Below, one piece after another: positions 1-64,000 of a DNA stretch of 64,000 nt. Numbering within the stretch: position 1 is the first letter of the stretch; the number at the start of each line of letters is the position of its first letter. The stretch is from Massalongia carnosa (taxonomy: Eukaryota), in the NCBI GenBank assembly GCA_965645245.1, contig OZ287072.1:558001-622000 (forward strand), read 5' to 3'. The position numbers and the translations under genes are program-made. The notes beneath the pieces are model-generated. The model was not told the DNA's origin and made no database searches. It saw nothing but the letters and a program-made list of their open reading frames with translations.

Positions 1-328
1 GAGCCCCAGAGGCAATCCATTACTGAAGAAGCGCTTGGCTATCAGATCAACGTGGTGCCAGATCATGGAGATAATGAGCTTTCCACCCATTAATGTTAAC
101 CAGGTTCTTTAGGCGAGAGCTTTGGTGAAACTTGAGAGTACCTACCGGCAGAAAAGCAAGGCCATGCAGCAACTTCACCTTGCAAATGGCAATTGCCAGA
201 GTATTGAAGAAAAGCCCCAAGGCCGCCGACCCGATAGCAACCATACGCAAATGATACCGGGGATGATTCTTCACGGACCGAAGACACTCCTTCTTTGCCA
301 AGCGGAAAACGAAATTCGACTGAGCCAT
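1..328 (-). CDS. Hypothetical membrane protein, 5' part (runs off the window start)
   Basis: ATG at 328, 61 codons, then intron 79..145 (GTAGGT...GAAAG). The second exon LIISMIWHHVDLIAKRFFSNGLPLGL is open to base 1. Hydrophobic segments present. Confidence 0.55.
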
Positions 329-765
329 TCTTCTTTCTTTCGACTCCCAGGATGTTTGAGGCTGATGAATCTGATTATCTATGTTAAAAATTCAAAAACG
401 AAAAAGACAAAGCGATTATGGGAGCTGATTGGCAAGGAAAGATAAGGCACTACTCACGAGAATGCCAACGACAGGAGGGAGGTGAACAAGTATTAAATAG
501 GACACAACCACAGGCCGCAAAATCCGTGCTAGTTGTAACAAGAGGAAACTTCTCCATATAACTCCTCTTTGTAGTAAGCATAAAATCCTTCCAACAGGAT
601 TCCCAACACGCTCGCTTCGCTCCCATAGGGCAAGAGCGCGGCAGGAAGTCAGTGTGCTAGTTGCTGGGCAAACTTTTATCCTATTAGAGCGAAGGAATGG
701 GTGACGCGTCCTAGAGGCTCAACAGCGTTCAGTCGCATTTTGGTACAGTGTACGAGACTGTGCCA

Positions 766-2104
766 TCTCAGACCTGAGAATAATTTGCTACTACTTTTCA
801 TTTGCTTACTATTTGCCTTGCTATTTTTTCATGCAAATCTCAAAACATCTCGGATTTCTGCTCCGGACCTGCTCCGCTTCGCTTCGCAACGGCCCTGCGC
901 CATCTCCTTGCCACCCGTGAAGGCATCTGTCAAAGCATCTTTCAAATAGTCTCCCAGATAGCCTCCGCTGATTGTAATAAGGCCCCACATCTAGCTCCTA
1001 AATAGCCTACAAATAGTCTCTACCGCTTTTCAAATAGCCTCCCTTTTTTCCCTGAAAATTCCATCTCGACATTTTTTTATCTACTACCCAGAACACCGTT
1101 TATCTACCATCTAGACCACCTTTTGTCAATCATCCAAACCATCTTTTGATTACCGTCCTGACTACCTTTTGACCACTACCCTGATCACACTTTGATCGTC
1201 ACCCGTATTACTTTTTGTCCACCCTCCAGACTATCTTCTGTCCATCGTCCAGATCAACTGACAGATCATCGTCCAGACCACCTTTTAATCATCACCCAGA
1301 TCACCTTTTGTCCATCATTCAGACCCTCTTTGACCACTATTCATATCATCTTTTGTCCATCACTCATATCATCTATTGACCAACGTTTATATCATCTTTT
1401 GTCCACCTGCAAGACCACCTTTTGACCATCACTCAGACCACCTTTTGATCACTATTCAGATCCCCTTTTTTCCACCTCCCATATCATGTTTTGTCCACCT
1501 GTCAGATCATGTTTTGTCCATCGTCCATATCATCTTTTGTCCATCGTTCATATCATCTTTTGTTCATCGTCTTGACCAACTTCTGATCATCATCCAGACC
1601 ATCTTTTGTCCACCACTAATAACCTTTTTTTCACCTGTCAGGCCAACTTTTGTTCATCACCCAGATCACCTTTTGTCCATCGTCCAGACCACCTTTTGAC
1701 CACCTTTTGACCACCTTTTGACCACCTTTTGTCCATCATCTAGACCACCTTTTGTCCACCTGTCAGGCCACATTTTGTCCACCTGCCAGACCACCTTTTG
1801 TCCACCCCTCATATCACCTTTTGATCATCGTCCAGACCACCTGCCAGACCACCTGCCAGACCACCTTTTGTCCACCTGCCAGACCACCTTTTGTCCACCT
1901 GTCAGACCACCTTTTGTCCATCCCTCATATCAACTTTTAATCATAATCCAGACCACCAGCCAGACCACCTTTTATCTATCACCCAGACCACCTTTTTTCT
2001 ACCTGCCAGATCACCTTTTGTCCACCGCTAATATCACCTTTTAACATGAAAACCTCAAATAACGACCACATCTCACGGCCCACAACGGGCGTAAAAGAAC
2101 GTAG
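766..2104 (+). mobile_element. Possible non-autonomous Helitron-like element carrying the tandem array
   Basis: A|TC start with hairpin TCTCAG-AC-CTGAGA (766-779). GC-rich hairpin ACGGCCC-ACAAC-GGGC.GT (2075-2092), then 8 nt and GTAG|T (canonical is CTRR|T, so one mismatch). No TSD. Confidence 0.35.
1090..2042. repeat. Degenerate tandem array, ~23-bp unit (TTTT-GTCCACCTGCC-AGACCACC), about 40 copies
   Basis: Directly visible. Includes pure 11-mer runs (GACCACCTTTT, ~1688-1730) and 12-mer runs (AGACCACCTGCC, ~1834-1866). The overlapping ORFs are repeat translations. Confidence 0.95.
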
Positions 2105-3231
2105 TTTTCGCGATACGGATTGATATCCACAGGATCAGTTGATCTACCAACTTTGACGAAGTGAAACAGTCCAGTACGGTGGAGGCAAGAGGAGAGTTTT
2201 TGGTCCTATCCGCACGACGTCCTCTCCGCATTAAACGGTAATTCAGTAGCAAGAGCATTGGCTGTTCAATTCGTGGGTTTGAGATTTCCAGATTGATGCT
2301 TTCTCTTTTGGCTGCCTTTATCGTGATTTTTTCATATTAATGATATGTCAAGTCACTTACTCCTTCGTACCTATGTAGCTAGGAATTACTCTGTACAGGT
2401 AGTTAACAGTTCCTTTGTCATGTTGGAAAACGAGGCCTAACATTTAGCTGGTACAGGTGGAGGAAGGGTTACCTAAAGGAGGTTAGGTAGGTACTTGGTT
2501 GCTCCAAATTAGCAACGACACTTCAGAGCGAGCTTTTCATATCGACTCGTAAAGGAATAAGGGTGTCGTTTACATATTCGCTTCATAGCCTGTGGCCAAT
2601 CAAATTCTTGAAACACGTCGGTGGAACTGAAACGGAGACAAAAGCTAATGCAAACAACCGCCGCCCAGCTTTCATTCACTTCCTATACAACTCTATAGTA
2701 CGAGTACATTGTTTGCACATTGTTGATCATGAAACTTGTTGACGACCCGATCACCCTGAGTACTTTACAGTTAAGCCTATGTGTGATATACGATACAGTG
2801 CTTACCTCAGTCTTGCTTAGAATCGTCGCAGCTGCCGCTGTTCCTCTGGTTCCTTTTGCTTAGACGGTTTAGAGCGCTGGCCGCTAGGACGTTGATTCAC
2901 GCTTTCCAGGTTTCATTGTAATATCAATGGCAGAGAGCTTCCTTCATATTCATGAGTCTCCTTTGTTACCGCGTTGTGTTCGTACTTGACCAGCTACAAA
3001 GGCCTTTCTATTCTTTGCTTCATGGATTTCATATTCCCTTTGAACGGTCATTCTAGATTTCTCTGCGTCTTTCCTGTCTGTTCCTTTATTCACTAATTAA
3101 TCAAGACTTTCATTCAACATCCAACATAGCCTCTCCATGCCCTCTTCATAAACTATGATGTTCATAAGCTGAACGAAACTTTGCTCAGCCTTCCATCATA
3201 CATCTTAAATCCGCTTTCAACATCTCTCATT

Positions 3232-5208
3232 ATGCATCCAAATATTCTCATACTGCTGGCAGTAGTCCTTTCTGATCTCGTCACGGCTGGTCTGGTCCAT
3301 CGGCGCTCTTATCCACGGTATACTACCTCCGACTTTCAATCCTCAAGCATGTTAGCTAACCTAGAAATATCTAGGAATCTTATCCGATCATTTAATCAAT
3401 CCTCCATTCCTATCGCCCCAGTGGCGCAGCATCATGAATCGACAACCGAGGGCCTGTTATCTACACTATCAAAACTCCCAATGGAGGCGACTTCCGTACC
3501 CCTCGCACAAGTGGCCTCGGTGTCTCGCATTGCTCCTTCGGGACAGGTTGGCTCTGTCCTGGCTATTGGCAACGGCCCTGGGGCAGCATCGATAATATCC
3601 AGCACCGCTACCATAGCCCCAACGCAGCCTCTATTTATTGATCTGCCATCGTCGAAAACGCTAAAACCAACACTTTCAACGACATCTTCATCCTCAGCAG
3701 ATGGCGGTGCGTCTGTTATTGCTACAACCAAGCAGGTTGGTTCTGCGCCAGCTTTTGGCAGCGGATCGGGAGCGGCGTCAGAAGAAGTGGAGTCATTGAC
3801 TGCAAAGTCTTCGAGTTCATTTTCAAGGCGTTTCCCAGGCGTTAGTGGTGAAAGCGTCAACCCCACAGGTACAAAGGCATCTGCAGTGCCGACAAGAGCT
3901 TCTCTACCATCGACCTTGATCCAGCCCTCGGATTTATCAGTTACCGTTACGTCGTCGTCGACCCAGCAAAAAGCTTCGGTGCTACCCTCAACCAAAAATA
4001 CTACAAACTCCACAGTTCCATCCTCGATTGAGTTTCGCAGCACAAGCTCTGTGGAGCTGCTACCAAGCCAAGCTCCCAATTCTCCAGATGCGTCTTCGAC
4101 AAAATCTTCTGCATCAATCACGAGCTCTTCAGGAGTCTCATCCTCGAATCAGGCATTCATTGCTACAATTACCAGTGTTCCAGCATCACAAGGGAACGTT
4201 GCATTGGCAATCCAATATAATCAGTTCTTCTCTGCTATGAGCCCCAATTCAGCTTGTGATGGTAACGACAACTCCAGAGCTTCAGCGTGTATCAATCAAC
4301 AAATCGCAAAATGTGGCAGCAACGGAAGATACATTCTCACTGCTTGTCCTGAAGGTCAACAGTGCCGCGCTCTTCCGTTGGATGCTGATAAAAACGGGAT
4401 ATCTATTCAGTGCATTCGGCCAAGTGACGCAGACACAAGGCTTAGCCCAGGGAACTCTGCGGGCTCTGCTATCGCGCCTGGTCCTACTCCGACTGTGAAA
4501 TCGATCACACCTCCCTCATCCGTTCAGGAAGCATCTTCTACTATTTTCTCGAAGAAAGGCTTAACAACATCCATCAAGACCTCGGGGCCATCATCAAAGA
4601 CTCGGGCTACCTCATCAGTCTCTATACCGAAGGAGGCACAGTCGGCATCTTTGGTTGAATCGGCGAATACCACACCTCAGCCCAACTTCTCTACAGCTTC
4701 AACTATTCTAACAGTTGCTGCACCAAGTACAACTCAGACTAACAGTGTCCCTTCTGACCTGACAACTGTTTCTGGAACAGCTACCACCTCATCGGATTCT
4801 AGCCCGCTCAGCTCAGCTCCAACCTCGGGTTCTAGCTCGCTTAGCTTAACCCTAAGTAGTCTTTCCACGTCATCTCTTATCTCATCCGCGACCTCTCCAC
4901 AAGCGACCGAAAACCCTTCGCTAATTTCGGAAGCATCTACAACATCTTCAGTACAGACTCCCTTAGCTATACCTACAGATTCGTCCCAAATAGCCACCGA
5001 TCAGCCTACACAGATCATAATTGTTCCTTTAACACGCAGCTCAGCTGAAATTGGCTCGTTAACAACGACTCCCATCGCTATACCGACCATCGTCATGGCA
5101 GTCATCGATTCAGCGATTACGACAAAACCCACTACACGTCCCCAGATTGTTACCGTAACGGACACAGAGACCGTCACGGTGACGGCAACGGTTCATGACA
5201 GGAGATAA
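3232..5208 (+). CDS. Secreted Ser/Thr-rich (mucin-like) protein with a central Cys-rich CBM19-like module
   Basis: Signal peptide MHPNILILLAVVLSDLVTAG. Six-Cys module SACDGN..ACINQQIAKC..ILTACPEGQQCRALPL..ISIQC (~4200-4415) resembles fungal CBM19 proteins. Intronless. Confidence 0.8.
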   Translation: MHPNILILLAVVLSDLVTAGLVHRRSYPRYTTSDFQSSSMLANLEISRNLIRSFNQSSIPIAPVAQHHESTTEGLLSTLSKLPMEATSVPLAQVASVSRIAPSGQVGSVLAIGNGPGAASIISSTATIAPTQPLFIDLPSSKTLKPTLSTTSSSSADGGASVIATTKQVGSAPAFGSGSGAASEEVESLTAKSSSSFSRRFPGVSGESVNPTGTKASAVPTRASLPSTLIQPSDLSVTVTSSSTQQKASVLPSTKNTTNSTVPSSIEFRSTSSVELLPSQAPNSPDASSTKSSASITSSSGVSSSNQAFIATITSVPASQGNVALAIQYNQFFSAMSPNSACDGNDNSRASACINQQIAKCGSNGRYILTACPEGQQCRALPLDADKNGISIQCIRPSDADTRLSPGNSAGSAIAPGPTPTVKSITPPSSVQEASSTIFSKKGLTTSIKTSGPSSKTRATSSVSIPKEAQSASLVESANTTPQPNFSTASTILTVAAPSTTQTNSVPSDLTTVSGTATTSSDSSPLSSAPTSGSSSLSLTLSSLSTSSLISSATSPQATENPSLISEASTTSSVQTPLAIPTDSSQIATDQPTQIIIVPLTRSSAEIGSLTTTPIAIPTIVMAVIDSAITTKPTTRPQIVTVTDTETVTVTATVHDRR

Positions 5209-5999
5209 GAGTCTTCATCTACTCGGAGTTTAGTTTTGCATAAGCATTTAGCGTGGAGTTCGGGAGCCAATTCTATGCAACGACTGTGCATTAGAAACCC
5301 TTATTTATTTAGATCTCTTTGATGGTGCTACGACTTCATGAAATTAGTCTGGAGTACAATAGGTCAATCAGTCTCTCCTCTTATCCCTATATAAGTAGTG
5401 CCAAACATTCACCCATTATCTTCGCTTGAGTTTTTGACCTTCCCCATCAAGTCAAATACTCCGACCAAAAACAAAGAAGGCAAATCTTCATCTTCATGCA
5501 TCTTTGCTGATCAGGAACCGCTCCGTGAAGAATCTTGGAGATCGTAAAGCGGAGCTGGAGCGCTTCGAGAATCGGCAAGAGGCAGTTAGCCAACGATAGA
5601 CTCGGCCTCAGCACGTTTCATCGTCATCCTTCCCCATTAGGTCGGAAAGCCTTGAATTACCCACCATGAACCTCCATCCTACTTTGGTGTCACCAATTAT
5701 AGTTGCGAAAGCTTTCAGATTTGCTGGACAAGAGGGTATGAGATTATGATAACTAACTTATCCACGTGTGTCCATCCTCCTATCTCAGATCAACTCGTGC
5801 CATCCCGGGGGTCTGCGATCCGCCTGCTCTCCCTTCCACTATCTAGATGGGGAATGAGAAAAATCGCCTTCTAGAGGGGCAGCTATGCAAGTACAAGTAT
5901 GTATCTCTATTAGAGTCCGCAGCTGCTCAGCTGGTTTTATGAACTCAAAAATAACGTTGTCAGGATCTTTGGAAATTTTCTTGATATACCTAAATTTCT

Positions 6000-7013
6000 A
6001 TGATGCCTCCCTTCACAGTTCTGGCACTGACGTTCATTGCCTGCATTCCTCTAGTGGCAGCATGGGGAGCAGTCGGCCATGCAACCGTTGCGACTATCGC
6101 GCAGAATTATCTGACGCCAGTAGGCCAGGCGTTTGTGTCGAACATACTTGGTACCGGCGTGTCAATGGCTTCAGTTGCAAGTTGGGCGGACACGTATCGA
6201 TCAACTGCTGCGGGGAGATTTAGTGCAGGCTTTCAGTAAGAACGTTTCAATAGCAGGTCGCATCTGACAGTTACTGAGGTTAAACCACAGCTATATCGAT
6301 GCTGAAGATTCGCCGCCTACTTCGTGCAGTGTCTCCTTGCCACGAGATTGCGGGGACACTTGCATCGTCACAGCAATTGCCAACTACGTGAGTCCCCTTC
6401 AGCGTCATCCAACCGGTGCAAGATCTGATTGTCTGTATAGACTCAACGGGTTCAAGATGGCCGCGAGACGCTTGCGGATCACCGAGAAGACCTTCAATTC
6501 TTGATTCACTTTTTTGGTGATATCACACAGGTAGGAGACCCATTTTTTGATCACGCTTTTTAAATCAACGTCAATACTTATGGGTTCTAGCCTCTCCACG
6601 ACGAAGCAGAAAAAGTAGGCGGAAACCAAATCCCCGTTTTATGGCAAAACACAAACACCAATCTCCACGCCGCGTGGGACACACAAATGGTCGAACATGC
6701 AGCTGGTGGATCAACCCCAGCTGCCTACGAACTCTGGGCACAAACCCTGGAAGCGCGCATTGATTCCGGAATCTATAGCTCGCAAAAGGCTGACTGGGTC
6801 TCATGTGCGAATATCTACGCAGCTAGCGCTTGCGCATTGGCATGGGCTCAAGATGCCAACGCGATCAACTGTCAATATGTCTTGCAGGTTGATGAGACGG
6901 GGCAGGAGTTGAGCGGGAGCTATTACACTGGTGCGCTGCCATATATTGAGATCCAGATTGCCAAAGGAGGTTACAGGCTAGCTGCTTGGATTAATGCTCT
7001 TGCGACGGCGTAG
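6000..7013 (+). CDS. Secreted S1/P1 nuclease
   Basis: Signal peptide, then WGAVGH, WAD, FHYIDAED, FLIHFFGDITQPLH and NLHAAWD. Introns 6236-6290, 6388-6440 and 6531-6590 join in frame. Confidence 0.95.
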
Positions 7014-7580
7014 CAGTTTGGCATGATATGATGCTTTTGAAGGGTCTCTTGAACATAGGAAACGGGATTTGATTACTTCTCTTACTAATATCGATATAAA
7101 GTGAGTTGGCAAGTTTACCAGTACAAATGGATTTATGTAGTAAACTAGACTCTGAGCTGTATTCTTTTGCGTCAATCATTACCATATGATATGAGTTCCA
7201 AAAGGGATATCCTACGATTAGATCCTTTGAATATATGCTCTGCCCTGAACTTTCCCGTGACCGGCGACCTTTCCGCATAAGTTAGGCACGACATCTTGGC
7301 ACTTAACTTATTGCGCGGTACTATTCCGCTGACAATAGTTAGTATTGTCGAAGCGCAAACCAAGTCAGTGTCAATAGACTAAAGTAGGAAGATCTTCAAA
7401 GACATATGTTCGACGCAGACAATCACTTCTTCCCCGTGATGCTCATGATGGAATCTGCTATCGTCCAAGCTTTAACTTAGCCGCCACCCTTCACAGATAC
7501 TCCTCCCCTCCAGCTCTTCATTCTCAATCCCTAAGGAAGCCGCATTTTCGTTCGAAAACTCGAGTCTCAAATTCGGGACA

Positions 7581-9903
7581 ATGTCTTATCAAAGTACCAC
7601 CATGCTTCCCAACGTCAACCCCCATAGCGTTTGTGCTGGCCCTTCATTTCCACAACAATACATACCACCACAGGGATACATACCTGTTACACAAGCCGAG
7701 TATAACGTGCCAAGCCATATAACCGATAATGATCTATCGGAGCCCTTGGAACATGCAAGAAGCGGATCACAGGGACCAGCGGCAGAGGCTAAAGGCCGAC
7801 TTCGAAAGGCGTGTGATTCGTGTTCCATACGGAAAGTGAAGGTTTGCCATTCCATGCAGATCCCTGGCTGAAGAAGAAATAGGATCTTGCTGCTAACATC
7901 GACCATATACTTAGTGCGATGAAGCTGGACCACCTTGTCGAGCATGCGCAGGCTTGGATATCCCATGTACGTTTGATCGGCCTAGTCGACGTCGAGGACC
8001 TCCCAATCGCCATGCTGAAGCCATCAAGAAACGTCGATTTGATTCACCGGGAACGTCTATTCCATCAGCGCCTAGTTCTCCGACGCACGCTGCGCAGACG
8101 CTCGCTTCGTTCGCTCAGCAGCAGGTTCTTTCTGCTGAGGCCATCCTCCCATTTCCAATATTGCAGCTACTCCTAGATGACTACTTCACCTATATCCACC
8201 CTCTCACGCCGGTACCTCACGAGCCCTCGTTTCGAGCTGCGCTGGAAAGAAGGGAGGATCTCAGCAATCCTACTTTTCTTGCCCTGTTAGCTTCGATGGT
8301 AGGATGCCTGGTAGCTTCATTCCCGCGACGGGCACAGTTACACCTCCAAGCGCAGAACATGGAAAACATCTCGTCAAATTCCATTGGCCTAATTGATCGA
8401 TGTCATAAGGTTGCAATCGAAGCAATGGGGCCGGCTTATTTAGATAAGAACTTTACCGTCCACGACGCTGTGATCAGCTACCTACAGGGGCTGATTGGAG
8501 CGTACACCTTTAACTGGCAGGCCTGTAGAGTCTACTTTGGACAGTGCCTGAACATATCAAGAACCATTGGGCTACACAAAGCGAAAGGTTCGGTTCATAC
8601 AAATGTTGTACGCATCAAGTCGGATATGAATCCTATTGGCAATCATGAAGGGCTTCCGGAACAAGGAATTGACTTAATTCTACAAGAGCTTGGCCGAAGA
8701 ACCTTTTGGATCATATTTATAGCTATCAAATCACTTCACCAATTAGGTGTCTCCTGTGCAGAAGTATGCATGCCTCCAGCCACTCCAGCAGAACCTTATC
8801 CTCCCTTACCATTGGAGGTGGATGATGAATATATATTTTCAACGCACGTCCTCCCTCAACCAGAAGATCGGTTATCAGGTATTGCCGGGTTCAACGCAAA
8901 GCTCAAAATCCTTTCAACTTATAATAGTTTGAGCACAGCAGAGCTAGTGTACGGAGTTGACCAAGTCTTCGACTGGGATCGACAAAAACGAATAGTGGAG
9001 CAATCCCTTCAGGCTCTTAAGGAGGCCTTGGAGAACACCCCTTCTACTATGAGGCTCGATCCCAAGTCTCGCTTTCGTGGCCTTCATGAACAGCAATCTT
9101 CTTCTCATAAGCAGGCATATGCAGAAAAACGAGTAGTTAGAGAGTACGGGAATCGATACGGTGAGGAACAATTTTCCGACCGAACGCGAATTCAATCTGA
9201 GCTACAAAAACTTGATATTTACGCCACCCAGGTTGGGACGCGGTCATATCTCGTCGAAAAATACTGGAATCTCTTTGACGCGCAAACTCGTTCAGGATCT
9301 GGAGATCATACAATAGTAAACTCGCCGGGGATTTTAGCTGTAGGCCTTGATCATATGATACCTGGTAATCGCAATAGCCAACTCGATCTTTTGCAGCAGC
9401 ACGTAGCCAACGAAAGGGAAGACATTATGAGAGATCTCTTAAACCTGATGGGTATGATCAGACCATTCGACATCGAGCTAGTTGGTACAATCTTTGTGAG
9501 CATTTCCCTCTCATGTTTATGCGAGCCCCATAGCTGCCCTCTTCTCGCCATCATTCTCTCCCCCCTACTTCCTCGATATTCCCCCAAAACTAATCCCCAT
9601 CCCTTCCTTCCTACCCAGATTAACAAACTCCGCCAAATATCCACCCCCCTCCTCGCCGCCCCTCCTTCGCGTAAAGGTCCCTTCGCCCAGCGCGCCGAGG
9701 ACGCCTTATCCGCCTATTTGGCCGTATTCACCAAGCTAGAGCGATTCGGGGCGGAAGGGGCCAGCGAGAATGGGAGTCGGGGCATGATGCAGGAGGATGA
9801 AGACGAGGAGGAGAGCGTGCTGAGAGGGATCTGGGATGAGATCAGGGGGGTGGAGGAGAGGTGGGGGGCCGGGGCCGGGGACGGAGGCGGGGGAGTGGGA
9901 TAG
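7581..9903 (+). CDS. Zn2Cys6 transcription factor with fungal TF (middle homology) domain
   Basis: ACDSCSIRKVK|CDEAGPPCRACAGLDIPC across intron 7842-7914. YFTYIHP and ELGRRTFW motifs. Second intron 9496-9618. Confidence 0.92.
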
Positions 9904-10303
9904 GTGGAGCTAACTGGAGTTTCGCTTATGGCATCGGGAATGTAGGAAGTTACGGTCGAGGGGATTTGGCACCCCGAGCTTGGGGGGAAAGGGGGCGTTC
10001 GGATGGGCGGTTGCGTAGCTTCACGAGCATTGAATGGGCCCACTCGAACCTTGACCATCTCTCTATTGTCATGACTATCCAAGTATCACATGTTTTTATT
10101 TTCCAGCTCGTTTGCTCTATAACCCGACTCGACTTCCCCGTTCATCGTTTCGTTTCCTGTCCATTTTCCGTTCCTGATGCGCGTTTTTATTTTTTGAAGT
10201 TTGGGAGGGGTGGAGTTTCGAATTCGATTCGTAAGATAATGTAGATAATAATATTCAAGGTCTACTTATGTATTTAATTTACGTATTTCTCTCTACGAAA
10301 AAT

Positions 10304-11269
10304 TGGGCCTCCAAATCGACACCAAATTGAAATGGGGAGCCCACATACGGAAAACACAGGAAAAGATGACGTCGCAGTCGCTGGCGCTCACAAAAATATC
10401 GACATCTACCTGGGGAGCTTCTTTCGCGAAGGCCCGGCAGGTTTACACCGCCGTCGTTCGCCCGGCAATGACTTATGGAAGCACCGTGTGGCACACACCC
10501 AGGGAAATCAAGAAAAACAAGGCCACGACGTCCAAACTCAGCGTCATGCAGAACAAATGCTTACGCACCGTGACAGGGGCGTTCAAGGCAACACCCGTCG
10601 AAGTTCTCGAAGCGGAAACGTTCATCGCCCCCATGGAGTTGCATCTGGACAATCTACAGATAAAATCAAGGTATCGTCTACGGGCCGCAGGGCAGGCGAA
10701 ACTGATTTCCAAAGCCTGCAACACAATAGCGAACAAGCTACCGGGTAAGGCAGGACGCAAAAGAACGCAACACCTCACCCCAGGAGAGTTGAAATACGAA
10801 TGGGCCAGCAAAATGTTGAAGAACGAGGCACCAGTCACAATGCCCCCATCGCCCCCGCCCTGGTCCACACCCGACCCGGCGCACCTCGAAAAATGCACCA
10901 CGACACGCCATACCATAGAGAAACATACAAAGGCCACCACAGAACGCATCAAGGAACGCTGGGACTCCAAATGGAACACGTACCAGAACCGCATTCCCCG
11001 CCCGACAGAGGCACAGTTGGGATCTCTCAGTAGGACGAGACTGAAGATTCACAACAACCTGATGAAAGCGGAAAGCGCGCTAACCACGCAAATCCGCACC
11101 GGAAAAATAGGCTTGGCAAACTTCCTGTTCAATCGTCGGGTACCGGGCGTTATGACCCCGGCCTGCTCGTGCGCAGACAGCCAAACACAAAAGGTTTTCC
11201 CTGTAAGAATCCGCATGGGCCGGCCTTCGGCCGGTGTCAGATCGGTACAAGAATCAATCATCATCATCA
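10304..11269 (+). mobile_element. 5'-truncated Tad1-like non-LTR retrotransposon (LINE)
   Basis: RT C-terminal motifs LGLQIDTKLKWGAHI, YTAVVRPAMTYG and QNKCLRTVTGAFKATP; LTTQIRTGKIGL; 3' hairpin CCGGCC-TTC-GGCCGG; AATC/(ATC)n tail. TSD TCTCTA(C/T)GAAAAAT at 10290-10303 and 11270-11283. Confidence 0.92.
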
Positions 11270-13785
11270 TCTCTATGAAAAATATCTTTTTTTAAAAAGT
11301 TATTTCTTGTCATCGTGACGTGATGCGCCTACCTCTCTCTACATATTTGTGCGTTGGTTTTTCTTTTCTTTTAATATTCTGAAAAAGGGTTGAAGAAGGC
11401 AGAGAAGGGGGGTTAGAATAGAAGGGAGCGAGGATCGTAACACATAGAGAGAGAGGGGGCGGAGCGGAGAGGGTTTGGTTGGAGATGGTATGTAAAGTGT
11501 GATGACGATTACGGATTTGGCGGTAGGGGAGGGAGGAAGGAAGGAAAGAGGTGGTGGGGTGATTGGAATTGGAGACAATGTCAAGAGCCGGGAGTGGTGG
11601 GGATGGGAAAGATGGGGAGATGGGGAGGTGAATAGATCGAGGGTGGGAGAGTATGGAAGCGAAGATAGAGATGAGAGACAGGAGAAAACGGAGAGGAAAT
11701 AGAGGCTCATGAGAGTTATTGTTTTCCCTCGTTCATTTTTTCGGAAGGCACTAACAGAGAATTAAAAGCCTGGGATTCTTAGTTTTCATTAGAAGGTAGT
11801 AGAGTAGGAACAAATCGCTGGGTCGAGAGGAGGACAGCACATGACGAGGATGGAGAGTTGAGACGGCAAGATGGGAAGTACCGGGTGAAAGGGCGGGTCG
11901 GGTCTGAACTGCAGAATCTGAGGATTGGATGATGGTAGCAGGTCAATAGACAAGTGGTTGCTCCAAGCATTTTCTGGAAATCCTTTCGACAGCCATTTTA
12001 TTCCAGGGGAAGGGGTTGTTTATCCCCTCTTCATCTTCCATTTCGAAACCTTTGCCGATCTCGTCTCTAATAGGTATTCTTCATATTCCCAGGATTGTCA
12101 CCACAGGCCATGCACTGTTCAATACCCAAAGCGGCCAGGAAAGATGAACAAGAAAAGAAGAATCCCTTGGACATATATGACCCGTTCGTGGCCCGACAGC
12201 GTGACCCGGCTTCAAAATGAAACGGAATAAAGTTTCGGGTGGCAGCTCGGAACACCCTTCCATGTTCTCGATGCCAGCCAGCAATTCCCACACGCAGAAA
12301 ATATCTTCTTGCACCCCAGCGGTAATACAAACGCCGTTCCGTGGTTTTCGCTCTTCTCCAACCTCTTTAATGTCAGTAGACTAATTTGGAAGTCTCAAAG
12401 CTCTCGGAAGCAAAATATTAGTATTTATAATTCAATTCCGAATTTTTCATCAGCTCAGATCGAATCTCAAACAATTGGGAAATGGTTCAATGGAAGGACC
12501 GTTTGGATACACGGTAGAAATCTGGTTCGTTAACCGAATTTTAACCGCAGCTCGATTGTTTTGATGCTCGATTGTTTTGATACTCGCTGGCTTTTCATCT
12601 GACGGTGTGAGGAAAGGCTAAAAACAATTTTTGTTGTATTGAATGAACGTCTTCGTGGTTTGCCAAGTAAAGGACGATGAGAGCCTGCGAATGTGGAAAT
12701 GCCAGAATATCAAAACGATGTAAGATTAAAATATCGAAACCAAAGACAGTAGAAAGATTCTGAAAGTAAAAAGACATTGAGTTGGTCTATGACCATAATG
12801 CTGAGCCTACGCGGGTAGGAGTTCGGAGGTCGGAGACATGGAAAGGTATGGAGTATCACCCGAATTGTATAAAGCTGCTATAGTTTGCTTCCTTGTAATC
12901 TTATTCTCCGCAGAGAGCAACAGATCAAATAACCCTCCCTTCGTTTTTTTCATTCTCTCACTCAGGATCCGTCACAAAGCCAGACAACTTCTTCCTCATT
13001 CACCACGTCATCATGTAACTCATATTCCTTGCATATGTTGCGATTTTGCCCTCCTGCACCCTGGTTTCATCGCAATTATTGGCCTTCGGGTCAGACGGAT
13101 TACAACAGCCTATCAGCCATCGAGAATGATAGCGGATTTCCGAAAGCCGCCTCAGAAGGACTCAATGACCTAGGTCTCCTTGCTATTATCCTGTCGACCC
13201 CCGAGAATGATGGCGTTTTTGACGTAACCGCCTCGAAAGGATCCGAGGCGCAATGTCATCGTCCCATTAACCCATCGCGGAAGCATTAGATGCCTCTGTT
13301 CTTGTGGCTTCTGATTCATCACCAGCGAGGCCCCATGAGATTAGCAGGGGCAACTATGGTGTTCCCTATTACAACGTGAAGACGAACGTGGATTGGTTCT
13401 TTCCCTCCGTCGTCTTTGCTGCCCGTGGGACTTGCCTCTGACTTGTTGACAAAATGCTATTACGCCGTTAGGAATGCTATCAAGGGTTTATAATGTAAAC
13501 AATATGGTCCACCGAACGATGAAAAAGGGTTATAGGAGAGTTACGTGTGGGTTGATTTAAGACTCAATGCGTGCGTGGAAACCCATGATAACAACCACGT
13601 TTGCAAATGCGGTAAATCTTGACGGAGCAAGCGGTGGAGGTAGGATCCAACATGATGGTTTGAAGCTGGAGGTCCAATGTGTAATTAAAGAAACGATGAA
13701 GACTTAGATGGCAGATCTGAAGAAGAAACGGACAGATTGAGAAGCACAGTCGGTATCAATCATTACAATAGAATTTCCGTACCAC

Positions 13786-15294
13786 CGGAGGATGACACAG
13801 GAAGTTCTGGCTAGCGTATTTTAGCTTGCATTAGCTTCCGCCACTAGACAAGGGGGTGGTAAAATTTTTAAAAAAAGGTTCTCCGGGCATCAAGAGATAA
13901 AATGCTTTAATATTTGTAATTTATAGTTGATTTTAGTTGGTATTTTGTAGCTATCATCATCATGACTCGTCCTCAAGATAACACACTGACTCTCGCTCAA
14001 AGACTTCAGGCCTTGACACTCGTAGAGCATGGAGTATTAGCCAAAAGAGTAGAGGAAATCACTGAAGTCTCGACGAGATCTATCAGTCATATCAAGAAGA
14101 AAGCAAGAAGCAGAGGATATGATCCCGAGATCTCACGAGTCTTGAAGATGGAATATGTAGAAGATGCACCTCGTTCAGGCCAACCTTCTAAAGTAACACC
14201 TGCATTGGAGGAGGCTATATTGACTGATGTACGCAAAGATCGAAACGGAAGGGAGAAGTCTTCAGCTATGCTGGCTTTTGATCATGTGCTGAGTTCTTCC
14301 ACTATTTTGAAGATTCTTAAAAAGAATGGATTTCGAGCCTGTAAATCAACGAAAAAGCCTGGCCTTACTTCGATCATGAAGGAGGCACGTCTGAAATTTT
14401 GCATTGATCATCAGCATTGGACTCTTGAAGACTGGAAGAACGTCATCTGGAGTGATGAGACGAGCGTGATGCTGAATGCAGTTAGAGGAAAAAGACTGCA
14501 ATGGAGAACCTCGAAAGAAATGAATGATAAAACATGCATTCGTCGTCGATGGAAAGGACACTCAGAGTTCATGTTTTGGGGGTGTTTCTCGGACGATAAA
14601 AAAGGTCCTTTTCATATCTGGAAGACTGAGTCTGCAAAAGAAAAGAAGACAGCTGAGGAAGAGCTGAAGCTTATCAATAAGAGGTTGGAATCAGAGGCGA
14701 AGCTCAATTGGGAGTTAGAAAATGGAATGAGACGAATGAGACTAAGAAATTCAGGAGGACGACAGCCTCGATGGATATGGGATCAAAAACATGGAAAGAT
14801 CGTGCGAGATAATAAAAAGGGAGAAATTGACTGGTATCGCTATCAAAAGAATATTTTGATAGACAAACTTCTTCTATTCGCTACCGAATGCATGAAAGAT
14901 CGTCCAAATATGGTGGTTCAAGAAGATAAGGCCCCCTGTCATACCTCCAAACATCAGGATGTGGTGTTTGTGGACTTTCGAGTGCTTCGCTTTTTGTGGC
15001 CTAGTAACTCACCTGATCTCAACATGATTGAACCGGAACGAGTACAAAGAAGGAAGAATAGGAGGAATGGTACGACCTTACGATGCTGAGGAGCGGCGCA
15101 GTCGATATCTGCGTTTAAAGAGAGGTCCTACTGAAGATGAGGAGGAGTGGGCCAATGTAGAATGATGAGGAGGTGGATAAGAAGGTAAAAAAGGAGTAAA
15201 TAAAGGAGTTTATCTTCGTAGGGCTGAGCCCCTTGTAGGTGGCTTATTTAGCGTGCATATTAGCGTTGGCCAGAACTTCCTGTGTCATCCTCCG
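13786..15294 (+). mobile_element. Tc1/mariner DNA transposon (DD34E), internally deleted
   Basis: Perfect 26-bp TIRs CGGAGGATGACACAGGAAGTTCTGGC at 13786-13811 and 15269-15294. TA follows the right end; the left TA is absent. Confidence 0.93.
13962..15164 (+). pseudogene. Tc1-family transposase with a deletion and frameshift right after the catalytic E
   Basis: HTH/PRSGQP, WKNVIWSDET, MFWGCF, QEDKAPCH...SPDLNMIE (34 residues between D and E). The likely true C-terminus NEYKEGR...WANVE* is in another frame after ~15036. Confidence 0.88.
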
Positions 15295-15529
15295 TACTCT
15301 AGAGCGTACCCAACGTTACTTATAACTTTAGGTAGCTAGAGATTGAACCGCACAACCTTCCATTCCAGACCACTCTACATATAATACCGAGTACCGAGTA
15401 CCGTTTATCGAACCGAAATTGAGGTTTCATACGATCATCGTGATCATCGATGTGCTCCAAATTCACGATTCCATGGTCCAAGCTATCTTACCCAAGCGCG
15501 CCTCGGAGCCGCCCCCCCTACCCAATAGA

Positions 15530-15538
15530 TTACGTCAT
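15530..15538 (-). promoter_or_regulatory. CRE/M26-type site ATGACGTAA upstream of atf1
   Basis: Exact ATF/CREB-type motif; a second TGACGT core lies at 15824-15829. Confidence 0.45.
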
Positions 15539-16636
15539 GATCACGTCTGGGCTCTTCGCAACAATTGCACCGAAGAGTCTCGACCACATTTGCTTTGAAA
15601 TACCGAGTCCCCATTCGGATTCTCGCCCGGGTCTCTTCTTTGATCATACTCTGACTCTGCCATTCATTTATACTTTACGGACCGATATACAGCGTATCGA
15701 ATCCAGAGAGAGTGTAAAGTACATCAAAAGGGATCATGGACGAGTGTACTGTGTACTTGGTGTGTCTGGTGAGGTTGGGGTATCCGTTCCCTGACCGTCT
15801 GATGACAGATGATTGCGATGATCTGACGTGGCAGAAGAAAGCTACCTGTTCGGGGATTGTGCGCCACGAGTATGCCCGCTGATTGGCTGGTAACGTGTCC
15901 CGTGACGCTTTCTCTTTGTTATGCAAACATGACGATGTGCGATGGGGAAAAGTACTCGGTAGTCTGGAAGTATTTATACGAAGTATTTATACGAAGTAAA
16001 CATTTTCCAACCACTCTATCGCACTTGGGAATAACATCAAACGAGTTCGAGCAAGACGAATCTACTTTGTGCACGTTGCCCTGCCTTCAGCACATACTCC
16101 GGAAAACCATGAAGTGAAAGGTCATCTTTCCTTCCCTACAGGCTTCTCTGTTCCCCCTCGCTCCTAAAATGCCAATCTTACCGACTTACATCATCGCTGC
16201 ACAACCGATTAGGTAAGGTGTGATATCCTCTGGACAGGAAAGCGGCCGTTCATTTGTTCATTTGTTCATTTGCCCATCTTCGTTCAGTGATTCGTTCGTT
16301 CTAATGATGCCCTTCCCCCCACTGGGTCCATCCCCCGTCATTCCGTGTAGTCGCATCCTTTGTAAACTGTTCTCAGTCCTGACGCACATCCTCCCGCTCA
16401 CTAACACTCCCTGCGGGCTGAACGACGACAGATCAATGTAAGTCTTGCGTACTTCACGCTTGCTAGAGTCTCAACCCTACCTGCCCCAGTCTCACCAAAC
16501 CTTACATTGTGCCTTCCGTGCCCCCGAAGACTATCGCTGGATAAAAAGTAAAAATTATAATCAAACCAAAAAAAAAAAATAAGACGGTACCGTGCCCATC
16601 ATCCATCGTCCCTGATTTCGTCATCGGAAAAAAACC

Positions 16637-18632
16637 ATGTCAGCGGCCGTCGCGCACAGGAGTTCTCCACGCATGCCACATTCAGCCTCGCGAACGCTCT
16701 CTCCCATGGATAAGAAAAGAACCATAGTGAAGCCGGAAGGTCGGTATCATCTCTGTGATACTTCGCTCGTACATTCGAGCCTTCCCCCTTCGCTTCCCGG
16801 CCTCTTGTCCAGATCATGCCTCCTCGTTGTCCTGCAATCGGCCGAGGCTAATCAACCTTGACGTTGACATCATCGTTCGCTCCGTGACTGAGATCAGAAA
16901 GTCACTAACACATGGCTATCGTAGATCCATCCAAGAAAGACCTCACTTTGCAATCAAGCAGACTAACCGAAAGGAATTCACCACCGCGCGTGGGTAAGAT
17001 TATCGCTCAGCAGCACGCTGTAGCAAATCCATCCTCGTTCATGGTACTGACGCGTTCGTAGATCCCGCTGCTGCGGTCAAAGAACCGCCGGATCAAATTG
17101 AAAGTAAAGGCACACAGAGCGCATCCAATGCAGATGCAACTCAACCCCTCGCGCCGCCACCACGACCAGCTGCGAATCCACAAGGCGCATCCGAATCCGA
17201 CTACTTCTCAGGTGCCCACGGCAACAGTCACTTTTCTCTGGAACCCAATCCGTTTGAACAATCATTTGGCAATCCATCGTCGGAAACTCCCGGAAGCAAG
17301 TCCTTGTTGCCACCGGTGGCATCGCTCACATCCCCGTCTGCACCGTTGCTAGGTGGACCCGCATCGGCGAGCGGATACAACTGGTCGAACTCTTTACGAT
17401 CGGGACCGTTGAGTCCCGCGATGCTGGGCGGACCGGTGGGACCGGCGGATTATTTTGACCCATCGATACGGGGGAGTTTTCCCACGCCAAACGAATCGTC
17501 GTTGCGAACCGGACTGACGCCTGGTGGAGGCGGGTCGATGTTTCCCGCCCCCAGCCCGAATTCGCAAGCATTATACCAGCAACTGGCGAGCGGCGGCGCT
17601 ACTCCCGGGACTTTGGATTTCCACCGAACCGCGATGAATGCCGCGGCAGCTCGAAAAGACAATCAAAAAGCTGCAAGCAGCGCAACTTCCCAGCCGCAGG
17701 AACCGCGAGCGCCCGTCGCATCCATGGAGAACGCCAACCAGCAGCAAGCACAGCAATCAGCCTTTGGCCCACATGACAATGATGCGGCCAACGGGTTATA
17801 CCTCCTTGCGCAAGCTGGAAACGGCACGCAGTCCAACAATCAGTTCGCTGTTCCTAACGCGCCGAATGGGAATGCGGCAAATAACGAGCAAGGAAGACCA
17901 CAGGACACATCACCCAATATGATCAAAAGAGTGGGTACCAACGGGTCGATTGGTGGGAGTTTGTCGGGCTCCGCGCGTGCGGTCAGCGAGGTTAGCGAGG
18001 TTTCGGATAGCGGGGACCAAGGCAGACCCGCCACCAGAGCCAGAGGTAAACGGAGCAAGGCGACAGGACAGAGCAACGGTAGACGAAAAGCGGATGAACC
18101 ACTTGCGAAGCCACACACAGCAAAGAAGGCGAAGATCATGGAAAGCAACATAAATATGGATTTGGGTATGGATGGGATGGACTCGGATGAAGAAAATAAC
18201 ATCAAGGAAGAACAGTATCATGAGAACGGCAAGAAAATGACGGATGAAGAGAAGCGGAAAAACTTTCTGGAAAGAAATAGGTTTGTCGAGCGTGAACCCC
18301 GATGGATTCATCCCATGCTGATTGCGAGTAGGGTGGCCGCATTGAAGTGCAGGCAACGCAAGAAGCAATGGCTTGCGAATCTGCAGGCCAAAGTGGAAAT
18401 CTTTAGCAGCGAAAACGACAGCCTCTCCGCTCAAGTGGCTCAACTTCGAGAAGAGATTGTCGCCATGAAACAAGTGCTATTGCAACACAAGGACTGTTCG
18501 GTCACACAAAGTCAAGGTCAAGGGCTTGGTCCTGGTCCCTATTTCCCGCAGCCGGAGTTCAGCACCCACACCAACCCTTACGGAATCATGGGGCAGAACG
18601 GTCAGCCGGTCATGGCCGGTCAGAGAAGGTAG
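16637..18632 (+). CDS. atf1: bZIP stress transcription factor Atf1/AtfA
   Basis: Introns 16740-16924, 16994-17061 and 18281-18331. LEPNPFEQSF (OSA region), LRSGPLSPAML, LRTGLTPGGGGSMFP, and EEKRKNFLERNRVAALKCRQRKKQWL. A further tiny 3' exon is possible. Confidence 0.95.
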
Positions 18633-19174
18633 TCGTGGGTGTCAAGGTCGTGGTCAGGTCGAAGGCTCTTTGTGGGAAACTCAAACAGGTAATCAAAACT
18701 TAACATATATGAACGGGACAACGCCTGCAATGTATTACGACCTACGCGCGGTTGATACGTCGAGCACTTTTTAGCGTCTGCGAAACAAGGCCCTTTTCGA
18801 TTTCTCCGGACGGAGAGCAAAGACTTGGAAGATTCTTCCAAAGCATTTGGGCGCATGGCGTTGGGGGTTATACATCATGGTTTTGCGCTGGCGACCTGAG
18901 GGTTCTCGTCAGGATTCTGATCACATGGGGCCCTGCGCGTTCCTTGCACATATTGTCGAAGCGGCTCTCCTTCTACTTTCTACTTTCTTCTTTCTTCTAT
19001 TTGGTCCTCTCCGCTGCGAAGGAAACCAATTTTGTACAGGCCTTGATATAAAAGGAGGGACTCTTCTGGGCGGTATCTAGGTGGAGCTCGATTTATGGGC
19101 CAGCTATGGCGACAAATATATGCTGAAGTAGAGAAGAAATAAACTATGGTTTCTTCCTCGTGCATTCGGTGGGC

Positions 19175-19698
19175 TCATGCTGGGACTAGCCGTGGGCTAT
19201 CCATCTCGAGTTCCTTGCCCTTTTCGAGGAGTATCCTTTCTTCCACAGCCTTCTCGTACTCGGCCAGCTTCACTCCACCTGCCGACCACAATAATATCGC
19301 CTGTACCCGGATGCCCACCTTGTCGTCTTGCTTCGCCTTCCGACAACCCTTCCCCTCCTTCATCTCCGTCGATCGTGCCTCCACATACCCGATGACGTTC
19401 ACCCATTCCCCTATCTGTGTGTCCGTGGGCTTCAGCGTTGACAGCAGCAGGTTCACGTCGACCAGCGCCGTGGGGCCCACATGCGGTGGAGGCGGATACG
19501 CATGTTGAAGGGCCAAAACGCCTGTTCGAGTGGTGTATTTGGTGGCACTAACGCATCGTCAGCGAATGGAAGCTCTGCAGCAGTAAGGACAAGGCCATCC
19601 GCTAACCAGCCTAAGAAGCGCACTTTGGCGCCGGGGCGGAGGGAGGGAAGGTCATTGAGGAAGATGAGGGTTGTGGGGACGGGACCGCTGTTGCTCAT
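19175..19698 (-). CDS. TEN1: CST complex subunit Ten1 (telomere capping, OB fold)
   Basis: GPVPTTLIFL..GAKVRFLGC, VDVNLLL, IGEWVNVIGYV and VQAILLWSAG. Intron 19548-19606. Confidence 0.9.
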
Positions 19699-20155
19699 GG
19701 TTGTGAGGTTGGGAGTGAGAGGTGCATTTTTCGCTGCTGGAAAGGTGCGCTTAGAGGTTTGTGTTATGAACGCATGCTGTTGCGGTGAAGCAAAGACTGT
19801 CTGGGCCCTTTTGATAGGAAAACAATCACGTGACCTTTGTTCTTTTTAGCGTTCATATGTGGACAATCCTCAGTGGTCTTAGATTTCAAGGTTACAATAG
19901 ATTTCTTGACGCATGGTATCCGGTTCTTCGTCTCTTGAACACATATCATATTGATCAGTCGCTACTCTCGCGACATCGTTGCTTGCCCTCTGGGTGAGTT
20001 TTGAACCATTTCGCATCGGACCCGTATACTACCAGGACTACTCGCCACGAGCATACCTTGCAACCAGCACCACGAACGAAATCTATGAGACATCGGTAAC
20101 AGGAACCTGGAATACAGCTCATCGTCGGCTAGGGAAACACCATACCACTGGCGAG

Positions 20156-21281
20156 ATGTGGCTAACCTCCTGGATTGGCGGAAGTGGAGGGCAAAGGAGG
20201 AGGGATGCACCAAAGAAGGCTATCCTCGACCTGCGGCAGCAACTGGACATGTTACAGAAGAGGGAGAGGCATTTGGAAAATCAAATGGCCAAGCAGGATG
20301 AGATAGCAAGGGAGAGTATTTCAACGAACAAAGCCGGTGGGTTCTTCTTGTGAATCGAGTCTCCGGTTAGCAGGACAAGGGACAGTTGTGGTGGTATTAG
20401 GCTCCCGACGGGGTCTTGGGGGATGTACTTGTATGCTGTTGATGTGTGCTGACCTAAAAAACACAGTGGCTCGCAACGCTCTCAAACGCAAGAAGCAACA
20501 CGAGCACTCGCTCGAGCAAACCAACGGTCAAATCTCCATGCTCGAGCAGCAGATCTACTCCATCGAATCCGCAAACATCAACCAAGAAACTCTCGTCGCG
20601 ATGAAGAATGCAGGTGCCGCTATGAAGCAAATCCACGGGAAAATGACCATGGAGGACGTTGACGTTACGATGTGCGTCAGCTATTTCGTTCCCCCCTTCC
20701 ATCCTTCCTTTTAAGTTACATTTGCTATTCTCCTGCGGCCCTCCTTCTACACCATAGCCTTTCTTAGAACTAACGCGCCCCTCGTTCAAAACAGGGAACA
20801 ACTCCGCGAACAACACGAGCTCACGCAAGAAATCGGCAACGCCATCACCTCGATGCCCATCACCGAACCCATCGACGAAGACGAGCTAAATGCCGATCTC
20901 GACAAGCTAGAACAAGAAGCTTTGGATGAGAAGATGCTGAATACAGGAACTGTCCCGGTGGCCGCTTCGCTGAACAGTTTGCCGGCAGGGCCAAACGGAG
21001 CAAGTGAGTCATTCAGTTTTTTACCCCTATACCTTGCCAGTACTCTCTTGTACTTTGACTCTGCTACCTTAGCCCGCACTTGTCGCGCTTGTCTCAGACT
21101 GGTCTACTCCCACCTCTCGCAATGAACCCCCCTGCGCTGCGCTGTTTTACTCCATATAGGAAATCATCGCTAACATTTCCCTCTCTCTGAACAACCAGTC
21201 AAACGCAAATCAAAAGCCATCGTCGAGGAAGACGACGAGGAGGCCGAACTCCGGAAACTGCAGGCCGAAATGGCCATGTGA
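20156..21281 (+). CDS. SNF7: ESCRT-III subunit Snf7/Vps32
   Basis: PKKAILDLRQQLDMLQKRE, ALKRKK..EQQIYSIESANINQET, IDEDEL and DDEEAELRKLQAEMAM*. Three introns (~20337-20467, ~20672-20794, ~21004-21198). Confidence 0.96.
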
Positions 21282-21817
21282 TGTTGTCATCTTTTGTGTT
21301 TCCTTCTGTCAACATCTTTGCTGTACGCGGTTTGCTTGCTTTGCTGCGGTGCGGGGTTTAGGGGGGCTGTTTTCGCTCCGTTCGGGGGGGCGATGTGAGG
21401 GAAGAAGGCAGTAGAATTTTGACGGGAGAGAGGGAGCGGGACTGTGATGGTGAATGCATGCATGCATGGATGTAGGTTGCCGAGCATTGTTCCGTTTTTT
21501 TTCTTCTCCCTATCTTGTTTTACCAAGACCCGAAAAAATCAAAGAGCGAAACTGAGATGCCTACCTATCTACCTATCTACCTATCAATTCAAGGCTCATT
21601 CTTCGTCCCTTCTCTCCTTCATCCTACCAATCATTGGACCACTCAACCACCCAAGGCGAATACTATCCATCCCCCATTCTCCGCCCCGTGAATCAAAAAA
21701 ATCGCCCACATACACGCACTTCTATGCATAACAAGTCCGTATCCCCTCCCCCCCTATGTTACATATATACGCGGTAGGGAAACCCAGGAACAGACCATGC
21801 AAACCATTTCTTTCCCT

Positions 21818-22102
21818 CTACTTCTTCTTCTTCTTCTTCTTCTTAATGTTGGTTTAGTTTCGGTCTTGATTAAATTTCATCCCGATAGTTCCATCCATCG
21901 TCTTCTTCCCTTTTTTTTTTTCCGGTTCATTTTTCTTCCCTATAATACCTTTTTCTTAGAAGAATAGACGTAGAGAAAGAAAAAAAAAAAAAAAAAAAAA
22001 AGAAACGGTAGGTTAGGCTCTAAGAGAGAGAGAGAGAGAGCGAGGATTATCCAGAAAAGAAAAAAAAAAGAAAAAGGGGAGGGTTATTTTTTTTTAAAAA
22101 AA
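21818..22102. repeat. Cluster of simple repeats: (CTT)n, poly-T, poly-A, (GA)n
   Basis: Directly visible between the convergent SNF7 and forkhead 3' ends. Confidence 0.9.
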
Positions 22103-22561
22103 ATTCAAACCCTAATGAACCCCGGACGAGACAAAACGACTTACACCTACATTTCCACATGCATACCTACAATACACAAAAAACAAAACAAAAAACAAAA
22201 CAAAACAAAACACACAAGGCCTCGCAAAGAGAACAGAAGAGAACAGCGACCTCGAGAAGGCAGAACTGGGAGGTTGGGTCGAACGGATAAATCAATCAAT
22301 CAACCAACTAAACAAGCCGGGGGGGGGGGGAAAAGAGAAGAATCTAACGTGTGTTGTCCTCAAAGACCTTAAAGACCAAAGACTAAACCCACCACTTCCC
22401 TCTTCCTCCCCAGTTGAGCACCACGCGTAAAGTAAATTAAGAGCAAAAACGGGCAAAAGTCCGTGTCAACCTTCCCACTTTTTCCCCTCCCCTTCCCTCC
22501 CCAACACCACCACTATCACTACTGGTAGCGACAAGATACTTGTAATAGTAGTGATAGAAAT

Positions 22562-22658
22562 GAAGAAGAAGGAGAAGAAGAAGAAGAAGAAGAAGAAGAA
22601 GAAGAAGAAGAAGAAGAAGAAGAAGAAGAAGAAGAAGAAGATGATGATGATGATAATG

Positions 22659-22690
<32 letters not shown>
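22562..22690. repeat. Compound microsatellite (GAA)~25-(GAT)5-(AAT)~10
   Basis: Directly visible. Confidence 0.97.
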
Positions 22691-22692
<2 letters not shown>

Positions 22693-22951
22693 TAGGTAAG
22701 TAGCCCATAACCCAACCAATGCCTTCGCATCCTACCTACCCTACCTACTTCTATCCTTTATGGTTTTTTTGGTCCATTCCCGTTCCGTGTATTATTTATC
22801 CATAAAAGCCACCTTCCCCCGCCTTGAACACCAACGTTCCTAAAGTAACGCACAATGCCTTTTCCGTTAGAAACTTTTTGGGGTGCGGGGGGGAGAAAGA
22901 GAGCGAGAAAAATAACCATGAAAACGCCCAAAAACAGACCCAGGAGATTAG

Positions 22952-25900
22952 TTAGATTACAAGAGAATCCCGAGACTCCCGTACCCCCAAATCCACCCGT
23001 TTCGCCACCTCCGTTCTCTCATCATTATCCTTGCTCAGAGTACGTTTGCCATTGACGTTCTCATTAGGGGGCAAAACGTCACCGCTGCTGGTGGATTCCG
23101 GCGCGGCGGACACGGATGGTGGTGGGTCGGGAATCGCGGGGATGGGAGGCGCATCGGCTCCGCTTGCGGCCTCGTTCGGAGGGTCGGGGCGGGATTGCAT
23201 CAGCGAGGTGGACGGATTGGAGGGCTGCGGCACGGAACCTGAAGTGGAAACAGGCAGGTTGAGCTCGTTAGGCGGCGGAGTGCTCGCGCCAGGGCGGTTT
23301 CCTATCTGTTGCAGTAACTGCACTAAATGCGCCTGCGGACCTTGTTGCTGTGGTGTGGGCGGTGGTTGTGAATGCACATGAGGATTTGGCGTTGTTGAAG
23401 TAGGCTGTTGCTGCTGAGGGATAAAAGAAGTCGTAACGGTAGGAGGAGGGGGTTGAGAATCCTGCGCTTGAGCGACATGAGTTTTTTTGTTAAGATCATC
23501 CAGCATGCGTGAAAGCGCTTGCATGATGGCTTTCTCTTGGGGGTGTTCGTCCTCGGCGGCTTTGGTAGCCGAGGGGAGCTGGGGGTTAAGAGTGCGAGCA
23601 ATGGCGGAGGAGACCAGGGCTTCACGGCGGGGGTTGTCGGACATGGAGTTTATTAGAACAGTTTTAAATTTAGTGATTGCCTGCAGCACTTCGGGGTTGA
23701 TGGCATTAGTAGTGGGGGGGGCGTTGTTGTTTGTATTGGGAGGACGGGACGGGAGAGGATTAAGTGGATGCTGAGAATAGGGGGTTGGGGATGGGGGAGG
23801 ATGAGGAGGGTGGTTCTTTGTATTTAAAGGTGTAGACGCAGGTGGTTGGTGGAAGTTAGGTGTGTAGTATCCATTGTAGCCGTTTGTGTATGGAAACTGA
23901 GGTGACTGAGCAGGTGGAGCAGAGGGAGGAGGTTGAGCAGGGCAAAATGGCTGAGCAGGTTGAGGTTGAGGTTGAGGCTGTGCAGGCAGTTGAGATTGTA
24001 TAGGTGGAGACGATTGGTATGGAGACTGATAGGTAGATGATGTATCTGCTTGAGTGTTGACAAATGGCAGTGCAAGGCCGTGTGGCACAAGGGAATGGGG
24101 AAGAGTGCCAGGAGGTGCAAGCGGCCTCTGACCAGGTGCTACCCCATATGGCGGATGATGCATAGGGGGAATATGACCATTGTGAGGGGACATGCCGGCA
24201 TATTGGTATGGATGTTGCATCATTTGAGGATTTGGTTGATAGTAATGCTGCTGTGGCAATGTAGGAGGCGATGGTCGTCGTTTTTTCTCCTTCTCGATAG
24301 AGATTTCAGGCACAAGACCCCACATCCAGCCCTTACCGTCGCGTTCGATTTTCCGAAAGGCAGCGTGTTGGGAAAGATTATGGCGAACGCTACTCTGCCA
24401 GCCTGTGGTTTGTACCCGAAGCTTGTAGAATGGATACCGTCTTTCAATGGCCCGGTAAATTTGCGGAAGTGACATGGCGCCGGTTTTGGAATTTGTGAGC
24501 GCTTCGTGAATCAGTACCACATAAGACGACTGCGGTTTTGCAAGTTGCTCTGGCGTCATGGTAGACTCGTCGTAGACTGGCGAGGGGGATCTCGGTGGCT
24601 TGGGTGGTTTCTTCTCCTTGGGAGGTTTTGGGGCCACGGTTTGCTCGGGAGGGACAGAATCCGTATGTTCGGTACTTTCTCGAGCACCATTCAACTCCCC
24701 AGGTTGTACGTCTTTGCTTTTTCTCTTGGTATATTTCCTCTTCCCAGTACTAGGTTGCACCAACCCACCCTCAAGGTTTACATCTTTGAGAGCCTTCCCT
24801 TTTGCCGTGTCTGGTGGAGCACCTGATTCCTTGAGTGCTGCAGCTTTGGCTTCTTCCTTGGCTATTCTTATCAGTAGAGCCTGTTCTCTTTTTGAGATGA
24901 CCCCATTTTTCGGAGGTCTGCCTGGACCTCTGCGCTTTGGAATAGGGGGCGCTGGTTCAGGGTTGGGCTCTGGAATCGTAATTGCCTTCAATTTCGGTTT
25001 AGGTTTGGGTTTAGGTTTGGGCTTCATCTTGACCTTACTCTTGGCCTTTGCCTTGGGCTTTCCCCTTATTTTTGGTGGCGGCAGCACTTCAGGTTCTTCT
25101 TCAGCAGAATTATCCTCGATATGTGCCTCCTCAGTTTCGCCACCTCGGCGATGCATTCTTCCATCATCATCCTCCTCCTGCTCCTCCTCCTCGTCGTCGT
25201 CATCATCATCGTTGCTTTCTTCGTCAACATCCTCGTTGCTTTCGTCATCAACGTCCTCACTACTGCTGTCTTCGCTATCAGATGGTATTTGATCACTTTC
25301 TCCCATGCCGTCTTCGAATTCGAAACTCATCATGCCACTTGGAACACGGCTTGAGCGGGTATTTGTTTCAGCTCCAGTCTCCCCCAACGCAACGTCAGGC
25401 AGCAAGAATCGAACGCTCACGCCTCCGATCTGTATCAGATTGCCGCTTTTAAGCGGCTGAACATTTCCTTCCGGTAACCACTGGTCTTCCACAAAAGCCC
25501 CATTCCGACCTATAATGATAACTTCAAACAAACGTTTCTCAAAGTTGAACGCTATCCGTACGTGCCTCCGAGAAATGCTTTTATGGCCCGCATGGATTCC
25601 CTCCGCGACGGCCGGCGGATGAATTGGTATCAAAGGGCAAGCGTCTGGTGGAGGCAATGAATCTATTCCAGACTCACCATCAGGGCCTGTCCACATCGCC
25701 AACGACTGATAATCGGTGTGGACCTTTTGCACCACCATCGAGCCTTTCCTCGACAACTGCTGGGAGGAAGAACTTGTCGACTTGGACTTTTTGCCCTTCG
25801 ACTTCCTTCGCGGCGGCTCCACGTCCTGGCTGCCTGCACCTATAATGCCCCCGCTTTCGCTAATCACGCTACCAGCCAATTGTCGTCCCCCCTCTCGTTG

Positions 25901-26620
25901 AGATTTCTTCGACACCGGCGATAAGTCTCCACCACTATCGCTTGGTCTCCTTCTCCCCGTCTCCGAAAGCTGGCTATCCTCATAGTCTCTTCCATGCGCA
26001 ATACGAGCTGCACTGAGATCCCGTCCAAGCTCAACCGAGTAAGTATTCATATAAAATTCCCCGTCATCGAATTCTAATTTCGCAAACGCCTGGATACGTG
26101 GAGTTACGGAGTCGACGATAGACGGAGACCCAGTAAGACATGGGACATCGTCGACGACAGTGTCATCTGGCTGAGCAATAGTCGAGGATAATCCGTCATG
26201 GCCTGGCATTATGCTATGCCCCTCCTCCTCCTCCTCCTCAGGGTTCCATACATCACTTTCGCCATCACTGAGACCGTCCGCATACATTTCCTCAGCGATA
26301 ATAGCATCCATCTCCGGCCCACTTATTCTCCTCTCAGGCGATTCAGCGGCGACGATGCCATGCCTGTTATGAGCCTTCATCGACGCTATAAAATCCCCTG
26401 CAAAATTTGCCTGAACTGAGCGTGGTACGTCATCTGTCATGTGTTCCGAGAGACTCGAAACCCTCGAGGCTTCTTGCGCAACGAGCTGGAGGGTAGATCG
26501 AGTTGGCGACTCCGACGCAGGCGATGCATCGCTATCTTGGGGGGTTGCCTCTTGCTCCGGCGTTTCTGGTCGGTTGCCCTCATATCCTCTTCGCTGTAGG
26601 CCATCTGACTGATATTCCAT
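22952..26620 (-). CDS. FHL1: FHA + forkhead transcription factor (Fhl1/FhpA-like)
   Basis: IQAFAKLEFDDGEFYMNTYSVELGR and KSISRRHVRIAFNF..GRNGAFV (FHA); KPQSSYVVLIHEAL..GWQSSVRHNLS (forkhead); AT-hook-like RGPGRPPK. First in-frame ATG is 26620; an upstream exon is possible. Confidence 0.88.
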   Translation of the reverse strand: MEYQSDGLQRRGYEGNRPETPEQEATPQDSDASPASESPTRSTLQLVAQEASRVSSLSEHMTDDVPRSVQANFAGDFIASMKAHNRHGIVAAESPERRISGPEMDAIIAEEMYADGLSDGESDVWNPEEEEEEGHSIMPGHDGLSSTIAQPDDTVVDDVPCLTGSPSIVDSVTPRIQAFAKLEFDDGEFYMNTYSVELGRDLSAARIAHGRDYEDSQLSETGRRRPSDSGGDLSPVSKKSQREGGRQLAGSVISESGGIIGAGSQDVEPPRRKSKGKKSKSTSSSSQQLSRKGSMVVQKVHTDYQSLAMWTGPDGESGIDSLPPPDACPLIPIHPPAVAEGIHAGHKSISRRHVRIAFNFEKRLFEVIIIGRNGAFVEDQWLPEGNVQPLKSGNLIQIGGVSVRFLLPDVALGETGAETNTRSSRVPSGMMSFEFEDGMGESDQIPSDSEDSSSEDVDDESNEDVDEESNDDDDDDEEEEQEEDDDGRMHRRGGETEEAHIEDNSAEEEPEVLPPPKIRGKPKAKAKSKVKMKPKPKPKPKPKLKAITIPEPNPEPAPPIPKRRGPGRPPKNGVISKREQALLIRIAKEEAKAAALKESGAPPDTAKGKALKDVNLEGGLVQPSTGKRKYTKRKSKDVQPGELNGARESTEHTDSVPPEQTVAPKPPKEKKPPKPPRSPSPVYDESTMTPEQLAKPQSSYVVLIHEALTNSKTGAMSLPQIYRAIERRYPFYKLRVQTTGWQSSVRHNLSQHAAFRKIERDGKGWMWGLVPEISIEKEKKRRPSPPTLPQQHYYQPNPQMMQHPYQYAGMSPHNGHIPPMHHPPYGVAPGQRPLAPPGTLPHSLVPHGLALPFVNTQADTSSTYQSPYQSSPPIQSQLPAQPQPQPQPAQPFCPAQPPPSAPPAQSPQFPYTNGYNGYYTPNFHQPPASTPLNTKNHPPHPPPSPTPYSQHPLNPLPSRPPNTNNNAPPTTNAINPEVLQAITKFKTVLINSMSDNPRREALVSSAIARTLNPQLPSATKAAEDEHPQEKAIMQALSRMLDDLNKKTHVAQAQDSQPPPPTVTTSFIPQQQQPTSTTPNPHVHSQPPPTPQQQGPQAHLVQLLQQIGNRPGASTPPPNELNLPVSTSGSVPQPSNPSTSLMQSRPDPPNEAASGADAPPIPAIPDPPPSVSAAPESTSSGDVLPPNENVNGKRTLSKDNDERTEVAKRVDLGVRESRDSLVI

Positions 26621-28725
26621 GTCTAGATCCACTTTCGCATCTTTGTTCAACACTCGAACTTCGAAGCGGGGGGTTCGCGACACGGAGGGCGGGGGATTTC
26701 GCAAGCTGGTCAAAGACAAAGGAGGCGTAGATCTGTTGCTGTTTCTTACAAGAAGATACACGTTGATTGATACAATTACAGTTAGAATGATGCCGAAGGG
26801 ATTAGAGGGAACAGAGTCGCCTAAATAAAAAGGTAAGGAGAGGGAGCGGTATCCAGATCAGAGTTCCTTGCAAGGAAGGTGAAGAACGATTAACGATTTA
26901 GTTGATTGGGGGAGAATTCCACGAGCCATTTCACGGTCCGTGCGTCTTTTGCAGGACGGAGAAAATAAGTTCCGTTGTCGTGCGTATTTGGGGGAACGGC
27001 GAGTCTTTGAACCCCTTTTTCGTGTCACTACATGAGCTGATTCTCCTTATTCCATTCGATTGACCGAGTCACTCAAGTCTCATGCCTTTTATTAGACCAA
27101 ACTTTGCCGCATCGTCAGACCTCGAAACGTCTCAGCGCAAATTTGGCGTAATTCCATTCTAGTTTGCCACCTCTGAGATGCAGCTCATGCTGATAACAAT
27201 AAGATTTCCCCTGCCGGATGCCGATTGTGCATGTTCTAGACTACCGGCTGTGTTCATGCTTTCGAGACAATTCCCGCCATGTAAGTTGCAGACATGCAGG
27301 GGAGTGGGACTATACATGTTGAGGCAGGCAAAAGAGGACGATGCACGTGACCACGCGCTCGTTTGGTGATGGATTTGCACGTGAATAGTCCCAAAACCAT
27401 GGGCACCACAGGCACTATCATACGAACGTCAAATAAGGCGTTTTCCGGTCAAAATCATCCTTCTTAAGCTTCATGAGTCTTGGCCCAACACGGAAACCAT
27501 GACGAGATAACGATTACACTGAGGCGTGCAGGTCTCTTTCCACCCTTATCTTCATCTCCTGACAGTTCCCCGTTCCCTGATTGGATGCAAATTACTTCCT
27601 TGCCCCGATAGGCGTTGGTGAGCGCACGCGATCCCAGGTCTATTTCTAGAATGTTGCTATGGAGGACTTAATCCGTCATGGCTTGCGTGCTTGATCGATT
27701 ATCATAGTAGACGGAACTGGGAGGGCGTGCCTTTTTCAGCGTGATGATGATAAAGACTTTCGCTGTAAAATGAGGGTATATCTGCCGTAAAGATCATAGA
27801 TTGAAGATAATTTACTTGAGAGATGGGGAAAGGGTTTAGTTTATGCGTGGTAAAAACTGTTCGATAAATTAATTGAAAACAATACGAGATTCGCACTGCT
27901 CATGATTATTGATTGAGGTTGTGGGTAAGGTGATCCCACTTTACAAAAGGCAATATATTTCAAATCATATCTCTAATCGCCTAGGGAGATTACATATACA
28001 AAACTAAATATATTCAGCTGATTCTTGAACGGAGGATGGGGTGTGGACGTAGAATGTCGAGAGGTGACGAAACTTGGAGGTTACCTTGTAAAAGATTTAG
28101 TGGCAAGGGGAGTTTCCAGAGAGGTCGCCTTTGGACTGGGTGAGTCTGAAACTATGCTAAAGAACAGATATCGTTGCTCTTGGCAACTGCCCTGATACCA
28201 CGGCGAAGACGTGGACTGTGGCTGTCCATCCTGGCGTGCATCGGCAACGTAATTTAACAAAAACTACCAATGCTTGCACCATTTCGCTAATGATTGTCGT
28301 TGTAAGCAGGTATCTCGCTGAGTCGTGGTGGCCCAACTGAGACACATGGAGAAAATAATATGGCTGTCTTTAGGGTTGAACCAAGAGCAGGAGCACGTTC
28401 CACGCTTGGGTGAGGGAGGAGATTTAACGACTAGTTAGTGAACGTTTTCCAATGCTAGGACCCCTCTTGATTTGCAGGATGTATTGTCTCCTTCGTTTAG
28501 AAGCTGATACTTGGACAGCCGAGTAGAATTAAGATGTAGTGTTGTTCGAAGCCTGCCCATTTTATGATTCCTAGTCCACATCGGAGCGTCGAGATCGATG
28601 GTGGCATAGCGACGAGTGGTAGCGCAGCTCATGATGAGCTACATGAAACGTTTATAGCGTGTCAATAACCGAAAGCTTCAAAATTTTGCTCAAACTTCGT
28701 CCGAATTAAGAAAAGTAGACTCGCT

Positions 28726-30324
28726 TCAGGGGAAAGCGGGCCTGTAAATGAATTCGCCAGATCCTGATCCTTGGAGTTGTCGTTTACGCTTCTTCACATC
28801 AATGTCACATATCGCCTGAAAAACGATTAGCCTCTCATAGCTATTCAGAAGTCGATCAAGCCTAGCCTTTCGTCGTCGTCTGAAATCGCTGTGCAAATCA
28901 ATCCAGTGCTTTCGACCACGACATCTTACGCTTTCTTCTGCTGTTGGATTGTCCGGGCACGGCGGTACTTTTGTGTCCACAGCCTGCGGTGGCGCCTCAA
29001 TCCATGGCTAAAATCTTGTTAGTAAAGTCACTGTAATGAAGCTACGACTATTTTGTGAAATAGAACTAGGACCAGCAGGATTGGAGAGCTGCAGTCAAGT
29101 CTGGACCCAGAAATCTTGGCAGATTGCTGAAGCGTTAAAAGTCCAACTATTAGGAGCAGAAGTTTACATTGGCTAATCCTATTCATCAATCGGGGAAAAA
29201 CTAACCTTAGGTAGTGGCCAGTCCGAGAAATGTATTAACTTCACTTCTTTCATCGCCGCATCAGGGTCCCATAACTCCTCAGCATTGCCAAGATATCTCG
29301 CGTGATCGAGTTCGTAGAGTTCAGATGTAATCATTGTATAAGGCCGATGAGGTAGAATTAGTGCGTGATCTTGATACAACGTGTTCAAAATTTCCATATC
29401 ATAATCGTTTGCTTTTGCCGCTGCGATAGCTTGTACTATTCGATGGAACTCAAATTTAGAAGGCTGGGCAACAAATACTGCTGAGCACAACGTCCGATTC
29501 TCGAATCCCAACCAATAGGCTCGAGGCATAGCAACAGGAGTCGGAGGTAGCATGAAGAGCTCGTCCATCGACTATAGGCAAGTTAGTAAGCGGACACAAT
29601 ATCTAGAGGGCAGACGTAGGGAGGTTGATAAAGATAGTGAGCGACAGACCTGAAGCACAGTGGCGTCAGAATCTAGATGAATGACACGTTCATATTCCGT
29701 CTGATTAAAGGCAAGTAACTTTGTTAAGCTGTCGGTCCAAGTGGCTGCGCTGCGATTAATCTCATGAACAGCTAATTTTCCCGAAAAAGATTCATAGTTT
29801 TGCTTACGATCACCATTAACACTACGCTGCACCTTAATAGGTTTCAGCTTGACGTTGTACTCATCATGAGCCTTCCTCAAAAGCGCTCCCACCAAGGAGT
29901 TTTCTGTGCCCCCATCGACAAGATACTCCGAGGGGTACATGAGCAGCCGCTCGGCCTTACTGTCATAACGATGTAGTAACTCGAACATCATCACCGAGCT
30001 ACAAAGATAGGTGGGATTTGTGGCATATTGTGTATATGCAAACCGAGACCAATTTGTATTAGTATGAGTAGCATTCGAAGCAACGATGTCCGAGGAGCCG
30101 ATTGACCGTGACAAAGCGCCATTTTCAAGGTGTATGGCAGTCAGGGTGAGCAGCCAAATGATCAGGGCAGACGTTGCTAGCACTCGGACCCGTTTCGAAC
30201 GAAAAACATTGTCTAGATGGAGCCTGTTTATGGTCGACGAGCTATTAGCCGCAGTACTGCGTTTACACTGCGTATCGAGCTTTGCAAATGCGGACCGTAC
30301 AGGAGCTGGCAAATAAAGAAACAT
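28726..30324 (-). CDS. Glycosyltransferase family 8, Gnt1-like type II membrane protein
   Basis: TM anchor, WSRFAYTQYATNPTYLC, TKLLAFNQTEYERVIHLDSD (DxD), YDMEILN and HFSDWPLPKPW. Introns 29745-29807, ~29572-29649, 29008-29205 and probably 28816-28866. Confidence 0.9.
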
Positions 30325-30662
30325 TGGGATGTTATGAATGAGAGGAAGCTGTCCCAAGAAATATGGCGACAGATCTACAGAGTAGGTAGATGATGTATGA
30401 CATCTTGTTTGCAGGAGATGCGGCACAGGAAGCTCGAAAGCTGCAATTATCCAGCTACTACTCATTAACAAAGTGAATATAAATCATTAATCGTTGGCTA
30501 GTCTCTCGCTTATTCTACCTCGGCCGACTCGAGGCGTTCGCCTCTAGTCGGGGAAAGCAAAGTTCGTCTTTTCAACTTTTATACGCAAAAATTAATCAAA
30601 TAACGATGGGAATTTTTTTCTACAAAGATCAAGCATGAAAAATGTTATAATAGTAAGTTATA

Positions 30663-31825
30663 CTAATAATAACCCAACTGCTCCTGAACATCATCCTCGT
30701 CGCTGTCGTCGACATCGTCGCCTGCTTCCTCTTCTATTTCAAAGGCAACGAAGTCTTTTTGTAGACGAATAGAATCACCTTCACCTATAAATCGTAGGTT
30801 TTGATCACCTACAATATCCATGATAAAGATAGTCTCTGTCTCTTCCTGTTCATCATTGAATATATGAGTATCTTTTACTCCTTTCTTCGTCTTTTTTTGG
30901 TCTCTTCCGTCTGCCAAGTAATGTCGCTCGCCTTCCAAATAGCCTCAGGATCATCAATGGGATTCAACATTTCATCTGATATGCTAACTCCCTGTTTTGC
31001 GAGGTCTTTAACATGTTTTATTCTGATCTTTTCATTCTTTCGAGCGATAACACCTTCCGCGTGTACACTATCTCTTTTCATTCGCCATATTCTCATGAAG
31101 TTGTTGTGTTCTCGTTTCTTTTCTATCTGCTCATCTTTTTGCTGTCTTTCAGCAATTGCTCGTTGCGCATCCTCCTTCGTGAGTCCTAATCCTCCGTCTG
31201 TCGAGTAATTAGGTCTTAATCACTTGCGAGAAGTTGCTCTTTATAGTAATTCATTGCTTCTTCGCTCATGATGAAGTGATAATTCGAAGTTCGTAAGCGT
31301 CGATTTGGCAACAACTTCCTTCGTATTACTCACGAATTCCTCTAACTCCTGTTCCCGGACTGGATCACTCCATTGTGTATTATCGCGAATTTTGGGTAGC
31401 CATTCAAGTAATCCTCTTTCAACATCATCAAACGTTTTAGGTTGAATTCGTGGCAATGTTGGGAGAGATGATGTTGAAAAAGAAGAAGAGTTATTCTCAC
31501 TTTGCGAAGGTATAAACCTCTTTAGCTGTTCAGTGCATTTCTTCTCATTAATAGGCCACATTCCCGATTTTTCAAAGGCAGATTGAATAGTGGATTTCTT
31601 GAATATGTTATCTCGTATTTTGGTGAGATCTTGACAAAATCGAGTTATTGTATACTCTACATTGAACTCCGCAATCGCATCTTGAATGGCCACATCATGC
31701 CAATGTTCATAAGGTTGAAACACTCCTACATCAAGCGGTTGCATACAATGCGTCAAGTGTGGTATCAAAGGATAAGGACGAATCCAGTTTTCATTGGCAA
31801 GCTTGATGAATTCAGGAGTAACATG
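30663..31825 (-). mobile_element. pogo/Fot1-type transposase fragment B (C-terminal half, degenerate)
   Basis: HVTPEFIKLA..LIPHLTHCMQPLDVGVFQPY and TIQSAFEKSGMWP, with a charged C-terminus broken by stops and frameshifts. Confidence 0.85.
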
Positions 31826-33287
31826 TTGCTAGTTTCTCGCTTGCTCGAATCATCAAATCCAGTCCTGCAGCTATGTCGGTCGTTTCGGATCGAATCGCTT
31901 TGACTGCTCTTCGTAGACCTCGTACGGGGCCCGGAGTCTTTTTCTTAGATTCGCTATCGCTTTGAATTGGTGATGGAGTCTTCCTTTTGAGCTGGTTTAT
32001 AACATTTTCGGGGCATAGTGGGTAAACCGCAGTGGCAGCGAAAGCTGAGCGTATATTTTCGAAGCTTAGGGCTGTTTTCCATGCCGTACGGAACATAGAC
32101 CAAAAGCTACGCTTAGTAACTCGAGAGAAGCCCTGGCTCGACTGGATCAAATGGTCAATTTGGTTCGAATAGGCGGTAGAGAGCGGTGAGAAGATTCCAA
32201 CATCCAGGGGCTGTAACCGATGTGTAGAATGCGGGGGCAAAATAGCTAGAATAATCCCATGATTATCGCATAACTCGATAAACTTCATGTTTACATGGCT
32301 CGAATGACCATCCATAATCAATAGACGCCTAGCGTTGCGCGTAATCGGTTCGAAAAGCTTTGAAAGCCAGGAAAGCCCCAGTTCTTCATTGGTCCAGCCC
32401 TTTTTGGATACAGCAAAGTAAGCTTCATCTGATGAGCAGTCGTAATCTTCGAGCCAGGTATCTTGTAGATCGTACGAATCCCCCTGATAGATCAAAGCTG
32501 GTGTTAGAGCGCTACCGTCGGCGCAAATCGTAGGCAAAAGGGAGATGAACTCGCGAGATCCGTCCTGACTCGAACCGAGCGTCTTTTTGCTTCGAAGGTG
32601 ATCAATCGGTACGATACGCTTCATAGTACGACATATACCCATTAGGAAGCCTTTTCCATCGAAGTTGTATATGTTCGAGGGCTTGATGTGGTATTTTTCG
32701 ATCTTCTCCTGGAGCTAGGGGGTCTAGGGTCAGTTCAGCGGCATAAGCATAGGTTATAGGGAAATGAGGGGAAATGGGCCAGTACGACTGCAAAGTAATG
32801 TTCAAAATGCTTAGAATTATCCGCAATATGCCTAGATTGGTCGATATTGCGTAGATATACGCTTGTAAGCTCATTTTCGTAGCGCTCTAGAAATCGATAG
32901 ACCCAGCACTTCCCGATGTGCTTTCTCACGAACTTCACAACCAGATTTTCGAGTATTTGAGGAGTGGGATGAATACCCCGGTCCGAAAGCTTTCGAATAT
33001 GCTCAATGAGGACCGCTTCTTGAGCATTGGTCAGTAGCTTATGATGTCTAGAGTGAGCTTCGGCGCTCGAGACGGTTTCGCCTTTGAAGCGACGCGTTAA
33101 GGTCAAACGAGGTACGCTATGCTTTTTAGCAGTAGCAGCAAAATTAGGAGCTTTCTGGGATTTTAAATCAATAATCGCTTCCTGAATAGCTGCTTCGCTG
33201 ACCATTTTAGACCAATTGGAATATTGTGGTTTGATTTTGATGGGTGTGATCATCCGGTGATAAAGTTCATCCGGTGATAAGATACGT
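31826..33287 (-). mobile_element. pogo/Fot1-type transposon A (5' TIR plus 3'-truncated transposase with an intron)
   Basis: TA|ACGTATCTTATCACCGGATG end at 33287 with an internal direct repeat. ATG 33205; HTH/CENP-B region; intron 32715-32785; YNFDGKGF, KGWT, LLIMDGHSSH and LPPHSTHRLQPLDVG. Confidence 0.92.
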
Positions 33288-33291
33288 TACA

Positions 33292-33688
33292 TTGCCTCAG
33301 TACCTCAGACGTGCGTGGCTCTAGGAGCCGTCTAAGCCCCTCCGGGTTAGCCTATTTAGCTAAGCTCCTTCGGATTAGCGTCCCAGCTGACTAACGTGGC
33401 TGCGATAGATTGAAATTTATAACGAAAAAATCAAAAATACATTGATCATGATCATATCAAGCGACGACGACGTTACAAACATGAAAACAATGAAGTTGTG
33501 ACGTTGTACTATAAGGTCGAAATCGTTCTTGTCATGATCGTTAAGCCATATCTGACCGTAATCTTGAGTTTGGGCTCAGACTTGCTACAGATGTGCTGCG
33601 TAGTCAGCCTGTTAACCCGAAGGGGCTTAACGTTCTGTAAGGCTAACCCGAAGGGGCTTAGCCGGGCACGTCTGAGGTACTGAGGCAA
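33292..33688. mobile_element. 397-bp MITE with 23-bp TIRs and an 8-bp TSD
   Basis: TIR TTGCCTCAGTACCTCAGACGTGC (33292-33314, inverted copy 33666-33688). TSD ACGTTACA at 33284-33291 and 33689-33696. Subterminal CTAAGCCCCTYCGGGTTAG-like repeats at both ends. Confidence 0.93.
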
Positions 33689-34406
33689 ACGTTACAGCAC
33701 TTTACGGGTATGCGGTGCTGTTTCCATATAATACGAGATTACCGGCCACTAGCTGGAGTAACTAGCGGCATGTAAACGATCACTCACACGACTTCACGCT
33801 TTTCTAGCCATCAAAACATATTTTGTCGCTGTGTTTCGTTATTGCGTTGTTTGCTTGTTCTCGCCCGTGCCCGTGTTATGGGGAGAAGTTGCAGGAATCC
33901 AGCTTCTAACCCTTGGCTGTTCCGAAAAGGCGTTATGATGTGTAGAACAGCTGTGCCTCTTGCTGCACCGAGGATTCATCACAATCCCAACAAAAGCGGC
34001 TGCGGCACGACTGAGAAATCTTCAGGCTTTCTTAAGAAGGAAAGGTAGAGTAGCCGGTCATACCATCGTTATACTTTCTGAAACACTCCTACTACAACGT
34101 GCATGAGATGAAGGCCATTTTAGCCTTCTGCTGGGGGTGCTGACGCCCCTGGTGAGTCGGATGGGCTGCAAGACGCCGAGTGATGGCACTATAAGTGGCA
34201 AAGTCAACCTGCCATTTTGATGAGGTTACAGAATTGGCGGGAGGGTGATATGCTCAAGCGTCTACTATCATGTATCCAATCGTGCTTGTTATCCTAGCCA
34301 TTGGCATCCCTCTTCCACTCTTAGAAGTCCTGGCTTGTAGTCTCCTGTCACCTAAGTTGCCTTCTTGGTATCTTTGGCGTTCTTGACGCACCGATCTCAG
34401 GTATCC

Positions 34407-36183
34407 ATGGCTACTCGCTCGTTTTCCTCTGTAGTTATCTTCGGATGCTTGATGTGCTGCATTATCACTCAAGAAATCCCACTACCTCTCCAAGTTCCCA
34501 CGTCTTCAAAGCACTATGGACCGGATGGACCTTGGCAAGCCGTCACCGTATTTTATGGAGATCCAGGTCAAGCAGTCGACCTTTACCCAGCCAGTGTTTA
34601 TGAATCCATCATCCTAACGAACAAAGTCTGCCAAGGAGTTTCGCTCACCCCATGTGGGTCAGGAGGAATGTTTGATCCTGCCAACTCGCCAGGCCTGGAT
34701 GATACGTCCATAGAGTTTTCAGACCATAACGACGGTTTTGATGTAGACTGGAGTTTAGGAGCCTTGCGTATTGGAGGGAACGCCCATTTTGCAATGGACC
34801 AGTTGACCTTGTTGTCCCAGCAATCGTCGAAGGTGATACCCGGTTTAAGCACCAGATTGATATATAATGTTTCAATAACATATCCCGATGGAAAGGAGTA
34901 TCCACTACAACTGGGGCAATTAGCACTTGGTGGGTCGAATACAAATCAAACGTTTATCGTTAGCCCTGGCATACCCAACATCAACGCAAGCCTTGTTCCG
35001 GGATATCTGTGGGAGCAGAAGGTAATACCGTCATCGTCGTATGGGCTCCACGTGGGATCCGTAGTTCTCGGAATGCCTCTATCTCTCTGGATCGGGGGCT
35101 ATGATCAGTCAAGAGTTCTCGGAAACATTTCTTCTCAGTCGTATGACGTTATAATCGACCTCTTCGCCATCGATCTCCTGGATATTGCGATTGGCATGGA
35201 TCATGGCGGTTCCCCGTTTCCATACAAGAAACGAGAAAACATTCTGGCAGATGGCAACTCTTCTATAACCAACGCGATCTCAGTAGCGATGAACCCGGGT
35301 GCTCCGTATATGAGCCTGCCCAACAGCACATGCGCAGCTATCGCCAAGGACCTTCCTGTAACTTACCAGGCCAAGTACGGGCTTTATTTCTGGAATGTCC
35401 ACGATCCGCAGTATACGAAGATTGTGACCTCGCCTTCGTTTTTGGGCTTCACGTTCCGCGCTTCGGGTATCAAAAGCGTTAATTTGACGGTCAATGTCCC
35501 CTTTCGGCTTCTCAATTTGACCCTCAACGCTCCTTTAATTGACAAACCGACGCAATACTTTCCATGCCAGCCCCCTCAGCTGTCCAGTCAGTATTCCTTG
35601 GGGCGAGCATTCCTGCAGGCAGCCTTCCTAGGCGTGAACTGGAACCAAGGGCTCGGAAAATGGTTCTTGGCGCAAGCTCCCGGCCCCAACACTGGCTCCA
35701 CCCCTTCCGCAACACCCTATCCCGATACCTTCAGCGAGTCTTCCAGCTCGTCCAACGCCTGGTCCGACACCTGGGAAGGCTTCTGGACCCCACTGCCAGA
35801 AGCCGTCTCGACCGCCACCACGGCCATTTCCATAAGCACAAGTGCAGCCGTGATTTACTCCGAAAAAAGCGGGCACAGGCACAGGTATCACAGATGGAGC
35901 CAGAGCTGGCATAGGCACCGCCTCCGCCGTGGGCGTCGCCCTCGCAATAGGCCTGTTCCTGTTTTTTCGCCGTCGCCGCGGAGGTCCAAGCGCCCCGGTG
36001 CCCACTCCGACCTGGCCGCAGACGGATTTCAAGGATGACCCCGTGCAACAAGAGCAGCCGCCCGTCGTGCATGAGGCCCCAGATAGGGAGCTCTCAGAAA
36101 TCTACACCAAAGGTGGTCCTGCGCACGAGCTGCACGGGGTGAGCATCTCGGAGATTGATAGCGGGCACCGGGGGAGAGGTTGA
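34407..36183 (+). CDS. Aspartic-peptidase-fold single-pass membrane protein, frameshifted near 35855-35870
   Basis: Signal peptide, YGPDGPWQAV, SLWIGGYDQSR and LGRAFLQAAFLGVNW. The TM helix GIGTASAVGVALAIGLFLFFRRRR and the tail are in the +1 frame. Confidence 0.8.
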
Positions 36184-37339
36184 TCGTCATTCTTTTTTTG
36201 GGTGGCTGTAAGCATTTAGTTCGCCCGTTTCCGCGAGCGCCGGTATCCTTTTGATTGGGGTAAATATCCATCTCTACGAGCGCGGCGTTCTAGGTGGTTT
36301 CCCCAGCCTTTCATTCGCCAAGTACCAATGTGAACAGGAGTTGCGGTGAAACTCTTCCCCTCCAAAGGTGTCAAAACACCATAACCCTGGGGTCAAAAAG
36401 CCAATAAATTACTTACCTCGATGATACATTTACCCAACCCGCCCCGCCCCGCCCCTTATTTTTTCTGTTCCTTCTCCAACAACACAACCTCTCTCCGACG
36501 CAGCCCCACCGATCCCCCCTACCCCTTTCCACGCCTTTTAAAACCGCCACTTAGAAAATCAATCCTCTATCTGAAACCCAGAAGCGCATTCCAAAGGTGG
36601 TTCCAGGCTATTTCCCGCGCCTTGGATCAAATCAACGGATCAATCTAAGCAAGACCCGAGTCTCAAGCACAGCGACATTCTCCCCCCTTCTTTCGAATTT
36701 ACATTTGCTAAGCACCTCGTCTCTGTACATAAAGCTTCTCCACCACCCCCATCAACGGGCACCTTTAACCACTATTCAAACCCCCCACCCCCTTCTGCCA
36801 CTCCACTAAGTGGGGCTATTCCCCCAGGTCATGGATATCTGGCCTTTTTACCATCCAGGGCTTTTTAGCCGTTAGAGCTGCTACACGGTCGGTGAAAGCG
36901 TGTTTTATCCCTTCGGTTTTAGCGGCAAATTCGAGTTTTCTTAGATCAGGGGCCCTAAATTTTCGAATTAGGACGGGGATGGGGAGTTTTGGAGCGCTTT
37001 TGAAGTGCGCGAAATTTGAAGGGGGGTTGGGCCAAAAATGGATGGTTTGTTCGCAAGGCAATAATAGTAGGTAGGCCTTCCTAATGGATGATGAATACTG
37101 CCAGAAACGACTTGTCTGTACATATTTCGGCTCGGCTTATTAAGCTTGTGGTAATGATTGCCCGAGAATTTGGCTGAAAAAGCGGTGACACACGCTAGTT
37201 AATCGGCACTTGGAAGATAGTGCAATGGGAGACTAGACGAAATTGCTTTTCCATACTTTGTGAATCTCCATGAGTATTCGGGAGAGAGAGAGAGGAGCTG
37301 TGGAGCCGTGTATAATTCGTATGCGAAACAAGTTGGCTT

Positions 37340-38075
37340 TTCATTTCCTCCCTCGGGTTTTCCTTGGCAGCTCCCAAGCGCTATCACCCTGCATCTCGCC
37401 CATGCCGCGAATCGGGAGCTCTGATATGTTTGGCCTTCCCATTTCCGATGTCTTTTGCTCCTGCAGTTCTTACACGGGAAGACAATACTCCGCGTCTAAT
37501 TCGGGTTTTACATATCTACTTGTATTGCTGTTCGTATTGTTTCTCTTTACCAATAATGAATTCATCTGCGATCTCCACGATCTGTGCCACAGGCTCCAAG
37601 TCACCGCGGCAACCAAAATCTCCCCAGGGGAGATTCCAACGCCGATGCCGATTTTTGCGGGTGTCGTAAGTCGTCGTGATGGCGAAGCAGGTGATGAAGC
37701 TTCGGGGTTCGTTGCTGGCGTTGTAGCCAGAAGATTCGAGAATTGATGTAGAGCTTTGTGAATCTGCGGTGGTGGTTTTCGTGGCGGAAGCTGAAGAAGA
37801 AGTCGAGCTAGAATGACGTCAGGTCGTCGTTCAAGCAGAAGAAACTATCGTCGTAAAGGGCACCCCAAGACTAGGGAGCTTAAACCTACCAACGCCAGTG
37901 GTGCAGCAATTGTTAGTGTAGTCGCAGCAAAAATCGAGGTTGCTATTCATCACGTTCTGACCCGAGATAAGATTGGTTCCGCCGTGGCTCGCAACTGGCC
38001 CGGTTGTCAGACTCTTGGTATTGAGAGTATGCTCGATTTAGGGTGGTCTGGGAAATAGCAGATCGGTACATTCTT
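37340..38075 (-). pseudogene. Degraded Cys-rich / Ser-Thr / single-TM (Mid2-like) membrane protein
   Basis: Fragments CYFPD, GGTNLIS..DFCCDYTNNCCTTGVGRF, an S/T stalk with two TGA stops, a frameshift to AKIGIGVGI..., and a tail with ELQ/ELP motifs. Confidence 0.7.
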
Positions 38076-39867
38076 TGGCAGAGCAATTCTTTGTGCAACG
38101 ATCTCAACGCAAACCAGGCTTAAAAAGAAAACTTTTTAACATATGGTATTTTAAGGCAGCATTGTCAACTATCCATTCCATAGGCAATGCGTGAAACATC
38201 TAGTGTGCTTGATAGAGAAACCGACTCGATAGCATAGGCAAAGCTGTCAAGAGAAAAAATGAAAGAAAGTACAGAGTAGGCTGAACATACATAGTATCTA
38301 TGTAATCAATCAAGAACCGCAGCAACCTATCTTTAGGGCGTATCATTGCCTATACACGCTCCGTGCTAGGCTATAGACGATTCGATAACAGTACGGGGCG
38401 CGAGAGTAAGAATTGGTTGCATCCAACCCAAGCGCTTCATTATTGATAGAAGAAGATAGATGTTGAGGAGGCGACAGAGATTTTGCAAGTTTTGATACGG
38501 CGTTGTGTACTCCGTAAGATCTGGTCAAACATCAGAGCTCTCAGCCACGATGCAAGATGGTACTAGCGTTACAAAGCTACCTTAGTAAAGGTATCTATGT
38601 ACGGAATACTCTGTATCTTGGAAAGTATCGATCAAGGGTAATTACAAAACGTGGAAAGGCGGTAACATAAGCAACCGAAACCACTCGCCGGTGGGTGGAA
38701 CGCAGGCTCCTGAAACCGATATTCTACACATTAATGGGAATATCCATCACCTGTATGTTTGGTTGCCTGACCACGATGAAACAGGTAGATGGTTTTTTCT
38801 GCATTACTTTAGCGTGCCAGGGTACTCTGTATCCGGGAGGATTTGTCTACCTGGGGTCCTTCAGTTCCCCAAACATGAAGAAGCGATAGAAAAGGATGAA
38901 AATCTCCCTAGAACTCCCTCCAGCTCTTTGGCTGGTTATCACGGGGGGCCGGCGGAGGAAAGTCTTGTTTTTTTCCTAAAGCGAAGCTGAGAAATGAATA
39001 CAATCTCTCCCCTTAACCCAGAAGCCAAACGCCTCAACGCTATACTTTCTTCCTTATCATCTCTCAATCGTTCATCCATCGGTCCATCCAGTTTCTTATC
39101 TATCCAGTTTATCCACCATTGCCAACTTCCAACCCCCGCTCCAAGAGAGCAAGACCGGTCAAGAACACCCACCCATCGCAAAAAGGACACGAAAGAGGAG
39201 AACCTCCCTAAAACCATTGTTAACGGAAGAGACAATCATCGGCACAGCCAGTTACGCTGTACATACCAGTTCTCGTCGCTCTCATGAAAGAGGGTTCGGG
39301 GCTTGAGATTCATAGACAGACAGACAGAGTACTTGGTAATTATAAATTAACTTGCTGAAGAATCCAACTAGCACGCACCCCACAGTGTTTGGAAGAGGGG
39401 GGGGGGAGGGTTTCCAAACCAAGCCAGGGTGCGATGGGCCAGAGTATCTTCAACTCCCTTCATTTAAGCCTTTGACTTCCGGATTCATGGAGAGCCGAAT
39501 TGTTTGTTTCCAGAAGGTCGGTTTATTAGCTGACCGGATATCCCGGGATAAAGGGGGGGAGAAGGGGGGGGAGAGGGGGGAGAGATAGGGAAGGTGAGGG
39601 AGCAGGTACCCATCTAGTCTAATCTAGCGGATTGCTGTTTCCTGGGGGGTCCAGTACGAAATAGACGAGGGAATATGGGGAGGTCGTAAGCGGACAACGG
39701 GAGGGGATTTGGAAACCGAGGAACCAAGTGGTTATACTCAACTCCCATACGAAAAAGAGGAAGTGAACAAAAAAACTGGGTACGCTTGCACTTTGCGATA
39801 TCTAAATCTCCGAAAACAATACCTTGTCTACTTCCCCTTCCCCCCTTCCTCCCCCCCCACGCAGATA

Positions 39868-41790
39868 TCACCTCACCTTCCCTTCCAACACCACCCTCCA
39901 CTGCGGTCCGTACTTCCTCAGCGCCCACACCACTCCACCGCCACTCCCCAGCGCCACCACGCCCACGACGGTGAACAGCCAGCCGCTCCCGACAGCGGCG
40001 ATGACGGGCTCGGCGGCGACGGCGCCCACGCAGGAGAAGATATTGCGGACGAAGTTGTTGGCGGCGACGCCGGCGGAGGCATTGTGCGGCATGAATTCCG
40101 TCAGCATGGTGGTGACGGTGCCGAATATGATCATGCTGGCAAGGCCGAAGAAGAGGTTGGCTGTTAACTAGAGGGGGGTTCCGGAAGGGGGGAGGGTTGT
40201 TAGGTGGGGAGCTTTTTAGAGGAAGGGTTGGAATAAGATGATGAAAAAGAAAAAGAGAAATTGAACGAAAAAGGACTCACAGGAACAGCCCAGAACAGGC
40301 CTTTTTCCGCCGTCCAGCCGTACCAGATCAAAGCTATTGGGTACACAACCGCCGCCATCCATGCGTTCTCCCGCATGCGGTCTTCGGGAATATAGACGGG
40401 CTTACCGTACTCATCGTAACGTCCCGCTTTCCGAGCTTCGCGCGCCATGATGGTGTCGGTCCACTTGCCGCCGAACATGCTAGATAAGAGGTAGCCGAGC
40501 GAGCTGGGGATGTAGGCCAAGCCGACGTCAATAGTGGAGAAGTTATATGGCGCCTGGGAGAAGTTGACTTCCATGCTGATATTGAGGAGGTACAGCGAGC
40601 CGAAGGTGATGCTGGCGTAGTAGATGGAGAGCAGCACGGCAGGGAAGCGCAGATAGAGGAGTATTTTGAGGGGATCGATGAAGATGCGTTTGGTGATTTT
40701 GACCCATTTCCCAGCGGTTTGCTGCACCGATCGGCGGGAAACCATCCGGTTCAGATCAGGGGGGTTCTGGTCAGCGGGGAGAACTTCCTGTCGCCGTTGT
40801 TCTTCCTGTAATATCGGTTTGATGGACTTATGGGTTTCAGGAAGGGCGAAGAAGAGGAACAGCACCAGGATCACGCCATAGACGGCCAAGAACCATTGCG
40901 TACTACGCCATCCCTGGCCCTCGGTCAAGAGGCCTCCCACTATGGGTCCGAGTAAAGGCGCCAGCAAAGGCCCCAGGTAAAAGATTCCCATTGCACGTCC
41001 TCTCTCCTTCACCTCCCACACATCAGCAATAGTGCCCGCACCCACAGCTGCCGGGAATATTAGTGTTTTATTAGCTGATACAATGTAAACCTGGTTGATC
41101 AAGCATACCTTGGACGCTGGCGGAGGCTCCCCCTCCAAGCATCCGCACGACAACAAACATGCTGATACTTGTCGAAACCGCCCCTAGGATACTAAATAGC
41201 AAGAACAACATGAAGGAGACGAGATAGACTGTGCGACGGCCAAGAGTTTCCGAGAACGACGACCACCATAGGGGAAATATCGACATGCCCAGCATGTAAA
41301 GCGCCACTGAGAGATTGGTGATTTTCCCAGTGGTGTGGAATTCTGCCGTTATTCGAGGGAGCGCAGCTACATCCACCTGGTCAGATTTGGGGATTTGAGC
41401 TTGCTGATTAAGGGGCTTACGAAAGATGATGGTGCTTCCCAGCGGAGCAGCCACGGCGGCCATAGCGACTACAAAGGTGATAAACCATTTGGTTTTGTTC
41501 GGATAGTCCTTTGGCTCCTCGACTTCGGCGAGGATCGTAAATTGCCTGAAGAGTCCATGTCGTTTGTGTCTCGGAACCTTTACTGGCTGGGGTTTAGGCG
41601 AGTCCTGTACCTTTTTTAAAACGCCCAACTCAACATCCTTTTCCTGTGAAATCGTAGCTCCATGGGCACTGTCGATAGAAAGAGTAAGTGAGGATGAGGC
41701 GCCTCTGTCCCGGGCGAGACGAAGTGAGTTTAGTTTACTTGATGGTTCCTGTGGCAGCGGAGCAATGGATTTCTCTGGGTCAGGGCTCAT
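39868..41790 (-). CDS. MFS drug:H+ antiporter (DHA1, Dtr1/Qdr-like)
   Basis: WSSFSETLGRR, GAGTIADVWEVKERGRAMG and ANNFVRN. Introns 41367-41420, ~41050-41108 and ~40169-40280. Confidence 0.93.
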
Positions 41791-44319
41791 GGTTCCAGAC
41801 GTATTCCAATAAGTACTTCAATCGTTAGGTTATTCACGGTGATTTGGAGATTGTCCATCAATAGGGACGTTGATTATCAAAGTATACATTTGAGAAGACA
41901 GTCTAGAAATGAAAAGGACCTTCAGAAGGAGTACACGAGATCTTCGATGCAGATAGTAAAGCAGCCGTGAATTTATACAAGCGTTACAATCGCGTAATAT
42001 CGACCAATTTCAGAGTAACTTAACACTCTCTGACGCGAGAGAGGAGGAGAAAGAAACGCAGAAACTCGAAGAGTCACAGAAATCATTGTTCTTCACACAA
42101 GACTAGCAACTCTGCCCTGCTGATAGTGGTACGGGAGAGAAAAGCGGGAGATCTGCCTCGAGCTTGCGTTGCGGGCTTGCAACCCATTGCGGAAGTATTC
42201 CATCATACGCGATGATCTCATCGCGTATCACGAGCCATTCGAAAGGTAGTCTGGGGATGGTGGAAGGATGATGAGAGGATGGTAGAGTAAGTGGTGGGGG
42301 GAGAGAGATCTCGCTCACTATCCCAATTGGTGCATTTTCCAGAAAACCCCCAGAAACTCCCGTGTCAGAAGCCGTAGGATGGACGGTTTAGACTTTGAAG
42401 CCCGAAGAGAACGCTGCAATAGGTGGACTTGGCTGTGTAATCCTTGTTGATACTTAAGACTTCATGCTCTGCCTCCTTTATCGGCGACCGATAGTGTCCC
42501 GGAGTGGGAGGGACGGATGGAACTGTCGACATTCCTTTCTTTAAAAAGACCACCAACTGAAGTTGCCATATACTGGCAATCAAGTGCAAAGAACGACACG
42601 GTCCGCAAACTGCGCTCTCAATTCCGGCCTTTCCGCGATAAAATGCACAGGAAGAAAAAAAGGATTTCCTCTTTGCTTCCCAAAAACACTGATGAGTCTT
42701 TTGCTATACATTAATGTTAGGCGATCGATGCAGTCAAACCTCGCTCACACACACACACACACACGTAGCGTGCAGGTCGATTAGCACCCCACCACCACAA
42801 ACAAATCCCCGGAACACGAGGGCCTGCTTAAACATCGTCCCATATACGCTCCATGTACGTGTGTATGTGTGTGTATAGGTATGTGTGTAATGCCAAACCT
42901 GTCAGCGAGCAATGGGTAACTGCAGGGGAAAGAATGACAGCCACAGAAAGTTTATGCGATGCATCCGCGTTCAGCAAGTTACGCGATTAGGTTGTGGGAC
43001 TGTAACGGGAGACGTCCAGATGATGCGGTGAGAGAGAGAGACTGAGAGAGAGACGTTACGTATGTTTTTTTTTGGTTGTTATGCCTGGGGATGAACAAGT
43101 GTTACATTTCCTACGAAAGGGCTCAACTCATTGCCTATGATTGACGGGTCTAAAAATTCTCAAGAATGTGATGCCGTAGCTTCAGGCTCTTTCTCCTCAC
43201 CTGGAATCAAAAACCAAATTATCAGAACGCAAATGGAAATGGAGATGGAAATGGAAATGAAAATTAAATACCAAAGCTTGAAGAAGTGGACAATTTTTCT
43301 CCAGCCGATCCGATGCACTGCGTTATGTTCCACAGAAGGCCCCAACCAAAGCCTATTTTGAACGATTCCCAACCGTTGAAGCAATCGCTGCATAGTAACT
43401 ACCCTCTCAAATCGCAAGAAAACTAATCCCATCAGAATACATCCGCTGTTTCACACCGAGCACGCTTTCCCCTAGACTAGCGCCGTCTAAAGATCCAATG
43501 CACAAGCTACCACCAAATCATCGTTCCTCCTTCAAGCTCAACCCTCACCCGAATATCTGCCGCTTTAACAAACCACTCACCAGCCCACTCTATGACCCAA
43601 ACTCCAACCCCAACCCAAATCCCAACCCCACCCCTCTTCCCCCCATCTTCTAGCGATTCGCCATGATGCGATTCCCAACCCCCCGCCGGGAGTAAAGAGA
43701 GAAAGAGAGAGATAGAAATAGGAATAGAGACAGAAGGCGATGCGAAAAAAACCTCCACCCCCCCTCTGCAGGCTCTGTCGGACAAACTTTGCAGGCGCTG
43801 ACAGGGTCAGACCGCAGGTGTGGGGAGAAGATGCTAATGGTCAAGGGTAGCTTTTTTAGTTGGTTGGTGAGTTGGAAGACGTATAGATAGATGATGTAGA
43901 GGAAAGGGAGACGGGGATGGATGAGAGGACATCAAAGGGGAGAGCATGCCGGTTTGTGATCCACGATTAAGCGTTCAAAGGGCTTTGGAAGGGTGGAGGA
44001 ATTCAACTGGGGTTGGAACAGTAGCAGTCGCTAAGATTTGTCGCGGACAGTGCAAATGGTTCGACGATGAGCCAATGCGAAAAGGGATGGACATGTCATG
44101 GTAGGATTTTTGAGGAGCAAACGTTTCTCCATCCATAAATAATACCTAAAAGCAAACTTATCGAAAGAAGGATAGACAGGCCAGGGTCATAAGTTCATGC
44201 CATTTAGGGCCGGAGCTTTTTGATAGACATTACGCTAAACTCGAATCATACCCTTGCCTTCAAATGGCTTCCACATGGGATTCGAATGGACACATATGAT
44301 CATCTATGATCATTCTTTT

Positions 44320-47300
44320 TCATGCGCTCGGTACAAAAAGTCTAATCCCGCTTGCTGGTGCTCCGATTTCACAGACCTCGCACACTTTACATAGCTTTGC
44401 TTTATATTGGGAGTGGTATTTCGAGCCATCAAAAGGACACGTGACACTTGGTGATCCCCCGTAGATCGGGGTGTAAGAAGCCGCGCAAACGTCGAATTCT
44501 GCAAACGGGTCAAACTCAATGTCCAGTTTGTCCTGCGGGCTACGCTCGCATTGGGCTTTGAATTTCTTTGCCTATTCCTTGTTAGCTGACTTGTCCACGC
44601 ATGTGTTATGCTCAACCAAATACCTGATCCAGTAATTTCGCCGAACCTCCATTGGCGAGCATTCGGTTTGCGAAGCTGAGCGCCGAGGAAAAGTTTTTAT
44701 TTGTGAATGCGAGCTTCATGGCCGCCATCAATGCTAACTGCCGATGAGTAACTTCAAGCTTGGGTATTGTGAAGTAGGCAGAGAGCTCAAGGCTTCGCTT
44801 AAGGTTGGCTTCTCCGTCCGGATCGATAGACCTACGTTCAAGCTCGAGGGCCATTGCGGTGGCATACTCTGCAGCTGTGGAGATGATCTTTTTGGCCTCA
44901 TTTACTTGCTGCTGCGTGGATACTGCATTCACCAGAAGCGAGTGGAGAATTCGCTTGAAAGTCCTCAAACCGTCGTCGAGCTTATTTGACCTCATTGCTC
45001 CGTACCCTTCTTGCAGATCAACGGTTGCAATTGATTCAAGATCTCTTGGTATAATAGGCAAGACTTTTCGTGGATCTGTTTCGTCGACCGTTCTCCGAAC
45101 GTAGTTGATCAAAGAGGGTAAACCTGGGCTAGCAGGTAAGTAAGTCTTTGAAGCCTGGTACACTTGAAAGAAGCGAGGCTTGAGTGGTGCAAAATTCACC
45201 GCTCCAACTTGGCGGTTGAGAAGCTGCATCGCTGTCTCAAATGATCCACCAGCAACATGATCTGCAGCTATAGGCGAGTTACGAGCCCATAAATCAGCTT
45301 CGCTGCTACTTGTACCAGCGTCTGTGCTATCGACATTAACAAAGTCGGATTCGGCTTCAACGTTAATATCATCCCCCATATCCCACCCCCCAACCTCTTC
45401 CTCCTCTTCTTCGTCATGATGATCGTGTTCGCCATTGACCTCCGTCTCCTTGGCGCCGCCACTGTGATCGAAGCCATTTGAGGCTTGGACGACGTTGTCA
45501 TCAGTAGCTCCCACTTCTCCAAGGAGAGCCTTCTCGAAGAACGAATGTGACGCAGCTTTGACTGGCCAATTGGATTTGTACGTTGAGACTATTGGTTTCG
45601 GTGGCTGCAGCAATTGGCCCACATCGGGAAGGTTTATCTGGTCCTCGGTTAAGCCGCTTGCTTCAAGTATCGATTGGCACTCTTCGTCGAGCCCATGTGA
45701 CTTGGCTGTCACATAAGCAAGGGGATCTGTGAGAGGTTAGCAAACTCGAGTTGGCCGACACCAGAAAACTACAATACATACATAGGTCAATTTCCTTGAA
45801 CATCTCAATCCGATTTTGAACGTCACCAATGTATAAGGCGTTTTGAAAACGAGATGTAAAATCTCCACGGTGCTCTGCAATTTTCGCCATGCGAGCAAGT
45901 TTCTCCTCGTCTCCGGTTGCAAGGTAAAGGAAGGATAGTTTATCGAAGCTGCGTAACTTTTGATAAGTCATTTCCACTATTTGATGATTGCCGTGGGATA
46001 GCGCTTCGGTACCTAGCCGAGTCCACAGCTTTGGCCGGTCGAGTTGCTTTGCCATTTCTACTGCAACGTCAAGGTTTCCACACTCAACGGCAAGCTCGAA
46101 TCGAGTTTGAGAATCCTGAACGAATTGTAATGCAATTTCAGGATATCCTTTCTTTTGTAGATATGAGATGATGCTCTGGCCGACAAGGCTTGATGTCTTG
46201 ATAATCTGTAGCATCTCTTCGTAGTTGCGTTTTACCAACGCAAGCTTGAAGCGATATTCAGTTGGATCAACTTCTAGCACTTTTGGCTTCGATGCTCGAT
46301 CAAGACAGTACACGCTTCGTGCTTTGACCCGCACCAAATATACAGTCTGATCGAGGGTTCGCACGATCCCATTGTCCCTACGCAGAGTCAGTAAGATTTT
46401 TTGGCGAATCAGTAGGAGATTCTACCCGTTCAATAATGTGTATTTAATGTGATTTAGAGTTGAGTAAAGTAAAACACCTGCATCGTCCCACGCCGCAGAC
46501 TTAATTCGAATGGTCTCATGAAGAGTGCTAACCTGTTCCAGAGTTTTGGTGACAATCGTTACGTTATGTTTGCTAAGGAGCGCAGCATACAACCCATCAC
46601 TAGACCAAACGACATATTTCACTCCTGCAACAGTCAATTCAGCCAGCTGTTTTTTCTGCTGGATATCATAGAGAGCAACCAAAGTCGGAGCTATAAGGAG
46701 GAGGCACCCAGTCCCGCCAAAGTAGATATCAGTGGTTCCTGGAGGAGGTTTTATGGTCTTGGTCGTTGAATTTGCGAGATCTTTGATATCTATCTGCTGG
46801 CTCGACTGTGTAAAGACTGCGAATCTATTACGAGCGACAAATATGGCCGAGGTTCCCTGCCCGCGCTTCATGTCCGTCGGTTCCAGAGCACCGGACGCAT
46901 CCCGTGGTAAATTAACAAGCTCATAAGTGCCGTTATCAGCAGGTGAGGTGACCAGAACGGCTCGCTCGGCAGGATTATAAGAGAGTGATCGAGGTGGCGT
47001 CCATGGGCTGCCAAGTTTCTTGAGAGAAAGGAGCGATGGAGTTTCGCTGTTCTTCGAGAAATCGTATGACCGTAAATTCTTTTCTTTCGTAATATAAAAA
47101 AGTTGGTTTTGATAAATCGCCGAGGCCGGTCGTTCCCTTTCGAGTTTGAATACCATTACCCCATTATCGTGGCCGGCAGCGAAGAGATTGATTTCTGGAT
47201 GAGCTGCTATGACCCAGAACCTATCGTTTTCACGTTTGAATGATTGCACCGACGTACGCTTGTTCAAGTCCCAAACCCGAATAGTCTTGTCTTCGCCAAC

Positions 47301-48337
47301 GGACAATATTAGGTCTTGATGAGGGTGAAAAAGACAGCCTGAAGAATTCTGGAAGTGACCTCGACAAGTATCAACCTCCCATGCCTTGGTTTCTAACCGG
47401 TCTTAGCGTGTGTAATCGGAAGGACGAGGTGTTTGCCATACCACTCATTCTCCATAGCTTAACAAGCCTATCATCACCTGCTGAGACAATTAATGGAAGC
47501 GTAGGATGGAAGGCGACCCAGTTCACGCCACGATCATGGCCTTCGAGAACAAACTTTACAACTGCGTCCGTATTTCCAAACATATCAGCCTGATTTGTGT
47601 TGGCACGCGACATCTGATCCTCAAATGTCATCGATGTCGGTGCCGAGTGCTTCTTCCGTAAACCCGATATGTCCCATACCCGGACGGACTGATCCAGGGA
47701 TGCAGAGACAATTAAGTCGTCTTTGGGATGGAATTGGGCACACATTGTATAATGATTGTGGCCTGTCATTGTGCAGACTGGAGTTGGTCAGCATGAGCAT
47801 GTACATCTACGCAGAGTTTATGGACAGACTAAGTGACCTATTTTGCCAATTCCAGATCCGTATTGTTTGATCGTCTGAGCTAGACAGTATCCAAGGAAGT
47901 TCATGATGAAAAAACACAGTTCGAACATAGTCCAGGTGGCCATTGAGAGTGAAGAGACATCGACGGCTTTGGTATGACCAAACCTTGATCTTGTAGTCAT
48001 CCCCCCCGGACACGAAGAGCGGCTGCGTATTGTGGAAGTCAATCCCCCTGACCGGGCCATCATGTTCTTCAAATCGATCTATCAATGTCCCCATTCGATA
48101 GTCCCATAGCTGGATGGTGGAAGAATGCAATGATACAAGGATCCACGGTCTATATTATGTTATTAGTCTGCATGGAAATGAAGTGCGAGCTGGGCTCCGA
48201 TGCATACCTCTTCGGGTGGAAAGCTATACCTTTCGCTCTTGAGGACTTCGATTCGAACTAGAAGTAGTCGTCAGTATCAAATACACTACTCCATCAAAGC
48301 GCTCTACCTTGGTCAACATATTTGGTGTGGACTGCAT
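44320..48337 (-). CDS. COP1: Coatomer subunit alpha (COPI)
   Basis: [29 protein letters not shown]40 repeats ([22 protein letters not shown]), [14 protein letters not shown] and C-terminal [10 protein letters not shown]. Seven introns. Confidence 0.98.
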
Positions 48338-49416
48338 CTTGAATTCAGGAGATGTGCTCCCCTCAGCAGCTGGGCAGCATTCAACTACTGGCTGCTGCCT
48401 ATTCTATATCGTTCGGAAGCGCTCCAAACCACGTAGTATTCAATCCCTCTGAAAGGCCGAGTGTCCTCAAGCTTTTGAAGTCGCAAATCGGGGCATCCTC
48501 AATTGAGATGTTCACGGTTCTGGGAACATTATTATTTTTCGCTACTGAAGCGATCTACACACGGATAAACCGGCGCTAACTAAGCAGGTTCCTGTGGTTA
48601 ACCAAATTGCGGCTATGAACGGGTCCCATTTCTACGTTGTACGACGATATATCTCATGAACACCCAGCTTACAACCCCTATAACCCCATTCTCCATCAGC
48701 CCGAGCAGGAATGGATAGGCTCCCTTCACAGAGTGTAGACCATTGCATAATGAACAAGACTAGGTGACATTGGTCCGTAAAAAAACCGCCTCATCTTTAC
48801 TCTGTAATCTGTACTCTGTACTTCGTATTATGTTGATATTACTCGTAATCATTTATCACTTACATTGTTGTTTTACAAAATCGAAGTTCTCGTAAACGAG
48901 ATGATTATTATGATATAATGAAATATCTCAATCAAAATCCTGCGCTACAATCGCATGAATGCGAGGCAATCATTGTATGTCGTTACCAAACTACTCCGTA
49001 CTTAGTATGAATACGTGAAGATATTCTCCGCAAATAACGACGAAATAAAACAAAGGAAATCTGATATTCAATGAGTGTAATGTCATTTCGTATAAAACAA
49101 TGTAAAGACAGAAAAAATAGAATAAAAAAACGATGATTACGTGTGTGTTTTGTGACTGTTTTCTGAGATTATTGGGGGGGCACGGACCAATGTCACCCAA
49201 CCTTGAACAAACCTCAAGGAAAGGGCTAGGGCAGCCAGCATCCAAGGGAAGCGTGCACAGAACTGGGTAAGCAAAAAAGAGCTTGAATGAAGTTTCTTTG
49301 ATTCCTATTATACAAGATTCTTAGAGTAAAGAATACCCGCGAACGATCGCCAGAATATCTACGCTTACCCTAGTTTTCCCATAGGTGCGTCCGCAATTGA
49401 AAATCAACGAGACGGC

Positions 49417-51873
49417 TCAGAACCAAAGTCCTAATTTCTTGGCATCCTGTTGCACAACATCGATCTCGCCAGCGCGACTTTCTGCTTCGTAGTCATGCAT
49501 GAACTCGTCCCATTCCGCCCAGTTAATCGAGCCAAAGGCCTCTCCGCCGTTGACTGATGAGGTAATATCCGAAACCGTTGGCTGAGTTTGTTGTTGTCCT
49601 TGACTAGTCTGAGGATGTAATGTCAATTTTGTTAGCGAGTCCTCTGTGTTCATATATGCTTCCGGCGGACCTGCAAGACTAAAGCCCCCTAAATGGTTGT
49701 ATGGGGGTGGAGGCAGCTCCTCGTGCGGCGTTATACCATTCGCGCCGCTCACAGAAGCGGCTTGCCGTCTGATTACACGCGCCTTTGCCATCATTTTCTG
49801 TATTGGCCTCCAAAGCATACCTCGTTTTGAATCAGCGATATGCGTAGCCCACGGCTCGAAAACCAGGTCAACGATAGCCCACGCTCGTTGCACCAATGCA
49901 CCTTGATCCTGAACACATAACTCTGCCAACGCTACGGCGAGCGCATGCCATTGGACCCAAGATTTAAAAAACCACTTCCACTGCGCAGCCTTAGGCTCCC
50001 TGTCGAGCGCATAAGCTCCCTCCATTATTTCTACAGAGGTGAGTAGGAGGCGTTCTCGCGTCACAGAAGGGTAGGTGCTTGACCGATACTCTTGATTGAC
50101 AGGGTGGTAGATTCCGAGCAACAACCTACCTAAGACTAGTCGGGTCATCATGGTCGCTACCCAGCAGATTGGGTTTCTTGAATCGCAATGGGCAAGGTAT
50201 TGGGTCTCGAAATGTTGTTGATACTGCGAAATCATGGATAACTTTCGCTCCACAAAATGTGGCGACTGCGAGACTTGTCCGTTTTCATCGGGACGAGATA
50301 CGGCACTGCATTCCCGATGCAACTGCCACATTTCATGGCCGATTGCACAGAGAGTCATAGCAGTCGAACCGATTCTGGCGGAAACAGGGCGCATATCCTC
50401 AGGATTTAGATCTTCATCGTTTACGTTCATAGGCTTTTTGGTGTTGAAACTAATCTCATGGATCATAGGTTCGGACCCACGATCTTCGGATGCATGGACG
50501 TCGAGAATGACGATCTGCCACCACAATCGTCGGCGCATCTCCTGCTCATATGGCGAGACTGATGATTCGTTGTTTTCACGGTGTAGCTCAAGAGAGTGCG
50601 CGATTCGTATGGCAACCGCTGTAAGAGTCCAGGTGAACTGTAGTAGCATTAGTGGAGTACTGCTTCGAATGATTTAAAAACTAACCTGTGAATCATCGTG
50701 ACAGCGAATGCAAACCTACAAGAATATATTAGTGTTATCAACTCTGATATGTCTAGGGACCGTTGAAAGTGAGCCCGCATAAAGGATGAAAATAAGGTAG
50801 AGATCAAAGGGCTAATTGAACAACTCACAAGAAGAACTACCAGCGCCTGCAAAGTTACCATATTCCCGTTGATGAGCAGCTCTGCATTCGCCAGAGCAAT
50901 TTCAGCAGCACATCTATACCTATCTAAAAGGCAGTCTTTCTCTTCGTGAAAATAGGCCGTACAGCTCTCTGGCGCAAGAGTCGTAACAGCGGCATAGTAC
51001 ATTGCAAATAGGAAAGCCTCCATGCTTGGATTTTTAGAAATGATACTGATATCGGAAGAGACTTCGAGAATGGATTTCTTTAGGGTTGGCACGTGAAGGA
51101 TTTTGAAAATAGGATCGAAGTTGTCAATGTAAACAGTGCACATCATAAGAATCTGGGGCGAAGTAGGGTGTAGCGGTGTTAGGCATAATGGCTCTGAAGC
51201 GTGGCCCCATATTCTCACAGTGCGTACAGGAGGTGAGCCAGAAGACTCAGTATCCATGTGTGATGAGGACTCCTCATCTTCATCAGATACATCGACTAAG
51301 GTCTGCCGTAACCCTTCCACCTACCACAATCCTGAAGGTCAGCGACCGGAGCAGCATATAGTGTATTGAAGACCCACATACCTCGTTCGTTAGGCTCTTC
51401 CAGAAGTGAGTACCCATATATCGATTCAGGACGTCATCCGAAGAACTTGAGCTCATGGCACGCTCACCAGGGGTCTGGGACGGTGAGGCGCTCGGTTTCC
51501 TGGCTGCCTCTGGTTCTTTAACATCAGGGGAGGCGCCAGACGTTCTCGCGGGTTTGTCCTTCCTATCTAGGTTTCCTTTCTCTAGAAGCTCTTCTAATTT
51601 GTTCAATCGACGCAGGAGCTCAACGTTGGTGGCTTTGGCTCCGCCTGTCCGTCCTCTTGGCAGCCTTGCACGGTTTGGAAAGACGCATTGTAAACTCGAG
51701 CGTTCGCAGGCGGAACAGGGAGTCGCCTTGTTGCATTTTACCTTCCTCTTTCTACAATTCGTACAGCTGAGAAGATGAATGGCGGGGCGCTGGTTGACCG
51801 TATGTTCATAGGCAGCAGGCACATCTTCCACCGATGCTTGAGGTTGCGACAACGCGATGGATTGCTCAGCCAT
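49417..51873 (-). CDS. Zn2Cys6 transcription factor with fungal TF domain
   Basis: SCTNCRKRKVKCNKATPCSACERSSLQC, NFDPIFKILHVP and EQEMRRRLWWQI. Three introns, including a 30-nt micro-exon (VCIRCHDDSQ). Confidence 0.92.
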
Positions 51874-53486
51874 AGGTATTCTCTGTCCTGAGTCAGCTTC
51901 ATCAAGAGTAATGGATTTGATATGAAACTCTGCTGCCTGGCCGCTTAACGTACCTGGAAAACGATATTTGAGCTTCAGGCATCTGTAGGCACTCCACCCG
52001 TTGGTGCTCTGCTGCACATCGTCCACAATCCTTCACAGCCCATGACTCTCACATTGGACAAGTTAGCCACTTGCTCCAGGTACTAGGATCTTATAAATGC
52101 CGCTCAGTACCTTTGTTCAGCTTAGCGTAGCTGTCATTGATTATTTCCCGCGTCACTCGACATTCAGCTCAAAGAATGTCGTCAACAAATATGCACTACT
52201 ATCCCCAGTCGTATCTTGAAAACATGAGTTTTTTGCAAGGGGAGTACAGGGGACCAAGGCAGGGTAATTTGACCAATCAAATTAGTAGAATGTTCTCGAA
52301 TTTAGGCCCAAATAGTCATATATCTATTCTCTCTAGCGAGCAAGTATGGAGTCATCTACGAAGGAGTATAATTCTTCAACTACTCGAGACGATCGTGTAG
52401 CTATTAAAACAGCTCTTTTATTCAATATCCCCTACAAAGATATTCAGAAAAAATTGAATGTAACACGATGTCAAACATCGTACGCACGCAATTAGCTGAT
52501 GGAATAGATGTAGAGCCGTTATTGAAGCTGAAGGTCCTACTAGATATTAATAATCAACATTCTGCCTTGGTCCCCTGTACCACCCTTGCAAAAAAACCAG
52601 GGGATAGTACTAGTATATCGCCCTCGCGTATGGGGTCCAATCAAATAGGAAGCTAGTAAGCCTAGTATTTCGGGCTTTTCTGAAGAATATTCAGATTATC
52701 AATCCGTCCGATTCCCGTGCCGAGACAAAAAAATTCTTTCATGGATGACTCAATGCAACACTCTGCAAAGGCCTGTACTGAGTAAGTGCCCTAGCTCGAT
52801 CGTAACAAGTTGGAAACGCCCGGGTCCCTTACTAGGGTTGTGTGCATGAGAGCGAAACATTAAATTGGTTCATGCATGAATCTATCTGCAAGAATAAAAT
52901 CACTACCAGGCCGGTAAATTCTGCATATAAATTTCTTGTAGCCTAAACATTCTATCAATCCATTGCGTCTTGTCATTGTCGCAAACTAGGACGGAAGATA
53001 TAGCGGATCAGCAATCGAGTGTGGGCCTAAGCGGCCGTACCCAGTCACTGCCAGTCACAGGTCACAACGGTCAAGGATCGAGTAACTTAGACAGAAAACG
53101 CGGCTGACAAACTCAGATACCTCACTGAGATTTCGATTCAGTCGGTTTGCTTCCCAAACATCATTCATGTGATTGAGAAGCCAAACAAAAACATGTGGTC
53201 ATGTGTGTTATGCTCTGTGTATCCCCGACCCCATTTCGCTGAAAAAAAGCCACAAAAGCCACAACGCCTAATTGGTATCTTCCTGCCCAATGCTCTGACA
53301 AGGCTCTTAAGTACTAATGATGCATGTGCAAGTCCCCGGATCGTGACCAGAAGCGCAATTGTTATTTTATTTTTAGGTCCATCTATCATCGCGATGAAAA
53401 CAAAAACGGCCGAAACAACCAAAAGCTTCTCCAACGATTACCCGTACGTCCAATCGCCTCTTGTACCGCTTCAAAGACATGAGAGA

Positions 53487-53520
53487 GAGGAGGAGGAGGA
53501 GGAGGAGGAGGAGGAGGAAG
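53487..53520. repeat. (GAG)n microsatellite just past the kelch gene stop
   Basis: Directly visible. Confidence 0.9.
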
Positions 53521-53526
53521 AGGCTG

Positions 53527-55669
53527 TCAATCACGGTTAATGACCCTTAAACTCCTTCTGGGATTCAGCAACACCCCCACAAAACTCGGCTCCACCCCCC
53601 TCATCAGGTCCTCGCTGCTGGAATTAGCAGTGCTGTTTCCACCAATAGGCGGATGAACTCCACCCGGCAAAGGGCGAATGCTCGAATAAGCGCTCGCACC
53701 CCCCGGGATGCTACTCCTGACGGCGCTGCCGGCGTCTGTACCTCGGTGGTCGGATGAGCCCTCGGAGGTTAGGAATGCGGCTTTCTCGGCTGGGTGGCCG
53801 GGTCCACCAGCAGCAGCCCGTTGAGTCATGGCAACGTGGGCCTTGTAGAGCGCTAGCTGGCGGCGGTAAACCCAGGCGCAGAAACCGAGATAGGCGGCCA
53901 GAACCGCAAAACAGCCAGCAATGACACCCGCAATGATAGCGGCAATGTTTGGGCCGTGATGATTATTGGCAGAAGACGTGCCATTAATGGATGACGTGCC
54001 TGTCTCGGTGACTACGGCTCCGTTGGCACCGGTGACTGTATAGGTGATGGGCTTGCCGGTAGCCAGGGGGCCTTGGGTGGCTGACTGAGCCGGCGCCGTG
54101 ATAGTTGCGCCTCCACCCCCCTGGCCACCTATAACATCTTGCACAGGTTTAGGGACTTGGTAGCCATAGCTGCCACCGAGAGCCAAAGGATCGTTTTCTT
54201 GCGCCAGCTGCTGGTTCAGGGTATTGCCCCCGCTCAGGGCGGAAAACTGATTTTGCCATGTAAGGCTCGAAGCGGAAAATACGTAGAACCCGCTATCACA
54301 GCTAAGATTGGGACCGGTGTAGCCCCCTATCACCACAATTTGCCCATCCCAGATATTGCAGGTATGTCCCACTCTTGCTGGTGGTACTGACTGGTTTTTG
54401 GTGTCGACTTCAATCCACGTAAAGCTAGGAATGGTTAGTATCCACATATCATCGTACTGGATCTGCTGCCCGTAAGGCAAGAGATTTTGACCTCCATATA
54501 AATAAACATTGGTACTTGAGCCGTCGGGTGCCGAAGCTGCCACGGCACAAGGGTTTACACGAAGGCTTGGGTATTTGCCGCTGGTTGACTGCTTGTACCA
54601 GGTGGAGCTGGCAATATCGTAGACGTCTATAACATTCATTTGAGTCTGCCGTAGCCAAGGATTAGAGAGGATCTCGACGGGAGATAATTCTTAGACTTAC
54701 AAAGGACGTGTTAGTTCCCCCGGCTAAGCTTAAAATAATCCCGCTGTCACCAAATCCAGGGACGTATACAAGCACACCGTCTGCTCTGTTGGTAAAGGTA
54801 GCTGTGTCCTGTATTCCCCCTTGGGTAATGTTTCTCCAGATGCCATCAGCTCCAGCAGTCTTGCCGCCGCTCAAGCTTTTGACGCCATTGTTGGTATAAC
54901 CTGGGAAAGTGAATTCTATCATGGATTTAAGATACTGGCGAGAGACTTGCTTCGTCCATCCAGGGGTGGTATAGTGATCAAGATGACCACCAAAATACCA
55001 TCCTTTGCCGAGTTCGGGAACGCTGATGCCAGCCCCCTCGGCAGCTTGCTCCACAGGTTGATTTCCATTATCGCTGTTGTTGCCGGCGGATGTCTTAGGG
55101 TTTTGGTGTTTACTCCATGATGACTCTTTGATGTTATACTCCCACAAGGAATACGGGTCGGGCGTCGCTTCTGGCGAGTCCGACACCTCACCCCCATATA
55201 AAAACAGTGAATTATAGGAGTTCCACAGATAGCCATTTGCTACTGCGGGAGGGCCTATGGGCTGCGGTAAACCAGCAAGCTTGGGGGCGGATATGTCCCA
55301 GCCTTCAGTCAATGGAAGTGCCACAAAGTCGTTGTTCCAGGTGTCCTGGTCTTGTCCGGACGAAGAGATCGAATGTCCTCCGTAAATGTACAAAGTCCCA
55401 TTAACCACGGCGCTTTGGTGGCTCCATCGATTACATACGTCCGTAGGGCTATTGTCTCGTCTGATGAAATTCCCGTTGATGCCGCCTTTCCGGATCAGAT
55501 ATGCGCGAGTCCCTAAGAAACTAGGTCCGGAGCTGTTTATAAATGGCATTTCGTAGACAATGGGCATTAAGGCTGCCATCAGCACCGCCAGGGTGTACAA
55601 TCGAAGTATTGAAGAGGGCCTGCATAGCGAGATGTTTCTATTGACGACATTGTTCCTGGCCGGCAACAT
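53527..55669 (-). CDS. Kelch/galactose-oxidase-like beta-propeller single-pass membrane protein (start uncertain; frame open to 56053)
   Basis: VCNRWSHQSAVVNGTLYIYGG and repeated YGG..W motifs. Intron 54646-54700. TM helix IAAIIAGVIAG..; C-terminus LLNPRRSLRVINRD. Confidence 0.88.
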
Positions 55670-57000
55670 TGGCACAGGTTGTGTACGTGGGCGTGGTAGC
55701 GATCCAGATTCAGGCTGTGGTGCCTCGCTTCCACCAGATGCTCTCTGGGCGCATAGACTTCGGGATCTACCCTTGGTAAAGAGGGTAGTTGATGTTGCGG
55801 ACCGACGTTTTTTATCCTTCGAGGTTGTATGTGATCCAAGCTCTTTTCTCATCATTGCCTCGCTTGATAAGCCCGTGTTAGGTCGGGTAGCACTTGAGTG
55901 TTGTCTTAAACAGAATCGGTTGCATATGGTGTATTCTTCGGAGTGCATTGAGTAGTCCGTCGGGCAAAGCTGAAGAGAATTACCAAAAGCCGTGCAATCG
56001 ACGATCAGTGGGTCGTTACGTTGACCCGTGGATGGAACACAAACCAGAGACACAATCTACCAAGACTTGAAACGAGAGGTTCCACCCTTGTGGTTTCCTT
56101 CGACACAAAAGCATGTTAACAGTTCGTCACCACGAACGTAGAGCGGAGCCATCGCCTTAGGGAAAAAATGTTACCCAAGCCATCAGCCGAGTACGGGGGT
56201 TTTGGTGGTTGGCCAGTGTTTTGGGGTGTATGACGCAGTGGCGACATGCGTGTTGACCGTGTTTCTGTTGGCGGTAGTTTCGCCGCTAGAAAGCGCAATG
56301 GCCATGTTTGCCCAATCCAATGCGATGTTGGAGAGGCTACTCTGGCACTCTGGCTCCCTGCCTTGAATCCATTGATGGGACCTTGTTAGTCCTCCAATTT
56401 TAAAAGACGGCGAAATGCATGACAGGGAAAGGCATTTGCACAGTATGCCGAAACAGGTATTTCCCCCTTGCTCAGGGTCTCTATTTCGACCTCAGTAGAT
56501 CTTGCCCTAATTCATGCCAAACCAAACCCTAATGTGGACAGTGAACAGACGATGTAGATAGATTGAGATAATTCAGGTCGTCTTTACCGAAACAACCCCG
56601 TCAGTCCATCCTTTTTGCCTCCTTCTAACGGGTTTTCGCTCATGTCTTAAAGGGACTCGCAAATGCTTGGTGCCCCCGTTATGCAACAATAACAACACCT
56701 GGTCACTACTCAATGGCTTTAGTTAAAGCACCCGAATGCAAATTTCGGGTCGCAAGGTGCTCTCTAATCCGAATGTTGAGAGAAGACCATCAAAAAGGGG
56801 GTGACTGGATCAAGACGGCGAATCCTCCCGGAGTTGATCAAGGACCGATGATTGATAATCCATTTCGGCTCGTTATCCGAGGCCATGCAGCTTCAAATAT
56901 GCACTTCTTCAGACCATAAAAACTTGCAAAATTTCCCCGCCTGAGCTCCCATTCACACATCCTGCGAGCGAATCTGGCTTTCCATCAACAACTTCTCAGA

Positions 57001-57732
57001 ATGACTAATTATACTATCTCTATCATCTCTGACACTGTCTGCCCATGGGTGAGTCGTTGGGCCCCCCCCCTCTCTTTTTTCTCTCTCAAAAACAACACTA
57101 AGCTTCTGCAAAACCAACAGTGCTACGTTGGTAAAAAAAATCTCGACCGCGCCATCGCCCTCCACAAGTCCCGCCATCCAACCGACACCTTCACCACGAC
57201 CTGGCACCCCTATTACCTTAACCCTAACCCGCCCATCCCCAGCATCCCTAAACGCCCCTTCTATGTGACAAAGTTCGGCGCCCAGCGCGCCGAAGCCATT
57301 TTCGAGCGGTTGGAATCCGTCGGCCGCGACGTTGGCATCGCCTTCAACTTCAACGGCCGCACGGGCTCCACGCGAGACTCGCACCGCTTGATCCAATTGG
57401 CCGGTACCAAGGGCCCCGAAGTGCAGGCGAGAGTGGTGGAGGAGTTATTCGAGGCCTATTTTGAAAAGGAGGAGGACATCAGCGCTCCTAACGTTTTGCA
57501 GACGAGAGGCCTAAAGGCGGGCTTGGCGGAGGAGGAGGTGAGAACGTGGTTGGAGAGCGGAGGAGGGGGGAAAGAGGTGGATGCGGAGGTGGAGAAGGCT
57601 CGGAGGAGGGGCATCAGCGGAGTGCCACACTTTACCGTGCAAGGTGAGTTCGAAATTGCAGGGGCAGAAGCGCCGGAATCGTTTGTGCGCGTGTTCGAGA
57701 AGGTGAAGGTGCGCGAGCAAAGGGGGGTTTAG
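57001..57732 (+). CDS. DsbA/FrnE-like thioredoxin-fold protein
   Basis: SDTVCPW|CYVGK after removing intron 57049-57120; TRDSHRLI; cis-Pro motif GISGVPHF. Confidence 0.95.
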   Translation: MTNYTISIISDTVCPWVSRWAPPLSFFSLKNNTKLLQNQQCYVGKKNLDRAIALHKSRHPTDTFTTTWHPYYLNPNPPIPSIPKRPFYVTKFGAQRAEAIFERLESVGRDVGIAFNFNGRTGSTRDSHRLIQLAGTKGPEVQARVVEELFEAYFEKEEDISAPNVLQTRGLKAGLAEEEVRTWLESGGGGKEVDAEVEKARRRGISGVPHFTVQGEFEIAGAEAPESFVRVFEKVKVREQRGV

Positions 57733-58495
57733 GAGGTGCAGGTGGCCATGTAATTGACTCTTGAACCTTGAAATGGGGGAAGAAATGTGCAGTCCGGAAG
57801 GTATCTGTAGAACGAAATGAACGCTTTTGAGTGCTCCATATTTCCCAAATATCGGTCCTTCCCTATCCTTTTTCCCCTTTCCCCTTCCTCTAGAAAACTC
57901 CACCAGCTTCCACATGCGAGGAAACCCACCCCGGATACAGAATCCCACGCAAACCCCTTCCCTCCTCCCTCCCGCCCCTTTTTCTTCCCATCCCATCCCA
58001 TTCATCCTCCCCCCTCCCCCCCTCCACCCTCCCATTAAACACCCAATCCGTACCCTATCAAACAAACCACAACCCGCTCACTGCACCGCATCGTAGAACT
58101 ACCTATCTGACCGGGAACGGTTTGGTTGGATCTGATCTTTAATCTCTAATCTAGATACGATTTTATATAGGGGGTTTAGATAAGGGAGGAGGAAGGAGGA
58201 GGAGAGGAAGAGAGGAAGAAAAACAGAAGGAGAAGAAGAAATGATGTTCGAGAAAGATAATGTAAGGTGATGGAAGTTGTTCGGTGATAGGGACAGGGGC
58301 TCTAATCCCCAAGCGGCTGAAGCCTAAGTAGGTATCTTGATTAAACCAACTAGACCTGCGGAATAACGCAAGCAAGCAAGCAATAAGCACGCAAGGAAAA
58401 GCCCATCAGCATCCCCCACGCTCCTTGCTTTCAAAACCCTACTCCCCCTCCCAGGCCGCCAACCAAAAACACAACCCCCCCCCCAAAAGCAATCC

Positions 58496-60091
58496 CTACC
58501 TCCGTACGCACAAATCACTTCTCAAAACCCACTTCTCCCCATCCAGCACTTCCCGGCCTTCATGCAAGAGGCAGTCCTGTCCATGCTTGTGCAAAAGCGC
58601 CATGCCCACTTCTGGAGCCACGACAACGGGCTCTATGCTGCCTTGCTGCAACTTCTGCTTGCTGTGCGATTTTCCAGGGGGGCCGGGGTCAGGGTAGAAG
58701 ACGGTTTCGCCGCCAGTGCAGGAGGTGAGGTAGAGGAGGAGAGTCCAGGTTGTTTTGGCGGGGGTTTGGTCGAGGATGAGGAAATTAGAATCGTCATCTG
58801 TGTGGGGGGAACTGTTAGGGTGAGAGGTATTTGGATTGGAGGGGTTGGGTTGGGACCAAAAGGAAGGTATGGTAAGGAAATAAAAGAGAGGTGAATGGAA
58901 CCGGAGGAAATAGAGCAGAAGAAATCAAAGAAGAGAAATGCAAGAACCAAGGAGTGAAACCCGTCCCCTACCTGTCGTTATGCCACCCATCATCTTCAAT
59001 ATAACCATCCCTCACTATAGCCATCCGATCCGGGACAACCCATAGCAGAAAAACCACCACGACAGTCGTCCAAGGCGAGAATGCAAGGGAATGCGACGGA
59101 AACTGCACCTCCTCTTTCAACGCTTCCTTAGGCACAAATATAGGCATGACCACATCATATAGGTCCTCGATAAGTTTTGGGGGTTCTTCCACGATCCAGT
59201 CAAAATCAATGATGATGCCGTACGCAACCCAGCAGCAGCCGTAGAGCGCGAGGAGCACGCTAAGTATGATGTATACGAAACTGCAAATAGCTGAGGCCCA
59301 CGGCGAAGAGGACAGATACGGTGTGAGGGAGTTGAAGATAAAGGCTGACATTTTTCCTATGGTTTCTTGGTGGGATGATGGGGAGCAAGCAGGGATTTTG
59401 GAGAAGGTTTCCGATAGGAGAAATAAAAGGAAACAGAAGAAAAAACCTGTTCATGCAAAGCACATGAACGGCCTGAAAGCGTCTCGAAAGGAAAAGTGAC
59501 GAAAAATAGAGCATCATAATATTTGCAGTGACAATATTGCGACCGAAATAAACAATAACATTGAAAAAAACAACAGGAATCGCACCTACAGTGTTGACCA
59601 AAAAACTGGCCCTTTCCATATCGATAAACCCGTATCCTGGGATTCAATCCACACACATTCCCACCCCACGCTCTCGTCCTATTCTCCCTGCTTCCCTCCT
59701 TATCATCATCTTCCTCTTCAACACTACCTTTCCCCCTATCATTATTAACAAGCGCCTCCAGCCCTGTCTCCCTCCACAACCTCTCTGCAAACTCCGCATC
59801 GTGCACCTCAAACCGATCATTGACGCGCACCGCGTCGCCGTCTTTCGGCTTTACGGGCGTCGTAACGAGTGGCAGCGTGGAGAGGAATTGGGTGTAGGTT
59901 TTACAGAGTGTAGAGGTGAAGAGGTTTCGGATAAGAATAACTTGCTCTGGGAGAAGGGTTTCGAGGTAGAGATCGACGGGGGGGACAAGCGGGGAGAGAA
60001 CAGGCCAGTTGGGTACAAGGTTTGCGGTTGAGGTCGACGTAGGTTTACGCTTTTTGGTGGGAGCTGGGGTTTTGGGGGGTTTGGAAGGCAT
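58496..60091 (-). CDS. 2OG-Fe(II) dioxygenase (prolyl-4-hydroxylase-like)
   Basis: GLNPRIRVYRY..FFGQH-Y-DDS across intron 58798-59589; TWTLLLYL, GGETVFY and LHEGREV..KWVLRSD. Confidence 0.93.
58968..59351 (-). CDS. Putative 127-aa membrane protein nested in the oxygenase intron
   Basis: Uninterrupted ATG-to-stop ORF with AAAAATGT start context, two hydrophobic segments and a non-repetitive sequence. No homology recognised. Confidence 0.45.
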   Translation of the reverse strand: MSAFIFNSLTPYLSSSPWASAICSFVYIILSVLLALYGCCWVAYGIIIDFDWIVEEPPKLIEDLYDVVMPIFVPKEALKEEVQFPSHSLAFSPWTTVVVVFLLWVVPDRMAIVRDGYIEDDGWHNDR

Positions 60092-60449
60092 CAAGGAATG
60101 TTTGCTGCAGAGAACGAAGTAGTAGACTTTTAATTGCAACCCTGCTTCTGTAGGCAAAAAAATATCAGGTCAAATACATCCCCGTTAGCCCTCTATCTCA
60201 TTAGACGATCTCAATTAAATGCATAACGGTTATAGAATCAACATGTGATCTCGTGATTGTACTGTAATGGTCAACAAGAACGTTTTATTGCTTCTTAAAT
60301 AAACGATTCTCATGAGCTTCGAAGCAAAATGACTACATACAGCTTATATTAGGTACATGTTGCTATATAGAGACCTGGAACAGAAATGAATCCTAGCTTG
60401 CCTCCACAGCTATAACCTGGGAATTTCTTTGTATAATTAAAGGGCACAA

Positions 60450-61560
60450 ATAGTAAGAGGCCGTGGTAATTTCCAGATGCATCTTCTAGTGCCTCGCCAT
60501 TCATGATATCATGAATAGGCAGATATAGCTATTCCAGAAAAACGGCAGCGTATTCACGCAATGGCTCAACATAAATGGTCGCGACATACCTTCGCAATAC
60601 CGTCCATTTATGTGTCTTCAAAGGATCACGGGTTGCATCGTCTGTCGCCATATGCTGAGAGTCAAATATCAGATCAGGCTCTGTGCCCGCTTTAAGTTAG
60701 AATCGGTATGACTCCAGCATACAGGAACTACTTCGTAATCCGTGAAGTTCGAAGTACTAGATACGATTAACTAGATTATGAACCAGGGCTATACGAAACA
60801 CCCTAAGGATCATATCCCCTTTGAACGAGTCGTGTTCCAGTTCGTGGATTGTTTGACACAACAATCTTTTGAACAATCCAAAGTCTACTAAACAACTCAC
60901 ACTCTCAATGACACCTAACCCCGAATTACTCCTGGAGGCTTTATTTGCTCAATACTCATTCAACAATGGCTCTTCTACTGCCGTTAAAGCAATCTATCTC
61001 CTTTTTGCTTTCCAACGTCCTATCCTCAAGCCAGGCAAAAGTCCTCTGGGCGCCGCCATATATATCTCGCATACGGTTGAGTTGTTTCGTTCTGTTTGTA
61101 TTATTCTTTTGATCTATAGATACTGCGTCAATACATCGTCTGTCACAGGAGGATTTGGAGAACTTGTTGACGGCAGGTCTGGGAAGGAGCTGAGCCCGGG
61201 ACTCAATATATTGATGAGAAGGCCTACAGATTTCGTTGCTGAGGAGGTGATGTTCGAGCAAATTAACCGCCTTAAGAGAAGTTAAATTGGTGGAAGTTTG
61301 CGCCACTCCAAGAATCTCCAGGCACGTATATGAGATTGCTGGTACTACCAACATCGCAGATAAATCCTCCGGGGTAGCAGGAGGCAGAAGGAGGGTAAGG
61401 TACATAGCCATAGGTCTCGCAAAACTATATGGTGGAGTCAATAACAACGCTCCTGGAACAGCTTCTCAACTTGCGAGCTTACGTTTAAGCCAAACTCACA
61501 TTCGCCAGCATCGCTATTCTTTAGAAAGCAGGCGGGTATACTGCTGCTTGTGTCACATAA
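60450..61560 (-). pseudogene. Degenerate HET (heterokaryon incompatibility) domain gene
   Basis: PAISYT and CIDAVSIDQKNNTNRTKQLNRMRDIYGGAQRTFAWL match the HET pattern (ALSY.W / WIDA.CI.Q..Q...M..IY..A..V..WL), with the conserved Trp residues lost and the ORF broken. Boundaries approximate. Confidence 0.7.
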
Positions 61561-63389
61561 CAAAGTAGTACCACAGCATTCTTTCTCATTCAGACGACAA
61601 GAGACCTTAGGCGATACCAGAAAAAGAAAATAATGAAAGATCTGCATTACAGAGCTTCCCCAACGACAAGGAAATCGACACCTGGATTGACGGTCATTTC
61701 AACCTACCAAGTACTTCCATACCCATGACGAGGTTTGGTATGATGATAGATTCTATCAACGTTGGAGTATCGATGTTATGGTATCATGTTGATAGTTGAA
61801 GGTCGTCCTTTATGATGTTCATCAAGTTCAGGATCGATTTTTGTTGCTACAGTCCCGAATGGGTTAACTAGTTAGCATCGCCGCCCTTGTTCAGACACGA
61901 ACCAACCTGCGCTCACCCACTACCTAGGCTGTTCGCCCTCTGCTCAAGCGCCTTCCCTCTTGTTCTCCGACAATGCAATCCTTTAGTCTCTGACCAGTTG
62001 CCCTGTCGTATCTTTTTTGTCAACTTTAGACGGTAATTCGCATATGCCCAGCTTCGGGACCCGGAGGCGCCGAAATGGGAACCATCCGAAACCACACACG
62101 CATAAACTAAGGCGAGGTCACACCTTCACCCTCGGGTCTATGTGGAAAAGGGATCGCCCCTTGTTGAGGGGTGCTCCGCCGTCAGGTCTTTATATGTTGC
62201 CTTCCCCTTTCTTCCCCCGCTGCTACTTTCCTATCCTAATTACCTGTCTTCAACCTCAATTTTCAAAAGTTCTGTCGATTATCGAAAGATCCCTCCGCTC
62301 TCAAGTTTTCGTCCTTATCTCCTTCTCTTCTGCTGCTTAGTTTCAATCCCCAATGCCGACTCAGAGCTCAGCTCACAATCTTTTCGAGCGGGCCCGGTTG
62401 AGAGACTCCGAGAAGAACAAAGATCACATCATCAATGGAGAAGAAGTAAAAAAATAACTTCAGTTATTAACGAAGAGAAATTATGGTCGCGCTCTAGCGC
62501 TTTGGCAGCGGTAGGTAAATCAACCAGGATTTAGAAAGGAATCCTTTTCTGACGCTTCCGTCCTTCCACGGTGAACATATATGAAACTCGACATTCCGAT
62601 TTCGCTTCGATCAAAACCGAGGCGCCGACATACTTTGCAAGGATTGCTTTTTATAAATTTGAGGGCAAGCAAGATTATCTTGACGTATGCTTGACTTTCG
62701 TCGTCCAGATCTATAAAAATTTTACTGCTGGCTGGCAGTGGGTCAGTCATGAGAAGATCGACGACAGCGTAACGCTTTCTACCTTGAACGTAAGTTTCCG
62801 ATAGTCATAATGACTGGATCTCGCTCGCCTGCATTAGGATCACTGTCTCCAACAATCCTGTAGTTATCAAGTATCCTTTATAAGAAGAGCTTGGACTAGG
62901 ACGCAAAAAATGCGAGAGATGCTATGGCGCATGATTGACTTTCTCCATCTCAGGACACAGCTATGGCAAAACGACTAGCACATGTACGATAAGCCAGGGG
63001 TCAGAGTGGATGTGTGGGCAGTGGTTCAGCTCAACGTATCTACTTCAGCTAGAGTGAGCGAATTCCTAGAATGGACATGCGGTGCAGGCCTAGCAGAGGC
63101 CTACATTATCTCGTTATAGTCAAGATAATTGGTAGGTAAACGCTGTCAGCTAAGCTGCATCGAACAGGACGTTACCTATACAGTCTTGCGTAATGAGCGC
63201 GGAAAGTAGAATCGAAGGGGCCAATAACTTATCTATGTAGTCGCCAGGTTTGAAGTGGAATAGTGAGTGACCCAGTCTCGAGTGCTCTAAGCAAACGTCA
63301 TTGCTCTTTTCATGCGACTTCGTACATAGCCACGCGCATGACAAAAAAACGCCACACCAAAATCTTGCCCCATTCCTCATTAATTCATC

Positions 63390-63725
63390 ATGAATCAATT
63401 CAACCTTTCTAATTCTTCGTCGCATGAGTTTCAAAAACATTATGATACTTCCATGAAAGCTAAAGTGCAAGGAGTCGTCGAATTCTGTAGGGAAATGGGA
63501 ATTCCGTATTGCAAGGAGGAAGTTTTTCGAATGTTCGACATCGGACGAGAATGTGATTATCATTATTTGCGAAGAAATCTTCGAGAAGACTACTACTCAT
63601 TAAGAAATTGATTTATGAGGAATGAAGTCATGTTTCGCAGGGATTTGTCAACGAAAAAGTAGCCACAATGACTGAACGTCTTCGAGCAATAATAGCAGGT
63701 GAAGGCAAAATAACAGGTTATTGAA
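63390..63725 (+). mobile_element. Remnant of a Tc1-like transposase (N- and C-termini only)
   Basis: HYDTSMKAKVQGVVEFC..GIPYCKEEVFRMF followed directly by FVNEKVATMTERLRAIIAGEGKITGY*, a Tc1-type C-terminus. The DDE core is missing and no TIR pair was found. Confidence 0.6.
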
Positions 63726-64000
63726 TAAAGCTGTTTTGGAGCAATACCAGAGGGAGATGCAGGCTGACTTGTAAACAACTACAATTCTCAGCCAGACATC
63801 AACGACCCGCTGAGTCAATGACGTGCGTACGACCAAACAAAGAGCACATGCAAAATTCAGCCTAAGCTATGTCATCCACTCAGAAACGTCATGCAATAAT
63901 TCGAGATCATTTAAATTACTATCACATTTACTATCACATTATTATATTATTATCACATCATAAATCATTGCTATCTATATCTACAATGGATTCTGTATCC

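Follow-up and report, generated by a model that had tools for sequence, protein, structure and literature searches.

The window, a 64,000-nt stretch of the Massalongia carnosa genome (contig OZ287072.1, positions 558,001 to 622,000), carries on its minus strand a gene predicted to encode a 2OG-Fe(II) oxygenase, with the HxD codons split by an intron at a conserved position. HxD...H is the iron-binding triad of these enzymes. Exon 1 (59590..60091, minus strand; 224 homologs) comprises 167 codons plus a T and ends with GGT CAA CAC T at 59590, including the His of HxD. Exon 2 (58496..58797, minus strand) opens with AT GAC GAT and holds the Asp of HxD and the distal His in LLHEG. The 792-nt intron between them (58798..59589, minus strand) is of the GT-AG type (GTAGGT...CTAAC...CAG), with its donor GTAGGT at 59589 (D1), and the CTAAC branch point motif (58814..58818, minus strand) is the only CTRAC or CTAAT motif within its 792 nt. 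An earlier note on this DNA had claimed that HxD is restored only when this intron is removed and that unspliced RNA gives no enzyme. The sequence agrees with both claims: the joined exons encode a 267-aa protein with GQH-Y-DDS, in which the iron-binding H167-Y-D169 spans the junction, and without splicing the frame ends after 244 aa with the Asp missing. Neither half of the window oxygenase, scanned singly against Pfam, gave a match. The spliced sister protein P0154, which shares 114 identical residues with the 167-aa exon 1 of the window, matched PF13640 with 37.3 bits against a curated cut-off of 27 and showed a weak likeness to prolyl 4-hydroxylases (best E 0.08).

Other features of the window lie on both sides of this gene. 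A DSBA-like thioredoxin gene (56920-57732, plus strand; PF01323, E 3e-27) is convergent with the oxygenase, and its intron (57049-57120), which splits the motif CPW/C, measures 72 nt as opposed to the 792 nt of the oxygenase intron. A HET-domain fragment upstream of the oxygenase (60956-61465, minus strand; PF06985, 34.8 bits) looks decayed, and an exon of a Kelch/beta-propeller protein occupies 54662-56056 (minus strand). The segment 62100-62500 is repeated: depth went up, contigs branched, and G>A and C>T differences were found in all four runs.

The intron, the ORF nested in it and exon 2 each had at least one match in the 52-Mb genome of the species; the nested ORF had at least one protein match there and is single-copy. 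A transposon or dispersed repeat insertion, the latter named in the earlier note as evidence against its proposal, was rejected, as the intron is single-copy, has no terminal repeats at its ends and lacks repeat hallmarks. An intron hosting a structured RNA (snoRNA, riboswitch) was rejected as well, since no Rfam family was matched in 58300-60300 up to E 10; folding of the whole 792-nt intron gave a z score of -1.44. Contigs from the four runs followed the genome across the intron, showing neither a junction nor variants in it, and are uninformative on splicing.

We then compared the orthologous intron in 80 metagenome loci retained out of 205. The intron lay at the same phase-1 position in the oxygenase of relatives. 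The earlier note had proposed a comparison of its length, which proved to be 48-106 nt in 24 of the 80 loci. Another 18 loci had an intron of 468-735 nt, 16 had none, and in the remaining 22 it was not resolved by the search pattern. In 17 of these 22, exon 2 begins at most 90 nt from the exon-1 match, and there is therefore no space for a nested ORF. Unspliced homolog gene calls read GQH-C-K/R/E/M, which is evidently the print of an unspliced CAC T/GT, and annotated homologs read HYDD or HYDE. P0154, from a contig of 1.8 kb, is a 289-aa ORF without interruption and reads GQHYDES; P0153, which belongs to its cluster and agrees with it at 176 of 179 exon-1 residues, runs on into the intron. We infer that P0154 is a spliced cDNA. 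Homology and this spliced sister demonstrate, at the level of sequence, the joining of D1 to 58798, and the host intron is by all indications real and old. NCBI models of the oxygenase from Letharia, Letrouitia and Mycoblastus (P0030, P0032 and P0058) are 156-177 aa long and stop at or before the host donor, which suggests mis-annotation around a long intron.

Ascomycete introns are mostly shorter than 100 nt. Nearest splice sites are paired in Ascomycetes, according to the accessible part of PMC6616335, and for both reasons a conserved protein gene in an ascomycete intron is unexpected. The window intron nevertheless contains a same-strand ORF of 127 codons (58968..59351, minus strand) with the start context GGAAAA-ATG-T; its length, the A at -3 and the presence of two hydrophobic segments are as the earlier note had described. 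Segment 1 (aa 15-50; 59202..59309, minus strand) includes the conserved LY-x-x-x-W (Y37, W41), and segment 2 (aa 88-107; 59031..59090, minus strand) the conserved S92, W94, F101, W104 and P107. The encoded protein is acidic (16 D/E, 6 K/R) and two-pass by hydropathy. Its conserved positions are of the Trp/Pro/Tyr/Phe packing type and no catalytic-type residues are conserved, which argues against an enzyme; it may most plausibly be a small endomembrane adaptor or accessory subunit, a reading in which we place middling confidence. A same-strand ATG ORF of at least 127 aa occurred in 4.9% of Markov-shuffled introns (n = 5000), so that the length is weak evidence by itself. The argument for a real ORF, as opposed to a chance one, lies in conservation.

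A full HMMER scan of 1.84 billion representatives returned 12 matches, namely the protein itself, one tandem-repeat protein (P0125), which was removed from the homolog set, and 10 homologs of 99-276 aa with 29-38% identity and E values of 2.8e-9 to 4.4e-4. The full scan was needed to find these homologs, as a word-index search with the nested ORF alone matched only itself; a profile search enlarged the set. The family shares the motifs LY-x-x-x-W, E-x-PP and S-x-W...F-x-LW-x-LP[DN]. Searches of Pfam, PDB, PHROG and ESM Atlas gave no usable match: the best PDB hit had E 1.5, PHROGs gave a single match (E 0.07) for one of 16 proteins, and ESM Atlas returned nothing usable with P0001. Three bacterial ESM Atlas clusters at 0.90, obtained with P0127, were rejected as too weak, with low shared counts.

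Several database proteins join the family to the oxygenase. P0126 is a single reading frame from the nested ORF through into oxygenase exon 2, and P0149 is one from oxygenase exon 1 into the nested ORF. When its frame is shifted, the intron read-through tail of P0156 encodes residues 1-11 of P0139 (null maximum 7 of 200), with the P0139 start located 233 nt past the donor, compared to 239 for its counterpart in the window. Nine ORF/exon-1 pairs sit on contigs of equal size. Contexts of this kind linked 5 of the 10 representatives to the oxygenase, the other five being not assessable. Among the 18 long introns, which stand for about seven lineages and not for 18 independent cases, the family member was intact in 10, broken in 5 (L027, L049, L060, L061 and L079; the L049 intron is 563 nt), weak in 1 and missing in 2 (an identical pair). 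The weak copy, in L039, scored 11.7 bits, exceeding all 300 shuffles, with an hhalign E of 0.001 and probability of 22%. L060 and L079 carry different stops (TAA and TGA) at one and the same codon.

Substitution rates showed that the nested frame is constrained. The dN/dS of the nested ORF was 0.30 for L002/L015 (bootstrap 0.17-0.49; shifted frames 1.41 and 1.18) and 0.48 for L014/L025 (bootstrap 0.28-0.75; shifted frames 0.67 and 1.14), with host-exon values of 0.11 and 0.24, respectively; for the window it is not computable because synonymous sites are saturated. These values indicate purifying selection on the nested protein in relatives. Loss of frame conservation, which the earlier note had named as evidence against a gene, was not what we saw, as the frame is kept in relatives. 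The locus might still be a decaying relic, a former gene now silent in the window species: stops and frameshifts interrupt the copies in L060/L061/L079 and L027/L049, and the dN/dS of the broken pair is 0.82. However, the window ORF is intact from the sister-aligned Met through all five invariant positions, and the G of the second donor described below (D2), gone from the broken copies, where the position reads ATATGT, is present in the window. We therefore consider a relic unlikely.

In a quick oxygenase tree, with the misframed L060 row disregarded, the window gene fell in a 28-row set (SH-aLRT 100) that also took in every named Lecanoromycetes row and the majority of the ORF-linked ones. 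L014/L025 and L039 were outside this set or unstable. The nested family looks restricted to lichen-type fungi, perhaps older, and looks unannotated and lost in some lineages. The nested gene most likely originated within the oxygenase intron of a lichen-type ancestor, and some lineages can probably do without it. No non-coding ortholog could be aligned in outgroups, whose introns are 48-106 nt or absent, and fast divergence could hide a source of the family outside the clade. Long orthologous introns with the junction TAC and no trace of the ORF were found in L011/L012 (3494-3961; 468 nt) and L033/L059 (about 300 nt). The nested-family score of the L011 intron was no better than those of shuffles, and L011 clusters with Aspergillus in the oxygenase tree; older loss or unrelated expansion is possible for these introns. 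As described in the accessible part of PMC7005711, de novo transmembrane genes from T-rich DNA resemble the nested gene in being orphan, transmembrane and moderately constrained, and a putative de novo origin of the nested gene in pyrimidine-rich non-coding DNA would fit this pattern. However, those are young intergenic yeast ORFs, as opposed to the old, deeply diverged intronic family at this locus.

The start of the nested ORF showed signs of a genuine initiation site. The start Met aligned across the sister clade (MSAF, MASF, MAST, MASV), and TTGCACAATG at the nested start was identical in L002 and L015 although their leaders are only 56% alike (ORF 77%, tail 39%). Directly upstream in the window lies a putative core promoter or 5' leader (59352..59451, minus strand) that is ATG-free, pyrimidine-rich and 10% G; the upstream ATGs, at intron positions 29, 73, 76, 125 and 136, all precede it. 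The L002 and L015 leaders likewise contain no ATG, no YAG and 10% G. The frame of the nested ATG relative to exon 1 differs among loci, the exon-1 frame terminates upstream of it in 7 of 7 loci, and no branch motif was present upstream of the nested ORF in the window, L002 or L015. The nested ATG thus appears to behave as a genuine start codon. Homologs, the same intron in relatives, dN/dS below 1 and the conserved start codon bear out the nested small gene proposed in the earlier note and lend support to the internal promoter that it had suggested. In a different arrangement, a cassette exon or in-frame retention would fuse the N-terminal half of the oxygenase to a membrane anchor. P0149, in frame from exon 1 into the nested ORF, is consistent with such a fusion, as are AG sites in the window intron (positions 141-143 and 231-233) whose phase would suit it. 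It is, however, at odds with the missing upstream branch motif, with the lack of YAG in the L002 and L015 leaders, and with start codons that are conserved while the frame to exon 1 is not, and we regard it as extremely unlikely.

The earlier note overlooked a second donor at the last codon of the ORF, and with it the link of the nested unit to exon 2. This putative donor, D2 (CAG/GTAGGG, phase 2; 58966..58971, minus strand), lies within the last codon and was the best U1 match among the 44 GT sites of the window intron, with a pairing energy of -11.2 kcal/mol versus -6.2 kcal/mol for D1. In a position matrix of 19 host donors, it fell outside the top 4. Splicing from D2 to the acceptor at 58798 would remove a putative 174-nt terminal intron (58798..58971, minus strand; 72% pyrimidine), with the branch point motif common to both splice routes. 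The predicted product is the same 127 aa, and the window protein is identical with or without the splice, because the stop would come from the A-TGA at the start of exon 2 (58794..58797, minus strand). These four bases go to complete the Tyr and Asp of HxD in the host frame and would serve as the last base plus stop in the nested frame. Directly before D2, CATAACGACAG (58972-58982, minus strand) combines an AG/GT site with a branch-like motif; two-step splicing through it is possible in the window species only, the site being unconserved in other loci.

A phase-2 GTnnG at most 12 codons from the stop was found in 6 of 8 loci, 47-174 nt before the acceptor; the 12-codon search window was set after data inspection, and the counts come from related, non-independent lineages. 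Such a span is evidently an ordinary intron size here. In all six of these loci, a phase-2 donor spliced to the phase-1 acceptor would place a stop at the junction. D2 was missing in L002, read GC in L015 and varied among the near-identical alleles L015, L018 and L019. The consensus GTRWGY (given in the accessible part of PMC6616335) was matched in the tail of 4 of 8 loci and at one site in about 700 body codons, and was unmatched by the window D2 (GTAGGG), the window D1 and the L039 D2 (GTTCGT). Many database homologs end in x-Y-V plus unconserved residues, in W-stop or in K-stop (exceptions P0129 and P0131), as expected for the peptide print of a D2-like donor. P0128, from a 937-nt contig, ends in an unspliced YV-stop, and no database homolog was found whose sequence requires splicing at D2. 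The Tyr codon at the junction has to be TAT to give A-TGA, and it is TAT in all of the ORF-bearing lineages (8 of 8). For comparison, TAT makes up 16 of 33 other Tyr codons from six of those lineages and occurs at the junction in 11 of 20 short-intron loci; the signal is only modest because the lineages are non-independent. Additional synonymous constraint toward the end of exon 1 gave no clear signal, with too few codons.

The 3' end of the nested unit bears on where its transcript could terminate. The L015 ORF stop falls within the branch motif and only 10 nt short of the acceptor, and the 3' part of the window intron is 17% A with no AATAAA-like hexamer. Intronic polyadenylation, one of the routes considered in the earlier note, is for these two reasons unlikely. 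The same observations weigh on a self-contained nested gene, for which the intron would have to hold the poly(A) site as well as the promoter. The window offers such a gene 170 nt between the genomic ORF stop and the acceptor, and its ORF is complete unspliced. However, only 10 nt are left in L015 and 47-76 nt in the tails elsewhere, and the window tail carries no A-rich signal. We judge this arrangement very unlikely.

The locus is probably best explained by an intronic promoter that gives rise to an alternative first exon, which would share the last exon of the oxygenase in another frame. The start site, the use of D2 and the localisation and role of the protein are predictions of this model, made from the observed intron, ORF, synteny and selection in relatives. 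An upstream promoter would produce the oxygenase pre-mRNA, in which D1 (59589) is joined to the acceptor 58798 and HxD is built. Another promoter, located within the 5' part of the intron, would give a short transcript beginning just upstream of the ATG at 59351 and encoding the two-pass membrane protein that is under selection in relatives. This transcript would use its own donor D2 with the host branch point and acceptor, as the conserved sequence suggests, and exon 2 (58496..58797) would supply it with one base, the other-frame TGA, a putative 3' UTR and a poly(A) site. The mutually exclusive products foreseen in the earlier note would then hold per transcript.

Both proteins could also come from one pre-mRNA with an alternative 5' splice site, where D1 gives the enzyme, and D2 or retention gives a dead truncated oxygenase plus a reinitiated membrane ORF. 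With nearest-site pairing in Ascomycetes (accessible part of PMC6616335), D2 should compete well; in the window it also outpairs D1 with U1, and the frame that reads on into a retained intron ends 5 nt short of the nested ATG. By the same pairing rule, the nearer donor should win on the oxygenase pre-mRNA, which is a puzzle for the intronic-promoter model as well as for the alternative donor. Long-range pairing of the intron ends that would favor D1 was found in none of 9 introns (p 0.31-0.97). However, the stop-start spacing is not conserved, with the frame stopping at intron positions 6-15 in five loci and at 108 in one, and the exon-1 frame overlaps the nested ORF in P0156 and P0151. Furthermore, reinitiation after an ORF of 170-240 codons is poor, such an mRNA is a decay target, and the leaders resemble 5' UTRs. 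We consider an alternative donor on a single pre-mRNA rather unlikely and retain the intronic promoter as the working model.

Structural parallels to the intronic-promoter arrangement exist in several known systems. Nested intronic genes of animals and plants usually lie in introns of several kb, in many cases opposite in strand to the host, and have their own 3' end. They resemble the present case in having a complete coding sequence within one host intron, whereas here the gene is on the host strand, fills an intron of 500-800 nt and apparently relies on the host acceptor and 3' end. Aspergillus nidulans brlA reportedly has an intragenic promoter with a second transcript. S. pombe wtf and F. 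graminearum ZEB2, as covered in the accessible part of PMC9604717, likewise use an intragenic downstream start to make a second transcript. However, wtf, ZEB2 and brlA yield shorter versions of the same protein, and the second protein here is unrelated. Stwintrons (accessible part of PMC6616335) are similar as complex fungal intervening sequences with two donors, but if the D2-to-acceptor segment were removed first, no acceptor would remain in 5 of 6 loci. A stwintron was rejected here, as no outer intron has its donor, branch or acceptor interrupted by D2.

The closest comparison is with CDKN2A (p16INK4a/ARF), which, in the accessible part of PMC9604717, combines an alternative promoter and first exon with a shared exon read in another frame to give unrelated proteins. 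According to the same part of that source, a dual-frame shared exon has been characterised only for CDKN2A and p21, with fungal reports unavailable. If the putative internal start and D2 are used, the locus would work like CDKN2A. Two differences are apparent: the second first exon would sit within an intron of its partner gene, and all that the nested protein would take from the shared exon is one base and a stop, with no dual-coded protein sequence. More tentatively, the locus may form a switch in which two donors compete for one acceptor, the choice of promoter or donor determines whether oxygenase or membrane protein is made, the stop within the HxD codons fixes TAT, and the nested gene is old and intron-born; we regard this extended reading as possible but doubtful. 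No description of the locus was found in the literature covered, mainly the main texts and abstracts of open-access papers.

These data point to a new family of membrane proteins that looks confined to lichen-type fungi and is encoded by a nested intronic gene invisible to gene finders. The nested locus may explain truncated oxygenase annotations in some lichen genomes. It is also a candidate fungal case of one exon common to two unrelated proteins and offers a direct donor-competition test. If the switch is true, the locus would be the first of the CDKN2A type in fungi and would provide a natural test of near-donor skipping by an intron-definition spliceosome.
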